Shown here piece after piece: positions 1 through 9,862 of a stretch of 9,862 nt of DNA (positions within the stretch are counted from its first letter, which is position 1; the number at the start of each line of letters is the position of its first letter). The notes under the pieces were generated by a model. The model had not been told where the DNA came from. It saw only the letters and a list, made by a program, of their open reading frames with translations, and made no database searches. The position numbers and the translations under genes were made by a program. The stretch is from a virus (Duplodnaviria > Heunggongvirae > Uroviricota > Caudoviricetes). The stretch is taken from the IMG/VR virus record IMGVR_UViG_2778261502_000003, positions 1 through 9,862 of that record. One strand, 5' to 3'.

Positions 1-897
1 TTAATCCAGACAGTTAGATTTTGCATTTTTGAACGTATACCTGTTTTGATGTAATGCTATGATCTCTTTAATATCATTTGCTGAGTAGCCATCAAGTTCA
101 ATTTCTGATATCTCACCTTCGATCAGCACGATTTTGGCTGTCTGATTACTGGATACCGTAGTAGATTTTGACTTGAGTGTCTTACGTCCTTTAATCAACC
201 ATGACCCGCCACCATCTTTGACCCAGTCAACAAGAGTCTCAGCCCAATGAGAACCTTTGAGTTTCAAATTGCCATCTTTGTTTTCAAAAATAGTGGTCAC
301 AGTATTTGCATTGGTATCTTTTTCAAGCTTCCGTAAATCATTGGTTAACGCTTGCTTACTGCTTCCGAAGATATTCGGAGTAATCAGCGTAAAGCTGACT
401 TTGTCGATAAATTGAAGCCTATGGTATTCTGACCAAAAATCTTCCATTTCAAGACAAGGCTCTATAAATATTCTAAGTCCTAACTGAGCCAAATAGTCGT
501 TATTGGCTAGATCTTCAAACGCTTTAGCAACTTGTTGCGCATCCTTGAAAACAGCGGTTTTCCTCTCAACCAGTAACACCTGCTCTACTTTGTCCCAAAT
601 CCATACGATAGGTGGATAGTTGTCTACATCGTACTCTCGAAAGTCTTTATCATGTCCTTTAATCTTTTGCAGCTTTGATATGACTCCAGCCATAACACCA
701 TCAGTAGGTTTTATGCTCAATTTCAGGGTGTAACTAGTTTTCTTATGAACGGAAGGTGTTGATGACGTCATGTGTAAATTTTTTGCAGCGATAACCATAG
801 CATTTTCAAAATGAGAGATATCTTTCTGAACAGTTCCTTTCGAAAAGAGGTCTGGATCGCGCGGTCTCATTAACACACGTAAGGCATACAACTGCAT
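1..897 (-). CDS. Hypothetical protein, 298 aa; integrase-adjacent prophage cargo gene of unknown family
   Basis: Complete minus-strand ORF (ATG at 895-897, TAA at 1-3). AGGAG Shine-Dalgarno about 7 nt upstream of the ATG. Visibly AT-rich compared with the phage structural genes. No HExxH motif (so not the Lit protease that e14 carries here) and no motif I can assign to a known family. Confidence 0.6.
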   Translation of the reverse strand: MQLYALRVLMRPRDPDLFSKGTVQKDISHFENAMVIAAKNLHMTSSTPSVHKKTSYTLKLSIKPTDGVMAGVISKLQKIKGHDKDFREYDVDNYPPIVWIWDKVEQVLLVERKTAVFKDAQQVAKAFEDLANNDYLAQLGLRIFIEPCLEMEDFWSEYHRLQFIDKVSFTLITPNIFGSSKQALTNDLRKLEKDTNANTVTTIFENKDGNLKLKGSHWAETLVDWVKDGGGSWLIKGRKTLKSKSTTVSSNQTAKIVLIEGEISEIELDGYSANDIKEIIALHQNRYTFKNAKSNCLD

Positions 898-973
898 AAG
901 AAAACTCCTGTAAACTATTTGGTTTCATTATTCCATAAAACCAAGCACTTTCAAGAGCTTAATTTTCTTTCAA

Positions 974-993
974 TTCTGTATGCATATACAGTA
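974..993. promoter_or_regulatory. Candidate LexA (SOS) box overlapping the putative promoter of the 298-aa gene
   Basis: Minus strand reads TACTGTATATGCATACAGAA: CTGT-N8-ACAG with an AT-rich spacer, 14/16 identical to the LexA core consensus CTGTATATATATACAG as I recall it. It lies in the gap between the integrase stop (1013) and the 298-aa gene start (897). A -35-like TTTACA (minus strand, plus coordinates 1005-1010) and a -10-like TATATG inside the box would place the operator over the -10. Confidence 0.5.
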
Positions 994-1012
994 TCATTCA
1001 ATTTTGTAAAAT

Positions 1013-1690
1013 TCAAACCTTGATTTTTGCCCATTCCTTACCACGATCATCATGGTATTTAGCTGTCTGGTTAGGCGATTTATGTCCCAGAAGTTTTTGG
1101 GTGTCGACGCCCTGAGCTTCGTAAAGTCGCTCAGATAAAGATCTTTGTTCATGGAATGTGGCGGGCGAACCTTCACCCCAGTCAATGCCTGCTAAATCCC
1201 TCGCTTTACTGAAATTCATCGTCAATGTATTGGCTTTTACTTGCGCGCCACGTTCAGCCTGTGAAGTAGTACGAAAAAAATGTACAAGGTATGGGCTGAC
1301 TGCATAGTCACGGCAGCGGGCTACTACATCGCGTAAACTCCAGTTAATTGCATTGAGGCGAAGGGAAAGCGGGATGGCGATTTTGCTCCCGGTTTTTTCT
1401 TGGATGACGTGAAGATGATCATCCCAAATATCGCTAAATTTCATACGTGAGATATCACCTAACCGTTGGCCGGTAACCAGTGCTAACAGCATGGCATTCC
1501 CCATATAACGATGGCGGGCATCTGCGATATCAAAGATTTTTTGCCATTCTTCAAGACTTAACCGTTGTCGGGTAATTTTTCTTCTGGGTTGTTTGGTTGC
1601 CAGTGCTGGATTATAGCCCGGAGGGACTTCCCCATAGTGTTGTGCCTCCTTGAATACATCAATTAGAACGGAGCGGACTACTTGCGCCAC
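1013..1690 (-). pseudogene. Lambda-family tyrosine integrase, C-terminal (catalytic-domain) fragment; N-terminal arm-binding/core-binding region missing
   Basis: Translation aligns block-for-block with the catalytic domain of lambda Int as I remember it: LALVTGQRLGDI (Arg box), KTGSKIAIPL, ATFHEQRSLSERLY (His/Arg box), LLGHKSPNQTAKYHDDRGKEW (Tyr nucleophile region). Only about 225 codons are present against roughly 350-400 for intact family members. The open frame begins at the junction with the terminase fragment. Confidence 0.85.
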
Positions 1691-1731
1691 CGGAGTGGTT
1701 CGCTGAAGAAGATCTCCCTCTCGCCACGATC

Positions 1732-2052
1732 ATGTGGCAACTGACAACCAAAGAACTCTGCGGTCAGGGCCTGCTGTGCGTGACTGACCTCGCGGTGCTT
1801 GAGCGGTGGTGCGTGGCCTATGAGTTCTGGCGACGTGCCGTGAAAAATATTGCCAGACAGGGCAACACCATCACCGGTGCAATGGGCGGCATGGTCAAAA
1901 ATCCGGAGCTGACCGCCAAAAAAGAACAGGAGTCCGAGATGAGCAGTACGGGGGCAATGCTCGGACTCGACCCCAGCAGCCGCCAGCGTCTGATTGGCCT
2001 GGCGGGGCAGAAGAAAGCCACTAACCCGTTTCTGAAAATTATCGAATCATGA
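1732..2052 (+). pseudogene. Small terminase subunit (P27/HK97-like), C-terminal fragment
   Basis: About 106 codons resembling the C-terminal half of P27-family small terminases. The stop overlaps the large terminase start in ATGA (2049-2052), the usual terS-terL coupling. The N-terminal half is absent; the frame is interrupted just upstream, next to the integrase fragment. Confidence 0.55.
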
Positions 2053-3782
2053 GCCGGAAATCTTACCCCAACGTAAATGCTGCAAATCAGTATGCCCGTG
2101 ATGTCGTGCGCGGAAAGATTGTGGCCTGCCAGTTTGTGATTCAGGCCTGCCAGCGCCATCTTGATGACCTGATGGCGGAAAAAAGTAAGTCGTTTCGTTA
2201 CCGCTTCGACAAGGACCTGGCTGAACGGGCCGCCAAATTTATTCAGCTGTTGCCGCACACCAAGGGTGAGTGGGCATTCAAGAGGATGCCTATCACGCTG
2301 GAGCCGTGGCAGCTCTTTGTGATCTGCTGCGCGTTTGGCTGGGTCAATAAAGGCTCCCGGCTGCGCCGCTTCCGTGAGGTGTATACCGAAATCCCCCGTA
2401 AGAACGGCAAATCGGCAATTTCTGCCGGTGTCGCCCTGTATTGTTTTGCCTGTGATAACGAGTTCGGCGCGGAAGTGTATTCCGGTGCCACGACGGAGAA
2501 ACAGGCATGGGAAGTCTTTCGTCCGGCAAGACTGATGTGTAAACGCACACCCATGCTGACGGAAGCGTTCGGGATTGAGGTTAACGCCTCAAACATGAAC
2601 CGTCCGGAGGATGGTGCGCGTTTTGAACCGCTGATCGGTAACCCCGGTGATGGTTCATCACCCCACTGTGCGGTGGTGGATGAATATCACGAGCACGCCA
2701 CCGATGCGCTTTACACCACGATGCTTACCGGGATGGGGGCGCGACGTCAGCCACTGATGTGGGCTATCACTACCGCCGGGTACAACATTGAGGGGCCGTG
2801 CTACGACAAACGGCGGGAAGTCATCGAGATGCTCAACGGCTCGGTGCCTAACGATGAACTGTTCGGGATTATCTATACCGTTGATGAAGGTGACGACTGG
2901 ACCGACCCGCAGGTGCTGGAAAAAGCTAACCCGAATATTGGCGTGTCGGTTTATCGCGAATTTTTGTTAAGTCAGCAGCAGCGTGCGAAAAATAACGCCC
3001 GTCTGGCAAACGTCTTTAAAACAAAACACCTCAATATCTGGGTGTCGGCGCGTTCGGCGTATTTCAACCTGGTGAGCTGGCAGAGCTGCGAGGATAAATC
3101 ACTGACCCTTGAGCAGTTCGAGGGGCAGCCGTGCATTCTGGCCTTTGACCTGGCGCGTAAGCTGGATATGAACAGCATGGCGCGACTTTATACCCGCGAG
3201 ATTGACGGTAAAACGCATTACTACAGTGTGGCCCCGCGTTTCTGGGTACCGTATGACACGGTGTACAGCGTCGAGAAAAATGAAGATCGACGGACAGCCG
3301 AACGCTTTCAGAAATGGGTGGAAATGGGCGTTCTGACCGTTACCGATGGTGCGGAGGTGGATTATCGCTACATCCTCGAGGAGGCCAAAGCGGCGAACAA
3401 AATCAGCCCGGTCAGTGAGTCACCCATTGACCCCTTCGGGGCGACCGGGTTGTCACATGACCTTGCTGATGAAGACCTGAACCCCATCACTATCATTCAG
3501 AACTACACCAACATGTCCGACCCGATGAAAGAGCTGGAAGCGGCAATTGAATCGGGGCGCTTTCATCATGATGGCAATCCCATCATGACCTGGTGTATCG
3601 GCAACGTGGTCGGCAAAACCATTCCGGGTAACGATGATGTGGTGAAGCCCGTCAAAGAGCAGGCGGAAAACAAAATCGATGGTGCAGTTGCGCTGATTAT
3701 GGCGGTTGGCAGAGCCATGCTGTACGAGAAAGAAGACACGCTGTCTGACCACATTGAGTCCTATGGGATCCGCTCGCTTTAA
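2049..3782 (+). CDS. Phage terminase large subunit (Terminase_1 / HK97-type)
   Basis: 577-aa ORF with a Walker A-like motif (PRKNGKS) and Walker B-like motif (AVVDEYHE) in the N-terminal ATPase region. Length and overall composition are typical of HK97-type large terminases. It is translationally coupled to the upstream terS fragment. High GC, typical of the phage backbone. Confidence 0.9.
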
Positions 3783-3793
3783 CTGAGGTAATT

Positions 3794-3976
3794 ATGATCA
3801 TGCTGATTCTCGCGCCTCTGGTGGGCGTGCTGGGGGCGCTTTTGCTGGCGTATGGTGCCTGGCTGATTTATCCCCCGGCGGGGTTTGTTGTTGCCGGGGC
3901 GTTGTGCCTGTTCTGGTCGTGGCTGGTGGCGCGATATCTCGACCGTACACAGTCGTCAGTCGGCGGAGGTAAATAG
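3794..3976 (+). CDS. Small hydrophobic protein (two predicted transmembrane helices), phage head-module ORF of unknown function
   Basis: 60-aa [56 protein letters not shown] Shine-Dalgarno upstream of the ATG. Its TAG stop overlaps the GTG start of the next gene (TAGTG). Confidence 0.45.
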
Positions 3977-4941
3977 TGTTCTTTTCGGGATTATTTCAAC
4001 GAAAAAGTGACGCACCGGTGACCACGCCAGCAGAGCTGGCGGACGCTATCGGGCTGTCCTACGACACCTATACCGGAAAGCAGATCAGCAGTCAGCGGGC
4101 CATGCGACTGACGGCGGTTTTTTCCTGCGTCAGGGTGCTGGCAGAGTCGGTCGGGATGTTGCCCTGCAACCTGTATCACCTGAACGGCAACCTGAAACAG
4201 AGAGCCACCGGCGAACGTCTGCATAAGCTGATTTCCACGCATCCCAATGGCTATATGACGCCGCAGGAGTTTTGGGAGCTGGTGGTCACCTGTCTGTGCC
4301 TGCGGGGAAACTTTTACGCCTACAAAGTGAAAGCATTTGGCGAAGTGGCTGAACTGCTGCCCGTCGATCCCGGCTGTGTGGTAACCGAATTTGCCGAACA
4401 GGAAGAAATTGCCTTTACCACCGGCGATGGTACCAAGAAGCCGAAAGGGTTCCTGGCGTATGAATCCACTGATGAAACCGATAAGGTCCGGGCGTTCGGC
4501 AAACTTCAGCATATTGTATCCGGCGAAGCGACGGCGGTGACCGCAGACGCCATTATCAAACTGATTTACACGCTGCGTAAGGCACACCGCACTGGCGCGA
4601 AGTTCATGATGAACAACAACAGCCTGTTTGCCATCCGTCTGCTTAAAGACAGCGAGGGTAACTATCTGTGGCGTCCGGGGCTGGAACTGGGGCAGCCGTC
4701 CTCTCTGGCGGGTTACGGTATCGCTGAAAACGAACAGATGCCGGATATCGCCGCTGATGCGAAAGCCATTGCATTTGGTAACTTCAAACGGGGTTACACC
4801 ATCGTTGACCGTATCGGCACCCGCATTCTGCGTGACCCGTACACCAATAAACCGTTTGTCGGTTTTTATACCACCAAGCGCACCGGCGGGATGCTGGTCG
4901 ATTCGCAGGCCATCAAACTGCTGAAGATTGCAGCGGCGTAA
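3976..4941 (+). CDS. Chimeric ORF: HK97-family portal N-terminus fused in frame to HK97-fold major capsid protein C-terminus (deletion derivative, probably non-functional)
   Basis: GTG start with a GGAGG Shine-Dalgarno 7 nt upstream. Residues about 1-140 look like a portal N-terminus (SSQRAMRLTAVFSCVRVLAESVGMLPCNLY ... GNFYAYKV). Residues about 180-321 look like a major capsid C-terminus (YLWRPGLELGQPSSLAGYGIAENEQMPDIA ... AIAFGNFKRGYTIVDRIGTRILRDPYTNKPFVGFYTTKRTGG ... AIKLLK). At 321 aa it is too short to be either protein, and no prohead protease is present. Confidence 0.65.
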   Translation: MFFSGLFQRKSDAPVTTPAELADAIGLSYDTYTGKQISSQRAMRLTAVFSCVRVLAESVGMLPCNLYHLNGNLKQRATGERLHKLISTHPNGYMTPQEFWELVVTCLCLRGNFYAYKVKAFGEVAELLPVDPGCVVTEFAEQEEIAFTTGDGTKKPKGFLAYESTDETDKVRAFGKLQHIVSGEATAVTADAIIKLIYTLRKAHRTGAKFMMNNNSLFAIRLLKDSEGNYLWRPGLELGQPSSLAGYGIAENEQMPDIAADAKAIAFGNFKRGYTIVDRIGTRILRDPYTNKPFVGFYTTKRTGGMLVDSQAIKLLKIAAA

Positions 4942-4947
4942 TCACTC

Positions 4948-4975
4948 AGGGGCGCGGAACCGCGCCCCCTGTTCT
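4948..4975 (+). terminator. GC-rich hairpin downstream of the capsid-fusion ORF (possible intrinsic terminator)
   Basis: AGGGGCGCGG-AA-CCGCGCCCCT is a perfect inverted repeat (4948-4969) followed by GTTCTG. The U-tract is weak, so efficiency is uncertain. Confidence 0.35.
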
Positions 4976-4988
4976 GACGGGTGAAGAA

Positions 4989-5204
4989 TCATGATCCTGA
5001 AACAAGATCTGAAATGGTCACCGGACGGTAAACCTTTGCCAGTTCCGGGTATTCTTCAGCAGAAAAAGCCGCACCATTGCATTTTAGCCAGCCTGTTGGC
5101 GGAGTGGCGGAAGGCCACGGGACAGGCACACCAACGGGTAATGCCGAACCTTCTCCCAAACCAACGTTTATGAAAATGCAGAAATAACGAGCAAATGGCA
5201 TCAT
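4989..5204 (-). pseudogene. Tail-fibre variable-region fragment (Stf / Mu S-type), stub of the invertible segment
   Basis: The minus-strand ORF contains LPVGVPVPWPSATPPTGWLKCNGAAFSAEEYPELAKVY. This is the PWPS...GW..C.G..F....YP.L motif that opens the variable C-terminal part of Mu S / P1 S / e14 Stf tail fibres. The reading frame stops about 45 residues later and no constant N-terminal part is present. Confidence 0.45.
5151..5176. other. Candidate pix/gix-like recombination site (crossover site of the Pin invertible segment)
   Basis: TTCTCCCAAACC-AA-CGTTTATGAAAA is two imperfect inverted 12-bp half-sites around a 2-bp core. The left half matches 10/12 to the gix half-site TTATCCAAAACC recalled from memory. 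It sits where expected, between the tail-fibre variable-region start and pin. Confidence 0.3.
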
Positions 5205-5230
5205 TCCTGCTTTTGTCAGAGGGATCCACT

Positions 5231-5422
5231 ATGCTTATTGGCTATGTACGCGTATCAATAAATGACCAGAACACAGATCTACAACGTAATGCGTTGAACT
5301 GTGCAGGATGCGAGCTGATTTTTGAAGACAAGATAAGCGGTACAAAGTCCGAGAGCCTAGGGCTGACAGTGCTGTTCTTGATGCAAATTAAAGGATTTAA
5401 TAGTGAGTTGCGGCCTTACTAA
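5231..5422 (+). pseudogene. pin: Serine DNA invertase (Pin/Gin/Hin family), N-terminal fragment
   Basis: MLIGYVRVSINDQNTDLQRNALNCAGCELIFEDKISGTKSE matches the N-terminal catalytic block of Gin/Hin/Pin invertases, including the catalytic serine in YVRVS. Similarity is lost after about 45 codons and the frame runs into unrelated AT-rich sequence. The ORF track's 5195 start is an in-frame upstream ATG; ATG 5231 is the likelier native start. Confidence 0.75.
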
Positions 5423-5433
5423 TGTAAGGCCGC
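5410..5433. terminator. Perfect 10-bp-stem hairpin between the convergent pin stub and the GmrSD-like gene (likely bidirectional terminator)
   Basis: GCGGCCTTAC-TAAT-GTAAGGCCGC is a perfect inverted repeat, followed on the plus strand by the T-rich TATAATCATTTTATT. It lies 23 bp from the stop of the minus-strand gene. Confidence 0.4.
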
Positions 5434-5455
5434 TATAATCATTTTATTAATTGCA

Positions 5456-7345
5456 TTAATCGTATTTTGGCCATACTTTCAATGCAATTTCCCCCAACTT
5501 TTTACCTCGCTCCAGTATTTCACTCTCATCCCATTTATCCTTAAGTATAAGTGGTATGTTCAGTCGTAGATTGGTGTGGACGATGAGAGCATCACGTTTT
5601 TTCAGAAATACAGCATTCTGAACGGAACGGTTTACGCTAAGGTTAAGCAAAGTTAGATTTCCCAACGTAGCTATCGTTTGTTGCCGTTTCCTTACCAGTA
5701 GCTGTTCAGGGGTAAGATCGGTTCCAGACAGAACAATTTGGTTCATTACCGTAGCATCTGAATTTGTCACCATATGACCATTTTCGAGAGGCCAACAGGA
5801 ATACCAACTTTGAGGCATAAGATGATCGATATCGAGATTAGAAAGATTTGGAACATCAGGCTTTTCTGTCTTCACTTGGCGACAAAGTTCTCTTTCAAGT
5901 TCCGTTAACATTGAGCGCATTTTCGGTGCGTCGAGCCTGCCAGGATAAAGTGGAGCATTGATGCAAGCGTTGAGAAATTCTGAGTCCCCAGGCCAACGTG
6001 AGGCTTCGCCATTTAAGCTATTGAGGATATTACGTAACTCAATACTGGAAATTTCCGTTTTAGACAAGTGTCGCAATACATTCATAAATACATTGTTGTA
6101 ATTCTTTGGCGTCAGGCCACATACGGATCTTCGTACTACGTAGGAGACAAGATCATTATACATGGCTGCTTTCTCATCATCGGCGATGTTAGCTATCGAA
6201 ATGAACAAAGCAAGCGGATAGAGTGTCGTCACATCATAGGCTGCGATGCGATGTCCAAAGTGTGAGATGGGGGTTGTGCCAAAACCACCAACCAATTCTT
6301 TATATTGTGATGCATATTGTTTGAGGCGCTTTACTTGCAGATCTGCTCGTTGTGAAGGCAAGTCCTTACTTACATAATCACGATACTCATTGTAAAGGCG
6401 AGACAGATCAATTTCACGCTGCCTTTCTGATTGCAATGTCGCATGTACAAGCCACTCCATGCGTGGTTTATTAATACGTCCACGGCGTTGCTTTTCCGAC
6501 CAGTATTTATCTTCAAAGATCTTCCACTCATTTTCATATAATTCAATAGTATTAATATTTTCATGCTCAGCGCACATAAAGATATAGTTGCGAATAAGAT
6601 CCGTTGCATGAAGTTCCGCTCCTCGCCCATTTAATGTTTCAAAAATTATTTGGGCATCATCTTCAGCTTCGAGAAATATGCTTACCAGTTTCAGATCCGT
6701 CAAGACAGCCTCAATTAGTGCTACAGCATTTTCTTGTGGTGAGCGGTTTTCTATTTTAATCCATTTTATAAAGGCTTCAGTAAAAAACCATAATGCCTCT
6801 AGTGACGGCGGGTGGTTGAAATGTTTACGTAACGTACCATGTTGCGTGAAGCTATCAGAAAATACATTACGGAGATCGTCAATATTATCAACATTAAGAC
6901 TTTGAATAAAATGAGTTTGATCTCGAAAAGTTGGCCACAGTTTGAAGCATTCTACCTTTTTATTTCTCATCGTTGCTTCGTTTGTATTTTTCAAGCAAGT
7001 CAATACTAACCCTTCCAGTTCAGAAAGGCCTGTAGCACGCAATGATAATCGAATGGATGCCAGAATATATTGAAGAGTGGTTAAACGTTGCTGGCCGTCA
7101 ATAATATGTATGGTATCTACACCTAACAAGCTGTTTTTGAGTTGAGGTTCCAGCACCACCGCGCCGAGGAAATGAGGGGTTGGTTTTGTTCCCGAAAGTC
7201 GGCTCTGTGCTTTTTCGAAGATATCCTCCAGCAAAGCTGACCATTGGTTTCGTTGCGTCCATACGTAGGCACGTTGATAGAATGGAACACGATATTGTCG
7301 TTGATTTTGGAAAATTTGCTGGATGGTTAGCGTTTCGGATTTCAT
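5456..7345 (-). CDS. GmrSD-like Type IV (modification-dependent) restriction endonuclease; DUF262 (ParB-like NTPase) N-terminal domain plus DUF1524 (His-Me finger nuclease) C-terminal domain
   Basis: 629-aa ORF. N-terminus has the DUF262 signature: FYQRAYVWT, then IHIIDGQQRLTTL (DGQQR at residues 83-87, plus-strand 7085-7099). C-terminus has the DUF1524 signature: DIDHLMPQSW (His codon at 5822-5824), then LGNLTLLNLSVNRSVQNAVFLKK. AT-rich and convergent with the pin stub. The architecture matches GmrSD, BrxU and SspE. Confidence 0.8.
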   Translation of the reverse strand: MKSETLTIQQIFQNQRQYRVPFYQRAYVWTQRNQWSALLEDIFEKAQSRLSGTKPTPHFLGAVVLEPQLKNSLLGVDTIHIIDGQQRLTTLQYILASIRLSLRATGLSELEGLVLTCLKNTNEATMRNKKVECFKLWPTFRDQTHFIQSLNVDNIDDLRNVFSDSFTQHGTLRKHFNHPPSLEALWFFTEAFIKWIKIENRSPQENAVALIEAVLTDLKLVSIFLEAEDDAQIIFETLNGRGAELHATDLIRNYIFMCAEHENINTIELYENEWKIFEDKYWSEKQRRGRINKPRMEWLVHATLQSERQREIDLSRLYNEYRDYVSKDLPSQRADLQVKRLKQYASQYKELVGGFGTTPISHFGHRIAAYDVTTLYPLALFISIANIADDEKAAMYNDLVSYVVRRSVCGLTPKNYNNVFMNVLRHLSKTEISSIELRNILNSLNGEASRWPGDSEFLNACINAPLYPGRLDAPKMRSMLTELERELCRQVKTEKPDVPNLSNLDIDHLMPQSWYSCWPLENGHMVTNSDATVMNQIVLSGTDLTPEQLLVRKRQQTIATLGNLTLLNLSVNRSVQNAVFLKKRDALIVHTNLRLNIPLILKDKWDESEILERGKKLGEIALKVWPKYD

Positions 7346-7601
7346 TGTTTACCTATAAATAACATTAAGTGACATTCTACAAGAGTAAGAAATTCATCTG
7401 AGTCAGAACAATCATTTTTATGTAGTTATGATACAGTGTATTTGTTACTGGTGAAGTAAAAATAAGAAACCCCGCTTTTGAATGCTGACGCGCTACGGTT
7501 TCATTGGATATTTTTTGTCTCTCCTCCATCCCGTTGGTGTTCTGTTTAGACTGATAACTTGCTGTTTTAATTGATATTAGTTTCTTGCGCCGCCCAATCA
7601 T

Positions 7602-7635
7602 GGTTGGTGGGTTGGTGGGTTGGTGGGTTGGTGGG
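7602..7635. repeat. Perfect tandem octanucleotide repeat (GGTTGGTG)x4 plus a partial unit
   Basis: Four exact head-to-tail copies of GGTTGGTG at 7602-7633, followed by GG. A degenerate GTTGGTG also occurs about 70 bp away (about 7533). It lies in the non-coding region upstream of the GmrSD-like gene on the minus strand. The G-rich strand has four GGG runs. Confidence 0.9.
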
Positions 7636-8162
7636 AGTTAAATCCACATTGGTATGAATAACATAGAATATGAATTAGTGTTTCAGAATTGCTTCAGCCA
7701 TCACTTTTTAATACGTTCAATTTGAATGTTTATTTCCGAAACAATTTTTTCAGGTTTCAGTCCCTCGTTAGATTGCACAAAATCTCTAATTTGCATCATT
7801 CGATGTGCACAAATTTGTAATTCGCTATAAACACTTAGCTCGTCAGATTCATTTTGAGATTGTTCACCTGTTTAAAATTCTACATAAGTATGTGGCGGAT
7901 TGTGATAAACACGAGAAATCGGGGTTGGCCACCATTCCTCACCGGTCACTACGTCCGCATCGAATAGTACAGTTTTGTCAATTTCCATTAATTTCTGGAT
8001 AAGAACAGAAGTTTTCAAGCGAACCTCCATTTTGCCATAAAGTGGTTATCAAAACGCTACGTAAACTATACAAAATCAGCGAGTTATGGTGAAGGTAAAA
8101 AAACAAGTTTAGATGTTCGTTAAGTATAAAATTGTTTTAATTCAATTGGATATAATAATTTT

Positions 8163-8335
8163 CTAAATCTAATGTTACGCCATATGGGCTGGACTGAAGC
8201 CGCAGACCTGATTGTTAAAGGTATGGAAGGCGCAATCAATGCGAAGACCGTAACCTATGACTTCGAGCGTTTGATGGAAGGCGCTAAACTGCTGAAATGT
8301 TCAGAATTTGGTGATGCGATCATCAAGAACATGTA
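8163..8335 (+). pseudogene. icdC: icd 3'-terminal fragment (icdC-type remnant created by prophage integration into isocitrate dehydrogenase gene); marks attR
   Basis: Translation [54 protein letters not shown]-stop matches the C-terminal ~55 residues of E. coli isocitrate dehydrogenase as I remember them, with two substitutions. The sequence upstream of about 8163 is unrelated AT-rich DNA, so only the 3' end of the gene is present. Confidence 0.85.
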
Positions 8336-8359
8336 ATCACTACATGTGTTTAATATTGC

Positions 8360-8391
8360 AACGGGCGTATAACACGCCCGTTGTTTTATTT
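8360..8391 (+). terminator. Rho-independent terminator of icd
   Basis: AACGGGCGT-ATAAC-ACGCCCGTT is a perfect 9-bp stem, followed by TGTTTTATTT, 25 bp after the icd stop codon. Confidence 0.7.
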
Positions 8392-8438
8392 ATGTAGGTA
8401 TTATTAATAGCATATCGAGCATATTTATATAAAACCCT

Positions 8439-8762
8439 TTACTTGAGCCCATATGGGCATATTTTTATAATGCAACTATTATGCAAACATTTATTTGTTA
8501 TTTTGCTTTCTCCTGGAGGACACTCTTGACTGCTTTTGAGTAGACTCCATAAATCCTTGTTGAATGGTGCGATGTTATAAATAGTAATAGGATATTCTTT
8601 ATCTTTAAGGATAATTCCAGATTTAACCGGTGTAAATATACTGCCAGGAGGGAGAAATATAGTAGATTGATACCAGATGATCATTTTCATATTACCCCAT
8701 ATGGCTGAAAAAGATATGCCGCATGAAGGTTGAATTATCGTGTCAATTACTATCCACTTCAT
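8439..8762 (-). CDS. iraM: Anti-adaptor protein IraM (RpoS stabiliser, PhoPQ-regulated)
   Basis: 107-aa [35 protein letters not shown]...ICPYGLK matches my recollection of E. coli IraM (YcgW) nearly residue for residue. Its position immediately downstream of icdC and upstream of ycgX matches K-12 synteny. Very AT-rich. Confidence 0.8.
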
Positions 8763-9219
8763 TTGTTATGTCTTATCCCACGGTATTTAATATAGTTCAT
8801 TTGGATGTTCATTTCTTTATTTTGCATATGAGTATATTACCCCTTCAAAAAATAAATTAATTAAAACGATTGCTTATATAAAACAAAATTTAAAGCAAGG
8901 AATCTCAATGGATGTTAAACAAAATGAGATTTAGTGAAAACAATAAATTATTCACTTCGTTTTAGATTTGTTTAGCTATAATGTTATACATTCAAATGAC
9001 TGAACATCCTGTAATTAAAGCATAGCCTTTATGCTACTTTGTGCCAATTTGCTAAACATTATGGTTGCCTTTTTATATAACGATAATAATGAATATAAGC
9101 ATGACATGAGAATAAGGTTTCAATTTTTGAGTTATATAGGAAAGGTTTAACCTGTTCCTGGCTAAAATACATATAACTGGATGATGACTAAACCAAAACA
9201 CATGTGCGTTAAGTATTGA

Positions 9220-9250
9220 AACGGGCGTATGGCACACCCGTTGTTTTTAT
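9220..9250 (+). terminator. Orphan second copy of the icd-type terminator hairpin
   Basis: AACGGGCGT-ATGGCAC-ACCCGTT (one mismatch in the stem) followed by TGTTTTTAT. Together with its 5' flank (ACATGTGCGTTAAGTATTGA), about 50 bp are clearly homologous to 8343-8392. No plus-strand ORF precedes it. Confidence 0.45.
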
Positions 9251-9457
9251 AAATATATTAACCGTTATAAAATAACGTATAGAAAGTCAAGTGATCACAT
9301 TTCAAATATCAATTTGATAGTATTGGCATGGTGATTATTTATGGGTAGCAATAAAAGGACAGTATTTATCATCCATAGGGATAGTCTCTGTACTTTTATT
9401 CCCATTATGCTAATGCCTTACTGAATTATGAAGCATTTCTTAAGCATCCAACTTTAG

Positions 9458-9862
9458 CTAGATTAATGGTTTATTATTTTCTACATCTTCAATATATAAA
9501 AGCGTATTATCAATGGCGTAGTAACTGCGTTTGTTATGATTAACATCAGTAACCCAACGGAAAACGCCCGCGCCTGCTAGTGTTGAACAGTATTCCCGAA
9601 ATGTAGATTTTCCGCAAATATGAAGCAATGCGGCCTCTTTTATTTTAGCAGGGTTCTTGGTCGTACTAACTTTTAACAGGTTCCTGGTTCCTCTTAATAA
9701 CAAAACCGTGTCATCGTGAGTAATAATTCTGATGTTATCCGTAGCCAGATAATAAATGTAATGTGCAATACGGTGATGTTTTAATTCTGAATAAAACCAG
9801 GAGAAGTTTTGCTCTTTTCTCACTTGCTCAAACATCTTTTGAAAAACAACGACCTGATCCAT
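9458..9862 (-). CDS. ycgX: YcgX-like DUF1398 family protein
   Basis: 134-aa minus-strand ORF whose ATG is the last three bases of the window. Sequence and position (next gene after iraM) match E. coli ycgX as I recall it. If the true start lies further upstream it would be outside the window. Confidence 0.7.
   Translation of the reverse strand: MDQVVVFQKMFEQVRKEQNFSWFYSELKHHRIAHYIYYLATDNIRIITHDDTVLLLRGTRNLLKVSTTKNPAKIKEAALLHICGKSTFREYCSTLAGAGVFRWVTDVNHNKRSYYAIDNTLLYIEDVENNKPLI

What the first reader, a model, noticed from the sequence alone, without database searches (positions are those of the whole stretch)
1690..1735. Deletion scar joining the integrase catalytic domain directly to the small terminase C-terminus
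The minus-strand integrase frame and the plus-strand terS frame both start abruptly within about 40 bp of each other. In an intact lambdoid genome these genes are separated by the whole early, replication and lysis region, so a single large deletion (or illegitimate recombination) removed xis, immunity, replication and lysis while sparing the terminase. The element can therefore neither excise with a wild-type Int nor lyse the cell; it is locked in.
Basis: partly seen in the sequence, partly recalled or inferred. Interest (0 to 1): 0.4.

Follow-up and report, generated by a model that had tools for sequence, protein, structure and literature searches.

The report
Deletion scar in decayed e14-type prophage
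A roughly 14-16 kb internal deletion in an E. coli prophage sitting in the icd gene has joined the back half of its integrase gene head-to-head to a beheaded small-terminase gene, which is ordinary prophage decay that leaves the remnant stuck in the chromosome.

Summary
The window is E. coli contig NLUV01000008.1: a remnant of an e14/SfV-type prophage integrated in icd. Compared with intact relatives (strains E4 and 20KM0223N), integrase homology runs 100% identical up to base 1689. terS homology starts at 1686. The two parents overlap in a 4-bp microhomology, GCCA (7 of 8 bases over TTGCGCCA). About 14.2-15.9 kb is missing: int codons 1-150, xis, immunity, replication, Q, lysis, the HNH packaging nuclease and terS codons 1-43. 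No trace of the lost parts lies nearby, and no relative has int next to terS. terS is itself truncated. There are two further scars, at 4383 and 5030. 'Locked in' is an inference. The scar is rare: it occurs in three mutually identical assemblies and in none of 5,426 complete E. coli genomes. The kind of event is well known, and K-12 e14 is the textbook parallel, so interest is low. The neighbouring scar at 4383 is more notable. It lies on a nucleotide-precise, one-directional deletion hot spot in the portal gene, shared by K-12 e14 (beeE/jayE) and at least eight other independent alleles. Its mechanism is unexplained.

The parts
1..897 (-). 298-aa cargo ORF of unknown function, in the position that lit occupies in K-12 e14
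   Evidence: Complete ORF. 100% identical in intact relatives. No Pfam or PADLOC match.
1013..1690 (-). 5'-truncated integrase: IntE residues 151-375. This is the last part of the core-binding domain plus the whole catalytic domain. The GTG 'start' codon was created by the junction (ATG in the parent).
   Evidence: tblastn against E4 IntE matches residues 151-375 at 99.6%. Pfam Phage_integrase. Aligns to lambda Int residues 140-355, with R, K, H-x-x-R, H and Y conserved in the printed alignment. The Arm-DNA-bind_1 domain is present only in the intact protein.
1686..1689 (.). Deletion junction J1: 4-bp microhomology GCCA shared by both parents, within an imperfect 7/8 match TTGcGCCA at 1682-1689
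   Evidence: Three-way alignment of the window with both parental sites. Base 1685 differs from all terS relatives. Chance estimate from simulation.
1687..2052 (+). 5'-truncated small terminase (P27 family): codons 44-164 remain in frame. The first available start codon is ATG at 1732 (Met59), giving a 106-aa ORF.
   Evidence: tblastn against E4 TerS matches residues 44-164 at 100%. Pfam Terminase_4 and TIGR01558 are both matched above their cut-offs.
2049..3782 (+). Intact large terminase (577 aa); its start overlaps the terS stop (ATGA)
   Evidence: ORF. TerL_ATPase and TerL_nuclease domains. No nucleotide difference from E4 between 1686 and 3939.
3794..3976 (+). ymfR-like 60-aa membrane protein gene
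   Evidence: ORF; annotated ymfR in E4 and K-12.
3976..4941 (+). In-frame fusion ORF: portal residues 1-136 joined to the C-terminal 185 residues of the major capsid protein. Junction J2 lies at 4383/4384; 2,124 bp are lost.
   Evidence: Pfam Phage_portal plus Phage_capsid in one ORF. Breakpoint mapping.
5029..5030 (.). Deletion junction J3 (2-bp overlap TA). The start of the small ORF after the capsid gene is joined to the interior of a tail-fibre gene; 13,831 bp are lost.
4989..5204 (-). Tail-fibre (stfE-like) fragment with a Collar domain
   Evidence: Pfam Collar. Matches the E4 and K-12 tail-fibre genes.
5231..5422 (+). Pin-type invertase fragment (N-terminal ~47 residues); already truncated in the intact relatives
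   Evidence: Pfam Resolvase. Annotated as a partial recombinase in E4 and 20KM0223N.
5456..7345 (-). GmrSD-type type IV restriction enzyme (629 aa), cargo at the position of mcrA in K-12 e14
   Evidence: Pfam GmrSD_N and GmrSD_C. PADLOC mREase_IV, 1514 bits, full length. K-12 map.
8172..8336 (+). Displaced 3' end of icd (icdC-like), marking the right attachment region of the element
   Evidence: 95% identical to the 3' end of icd in E4. Annotated as a partial isocitrate dehydrogenase.

Best explanation
The span is the scar of a large internal deletion in an e14/SfV-family temperate prophage integrated in icd. An illegitimate, homology-independent recombination event joined a point inside int (between codons 150 and 151) to a point inside terS (between codons 43 and 44), using a 4-bp microhomology, GCCA. 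This step is shown. The likely route is replication slippage or microhomology-mediated end joining; this step is inferred. The event removed about 14-16 kb: the Int arm-binding domain and most of the core-binding domain, xis, the repressor/cro switch, replication genes, the Q antiterminator, the lysis cassette, the HNH packaging nuclease, the HNH-terS intergenic region (probably including cos), and the terS 5' end. The two surviving gene stumps point away from each other and have lost their promoters, ribosome-binding sites and native start codons. The remnant therefore most likely cannot excise, replicate, lyse the cell or package DNA on its own (inferred). With two further deletions in the head and tail genes it is now a roughly 10-kb cryptic island. 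It still carries intact cargo (a GmrSD type IV restriction enzyme and unknown ORFs) and an intact but probably silent terL.
For: Colinear alignment to two intact prophages gives the same breakpoints. The junction is seamless, with no inserted bases and no IS. The microhomology exceeds chance (P about 0.018 perfect, 0.003 imperfect). The content of the deleted interval comes from RefSeq annotation. Int' equals lambda Int residues 140-355 with the catalytic residues kept, and the arm-binding domain is absent. TerS' equals residues 44-164. No lost parts are found elsewhere. No promoter-like site lies near the junction. The identical scar occurs in three assemblies. Both flanks are 100% identical to intact relatives (1-1689 and 1686-3939), so the event is recent.
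Against: The true parent is unknown. E4 carries an IS1 inside the interval and the two proxies differ by 1.7 kb, so the deletion size is approximate. One event versus several nested ones cannot be decided. The three carrier assemblies are identical over all shared sequence and may be one clone, or even one isolate sequenced more than once. Loss of expression and of excision was not measured. Both att regions survive, so rescue in trans remains possible.
Confidence: 0.9

Rival explanations
1. The interval was lost in several successive smaller deletions, and the present junction is only the last of them.
For: The same element carries two more independent scars, so repeated deletion did occur in this lineage. 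Prophage remnants with other scars are common in relatives.
Against: No intermediate carrying any of the three junctions, or a subset of them, was found in 5,426 complete genomes, GTDB representatives, JGI metagenomes or the protein-indexed assemblies. The flanks show zero substitutions relative to intact relatives, which leaves little time for a series of events.
Confidence: 0.2
2. The junction is an assembly artefact, that is, a chimeric contig.
For: The source is a draft assembly, and the carriers are few.
Against: The same sequence was assembled independently in a second NCBI assembly and in a Logan assembly of a public run, 100% identical across all three scars. The overlap is only 4 bp, far below any assembler k-mer. 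K-12 e14 shows that scars of this kind are real.
Confidence: 0.03
3. int and terS are naturally adjacent because the element is a phage satellite (PICI-like) that carries its own small terminase.
For: Some satellites encode int and a terS homologue on a small island.
Against: Both genes are 5'-truncated. Both are 99.6-100% identical at protein level to genes of a full-length prophage in which they lie 14 kb apart. No satellite regulatory, primase or capsid-redirection genes are present. The island also holds a portal::capsid fusion and tail-fibre debris.
Confidence: 0.01
4. The deletion was made by a site-specific or transposition mechanism: IS1 adjacent deletion, or Int or Pin acting on a secondary site.
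For: E4 carries an IS1A inside the deleted interval. The element encodes Int and once encoded Pin.
Against: No IS copy or IS end remains at the junction. The breakpoints lie inside the int and terS coding sequence, not at att or pix sites (pix sequences). Neither breakpoint recurs in other genomes.
Confidence: 0.04

Closest known systems
Cryptic prophage e14 of E. coli K-12 (icd-integrated; Mehta, Casjens & Krishnaswamy 2004, BMC Microbiol 4:4, cited from memory and from the reference list of PMC2847215)
   Same: Same integration site with a displaced icd 3' end. Same family of int (85% nucleotide identity), terL, ymfR, portal, tail-fibre and pin genes. The same style of decay by internal deletions that fuse unrelated genes (ymfN = oweE/aaaE; beeE/jayE). 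A type IV restriction gene as right-end cargo. The portal breakpoint is identical to the nucleotide.
   Different: K-12 e14 keeps intact intE and xisE and the immunity region, and is described as easily excisable (PMC2847215). Here int is halved and xis, immunity, replication and lysis are gone. The deletions differ (int|terS, portal|capsid, post-capsid ORF|tail fibre). The cargo is GmrSD instead of McrA, and an unknown ORF instead of Lit.
Intact e14/SfV-type prophages at icd (E. coli E4, 20KM0223N), and the phages SfI, SfII, SfIV and ST64B that share the head module
   Same: 100% identity over 1-1689 and 99.7% over the late-gene pieces. The portal gene is 97-98% identical to SfII, SfIV, SfI and ST64B.
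   Different: Those are about 38-41 kb with a complete gene set. The window retains about a quarter of it.
'Grounded' prophages (Ramisetty & Sudhakari 2019, PMC6379469)
   Same: That paper proposes that loss of the recombinase or of att function fixes a prophage in place, after which it degenerates by deletion. This element has lost half of int and all of xis, and is heavily deleted.
   Different: Which came first, loss of excision or loss of late genes, cannot be read from the sequence. Among 503 records with this int-xis module, 498 are near full length, so int truncation is rare in this family.
Isolated catalytic fragment of lambda integrase (C170; PDB 1AE9)
   Same: Int' covers the region aligned to lambda Int residues 140-355 and includes everything in the 1AE9 fragment, with the catalytic residues conserved.
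   Different: From established lambda biochemistry (my knowledge), such fragments can cleave DNA but cannot carry out arm-dependent integration or excision. Here there is also no native start codon or promoter, so even that activity is doubtful.

Membership tests
e14-family prophage integrated in icd | Inserted in icd, with a duplicated or displaced icd 3' end at the far side | tested here: met
   icd-like fragment at 8172-8389, 95% identical to the end of icd. The full icd lies upstream of the window in the source contig.
e14-family prophage integrated in icd | IntE-type tyrosine integrase near the left end, on the minus strand | tested here: met
   Residues 151-375 are 99.6% identical to E4 IntE, and 85% identical at nucleotide level to K-12 intE. 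The gene is truncated.
e14-family prophage integrated in icd | P27-type terS, terL, ymfR and an HK97-type portal as the head-module genes | tested here: met
Lambda-type tyrosine integrase (functional) | Catalytic R-K-H-R-H-Y set | tested here: met
   Conserved in the printed alignment to lambda Int 1Z19/1AE9.
Lambda-type tyrosine integrase (functional) | N-terminal arm-DNA-binding domain and a complete core-binding domain | tested here: not met
   Arm-DNA-bind_1 occupies residues 1-73 of intact IntE only. Residues 1-150 are absent from the window and its surroundings.
P27-family small terminase (functional) | Match to TIGR01558 / Pfam Terminase_4 above the cut-off | tested here: met
   75.5 bits against a cut-off of 45.6; 76.8 bits against 24.7.
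P27-family small terminase (functional) | Full-length ORF with its native start and basic N-terminal 43 residues | tested here: not met
   Only codons 44-164 remain; the first start codon is Met59.
Phage satellite / PICI | Intact integrase plus its own regulation and replication module and helper-exploitation genes | tested here: not met
   int is truncated, and no such genes appear among the ORFs or Pfam hits.
Microhomology-mediated illegitimate deletion | Seamless junction, short identity shared by both parents, no mobile-element remnant | tested here: met
   GCCA overlap and no extra bases; exceeds chance.
Microhomology-mediated illegitimate deletion | RecA-independent slippage or end-joining enzymology | not testable with these tools
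   Requires genetics in the carrier strain or a model lysogen.

The most novel reading that the evidence does not exclude
The scars in this remnant may not all be random decay. The neighbouring scar at 4383 sits on a nucleotide-precise, one-directional deletion hot spot in the portal gene (after ...GCTGTGTGGTA, portal nt 408). Ten DNA-verified alleles, including K-12 e14 beeE/jayE, and about 26 protein-inferred alleles all keep the terminase side and lose 2-15 kb of downstream late genes, with 0-5 nt of microhomology. The most novel reading is that a site-specific strand break at this position repeatedly triggers loss of head and tail genes in SfV/e14-family prophages. One candidate is a nick by the phage's own terminase-linked HNH endonuclease: the site reads TACCGA, and the published AC^CG family motif fits it. 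On this reading the int|terS scar arose during the same break-repair history.
Probability: 0.3. Interest if true: 0.6.

Novelty: new member of a known kind. Interest (0 to 1): 0.2.

Why it matters
Taken alone, the int|terS scar is one more documented step in prophage decay. It shows at base resolution how a single microhomology event can remove excision, immunity, replication and lysis functions together while leaving defence cargo (GmrSD) in place. It is useful mainly for annotation: int, terS and the portal::capsid ORF here should be flagged as pseudogenes. It is also a lineage marker for the carrier clone. The recurrent portal breakpoint found alongside it could matter more. If a defined site drives directional loss of virion genes, it would give a mechanistic handle on why cryptic prophages of this family, including K-12 e14, look the way they do.

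Tried and rejected
Lost gene parts: I searched for the missing int 5' half, xis and the terS 5' end in all frames of the window and of 20 kb of the source contig, and found nothing.

The same junction elsewhere: exact-junction scans of GTDB representative genomes and JGI metagenomes gave no hits. Junction-spanning queries for all three scars against 5,426 complete E. coli genomes found none that spans any junction.

Recurrence of the J1 breakpoints: I looked at partial hits to the intact int-xis region and the intact HNH-terS region. Neither breakpoint recurs.

Fortuitous expression signals: the promoter/terminator scan around the junction found nothing near it.

The 106-aa TerS ORF as a marker of the deletion: rejected. 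The same ORF is called in many otherwise intact phages, because frameshifts or a stop in the terS 5' end put the native start out of frame.

Explanations tested for the portal hot spot:
- Pin crossover site: no resemblance.
- cos: phage records start upstream of terS.
- att site: the attR annotated in phage 118970_sal3 lies at portal nt 20-52, not 408.
- Canonical Chi: the nearest lies 98 nt to the left, the wrong distance.
- Strong hairpin: only a 10-bp imperfect stem, z-score -0.6.
- Reciprocal deletion class: none found.
- The 10-mer TGTGGTACCG being sufficient on its own: its second copy in the tail-terminator gene shows only one or two such alleles, but the search was insensitive.

Literature: searches for beeE/jayE or for a portal deletion hot spot found nothing relevant. 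The Mehta et al. 2004 e14 paper is not held in the library.

Full report
WHAT THE WINDOW IS. The 9,862-bp window is identical to part of contig NLUV01000008.1 of assembly GCA_002233275.1. It lies between icd and iraM/ycgX, the position of cryptic prophage e14 in E. coli K-12. Every complete E. coli genome matches some part of it, but none of 5,426 covers 80% of it. Strains E4 (NZ_CP104516.1) and 20KM0223N (NZ_CP151045.1) carry a full-length prophage of about 40 kb at the same site. In those strains the left 1,689 bp of the window are 100% identical, and the other pieces are 97.5-99.7% identical. The head module is that of Shigella phages SfI, SfII and SfIV and Salmonella phage ST64B.

CHECK OF THE OBSERVATION. 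A minus-strand ORF (1013-1690) carries the Pfam Phage_integrase domain. A plus-strand frame carries the P27-family small-terminase domain; it is open from 1687 and its first ATG is at 1732. Against E4, window 1-1689 aligns to the int side and window 1682-4389 to the terS side. Base 1685 is C in the window and in int, but A in E4 terS and in the other terS relatives examined. The perfect overlap is therefore GCCA (1686-1689), inside a 7-of-8 match TTGcGCCA. The junction has no extra bases and no IS remnant. A simulation with random breakpoint pairs from the same prophage gives P = 0.018 for an overlap of at least 4 bp and P = 0.003 for a 7/8 match.

WHAT WAS LOST AND WHAT REMAINS. With E4 as proxy, 14,237 bp are missing. 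With 20KM0223N as proxy, about 15.9 kb are missing. The proxies differ because their early regions are mosaic and because E4 has an IS1A inside the interval. The interval holds:
- int codons 1-150 and xisE;
- accessory genes;
- the S24/XRE repressor and a cro-like gene, and ymfL;
- replication-region genes, a Dam-type methylase, RusA, KilA-N and DUF968 genes, and the Q antiterminator;
- a TIR-TM defence gene (in E4);
- holin, endolysin and spanin genes;
- the HNH endonuclease and terS codons 1-43.

Int' corresponds to IntE residues 151-375 and to lambda Int residues 140-355. It keeps the whole catalytic domain with R, K, H-x-x-R, H and Y. It lacks the Arm-DNA-bind_1 domain (residues 1-73) and most of the core-binding domain. 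Its GTG 'start' is the parental Met151 ATG, altered by the first base contributed by terS. TerS' keeps codons 44-164. That is nearly all of the region modelled by TIGR01558 (residues 45-158 of the intact protein), but it has no start codon before Met59. terL is intact and shows no nucleotide difference from E4. tblastn finds no trace of the lost Int, Xis or TerS parts in the window or in 20 kb of the contig.

MECHANISM. Shown: a seamless head-to-head junction at a 4-bp microhomology, between two sites that lie 14-16 kb apart in intact relatives. Inferred: illegitimate, RecA-independent recombination, either replication slippage or microhomology-mediated end joining. This rests on general knowledge of short-homology-dependent deletion in E. 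coli, not on a test here. Also inferred: both stumps are silent. They diverge from the junction. Their native promoters are deleted (the int/xis promoters on one side, the Q-dependent late promoter on the other). No sigma-70-like site lies near the junction, and I saw no Shine-Dalgarno sequence before the GTG or before the ATG at 1732 when reading the sequence. The element therefore most likely cannot excise, since it lacks Xis and the Int arm-binding domain. It also cannot replicate, lyse the cell or package DNA. The icd-type att regions at both ends survive. Rescue in trans by a related phage is therefore not excluded.

OTHER SCARS. The same alignment reveals two more deletions.
- J2: portal nt 408 is joined in frame to the last 185 codons of the major capsid gene. 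This loses 2,124 bp and gives the 321-aa ORF at 3976-4941.
- J3 (5029-5030, 2-bp overlap): the start of the small ORF after the capsid gene is joined to the interior of a tail-fibre gene, losing 13,831 bp.
Together about 30 kb of a roughly 40-kb prophage are gone.

DISTRIBUTION AND AGE. All three scars occur, 100% identical, in GCA_013365775.2 and in a Logan assembly of SRR3957146. None of the three junctions occurs in 5,426 complete E. coli genomes. J1 is also absent from GTDB representatives and JGI metagenomes. The flanks carry no substitutions relative to intact relatives, so the events are recent. Consequently the intactness of terL says nothing about selection. Among 503 records with this int-xis module, 498 are near full length. 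One other truncated allele has a different breakpoint, and two Logan assemblies carry a Gln148-to-stop allele three codons upstream of the J1 breakpoint. Neither J1 breakpoint recurs in other genomes.

RIVALS. Natural int-terS adjacency (a satellite) is excluded by the truncations and by near-identity to genes of a full prophage. An assembly artefact is unlikely, given three assemblies and an overlap of only 4 bp. IS- or recombinase-mediated deletion leaves no supporting trace. Stepwise loss cannot be excluded, but no intermediate was found.

COMPARISON WITH WHAT IS KNOWN. K-12 e14 is the closest described element. It has the same site and gene families, and it decays in the same way, by deletions that fuse genes (oweE/aaaE, beeE/jayE). 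K-12 e14 keeps int, xis and immunity and is excisable (PMC2847215). Here those are the parts that were lost. The case fits the 'grounded prophage' picture (PMC6379469). It is a new deletion derivative of a known kind of element.

A RECURRENT PORTAL BREAKPOINT (outside the finding). The left breakpoint of J2 is the same nucleotide as the K-12 e14 beeE/jayE junction. The same breakpoint appears in a portal|tape-measure scar in a related remnant at ssrA in strain CFSAN061772.

Further look-ups raised this to ten DNA-verified alleles: the window, L010, L022, L228, L229, L231, L233, L234, L235 and L236. All keep portal up to ...GCTGTGTGG(TA)(CC(G)). Nine continue into partners that map 2.1-14.7 kb downstream in the E4 prophage (one of them inverted), with 0-5 nt of microhomology. 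The tenth (L233) continues into the tail genes of a different phage type.

A protein search with portal residues 1-136 returned about 26 distinct truncated or fused proteins that diverge at codons 133-137. Most diverge exactly after codon 136. Only about five break elsewhere. In 205 sampled loci, 195 are intact and 10 are of the K-12 type. The reciprocal class, in which the downstream portal is kept, was not found.

The site is not a pix site, not cos and not Chi; a canonical Chi lies 98 nt to the left. It lies in the loop of a weak 10-bp inverted repeat. It reads TACCGA, which fits the AC^CG(R) motif of terminase-associated phage HNH nickases characterised in Gram-positive phages (PMC3592412, PMC4027164). 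The predicted nick would lie one nucleotide from the observed end.

One model would give a fixed left end, variable downstream partners and short microhomologies: a nick in the bottom strand, then run-off of a rightward replication fork, then re-priming downstream. This is a hypothesis only. A second copy of TGTGGTACCG in the tail-terminator gene is the partner in one allele (P0043). It shows no comparable swarm of alleles, although that search had low sensitivity.

VERDICT. The feature is an ordinary, recent, lineage-specific deletion scar in an e14-type prophage. Interest in the finding itself is low. The portal hot spot next to it deserves separate follow-up.

Noticed in passing
window 4379-4389 (junction at 4383/4384); also L010 11139, L022 9061, L228, L229, L231, L233-L236: The portal-gene breakpoint of the second scar is a nucleotide-precise, one-directional deletion hot spot (after ...GCTGTGTGGTA, portal nt 408). 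Ten DNA-verified alleles, including K-12 e14 beeE/jayE, and about 26 protein-level alleles share it; all lose downstream late genes with 0-5 nt of microhomology. No reciprocal class was found. It is not a pix, cos, att or Chi site. It fits the AC^CG motif of terminase-linked HNH nickases, but the mechanism is unexplained.
   Followed up: partly
window 5029-5030: A third deletion scar (13.8 kb, 2-bp overlap) joins the start of the small ORF after the capsid gene to the interior of a tail-fibre gene. It removes the connector, tail, tape-measure and baseplate genes.
   Followed up: yes
window 5456-7345 (-): An intact 629-aa GmrSD-type type IV restriction enzyme (PADLOC mREase_IV, full length) occupies the slot that holds mcrA in K-12 e14. 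The right end of this prophage family appears to be an exchangeable slot for type IV restriction cargo.
   Followed up: partly
window 1-897 (-), and the adjacent 154-aa ORF just outside the window (L002 5587-6051): Two conserved cargo ORFs with no Pfam or PADLOC match sit next to int, in the position that lit, ymfD and ymfE occupy in K-12 e14. They are possibly an uncharacterised defence or accessory module.
   Followed up: partly
L002 5068-5509 (between icd and the window); L001 42263-42693: An older, more diverged integrase fragment (65% aa identity to IntE residues 281-373) and a second icd-like fragment (81% identity) lie between icd and the element. This suggests the relic of an earlier tandem integration at the same site. 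It is shared with the intact-prophage strains.
   Followed up: no
L014-L021, about 170-240 bp upstream of the 106-aa terS ORF: In many assemblies the G-rich 5' end of terS (around GGGCGTTCAGGGCGT) carries small indels, duplications or a stop codon that put the annotated start out of frame. Gene callers then report the same 106-aa TerS as in this window. This may be a slippage-prone tract or a sequencing-error hot spot.
   Followed up: partly
L006 9992-9994 and L008 (Logan SRR30690009, SRR18568185): An independent inactivation of the same integrase: Gln148 CAA to TAA, three codons upstream of the deletion breakpoint, in otherwise full-length int-xis modules.
   Followed up: yes
L022 3507-4264 (E. 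coli CFSAN061772, ssrA locus): A related remnant at ssrA shows an analogous scar: a 5'-truncated integrase lies about 100 bp from, and diverges from, the holin gene. It also has a truncated terL, and it lies next to DarTG and a type II restriction-modification system.
   Followed up: no
L001 28465-29280 (E4, inside the interval deleted in the window): The intact relative E4 carries a TIR-TM defence gene (PADLOC) between Q and the holin gene. 20KM0223N has different cargo there (an MBL-fold hydrolase and two unknown ORFs). The Q-holin gap is therefore a variable cargo slot.
   Followed up: no

What the first reader, a model, noticed from the sequence alone, without database searches (positions are those of the whole stretch)
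3976..4941. In-frame portal::major-capsid fusion ORF
A single 321-codon ORF starts with a recognisable portal N-terminus and ends with a recognisable HK97-fold capsid C-terminus. The junction maps roughly to 4400-4530. The portal C-terminus, the prohead protease/scaffold and the capsid N-terminus are missing. The deletion preserved the reading frame and the upstream translational coupling (GGAGG, TAGTG overlap), so a chimeric protein could still be made. This is either neutral decay caught early or a selected product; either way it is a clean natural example of module fusion.
Basis: partly seen in the sequence, partly recalled or inferred. Interest (0 to 1): 0.5.

Follow-up and report, generated by a model that had tools for sequence, protein, structure and literature searches.

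The report
Portal–capsid fusion from prophage deletion
A 2,124-base deletion in a decaying E. coli prophage joined the start of its portal gene, in frame, to the end of its capsid gene; this is an ordinary, very recent by-product of prophage decay, not a new kind of protein.

Summary
ORF 3976-4941 (+, 321 aa) is portal residues 1-136 fused in frame to major-capsid residues 217-401. It keeps the parental GGAGG and the TAGTG stop/start overlap with ymfR.

An intact relative (E. coli E4, >99.7% identical) shows a 2,124-bp deletion between imperfect direct repeats (TGGTA-CCGAA / TGGCAACCGAA). It removed portal 137-413, the whole prohead protease and capsid 1-216. It is one of three deletions (14.2, 2.1 and 13.8 kb) that cut a ~40-kb e14-family prophage at icd to ~8 kb. 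That remnant has no intact integrase, excisionase, immunity, Q, lysis or tail genes.

The protein is already in RefSeq (WP_089602968.1, "phage major capsid protein"). It is a singleton cluster, and the three assemblies carrying it are 100% identical across the shared DNA. At least three other portal::capsid fusions with different junctions exist, plus TerL::capsid, RusA::capsid and K-12's YmfN.

Best reading: neutral decay caught early.

One unexplained extra: the portal breakpoint is nucleotide-identical to that of K-12 e14 BeeE, and GGTA recurs at deletion junctions in this family.

The parts
1013..1689 (-). 3' fragment of the e14-type integrase gene intE. It keeps the C-terminal ~225 codons; the N-terminal ~150 codons and the promoter are deleted.
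   Evidence: Pfam Phage_integrase 4.4e-19. It is 100% identical to E. coli E4 intE up to base 1689.
1682..1689 (.). Deletion junction D1 (14,237 bp lost: int 5' end, xis, immunity, replication, Q, lysis, HNH, terS 5' end). It lies at an imperfect 8-bp repeat, TTGCGCCA / TTGAGCCA.
   Evidence: BLAST of the window against the intact E4 prophage.
1690..2052 (+). 3' fragment of the P27-family small terminase gene. The first 44 codons are lost; the residual ORF is 1732-2052.
   Evidence: Pfam Terminase_4 1.8e-21. The parental gene is 495 nt in GE3 and E4.
2049..3782 (+). Intact large terminase gene (577 aa).
   Evidence: Pfam TerL_ATPase plus TerL_nuclease. Same length as in the intact prophages.
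3794..3976 (+). ymfR (60-aa membrane protein). Its stop codon overlaps the start of the fusion ORF.
   Evidence: PHROG 502 at 2.5e-28. Annotated ymfR in GE3, E4 and K-12.
3965..3969 (+). GGAGG Shine-Dalgarno sequence, 6 nt upstream of the GTG start. It is inherited unchanged from the parental portal gene.
   Evidence: Sequence. The parental ymfR-portal arrangement is the same.
3976..4941 (+). The portal(1-136)::capsid(217-401) fusion ORF, 321 aa. It equals RefSeq WP_089602968.1.
3976..4383 (+). Portal gene codons 1-136 of a 413-codon parent.
   Evidence: Collinear with the E4/GE3 portal. PHROG 12 portal aa 1-138. Aligns to residues 38-141 and 41-150 of solved portals 9lbn_H and 8cez_A.
4379..4389 (.). 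Deletion junction D2 (2,124 bp = 708 codons lost), with the crossover after base 4383. It lies at an imperfect direct repeat: portal TGGTA-CCGAA, capsid TGGCAACCGAA.
4384..4941 (+). Major capsid gene codons 217-401 plus the stop codon (parent 401 codons).
   Evidence: No nucleotide differences from the homologous part of the E4 capsid gene. Pfam Phage_capsid profile 104-280 of 280. Aligns to residues 198-385 of the RcGTA capsid 6tb9, E = 2e-44.
4949..4968 (+). G+C-rich hairpin (GGGGCGCGG-AA-CCGCGCCCC) inherited from the region downstream of the parental capsid gene. It has no T tract.
   Evidence: Sequence. This stretch is collinear with E4. It was not called by the terminator scan.
5026..5030 (.). 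Deletion junction D3 (~13.8 kb lost: head completion, tail, baseplate and most tail-fibre genes). It lies at a GGTA microhomology.
   Evidence: The right parent was read in strain 20KM0223N.
5031..5176 (-). Remnant of the invertible tail-fibre variable segment, ending at the Pin crossover site pixR (TTCTCCCAAACCAACGTTTATGAAAA, 5151-5176).
   Evidence: Pfam Collar domain 1.5e-10. pix inverted repeats in K-12 e14. Window sequence.
5231..5374 (+). 5' fragment of the pin invertase gene. It is already truncated in the intact relatives that carry GmrSD. The 3' end coordinate is approximate.
   Evidence: Pfam Resolvase 6.3e-08. Annotated as a recombinase pseudogene in E4, FT130 and 20KM0223N.

Best explanation
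The ORF is a deletion-junction chimera in a cryptic e14-family prophage inserted in icd of E. coli. This family has an SfII/ST64B/phiP27-type head module.

Shown: a single 2,124-bp deletion between an imperfect 11-bp direct repeat in the portal gene (…GTGTGGTA|CCGAAG) and in the capsid gene (…GCTGGCA|ACCGAA) joined portal codon 136 to capsid codon 217. The two genes share a reading frame and the crossover resolved left of the 1-nt indel in the repeat, so the product is in frame. It keeps the parental ribosome-binding site and the coupling to ymfR. The same element suffered two further deletions, of 14.2 and 13.8 kb.

Inferred: the deletion arose by short-homology illegitimate recombination or replication slippage. 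The chimera has no function and is at most weakly expressed, because the remnant lacks the late promoter and Q antiterminator. Neither half is a complete fold. The event is recent and selectively neutral, and the frame was preserved by the roughly one-in-three chance.
For: - **Two-family composition:** Pfam and PHROG scans give non-overlapping portal (aa 1-136/138) and capsid (aa 137-321) matches.
- **Collinearity with intact prophages:** The window matches E. coli E4 and GE3 in segments 1-1689, 1682-4389, 4379-5030 and 5026-9862. These define three deletions of 14,237, 2,124 and 13,830 bp at short repeats. E4 carries the same cargo genes at both ends.
- **Recency:** The ORF differs from E4 at 3 nt in the portal part and 0 nt in the capsid part. 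It has no residue that is absent from intact relatives.
- **Rarity and clonality:** The exact protein is a singleton 90% cluster. It was read on three contigs whose DNA is 100% identical to the window over all shared bases. None of 5,426 complete E. coli genomes carries the junction.
- **Recurrence of the kind, not of this junction:** Independent portal::capsid fusions exist at portal residue ~116 joined to capsid ~67 (P0002), ~225 to ~268 (P0003) and ~64 to ~282 (P0025). Others seen are TerL::capsid, protease::capsid, RusA::capsid, lysozyme::TerL and TerL::tape-measure. K-12 e14 carries YmfN, annotated 'chimeric replication protein/phage terminase'.
- **No expression or function signal:** No promoter-like site lies upstream of the truncated terS, and promoter-like sites in the region are at background frequency (5 found, 4.0 expected). 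There is no hit to anti-phage defence models.
- **Incomplete folds:** By alignment to solved structures, only about residues 38-150 of a ~425-431-aa portal and about 198-385 of a 386-aa capsid are represented.
Against: - The ORF is intact, with a good Shine-Dalgarno sequence and translational coupling, and the upstream terL and ymfR are also intact. Translation from any read-through transcript is therefore possible, and expression was not tested.
- Because the event is so young, the absence of decay in the ORF cannot separate neutrality from purifying selection.
- The longest perfect microhomology (ACCGAA, 6 nt) would have given a 2,125-bp out-of-frame deletion. The junction observed is the in-frame alternative.
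- The portal breakpoint is identical to the K-12 e14 BeeE breakpoint. This suggests the deletion endpoints are not fully random.
Confidence: 0.88

Rival explanations
1. The chimera is a selected product. A truncated portal/capsid hybrid would be retained because it poisons head assembly of superinfecting related phages (a dominant-negative decoy), or because it serves some other host-beneficial role.
For: - The ORF is intact and in frame, and it keeps its Shine-Dalgarno sequence and coupling to ymfR.
- The remnant keeps bona fide defence cargo, a GmrSD type IV restriction enzyme.
- K-12 e14 keeps the same portal 1-136 fragment as BeeE.
- The in-frame junction was used rather than the longer out-of-frame microhomology.
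Against: - It is a singleton cluster in one clonal lineage, and it is absent from 5,426 complete genomes.
- Other fusions in the family break the portal at residues ~64, ~116 and ~225 and the capsid at ~67, ~268 and ~282, so no particular architecture is preferred.
- In K-12 the portal fragment is joined out of frame to jayE.
- No late promoter or Q remains.
- There is no match to defence-system models.
- Both halves lack elements needed for assembly.
Confidence: 0.05
2. The deletion was not random illegitimate recombination. A sequence-directed process (an enzyme or DNA structure acting at GGTA-containing sites) produced it, and the fusion is a by-product of a deletion hot spot. This concerns origin and is compatible with the neutral-decay reading.
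For: - The left breakpoint, …GTGTGGTA|, is the same nucleotide as in K-12 e14 BeeE/jayE, although the right partners differ.
- GGTA ends exactly at the breakpoint in at least one parent in 5 of 15 independent junctions. Its background frequency is 0.0032. The binomial probability is 3e-8; it is 8e-6 after correcting for 256 possible tetramers, and 4e-4 if the portal site is counted only once.
- A TerL site, GGTA|ACCCCGGT|GATGG, is used by two independent events 9 nt apart.
Against: - The motif was noticed post hoc.
- The one new junction from 80 IMG/VR loci (L089, GATG|ACCGA) lacks it.
- No third partner of the portal site turned up in the metagenome or species-representative scans.
- Only two junctions are perfect GGTA/GGTA, which gives P = 6e-4 before multiple-testing correction.
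- The local hairpin is not unusually stable (z = -1.1).
- The junctions do not fit the Pin crossover site.
- No candidate enzyme was identified.
Confidence: 0.25
3. The fusion is an assembly artefact: a false join of portal and capsid reads.
For: Two of the three sources are draft assemblies and the third is an automatic assembly of a sequencing run.
Against: The same junction and the same flanks appear in three separately assembled records: two GenBank assemblies and a Logan assembly of SRR3957146. The repeat at the junction is only 11 bp, far shorter than assembler k-mers. Real, finished genomes show the same kind of junction (K-12 and FT130).
Confidence: 0.01

Closest known systems
YmfN (oweE'::'aaaE) of cryptic prophage e14 in E. 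coli K-12
   Same: It belongs to the same prophage family and sits at the same chromosomal site (icd). It is an in-frame ORF created by an internal deletion (9.2 kb, GGT microhomology) that joins the 5' end of one gene to the 3' end of another. RefSeq annotates it as 'chimeric replication protein/phage terminase'.
   Different: The partners differ: a replication protein and TerL, rather than portal and capsid. YmfN occurs in every K-12-type e14 seen here, whereas the present fusion was found only in one clonal lineage.
BeeE (portal fragment) / jayE pseudogene junction of K-12 e14
   Same: It has the identical portal breakpoint, after codon 136 (…GTGTGGTA|), and the same retained upstream block terL-ymfR-portal(1-136).
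   Different: The right partner is the baseplate J gene (13,283-bp deletion), joined out of frame, so BeeE ends after 21 unrelated residues. Here the partner is the capsid gene (2,124 bp), joined in frame.
Intact head modules of Shigella phages SfII/SfIV, Salmonella phage ST64B, phage phiP27 and E. coli prophages (strains E4, GE3)
   Same: The window is 97-99.7% identical in DNA to SfII and to the E4/GE3 prophages, about 96.8% to ST64B and about 87% to phiP27. The gene order is the same: terS-terL-ymfR-portal-protease-capsid.
   Different: They have separate portal (413 aa), HK97-family prohead protease (216 aa) and major capsid (401 aa) genes. The window lacks 2,124 bp spanning these.
Other deletion fusions in the same family (P0002 from E. 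albertii, P0003, P0025, P0007, P0015, P0016; FT130 TerL::tape-measure)
   Same: They are in-frame chimeras of head-module genes that retain the capsid C-terminus. They lie in defective prophages that carry further deletions.
   Different: Each has its own junction: portal residues ~116, ~225 and ~64 joined to capsid residues ~67, ~268 and ~282. Some have other 5' partners (TerL, RusA, protease).

Membership tests
Phage portal protein (Pfam PF04860, HK97/SPP1-type) | Significant sequence homology to the family | tested here: met
   Pfam 1.1e-23 at 84.3 bits, against a cutoff of 39.1. PHROG 12 at 2.4e-37.
Phage portal protein (Pfam PF04860, HK97/SPP1-type) | Complete portal domain able to form the dodecameric ring (the C-terminal two thirds of the protein, which by general knowledge of portal folds carry the stem, clip and crown) | tested here: not met
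   Only portal residues 1-136 of 413 are present. The Pfam envelope covers profile positions 2-158 of 321, and its right part overlaps capsid sequence. The alignment to solved portals covers only residues ~38-150 of 424-431.
HK97-fold major capsid protein (Pfam PF05065) | Significant sequence homology to the family | tested here: met
   Pfam 3.2e-50. PHROG 15928 at 1.1e-72. RcGTA capsid 6tb9 at 2e-44.
HK97-fold major capsid protein (Pfam PF05065) | Complete capsid protein, including the N-terminal half (by general knowledge of HK97-type capsids, the scaffolding/delta region, N-arm and E-loop) | tested here: not met
   Capsid residues 1-216 of 401 are deleted. Only Pfam profile positions 104-280 of 280 are matched. 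The alignment to 6tb9 starts at residue 198 of 386.
e14-family cryptic prophage at icd | Insertion in the 3' end of icd, with a duplicated icd 3' segment (icdC) at the far end | tested here: met
   In the source contig icd lies upstream and a 54-codon icd C-terminal ORF lies at window 8172-8336. The attL/attR homology starts at ATGTTACGCCA. The layout matches K-12 e14 and E4.
e14-family cryptic prophage at icd | Defective: it lacks genes needed for excision, lysis and virion formation | tested here: met
   Three deletions remove the int N-terminus, xis, immunity, replication, Q, lysis, protease, head completion, tail and baseplate genes.
Deletion-junction chimeric ORF (as YmfN in K-12 e14) | Both halves collinear with adjacent but separate genes of an intact relative, joined at a short repeat | tested here: met
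   The alignments to E4 and GE3 abut at 4379-4389, with 2,124 bp missing between them.
Anti-phage defence or superinfection-exclusion protein | Match to a known defence family, or conservation across lineages | tested here: not met
   No PADLOC hit. The protein is a singleton cluster in one clonal lineage.
Anti-phage defence or superinfection-exclusion protein | Expression and a protective phenotype | not testable with these tools
   This needs proteomics or ribosome profiling plus phage challenge.

The most novel reading that the evidence does not exclude
The fusion marks a sequence-directed deletion hot spot. The portal breakpoint (…GTGTGGTA|, codon 136) is reused to the nucleotide in K-12 e14 and in this element, with different partners. 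GGTA sits at the breakpoint in a third of the independent deletion junctions sampled in this prophage family. If real, decay of e14/SfII-type prophages is shaped by an unidentified site-preferring enzyme or DNA structure rather than by random short-homology recombination.
Probability: 0.2. Interest if true: 0.5.

Novelty: new member of a known kind. Interest (0 to 1): 0.2.

Why it matters
In itself it matters little. It is a well-resolved example of how deletions in decaying prophages create in-frame chimeric ORFs, which annotation pipelines then label as ordinary structural proteins; here RefSeq calls it 'phage major capsid protein'. That is a useful caution for annotation and for counting 'capsid' or 'portal' genes.

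The intact parent is >99.7% identical, so all three deletion junctions can be read to the base. That makes the locus a good natural record of the deletion mechanism. The shared breakpoint with K-12 e14 and the recurrent GGTA, if confirmed on a larger sample, would point to non-random prophage erosion.

Tried and rejected
- **Structure prediction of the chimera.** AlphaFold2 with a 15-sequence alignment gave mean pLDDT 35.9 and pTM 0.28. The model is unusable, so no fold search was run. The low confidence probably reflects the shallow, near-identical alignment and says nothing about foldability.
- **Promoter scan of 900-5500.** It found 5 promoter-like sites against 4.0 expected, none upstream of terS'. 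This is no evidence either way on transcription.
- **Pin invertase acting at quasi-sites as the cause of the deletions.** The real pix site is TTCTCCCAAACC-AA-CGTTTATGAAAA (K-12; window 5151-5176). A crossover at a central dinucleotide of the ACC-GA-A type would give GGTACCGAATTT, not the observed GGTAACCGAATTT. Rejected.
- **A hairpin at the portal breakpoint as a break hot spot.** A 10-bp imperfect stem exists, but the fold is no more stable than shuffles (z = -1.1).
- **The cos site or terminase as a source of GGTA ends.** The cos-proximal sequence shows no relation.
- **A third partner for the portal codon-136 breakpoint.** Scans of metagenome contigs and genome contigs with GATCCCGGCTGTGTGGTAD found only the K-12-type junction in a true portal context (8 loci). 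The other hits were chance matches.
- **An out-of-sample test of the GGTA motif.** 80 IMG/VR loci encoding relatives of this TerL were almost all intact and gave one new junction, without GGTA. Sampling complete E. coli genomes by coverage was inefficient.
- **The 2004 e14 analysis paper.** It could not be retrieved.
- **dN/dS.** Not attempted, because only 3 substitutions separate the ORF from E4.
Full report
**1. The observation**

The window has an ORF at 3976-4941 (+) that starts with GTG and encodes 321 aa. GGAGG lies at 3965-3969. The TAG stop of the preceding 60-codon gene (3974-3976) overlaps the GTG start, giving TAGTG.

Pfam scores the protein against two unrelated families. Phage_portal scores 1.1e-23 (profile positions 2-158 of 321). 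Phage_capsid scores 3.2e-50 (residues 137-318, profile positions 104-280 of 280). PHROGs gives cleaner boundaries: portal for residues 1-138 and major head protein for 137-321.

**2. The setting**

The neighbours are:
- a truncated P27-family small terminase (ORF 1732-2052);
- an intact large terminase (2049-3782);
- ymfR (3794-3976);
- on the other side, a tail-fibre fragment, a truncated pin invertase, a GmrSD type IV restriction enzyme (5456-7345, -) and a 54-codon copy of the icd 3' end (8172-8336).

The exact protein is on record as RefSeq WP_089602968.1, 'phage major capsid protein [Escherichia coli]'. The window is 100% identical to bases 6026-15887 of locus L004, a stretch of contig NLUV01000008.1 (GCA_002233275.1). 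There the element lies between icd and iraM/ycgX. That is the attachment site of the cryptic prophage e14 of K-12.

**3. The intact parent and the exact junction**

The head module is 97-99.7% identical to intact prophages of E. coli strains GE3 and E4 and to Shigella phage SfII. It is about 96.8% identical to Salmonella phage ST64B. In all of these the order is terS (495 nt), terL (1,734), ymfR (183), portal (1,242 nt, 413 aa), HK97-family prohead protease (651 nt) and major capsid (1,206 nt, 401 aa).

Strain E4 carries a complete ~40-kb prophage at icd, with the same cargo genes at both ends as the window. These are a pair of hypothetical genes (298 and 154 aa) next to intE, and GmrSD next to a truncated pin.

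Against E4 the window aligns as four collinear blocks:

| Window block | Identity to E4 |
|---|---|
| 1-1689 | 100% |
| 1682-4389 | 99.74% |
| 4379-5030 | 99.69% |
| 5026-9862 | 99.5% |

The element is therefore an E4-type prophage that has lost three segments:
- **14,237 bp:** int 5' end through terS 5' end, which includes xis, immunity, replication, Q, lysis and HNH;
- **2,124 bp:** the deletion that made the fusion;
- **13,830 bp:** head completion through most of the tail fibre.

At the middle junction the sequences are:
- portal parent: …GGCTGTGTGGTA|CCGAAGCTT
- capsid parent: …GAGCTGGCA|ACCGAATTT
- window: …GGCTGTGTGGTA|ACCGAATTT

The crossover is after window base 4383. Codon 136 (GTA, Val) is the last portal codon and codon 137 (ACC, Thr) is capsid codon 217. 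The deletion removes 708 codons: portal 137-413, the whole protease and capsid 1-216.

The two sites form an imperfect 11-bp direct repeat that differs by a 1-nt indel (TGGTA-CCGAA / TGGCAACCGAA). Resolution left of the indel gives the in-frame 2,124-bp deletion that is seen. Use of the perfect ACCGAA hexamer would have given an out-of-frame 2,125-bp deletion.

**4. Is it a product or debris?**

Several lines point to recent neutral decay.

- **(a) Rarity.** The protein is a singleton at 90% clustering. It was found on three contigs: two GenBank assemblies and one automatic assembly of SRR3957146. All are 100% identical to the window over 5.3-9.9 kb of shared DNA. None of 5,426 complete E. coli genomes has the junction.
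- **(b) Youth.** The ORF differs from E4 at three nucleotides in the portal part and none in the capsid part. It has no residue that is not also seen in an intact relative. There has been no time for either decay or adaptation, so this cannot separate neutrality from constraint.
- **(c) Context.** The remnant has no Q antiterminator, late promoter, lysis genes or any partner structural gene. int is reduced to its C-terminal 225 codons and xis is gone. No promoter-like site precedes the truncated terS, and such sites occur at background frequency in the region.
- **(d) Structure.** By alignment to solved structures, the portal part corresponds only to about residues 38-150 of 424-431-residue portals. 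The capsid part corresponds to residues 198-385 of the 386-residue RcGTA capsid. From general knowledge of these folds, the portal stem, clip and crown and the capsid scaffolding region, N-arm and E-loop are missing, so neither half should assemble. An AlphaFold2 model was too poor to use (pLDDT 35.9).
- **(e) Recurrence of the kind, not of the architecture.** A search of 5.8 billion proteins found three other portal::capsid fusions with different junctions:
  - P0002 from E. albertii, portal ~116 joined to capsid ~67;
  - P0003, portal ~225 joined to capsid ~268;
  - P0025, portal ~64 joined to capsid ~282.

  It also found TerL::capsid (P0007, P0016), protease::capsid (P0013), RusA::capsid (P0015) and rssA::capsid (P0019). 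Their contigs carry further deletions and fusions, such as lysozyme::TerL in L015. Strain FT130 has TerL::tape-measure at the same locus. K-12 e14 has YmfN, annotated as a 'chimeric replication protein/phage terminase'.

Deletions in this family thus routinely produce in-frame chimeras, as expected if about one in three same-strand gene-to-gene deletions preserves the frame. The fusion also has no match to known defence-system models.

I put about 0.88 on neutral deletion debris and about 0.05 on a selected product such as an assembly-poisoning decoy. An assembly artefact is very unlikely, given three separately assembled records and an 11-bp repeat that is far shorter than assembler k-mers.

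**5. An unexpected extra**

K-12's BeeE is the same portal fragment. Its sequence diverges from the intact portal after exactly the same nucleotide (…GTGTGGTA|). There it is joined, out of frame, to the baseplate gene jayE by a 13,283-bp deletion at a GGTA/GGTA microhomology. The two events have different right partners, so neither can derive from the other by homologous exchange.

I then read 15 independent deletion junctions in this prophage family: the window, K-12, FT130 and the contigs of the other fusions. GGTA ends exactly at the breakpoint in at least one parent in five of them:
- the portal-capsid deletion and the 13.8-kb deletion of the window;
- K-12 BeeE/jayE;
- the TerL::capsid fusion of L013;
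- the second junction of L012.

K-12's YmfN junction uses GGT, and its TerL endpoint lies 9 nt from the L013 endpoint (GGTA|ACCCCGGT|GATGG).

GGTA has a frequency of 0.0032 in the E4 prophage. The binomial tail is 3e-8. It is 8e-6 after correcting for 256 tetramers, and 4e-4 if the portal site is counted once.

The caveats are serious:
- The motif was seen post hoc.
- Only two junctions are perfect GGTA/GGTA.
- The single new junction obtained from 80 IMG/VR loci lacks it.
- Scans of two large collections found no third partner for the portal site.

I could exclude the Pin invertase, because the real pix site and crossover do not fit. I could also exclude an unusually stable hairpin and any relation to cos. 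I record this as unexplained. It bears on how the deletion arose, not on what the ORF is.

**6. Comparison with what is known**

The ORF works like, and is a member of, the class of deletion-junction chimeric ORFs in cryptic prophages, of which YmfN of e14 is the annotated type example. It is homologous to portal and HK97-fold capsid families. It fails the test of being a complete member of either, because about two thirds of the portal and about half of the capsid are missing. It should not be annotated simply as 'phage major capsid protein'.

**7. Verdict**

Interest is low (0.2). A modest upside rests on whether the shared breakpoint and the GGTA recurrence survive a systematic survey.

Noticed in passing
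window 4376-4383; K-12 locus L009 12132-12139: The portal-gene breakpoint of this fusion (…GTGTGGTA|, after codon 136) is nucleotide-identical to the breakpoint that created BeeE in K-12 e14. There the right partner is jayE, through a 13.3-kb deletion.
   Followed up: partly
window 4380-4383 and 5027-5030; loci L009, L012, L013: GGTA ends exactly at the breakpoint in 5 of 15 independent deletion junctions of this prophage family, against a background frequency of 0.3%. A TerL site, GGTA|ACCCCGGT|GATGG, is used by two independent events 9 nt apart. The pattern was noticed post hoc and the mechanism is unknown.
   Followed up: partly
window 1682-1689 and 8170-8185: The repeat at the 14.2-kb deletion junction (TTGCGCCA / TTGAGCCA) resembles the start of the e14 attachment-site homology (ATGCTGCGCCA in K-12, ATGTTACGCCA here). 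This hints at an integrase-mediated secondary-site event, but it could be chance.
   Followed up: no
window 5456-7345 (-): A full-length GmrSD-type type IV restriction enzyme (629 aa; PADLOC mREase_IV, full-length match) occupies the position that McrA holds in K-12 e14. It survives in the remnant together with a 298-aa protein at window 1-897 that matches no Pfam family or PADLOC model. So the cargo at both prophage ends outlives the phage genes.
   Followed up: partly
window 5151-5176 and 5231-5374: The Pin crossover site pixR (TTCTCCCAAACCAACGTTTATGAAAA) is intact, but pin is truncated after about 48 codons. The same truncation is present in the otherwise intact E4 prophage, so loss of the invertase predates the three deletions.
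   Followed up: partly
locus L007 6368-8851 (E. coli FT130): At the same icd locus another strain carries an in-frame TerL::tail tape-measure fusion, made by an 8.8-kb deletion and annotated simply as 'phage tail tape measure protein'.
   Followed up: partly
locus L002 (NZ_JBTLFU010000005.1, 3,949 bp): A small contig labelled as an unlocalized plasmid piece holds circularly permuted, frameshifted head genes (protease-capsid-…-ymfR-portal-protease) of the same phage family. It is probably an assembly or read-error artefact.
   Followed up: no
window 3812-3849: A terminator-like hairpin followed by a T-rich tail lies inside ymfR, just upstream of the fusion ORF. The homologous site is annotated as a putative rho-independent terminator in phage SfII. 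Without Q antitermination it might limit read-through into the fusion.
   Followed up: no
window 4278-4285: A perfect Chi site (GCTGGTGG) lies in the retained portal fragment, about 100 bp upstream of the deletion junction.
   Followed up: no

What the first reader, a model, noticed from the sequence alone, without database searches (positions are those of the whole stretch)
7602..7635. Perfect (GGTTGGTG)x4 tandem repeat upstream of the restriction gene
Four exact 8-bp units in a row are unlikely by chance in AT-rich intergenic DNA. The repeat sits about 260 bp upstream of the GmrSD-like start codon and immediately 5' of a small minus-strand ORF (7377-7601), whose ATG abuts the repeat. Possibilities: a slippage-prone SSR altering promoter spacing (unit length 8 would change helical phasing), a G-quadruplex-forming element on the G-rich strand, or a scar of the cargo insertion. 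Restriction systems are a classic target of repeat-mediated phase variation, though usually through shorter units.
Basis: seen in the sequence. Interest (0 to 1): 0.45.

Follow-up and report, generated by a model that had tools for sequence, protein, structure and literature searches.

The report
Variable 8-bp repeat from tmRNA-gene relic
The four-copy GGTTGGTG repeat is real and its copy number varies (2 to 11) among E. coli strains, but it is best explained as a slippage-prone remnant of a decayed copy of the tmRNA gene's 3' end left at a prophage cargo junction, not as a demonstrated switch for the neighbouring restriction gene.

Summary
In detail: (GGTTGGTG)x4 plus GG lies at 7602-7635, 256 nt upstream of the GmrSD start codon, and is far beyond chance.

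The window is the right end of an e14-like prophage integrated at icd in E. coli. Of 5,426 complete genomes, 55 carry this locus. By locus length their unit numbers are 2, 3, 4, 5, 6, 7 and 11. I confirmed this by direct counting in 14 of them, plus 5 viral and 9 metagenome contigs. Flanks that are identical over 2.85 kb carry different copy numbers, so the array mutates quickly by slippage.

The array sits exactly where related prophages carry a perfect copy of the last 26-27 nt of ssrA (the tmRNA gene), followed by the ssrA downstream flank and terminator. The two-unit allele differs from K-12's displaced ssrA fragment (psaA) by three transitions. The array is therefore a decayed attachment-site relic that became a VNTR (variable-number tandem repeat).

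A regulatory role is not supported. The only sigma-70-like promoter lies 146 bp downstream of the array and is conserved in GmrSD cassettes that lack the repeat. No allele from 0 to 12 units creates a promoter across the array. The abutting 74-aa ORF is spurious.

A G-quadruplex motif is formally present once there are four or more units. Interest is low to moderate.

The parts
7602..7635 (.). Octamer array (GGTTGGTG)x4 plus GG. On the minus strand it reads CC(CACCAACC)x4. Copy number is polymorphic between strains.
   Evidence: TRF, sequence, allele counts in other genomes.
7602..7647 (-). Decayed copy of the 3' end of ssrA (tmRNA gene). The T-arm remnant is GGATTTAACTCC on the minus strand, corresponding to GGGTTCAACTCC in ssrA. 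The acceptor 3' strand and CCA have been replaced by the array.
   Evidence: Alignments A1 and A2. The orthologous position in L016 and L017 is 26-27 nt identical to the K-12 ssrA 3' end. Rfam tmRNA hit on L016, E=1.4e-9. Direct blastn of the window against genuine ssrA plus flank gives 84/110 identities, E=2e-19.
7456..7601 (-). Decayed copy of the non-coding region that follows ssrA in the E. coli chromosome. It includes a ruined version of the ssrA terminator at about 7462-7502.
   Evidence: The 169 bp following the ssrA copy in L016 occur in 4,217 of 5,426 genomes, either abutting ssrA or, as in K-12, at the far end (attR) of an ssrA island. Colinear alignment. Terminator fold is -8.9 kcal/mol (z -0.4) in the window, against -27.4 and -26.1 kcal/mol (z -3.7 and -4.7) in L016 and native ssrA.
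7377..7601 (-). 74-aa ORF abutting the array. Judged spurious.
   Evidence: Truncated to 51 aa in L010 and 7 aa in L011. All 5 substitutions seen are non-synonymous. No feature is annotated there in RefSeq. It overlies non-coding ssrA flank homology.
7428..7455 (-). Candidate sigma-70 promoter of the GmrSD gene (TTCACC, 16-nt spacer, TATCAT, with TG just before the -10). This is inferred, not mapped.
   Evidence: Consensus scan. Conserved in the window, L005 and L015; in UTI89 the -10 is kept and the -35 reads TTAATC. L015 and UTI89 carry no repeat. It lies inside the 180-bp block shared with the CP4-6-type locus.
5456..7345 (-). Single-chain GmrSD Type IV restriction enzyme, 629 aa.
   Evidence: Pfam GmrSD_N 2.1e-33 and GmrSD_C 2.1e-19. 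PADLOC mREase_IV, 1514.6 bits, full length. Same length and same prophage tail-fibre context as the characterised Eco94GmrSD (PMC4437046).
7701..8030 (-). Pseudogene of a 113-aa prophage-end gene of unknown function, with an in-frame TAA at 7872-7874 and a frame change near the 3' end.
   Evidence: Alignment with the intact, annotated genes in L016 and L017. No feature is annotated there in any listed GmrSD-carrying genome. No Pfam, PHROG or PADLOC family.
8169..8336 (+). icdC, the displaced 3' fragment of icd. It marks attR, the right end of the e14-like prophage.
   Evidence: RefSeq annotation of the identical locus in strain LST200A, mapped onto window coordinates. Homology to K-12 icdC onward.
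7609..7635 (+). Formal G-quadruplex motif GGG TTGGT GGG TTGGT GGG TTGGT GGG, present only in alleles with four or more units.
   Evidence: G-tract positions and ViennaRNA gquad folding of the G-rich strand, with RNA parameters only.

Best explanation
The array is a polymorphic tandem repeat (VNTR) that arose inside a decayed copy of the 3' end of the tmRNA gene ssrA.

A prophage cargo cassette carries, upstream of its GmrSD restriction gene, a captured junction of the type found where phages integrate into ssrA. That junction consists of the last ~26 nt of ssrA (T-arm, acceptor strand, CCA), followed by the ssrA downstream flank and terminator. The copy no longer has to rebuild a working tmRNA gene, so it decayed.

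In the lineage sitting in e14-like prophages at icd, three transitions turned the already repeat-like CGCCAGCC|CACCAATC into a perfect CACCAACC|CACCAACC. Replication slippage has since expanded and contracted it between 2 and at least 11 units.

Shown: the homology, the position, and the copy-number variation on near-identical backgrounds. Inferred: slippage as the mechanism, the order of events, and the conclusion that the array does not switch the GmrSD gene, which appears to have its own promoter 146 bp downstream of the array.
For: Polymorphism:
- Locus lengths in 55 complete genomes differ in steps of 8 bp. They imply 2 units (14 genomes), 3 (14), 4 (7), 5 (4), 6 (13), 7 (1) and 11 (2).
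- Direct counts in 14 fetched loci agree and show variant units GGTTGATG, GGTGGGTG and GGTTAGTG.
- IMG/VR contigs show 3, 4, 4, 7 and at least 10 units. Metagenome contigs show 2, 2, 4, 4, 4, 4, 5, 7 and at least 7.
- L006 (x5) and L012 (x6) have 0 differences in 2,853 bp of flank. L007 (x5) and L013 (x6) have 1. The window (x4) and L008 (x3) have 3.

Origin:
- L016 and L017 are e14-like prophages at icd with other cargo. At the homologous spot they carry a perfect GGGTTCAACTCCCGCCAGCTCCACCA, matching K-12 ssrA over 27/27 nt at E=2e-9, and L016 gives an Rfam tmRNA hit at E=1.4e-9.
- The following 169 bp is the ssrA downstream flank, present in 4,217 of 5,426 genomes. It abuts the genuine ssrA in strains PSS-10 and ETEC4088.
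- The window aligns directly to genuine ssrA plus flank at 84/110, E=2e-19. The two-unit allele aligns at 91/120, E=4e-21, colinear from the T-loop through the flank (alignment A2).
- K-12's displaced fragment psaA reads CGCCAGCCCACCAATC, against CACCAACCCACCAACC in the two-unit allele: three transitions and no indel.
- Decayed ssrA-like leaders without any repeat precede GmrSD homologues in strain S3 and UTI89.

Against a switch:
- The only promoter-like site is 146 bp away. It is conserved in the window, L005 and the repeat-less S3 cassette; UTI89 keeps the -10 but has TTAATC at the -35.
- No real ORF contains the array.
Against: - No expression data exist for this locus, and the promoter assignment is a consensus match only.
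- The ssrA terminator between the array and the gene is ruined in the window. Transcripts starting upstream could therefore run through the array into GmrSD, which leaves room for a length-dependent effect.
- GmrSD enzymes are toxic when over-expressed (PMC4437046), so fine control of expression would be selectable.
- Pairs of near-clonal genomes share the same length (H62/H63, H68/H69, H73/H75). The mutation rate is therefore moderate and was not measured.
- The three-transition path from psaA-type sequence to the repeat is a parsimony argument, not a reconstructed phylogeny.
Confidence: 0.75

Rival explanations
1. The array is a contingency (phase or rheostat) switch for the GmrSD restriction gene. 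Unit number would change promoter geometry, an upstream activating element, or the length and structure of a read-through leader, and so tune a toxic defence enzyme.
For: Copy number is clearly variable. The array lies upstream of a restriction gene and in the same transcriptional orientation. No strong terminator separates it from the gene in this lineage. A promoter-like site at 8065-8093 upstream of the pseudogene could drive read-through. GmrSD over-expression is toxic.
Against: The array is 146 bp upstream of the -35 of the only promoter-like site. No allele of 0-12 units creates a promoter spanning it. GmrSD cassettes in strain S3 (about 28 genomes of this type) and UTI89 keep the -10 element and leader without any repeat (S3 also keeps the -35; UTI89 has TTAATC there), and the UTI89 enzyme is reported to be active. 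Allele sizes show no on/off pattern, and an 8-bp step gives no clean helical periodicity.
Confidence: 0.1
2. The G-rich strand forms a G-quadruplex with a biological effect, such as blocking read-through transcription or stalling replication, in alleles with four or more units.
For: The window allele has four GGG tracts separated by 5-nt loops (7609-7635). ViennaRNA with G-quadruplex folding places two-tetrad quadruplexes in every allele tested from 2 to 11 units. The unit pair GGTTGGTGGGTTGG resembles the thrombin-binding aptamer GGTTGGTGTGGTTGG (my own knowledge). The G-rich strand is the template strand for GmrSD-direction transcription.
Against: 28 of the 55 genomes have only 2-3 units, which cannot give the three-tetrad motif. 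The folding used RNA parameters on an isolated strand. Duplex chromosomal DNA competes strongly with quadruplex formation. There is no evidence of selection for four or more units.
Confidence: 0.05
3. There is translational phase variation of a small protein. When the unit number is 2, 5, 8 or 11, a GTG 14 nt upstream of the array comes into frame with the 74-aa ORF, giving products of 84-108 aa.
For: The frame arithmetic holds, and alleles of all three frame classes occur.
Against: The ORF is frameshifted in L010 and L011. Every substitution seen is non-synonymous. It has no Pfam family (not searched in other libraries) and is never annotated. It overlies DNA homologous to the non-coding ssrA flank and terminator, and the homologous DNA in L016 differs by indels.
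Confidence: 0.03
4. The array is a protein-binding or recombination element. One version is multiplied crossover cores recognised by an ssrA-specific integrase, used to swap cargo cassettes between prophages.
For: The array derives from the att core region CGCCAGCTCCACCA used by ssrA-targeting integrases (table citing Williams 2003 in PMC10107115). Three different cargo cassettes sit next to this relic in e14-like prophages, and identical cargo sits next to the genuine ssrA in ETEC4088.
Against: The core is mutated at three positions in every unit. Copy number is unconstrained. The cassettes with a perfect core (L016, L017) have no array.
Confidence: 0.03

Closest known systems
Displaced ssrA/tRNA 3' fragments at the borders of integrated elements, such as psaA (b4645) at the right end of CP4-57 in E. 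coli K-12, and tandem islands at the tmRNA gene (Williams 2003, as cited in PMC10107115)
   Same: It is a 3' fragment of ssrA followed by the ssrA downstream flank, lying at the edge of mobile-element cargo. The two-unit allele is colinear with psaA plus flank and differs from it by three transitions.
   Different: It lies inside a prophage integrated at icd rather than at the ssrA locus. The sequence has decayed to about 76% identity, and the acceptor/CCA part has become an expandable 8-bp array. I found no example of that elsewhere.
Bacterial VNTR loci of the kind used for MLVA strain typing in E. coli
   Same: It is an intergenic tandem repeat with conserved flanks. Unit number differs between strains and changes faster than point substitutions accumulate.
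   Different: The unit is 8 bp. The locus exists in only about 1% of complete genomes, those carrying this prophage cassette. I found no paper containing the sequence.
Simple-sequence contingency loci that phase-vary restriction-modification genes (Haemophilus and Neisseria mod genes; own knowledge)
   Same: It is a slippage-prone repeat physically associated with a restriction gene.
   Different: Those repeats lie within the reading frame or the core promoter. This one lies in neither. Homologous cassettes work without it.
Eco94GmrSD / UTI89 GmrSD, prophage-borne single-chain Type IV restriction enzymes (PMC4437046)
   Same: The neighbouring gene has the same length (629 aa), the same DUF262 plus DUF1524 architecture, and the same position next to prophage tail-fibre genes.
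   Different: This concerns the neighbouring gene, not the repeat. The paper does not describe the upstream region.

Membership tests
Polymorphic tandem repeat (VNTR) | Head-to-tail copies of one unit, beyond chance | tested here: met
   TRF score 68 with 100% matches. No shuffle out of 200 reaches the observed count.
Polymorphic tandem repeat (VNTR) | Unit number differs among strains while flanks stay conserved | tested here: met
   2-11 units in 55 genomes. Counted directly in 14 RefSeq, 5 viral and 9 metagenome loci. Flanks with 0-3 differences in 2,853 bp carry different unit numbers.
Contingency locus (repeat-mediated phase variation) | Repeat lies inside the reading frame of the controlled gene | tested here: not met
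   The array is 256 nt upstream of the GmrSD ATG. The only ORF touching it is spurious.
Contingency locus (repeat-mediated phase variation) | Repeat lies within or overlaps the core promoter (between -35 and -10) or a regulator site | tested here: not met
   The only sigma-70-like site is 146 bp away. None spans the array for 0-12 units. This is a consensus scan only, and regulator sites cannot be tested.
Contingency locus (repeat-mediated phase variation) | Expression of the gene switches with unit number | not testable with these tools
   Needs reporter or RNA measurements on isogenic alleles.
ssrA (tmRNA gene) 3'-fragment attachment-site relic | Sequence homologous to the 3' end of ssrA (T-arm, acceptor strand, CCA) | tested here: met
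   Orthologous site in L016 and L017 matches over 26-27 nt without mismatch. Rfam tmRNA E=1.4e-9 on L016. The window copy has decayed but aligns at 84/110, E=2e-19. The window itself gives no Rfam hit.
ssrA (tmRNA gene) 3'-fragment attachment-site relic | Followed by the DNA that follows ssrA in the chromosome | tested here: met
   The flank is found in 4,217 of 5,426 genomes, abutting ssrA or (as in K-12) at the far end of an ssrA island. Colinear alignment A2.
ssrA (tmRNA gene) 3'-fragment attachment-site relic | Lacks the body of the tmRNA gene and lies at the border of mobile-element DNA | tested here: met
   No tmRNA or tRNA gene by Rfam in the window, or by ARAGORN in L001, which holds the identical locus. 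It lies between prophage cargo and the prophage end at icdC.
ssrA (tmRNA gene) 3'-fragment attachment-site relic | Produced by an integrase-mediated event at ssrA | not testable with these tools
   Inferred from ETEC4088, where a complete prophage is bounded by two 26-bp ssrA cores and carries the same cargo and flank.
G-quadruplex-forming sequence | Four tracts of three or more G separated by loops of 1-7 nt | tested here: met
   GGG at 7609-11, 7617-19, 7625-27 and 7633-35 with 5-nt loops. Not met in alleles of 2-3 units, which make up 28 of the 55 genomes.
G-quadruplex-forming sequence | Quadruplex actually forms and has an effect | not testable with these tools
   Only single-strand folding with RNA parameters was possible.

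The most novel reading that the evidence does not exclude
The array acts as a heritable, reversible dial on a toxic Type IV restriction enzyme. The ssrA terminator behind it is ruined, so transcripts from the prophage-end promoter would run through the array into GmrSD. Unit number would then set how much read-through reaches the gene, either through leader length or through a G-quadruplex on the template strand that exists only at four or more units. That would be an E. coli prophage defence gene tuned by a repeat born from a tmRNA-gene relic.
Probability: 0.08. Interest if true: 0.6.

Novelty: new member of a known kind. Interest (0 to 1): 0.25.

Why it matters
This is a clean example of how a tandem repeat is born. 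A tRNA-like acceptor/CCA sequence that was already repeat-like, once freed from function as a displaced attachment-site fragment, needed only three transitions to become a perfect 8-bp duplication that slippage could then expand. It also marks a cargo junction shared by prophages integrated at ssrA and at icd, where GmrSD, RnlAB and a type II restriction system replace one another. That is useful for tracing how defence cassettes move. In practice the locus could serve as a strain-typing marker within the roughly 1% of E. coli that carry it. It does not at present reveal new regulation.

Tried and rejected
- CP4-57 int-side arm: I asked whether the leader between the array and GmrSD resembles the ssrA-intA arm of K-12 CP4-57. 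It does not; only the ssrA core matches.
- Second GmrSD locus at ssrA: I asked whether the second chromosomal locus carrying a homologous GmrSD (strain S3 type) is an ssrA-integrated prophage. It lies next to the yagP/pao genes instead.
- tRNA or tmRNA gene: ARAGORN finds none at the relic in L001, L015, L016 or L017. The window gives no Rfam tmRNA hit even at E up to 10.
- Mini-tmRNA: the end-to-end Rfam alignment in L016 includes a 5' GGGGCUGAA inside the 113-aa ORF. The window has GGGACUG there, a synonymous codon change, so I treat it as chance.
- K-12 e14: it lacks the whole segment and carries mcrA instead. Homology starts only at icdC.
- Other species: a scan of one genome per species for left flank plus two units found nothing.
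- Other viral occurrences: seven other viral contigs with three or more units are unrelated loci.
- Literature: no paper contains the 16-mer in either strand or register.
- Whole window: it matches no complete genome as one piece.
- Protein families: the 113-aa and 298-aa proteins have no significant match in Pfam, PHROGs or PADLOC.

Full report
**Observation**

The window reads catGGTTGGTGGGTTGGTGGGTTGGTGGGTTGGTGGGagtt at 7599-7639. Tandem Repeats Finder gives 7602-7635, period 8, 4.2 copies, 100% matches and score 68. A two-unit probe matches only inside the array, against 0.01 matches expected in dinucleotide shuffles. The array begins 256 nt from the ATG of a 629-aa minus-strand gene (5456-7345). 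That gene has Pfam GmrSD_N and GmrSD_C domains and a full-length PADLOC Type IV restriction match.

**Setting**

The right side of the window holds iraM and ycgX. Annotation of the identical locus in E. coli LST200A places icdC at window 8169-8336. icdC is the displaced 3' piece of icd and marks the right end of e14-type prophages.

The left side holds a truncated integrase, the two terminase subunits, a portal/capsid fusion and an invertase fragment. The window is therefore a heavily deleted e14-like prophage at icd. The GmrSD gene is cargo near its right end. No complete genome in the collection holds the window as a single piece. K-12's own e14 carries mcrA there and lacks this whole segment.

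**Copy number varies**

A 551-bp probe around the array finds the full locus in 55 of 5,426 complete E. coli genomes. Match lengths are 535, 543, 551, 559, 567, 575 and 607 bp, which are steps of 8. Two further genomes have 541 and 542 bp because of 1-2 bp deletions elsewhere. These lengths imply the following distribution.

| Units | 2 | 3 | 4 | 5 | 6 | 7 | 11 |
|---|---|---|---|---|---|---|---|
| Genomes | 14 | 14 | 7 | 4 | 13 | 1 | 2 |

- Direct counting in 14 fetched loci confirms this. It also shows variant units GGTTGATG, GGTGGGTG and GGTTAGTG.
- Five viral-collection contigs of the same locus have 3, 4, 4, 7 and at least 10 units.
- Nine metagenome contigs have 2, 2, 4, 4, 4, 4, 5, 7 and at least 7 units.
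- Flanks of 2,853 bp with no differences (L006 x5 against L012 x6), one difference (L007 x5 against L013 x6) or three differences (window x4 against L008 x3) carry different unit numbers.
- Both flank haplotypes contain several alleles.

The array therefore changes repeatedly and faster than point substitutions accumulate. Near-clonal genome pairs share the same length, so the rate is moderate rather than extreme.

**Origin**

Two other e14-like prophages at icd carry different cargo. L016 carries rnlB (the adjacent rnlA is replaced by an IS3 insertion) plus an 89-aa gene, and L017 carries a type II restriction system. Both also keep an intact 113-aa gene next to icdC.

At the position of the array, both read GGGTTCAACTCCCGCCAGCTCCACCA on the minus strand.
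- This matches the 3' end of K-12 ssrA, the tmRNA gene, over 27 of 27 nt.
- It gives an Rfam tmRNA hit on L016 at E=1.4e-9.

The 169 bp that follow it include a strong terminator. They occur in 4,217 of 5,426 genomes.
- They abut the genuine ssrA in strains PSS-10 and ETEC4088.
- In K-12 they lie at the far end of the ssrA-integrated element CP4-57.

In ETEC4088 a complete lambdoid prophage is bounded by two 26-bp ssrA cores. Its cargo end reads ssrA, flank, 89-aa gene, rnlBA, invertase fragment, tail fibres. The flank is 100% identical to L016's and the cargo proteins carry the same accessions.

The window's copy has decayed but is clearly the same DNA.
- It aligns to genuine ssrA plus flank at 84/110, E=2e-19.
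- The two-unit allele aligns at 91/120, E=4e-21, colinear from the T-loop through the flank.
- K-12's displaced fragment psaA reads CGCCAGCCCACCAATC. The two-unit allele reads CACCAACCCACCAACC. The difference is three transitions and no indel.
- psaA lacks T357, the deletion reported to result from CP4-57 excision (PMC10107115).

The ancestral sequence was already an imperfect 8-bp direct repeat, with 5 of 8 positions matching between its two halves. Three transitions made it perfect, and slippage could then act on it.

GmrSD homologues in strain S3 (a prophage next to the yagP/pao genes) and in UTI89 (3.8 kb downstream of the genuine ssrA) are also preceded by decayed ssrA-like leaders, with no repeat. 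The relic therefore belongs to the GmrSD cassette, and the array is specific to the icd lineage.

**Does it regulate the restriction gene?**

- Within 200 bp the consensus scan finds one sigma-70-like site, TTCACC-16-TATCAT on the minus strand at 7455-7428. It lies 146 bp on the gene side of the array.
- That site sits inside the 180-bp block shared with the S3-type locus. It is conserved in the window, L005 and L015; in the UTI89 cassette, at about 78% overall identity, the -10 is kept but the -35 reads TTAATC.
- Synthetic alleles of 0-12 units never create a promoter across the array.
- No ORF of 40 aa or more contains the array.

The 74-aa ORF whose ATG abuts the array is not a credible gene.
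- It is cut to 51 aa and 7 aa in two strains.
- It shows only amino-acid-changing substitutions.
- No feature is annotated there.
- It overlies non-coding ssrA flank homology.

Alleles with 2, 5, 8 or 11 units would fuse an upstream GTG to that ORF. Given the state of the ORF, this is not meaningful.

Two points keep a regulatory role from being excluded.
- The ssrA terminator is ruined in this lineage: -8.9 kcal/mol (z -0.4), against -27.4 and -26.1 kcal/mol (z -3.7 and -4.7) in L016 and native ssrA.
- A promoter-like site upstream of the 113-aa pseudogene, at 8093-8065, could send transcripts through the array.

In addition, Eco94GmrSD, a characterised enzyme of the same length and the same prophage context, is toxic when over-expressed (PMC4437046). 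These are possibilities, not evidence.

**G-quadruplex**

With four units plus the trailing GG, the plus strand reads GGG-TTGGT-GGG-TTGGT-GGG-TTGGT-GGG at 7609-7635, which fits the standard motif. ViennaRNA with quadruplex folding places two-tetrad quadruplexes in every allele tested (RNA parameters, isolated strand). Alleles of 2-3 units, which make up 28 of the 55 genomes, cannot give the three-tetrad motif. This argues against selection for it.

**Comparison with known things**

The array is a VNTR by both defining tests. It is an ssrA 3'-fragment relic by sequence, by flank, and by position at a mobile-element border. It fails the positional criteria of a contingency locus, and expression could not be tested.

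I found no paper containing the sequence and no occurrence in a one-genome-per-species scan. I file it as a new member of known kinds: a prophage-borne VNTR descended from a tmRNA-gene attachment-site relic.

**Verdict**

The promoter-spacing idea lacks support. I put 0.75 on the relic-turned-VNTR explanation with no switching role. I put about 0.1 on some expression effect and less on each of the other rivals. Interest is 0.25.

Noticed in passing
L016 3835-4030, L017 2500-2710, L021 2977-3170, window 7456-7647: Three different defence cargo cassettes (GmrSD, RnlAB plus an 89-aa gene, a type II restriction system) sit in e14-like prophages at icd, always next to an ssrA 3' copy plus ssrA flank. 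The RnlAB cassette with a 100% identical flank also lies beside the genuine ssrA in the ssrA-integrated prophage of ETEC4088. Cargo appears to move between prophages at ssrA and at icd, using the invertase/tail-fibre side and the ssrA-flank side as shared ends.
   Followed up: partly
window 7701-8030 (-); L016 4058-4399 (-): A 113-aa acidic protein gene at the extreme right end of these prophages has no Pfam, PHROG or PADLOC family. It is annotated as a gene in the four near-identical (at least 99%) genomes. In the GmrSD-carrying loci aligned here (window, L003) it is a pseudogene with an in-frame TAA at 7872-7874, and no feature is annotated there in the GmrSD-carrying genomes. The gene occurs in only 59 of 5,426 genomes.
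   Followed up: partly
L016 4002-4145 (-): Rfam's tmRNA model aligns end to end here. The alignment includes a 5' GGGGCUGAA that would pair with the 3' acceptor strand, giving a 144-nt 'mini tmRNA'. The 5' piece lies inside the 113-aa ORF and differs in the window by a synonymous codon change, so it is probably chance. I did not exclude it.
   Followed up: partly
window 1-897 (-): A 298-aa ORF next to the truncated integrase has no match in Pfam, PHROGs or PADLOC. It sits at the int-proximal end of the prophage (where, from memory, K-12 e14 carries lit, ymfD and ymfE) and could be uncharacterised cargo.
   Followed up: no
window 1013-5456: The prophage is heavily deleted: truncated integrase (225 aa), terminase subunits, a 321-aa portal/capsid fusion, then a tail-fibre fragment and a 144-bp invertase fragment. 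This exact configuration is in none of the 5,426 complete genomes.
   Followed up: partly
L036 (UTI89) 4140-9164: In UTI89 the GmrSD homologue (the 'UT enzyme' of the literature) lies 3.8 kb downstream of the genuine ssrA. Behind the intervening cargo block it has its own decayed ssrA-like leader. This looks like successive accretion of elements at ssrA.
   Followed up: partly
window 8341-8411 (+): A strong hairpin just after icdC gives a sub-threshold Rfam match to the sRNA family tpke11 (26.4 bits, E=0.083). It is most likely the icd terminator.
   Followed up: no

Follow-up and report, generated by a model that had tools for sequence, protein, structure and literature searches.

Genomic islands accrete in tandem or nested arrangement at a single integration hotspot, best known at tRNA genes, and the resulting stacks of att repeats have the youngest repeat nearest the target. 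A comparable site is the 3′ end of icd in Escherichia coli, and Wang et al. are said to have reported in 1997 that the attP of phage 21 shares ~209 bp of homology with the icd transcript end. That e14 and phage 21 integrate into icd and duplicate its 3′ end in doing so is already textbook knowledge (PMC6379469, PMC12803456), and the duplicated icd 3′ end at attL and attR of e14 in K-12 was described by Hill et al. 1989, as far as that work is summarised in PMC6379469. The anti-adaptor gene iraM has been linked to the same prophage, as the paper on IraL places it “on the e14 prophage” (PMC4045071). The same source locates IraL on the potB island of UPEC strain CFT073, which is without iraM, and mentions an “iraM” in a Stx2 phage (PMC4045071).

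Results

The window (the whole stretch of 9,862 nt that was analyzed) comes from an E. coli chromosome, where it forms the right end of an e14-like prophage, and shares 99.9% identity with strain E4. Its contents, read from the left, are prophage tail genes, a GmrSD-type gene, the P arm of the prophage, an icd pseudogene (icd′), a first terminator copy (copy 1), iraM, ymgK, a second terminator copy (copy 2), ymgL and ycgX. IMG/VR prophage predictions extend through iraM as far as ycgX. The GmrSD-type restriction gene (5456-7345, minus strand) occupies the slot that mcrA has in K-12 e14. The icd′ pseudogene (8172..8336, plus strand), which is present in the list of open reading frames and annotated in RefSeq as a partial isocitrate dehydrogenase, corresponds to the last 54 icd codons and represents attR of the resident prophage. 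Prophage-free genomes align to the window only from 8172 or 8178 rightward, and the crossover of the resident prophage lies at ~8172, 165 nt ahead of the icd stop and ~190 nt upstream of the copy 1 hairpin. The crossover core of e14 and phage 21, which we take to be ATGTTACGCCATATGGGC, starts at 8172 in the window, likewise ~165 nt before the icd stop. An exact match to the motif GTTATCAAAA in the P arm (8045..8054, plus strand) is a putative arm-type integrase site of the resident prophage; in K-12, three copies of this motif are found just 3′ of the e14-borne terminator and one in the P arm. Counted over the whole window, GTTATCAAAA showed no excess over chance. iraM itself lies outside the attR of e14, within an older bracket of its own, and its placement in the IraL paper (PMC4045071) is imprecise.

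This bracket is formed by a direct repeat. The original prediction of a direct repeat of ~50 bp that includes the icd terminator hairpin and carries a few substitutions was confirmed by a repeat search and by gapped alignment. The repeat search paired 8345-8387 with 9205-9247 (43 nt, 84% identity, spacing 860), and the gapped local alignment paired 8342-8388 with 9200-9247 over 48 columns, of which 41 are identical, 5 are substitutions and 2 are single-base indels. This alignment scored 57, compared to 20.9 +/- 2.6 in 300 shuffles (shuffle maximum 29). Similarity limited to a generic hairpin, which had been named as a finding that would refute the prediction, was not what the alignment revealed: besides the 8-bp stem arms and the loop, the T-run matches, and so do ~17 nt on the 5′ side of the stem (ACATGTG.GTTAA.TATTG). 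A degenerate hairpin pattern was searched against 185,579 species genomes (one per bacterial species) and matched 13 stretches, 12 of which encode the icd C-terminus beside the match. The remaining stretch, from a Christensenella MAG (L021), has no adjoining icd and is by appearance a chance match. The hairpin is restricted to icd-linked sites and is no dispersed repeat. No inverted repeats were found at the ends of the iraM interval when it was examined as a possible transposon, MITE or IS cassette, and the 48-nt imperfect direct repeat is no target-site duplication. A second candidate repeat between 8113-8127 and 9202-9216 (14/15 matches) was judged to be at chance level.

The two copies differ in their state of preservation. 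Copy 1 (8342..8392, plus strand) is a predicted intrinsic terminator and is intact, with a hairpin at 8358-8384 followed by a T-run. It has 11 pairs and the run TTTATTT, and folds at -20.5 kcal/mol (z = -5.4; minus strand, -18.4 kcal/mol); copy 1 forms in general fold at -15 to -20 kcal/mol and are called as terminators. In prophage-free strains, copy 1 is found directly 3′ of icd, where it is predicted to be the working icd terminator today, and it could also provide an end for the convergent iraM transcript. Copy 2 (9200..9251, plus strand) carries in the window lineage a G-to-A change that breaks one plus-strand stem pair; it folds at -9.9 kcal/mol (z = -1.1) and received no terminator call. 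The combination of a GC-rich stem-loop and a U-tract that characterizes intrinsic terminators is found in copy 1 only. A survey of 29 loci (L047-L075, taken from the best 80 IMG/VR loci) found the copy 1 stem intact in 29/29 and at least one lesion in all 27 retrievable copy 2 sequences. These lesions vary by lineage, with G-to-A in the 3′ arm in the window type, changes of both partners of one pair in the K-12 type, and a broken T-run in others. In the JMK lineage, copy 2 is still intact, and the ancestral identity to copy 1 amounts to 45 of 51 aligned columns (~88%). Overall, copy 2 is an older icd end and a decaying relic, with its stem or T-run damaged in most lineages.

The same terminator is carried by phages that integrate at icd. 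Phage 21, phages 4A7 and 4B5, and the O157 prophage contain a 165-bp icd′ followed by this terminator, arm-type repeats and int, and three GTTATCAAAA repeats come after the terminator in e14-type left junctions, that of K-12 e14 included. The repeat around iraM is the distal part of this icd 3′ module, with which phages integrating at icd rebuild the gene. In the window, it covers only the terminator end of the ~210-bp att homology, and the 165-bp icd coding segment lies outside it.

The right flank of copy 2 (9248..9300, plus strand) is collinear with the sequence 3′ of the phage-borne terminator in e14-type elements (i.e., the P′ arm with its three GTTATCAAAA repeats), and BLAST aligned the copy 2 region to e14-type left junctions with 76-78% identity over 74-75 nt. 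When the flank was scored alone, the score of the common K-12/E2348 form was reached by 0-2 of 5000 shuffles, and the lower score of the window's own form by 23-481 of 5000. Copy 2 and its flank may be what is left of the left junction of an e14-like element that was older still, or they may be the chromosomal sequence that gave rise to the e14 arm; on both readings copy 2 would be the older icd end. No arm-type motifs were found right of copy 1, and no phage-21-type arm motifs (YYTTCCCCAAAA) were present in 8390-9460.

A further nest of icd ends is present at the left end of the prophage in strain E4. Here, icd with its working terminator precedes a small ORF, an integrase fragment and a degenerate pseudo-icd. 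The latter (81% identity across 148 nt) is interrupted by in-frame stops and has a GGTTATCAAAAC motif as well as a hairpin of its own; the prophage cargo genes and intE come only after it. This nested pseudo-icd indicates that serial integration at icd leaves such arrangements, and the icd ends stacked in an E4-type chromosome represent three generations at the least and probably four.

The interval between the copies (8393..9199, ~810 bp) behaves as one presence/absence unit together with one repeat copy. It had been described as very AT-rich and as containing only iraM. The first part of this description held, with 29.9% GC compared to 46% in the prophage part of the window, and the second part did not, as the 14-codon ORF ymgK is also annotated here (9015..9059, minus strand; RefSeq annotation of a near-identical genome, mapped as L002 9916-9960 minus 901). 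The AT-richness runs on beyond copy 2, with 29.5% GC in 9248-9457 and 36.5% in ycgX. Right of copy 2 and outside the bracket lie the small ORF ymgL (9295..9405, minus strand), which is retained in iraM-less genomes (RefSeq), and the prophage-type gene ycgX (DUF1398; 9458..9862, minus strand; PF07166). No integrase or excisionase ORF was found in 8393-9199, and since these genes are absent the iraM segment is at most a remnant and no complete element.

iraM (8439..8762, minus strand) encodes the 107-aa RpoS-stabilizing anti-adaptor (RefSeq WP_001307134), and tblastn with the translation from the window gave 100% matches to annotated iraM genes. The full-length protein matches phrog_4407 (E = 4e-52), and the neighbors of iraM are also represented among phage protein families (TrkG, phrog_1916; YcgX, phrog_413). 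Homologs of IraM have precomputed PF11183 hits, and a live Pfam scan of the window IraM gave no hit at E <= 0.01; by sequence, the product belongs to the IraM/PmrD-like anti-adaptor family. In lambdoid and Stx prophages, paralogs with 57-71% identity have stx or Q on one side and nanS/holin on the other, and an E. albertii prophage carries a YcgX paralog (70% identical) flanked by its lysis and terminase genes. At the DNA level, iraM is 72% identical to its phage paralogs over the coding sequence only, and DNA homology between the interval and phages was absent outside the iraM coding sequence and the terminator. Its position just inside the older junction corresponds to the slot of mcrA in K-12 e14 and of the GmrSD gene in the window prophage. 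IMG/VR was also scanned for a living phage with iraM beside an icd-type attP. The best 80 loci fell into two identity classes, one of 92-100%, in which, as in the window, the distance between the match and the contig end is constant, and one of ~64%, an identity equal to that of the Stx-phage paralog. Judged by these sequence comparisons, iraM has the look of a prophage cargo gene that was left stranded at the icd integration hotspot and domesticated.

Across 5426 complete E. coli genomes, the iraM interval is present in 3944 (73%), and a junction query identified a single terminator joined to the copy-2 flank in 1039 (19%). In EPEC strain E2348/69 and others, icd is followed by one terminator, the copy-2 flank, ymgL and ycgX, and the indel that distinguishes these iraM-less genomes is clean, measuring exactly one repeat period (860 bp). 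A second copy left in place without iraM, the arrangement that the original prediction had set against itself, was not observed; clean iraM-less genomes hold one copy, not two. Other genomes have lost iraM or the typical locus differently. In the O157:H7 genome examined, a phage-21-type prophage is located 3′ of icd and the downstream region is gone, iraM having been lost in a larger deletion, and an IS200 in the T-run is another lesion among genomes without the typical locus. L013 and MIN9 were considered as intermediate states and rejected; they carry IS1 insertions at ~8428, with an adjacent deletion in MIN9.

The rare WL297-type haplotype (19 genomes, ~20% divergent) contains a larger remnant of 6.3 kb at the same place, with an icd-to-ycgX distance of 6.5 kb. 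From icd, it runs through the terminator, the e14-type flank, an ORF of 455 aa, a fragment of IS5, trkG, a gene resembling iraM (74% identical at the amino-acid level), a gene resembling ymgB, and ATCAAGAATATGTTAA plus terminator, to ycgX. The copy-2 equivalent reads ATCAAGAATATGTTAA...AACGGGCATATAACACGCCCGTTG and keeps ATCAAGAATATGT-TAA, in which the final four codons of icd, with the stop, are preserved in register with its terminator. Against an icd 3′ profile, the alignment of WL297 copy 2 starts 12 nt ahead of the stop codon (15 nt of icd with the stop counted), compared to a start only ~6 nt after the stop in the window and K-12, and the repeat is correspondingly 66 nt in the WL297 type vs 48 nt in the window. 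Relative to WL297, ~235 nt are missing from the window lineage, the icd stub included. A longer pseudo-icd left of copy 2 was searched for with the icd 3′ profile in the haplotypes found, and nothing beyond these 15 nt was detected, the DNA that would contain the crossover core being missing left of copy 2 from each of them; the 6.3-kb remnant likewise yielded no remnant of an integrase or excisionase gene. The divergent block (16-24%) reaches from iraM to mid-ycgX, with at least 95% identity beyond, so the arrangement of iraM, icd-derived terminator and ycgX is older than the haplotype split. The WL297 allele appears to have been either imported or retained since a deep split, and the left part of its remnant (e14-type flank, 455-aa ORF and IS5 fragment) may derive from a later element than that of iraM.

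Discussion

We interpret the two copies, with a probability of roughly 0.7, as successive generations of the icd transcript 3′ end produced by serial site-specific integrations at icd; the bracket around iraM most likely marks an older phage-like element that integrated and then decayed. Serial integration at the icd 3′ end was the explanation first proposed for the repeat, and it is supported by the single-copy empty sites, the phage-borne module, the phage family to which IraM belongs and the larger WL297 remnant. In this process, a phage of the e14/21 type would bring its own icd 3′ end and terminator, replace the icd end and shift the previous end rightward. Copy 2 and its flank would be the older end that was already present when an element with iraM as attR-proximal cargo integrated and supplied the icd end that terminates in copy 1. 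Deletions would then have taken almost the whole element and the displaced icd coding stub, leaving ~810 bp with iraM, and the resident e14-like prophage would later have displaced the copy-1 end, giving rise to the icd′ pseudogene at 8172-8336. The repeat is limited to the terminator end, so that use of the e14/21 crossover core by the old element is inferred, as are the order of events and the status of iraM-less strains as losses.

Other origins of the repeat have to be weighed against serial integration at the e14/21 core. The iraM segment might have entered through a different att, consisting of the terminator hairpin or the last few icd codons and recognized by an unrelated integrase, which we consider improbable. 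The 8-bp inverted arms and 7-nt loop would then be the core, and the 48-66 bp repeat would be the entire att duplication. Such a site would agree with the left edge of the repeat, which is at +6 relative to the stop in the window, lies 12 nt ahead of the stop codon in WL297 and never reaches back 165 nt, and with a hairpin geometry that, on direct reading of the sequence, is like that of a tyrosine-recombinase core; flipped-loop variants in JMK copy 1, phage 4B5 and C. amalonaticus and an indel of exactly one repeat period point the same way. However, the segment is without an associated recombinase gene or remnant, its left boundaries differ between the two haplotypes, which fits deletions better than a fixed att, and every extant element found with this terminator also has the full 165-bp icd′. 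Template switching at the hairpin would give loop flips too. A bolder version is a long shot, namely that the region from the icd stop to mid-ycgX is a stack of at least three to four generations of icd-targeting prophage relics and a source of E. coli regulators, in which the hairpin itself is a recombination site and the 860-bp iraM cassette is still gained and lost precisely; if hairpin recombination were true, both the clean polymorphism and the flipped-loop variants would be accounted for. An origin without any site-specific integration is highly improbable, whether through local duplication of the terminator with illegitimate insertion of AT-rich DNA or through selection of copy 2 as a minus-strand terminator for ymgL-ycgX. 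The absence of an int remnant would suit this origin, as would the minus-strand fold of window copy 2 (-13.4 kcal/mol), which is kept because the G-to-A change turns into a G-U pair. Nevertheless, the homology takes in non-stem positions, WL297 adds in-register icd codons, and the copy 2 flank resembles an e14-type arm. K-12-type copy 2 is moreover mismatched on both strands, the T-run is broken in several lineages, the minus-strand tail UUUCAAUACU reads directly as a poor U-tract, and the hairpin is confined to icd-linked sites.

A separate question concerns polarity only, not the origin of the repeat. Direct repeats allow precise removal of iraM that leaves one hybrid terminator, which accounts for the strain polymorphism, and iraM-less strains are probably secondary losses that arose by recombination of the icd-adjacent terminator with copy 2. 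No unoccupied icd downstream region was found among the outgroup loci examined in Escherichia, Citrobacter and Pseudocitrobacter. E. albertii NBRC 107761 was set aside for its phage-21-type remnant 3′ of icd, and Escherichia sp. MOD1-EC7003 for having only ~800 bp beyond the terminator, partly a 21-type junction; the Citrobacter loci show an e14-type flank and then IS or non-coding DNA, YcgX relatives in other Escherichia are located in prophages or unrelated loci, and icd is not adjacent to the BluR orthologs of Citrobacter and Pseudocitrobacter. With no clean outgroup, the preference for loss over gain is one of parsimony. The opposite polarity, in which absence of the segment is the ancestral condition, some lineages acquired the 860-bp cassette (possibly repeatedly, through homologous exchange with a donor already carrying two copies) and B2-type iraM-less strains never had iraM, is doubtful. 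It would explain why a B2-like iraM-less clade (E2348/69, AHB12, WP4-W18) splits first among the main haplotypes in the right-flank tree, and why single copies are without the copy-2-specific changes (GG in the loop, CG insertion). Yet in the WL297 type, despite its ~20% divergence, iraM is placed with respect to copy 2 and ycgX just as elsewhere; the flank of the B2 strains, by contrast, is 96% identical to iraM-positive flanks, and iraM-less GPEC996 groups with an iraM-positive haplotype in the same tree. The likeness of single copies to copy 1 is also expected after a repeat-mediated deletion with its crossover in CACGCCCGTTGTTTT, a 15-nt tract common to both copies in JMK-like ancestral forms, because functional terminators are under selection. 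If iraM was lost in this way, the event may have taken place during prophage shedding, because the icd ends of iraM-less strains resemble phage-borne versions.

A full-text search of the literature found no account of the terminator bracket around iraM. The result is an evolutionary reconstruction, representing a new instance of a known relic type with no new mechanism. It offers a concrete origin for iraM, a PhoPQ-controlled RpoS stabilizer, and a mechanism for the variation of this gene between strains, about a quarter of E. coli strains being without it; this variation bears on strain differences in the low-magnesium stress response. The “chromosomal” DNA right of icd would be layered prophage debris, which is relevant for prophage boundary calling.

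The closest parallel is e14 in K-12, where, as in the iraM bracket, direct repeats derived from the icd transcript 3′ end surround foreign DNA, and which, like the old element, brings a replacement end and leaves the old end as a relic on the right. The cargo just inside attR is mcrA in K-12 e14, the GmrSD gene in the window prophage and iraM in the old element. Unlike e14, the iraM bracket keeps only the terminator part (48 nt; 66 nt in one haplotype) of the ~210 bp, and the old element is down to 0.8 kb, with int, xis and structural genes gone. The attP of phage 21 (OL657228) is composed of an icd-like pseudogene, the same terminator as copy 1, three YYTTCCCCAAAA sites and int, and the terminators of phage 21, 4A7 and the O157 prophage are only a few bases off copy 1 over the stretch between the spacer and the T-run, both included. 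In contrast to phage 21, 21-type arm motifs are absent beside copy 1 and copy 2, and the copy-2 flank is e14-like. The Stx2-phage iraM and CFT073 IraL share with chromosomal iraM the phrog_4407 / PF11183 family, the arrangement as a single small gene on the strand opposite its neighbors, and a place in mobile DNA; unlike the prophage paralogs, chromosomal iraM stands without any phage context. Finally, in contrast to the hotspots at tRNA genes, the target here is a protein-coding gene together with its terminator.

Repeats and hairpins at the icd ends

At the left end of the same prophage in strain E4, whose genome is 99.9% identical to the window, a decayed pseudo-icd with in-frame stops and 81% identity was found (retrieved locus L004, 30263-30410), complete with its own hairpin and GGTTATCAAAAC motif. 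Between this pseudo-icd and the end of the working icd stand a fragment of an integrase gene and one small ORF, and it seems that a still younger element integrated at icd here and then decayed.

The 7-nt loop of the icd terminator exists both ways round (GTATAACAC versus GTGTTATAC) on an unchanged stem, a flip of the hairpin loop. Flipped-loop variants lie at position 2469 of L033 (copy 1 of JMK, a lineage with an intact copy 2), position 2525 of L010 (phage 4B5, which carries icd' and the terminator) and position 383 of L011 (C. amalonaticus). The icd' stub contains, only a few bases after it begins, the 10-mer CCATATGGGC (8180-8189), which is probably near the core used by the icd-integrating e14/21 phages, since it adjoins the point where icd homology begins. 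The same 10-mer was found again, as an inverted pair, at 8447-8456 within the palindrome GCCCATATGGGC at the 3' end of iraM; this copy is coding, and the recurrence may be due to chance.

Insertions, haplotypes and boundaries between icd and ycgX

IS1 was found at an identical point ~35 nt to the right of copy 1 (window ~8428; L013, 1393; L024, ~5040-5097) in genomes that come from two collections. In strain MIN9, a deletion adjoining IS1 takes out iraM through part of pdeG, and IS1 also lies in or near iraM in further genomes. In GPEC996 (L045, ~1740) the icd terminator has an IS200C insertion directly at its T-run, and other genomes also have IS200C within this region (hits H9 and H17).

A rare, ~20% divergent haplotype occupies the icd-ycgX region of strain WL297 (L042, 20007-26566) and of loci L041 and L031. 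It carries trkG, a gene known from the Rac prophage, together with an iraM-like gene and an additional gene resembling ymgB/ariR, and the point at which it returns to ordinary E. coli sequence falls inside ycgX.

Many IMG/VR prophage predictions (L047-L074) stop exactly 1100 nt past the start of iraM, where the start codon of ycgX lies; the window ends at this point too (9862). Such predictions therefore include ~1.5 kb (iraM to ycgX) outside the prophage attR. In Citrobacter and Pseudocitrobacter (L127-L131), the bluR-bluF-ycgZ-ymgA-ariR module was found in unrelated chromosomal contexts that are not near icd; the E. coli arrangement, with the module beside icd, may itself be a secondary one.

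Prophage cargo

IraM paralogs were found on the opposite strand in Stx and other lambdoid prophages (L007, 4001-4324; L025-L030), with stx2B (or lpxR or Q) on one side and a nanS-like esterase on the other. Given this prophage location, EHEC prophages may modulate RpoS stability.

The resident prophage carries a GmrSD-type (DUF262/DUF1524) type IV restriction gene of 629 aa on the minus strand (5456-7345). This gene fills the attR-proximal cargo slot that holds mcrA in e14 of K-12, a defence-gene swap in which the position has stayed fixed.
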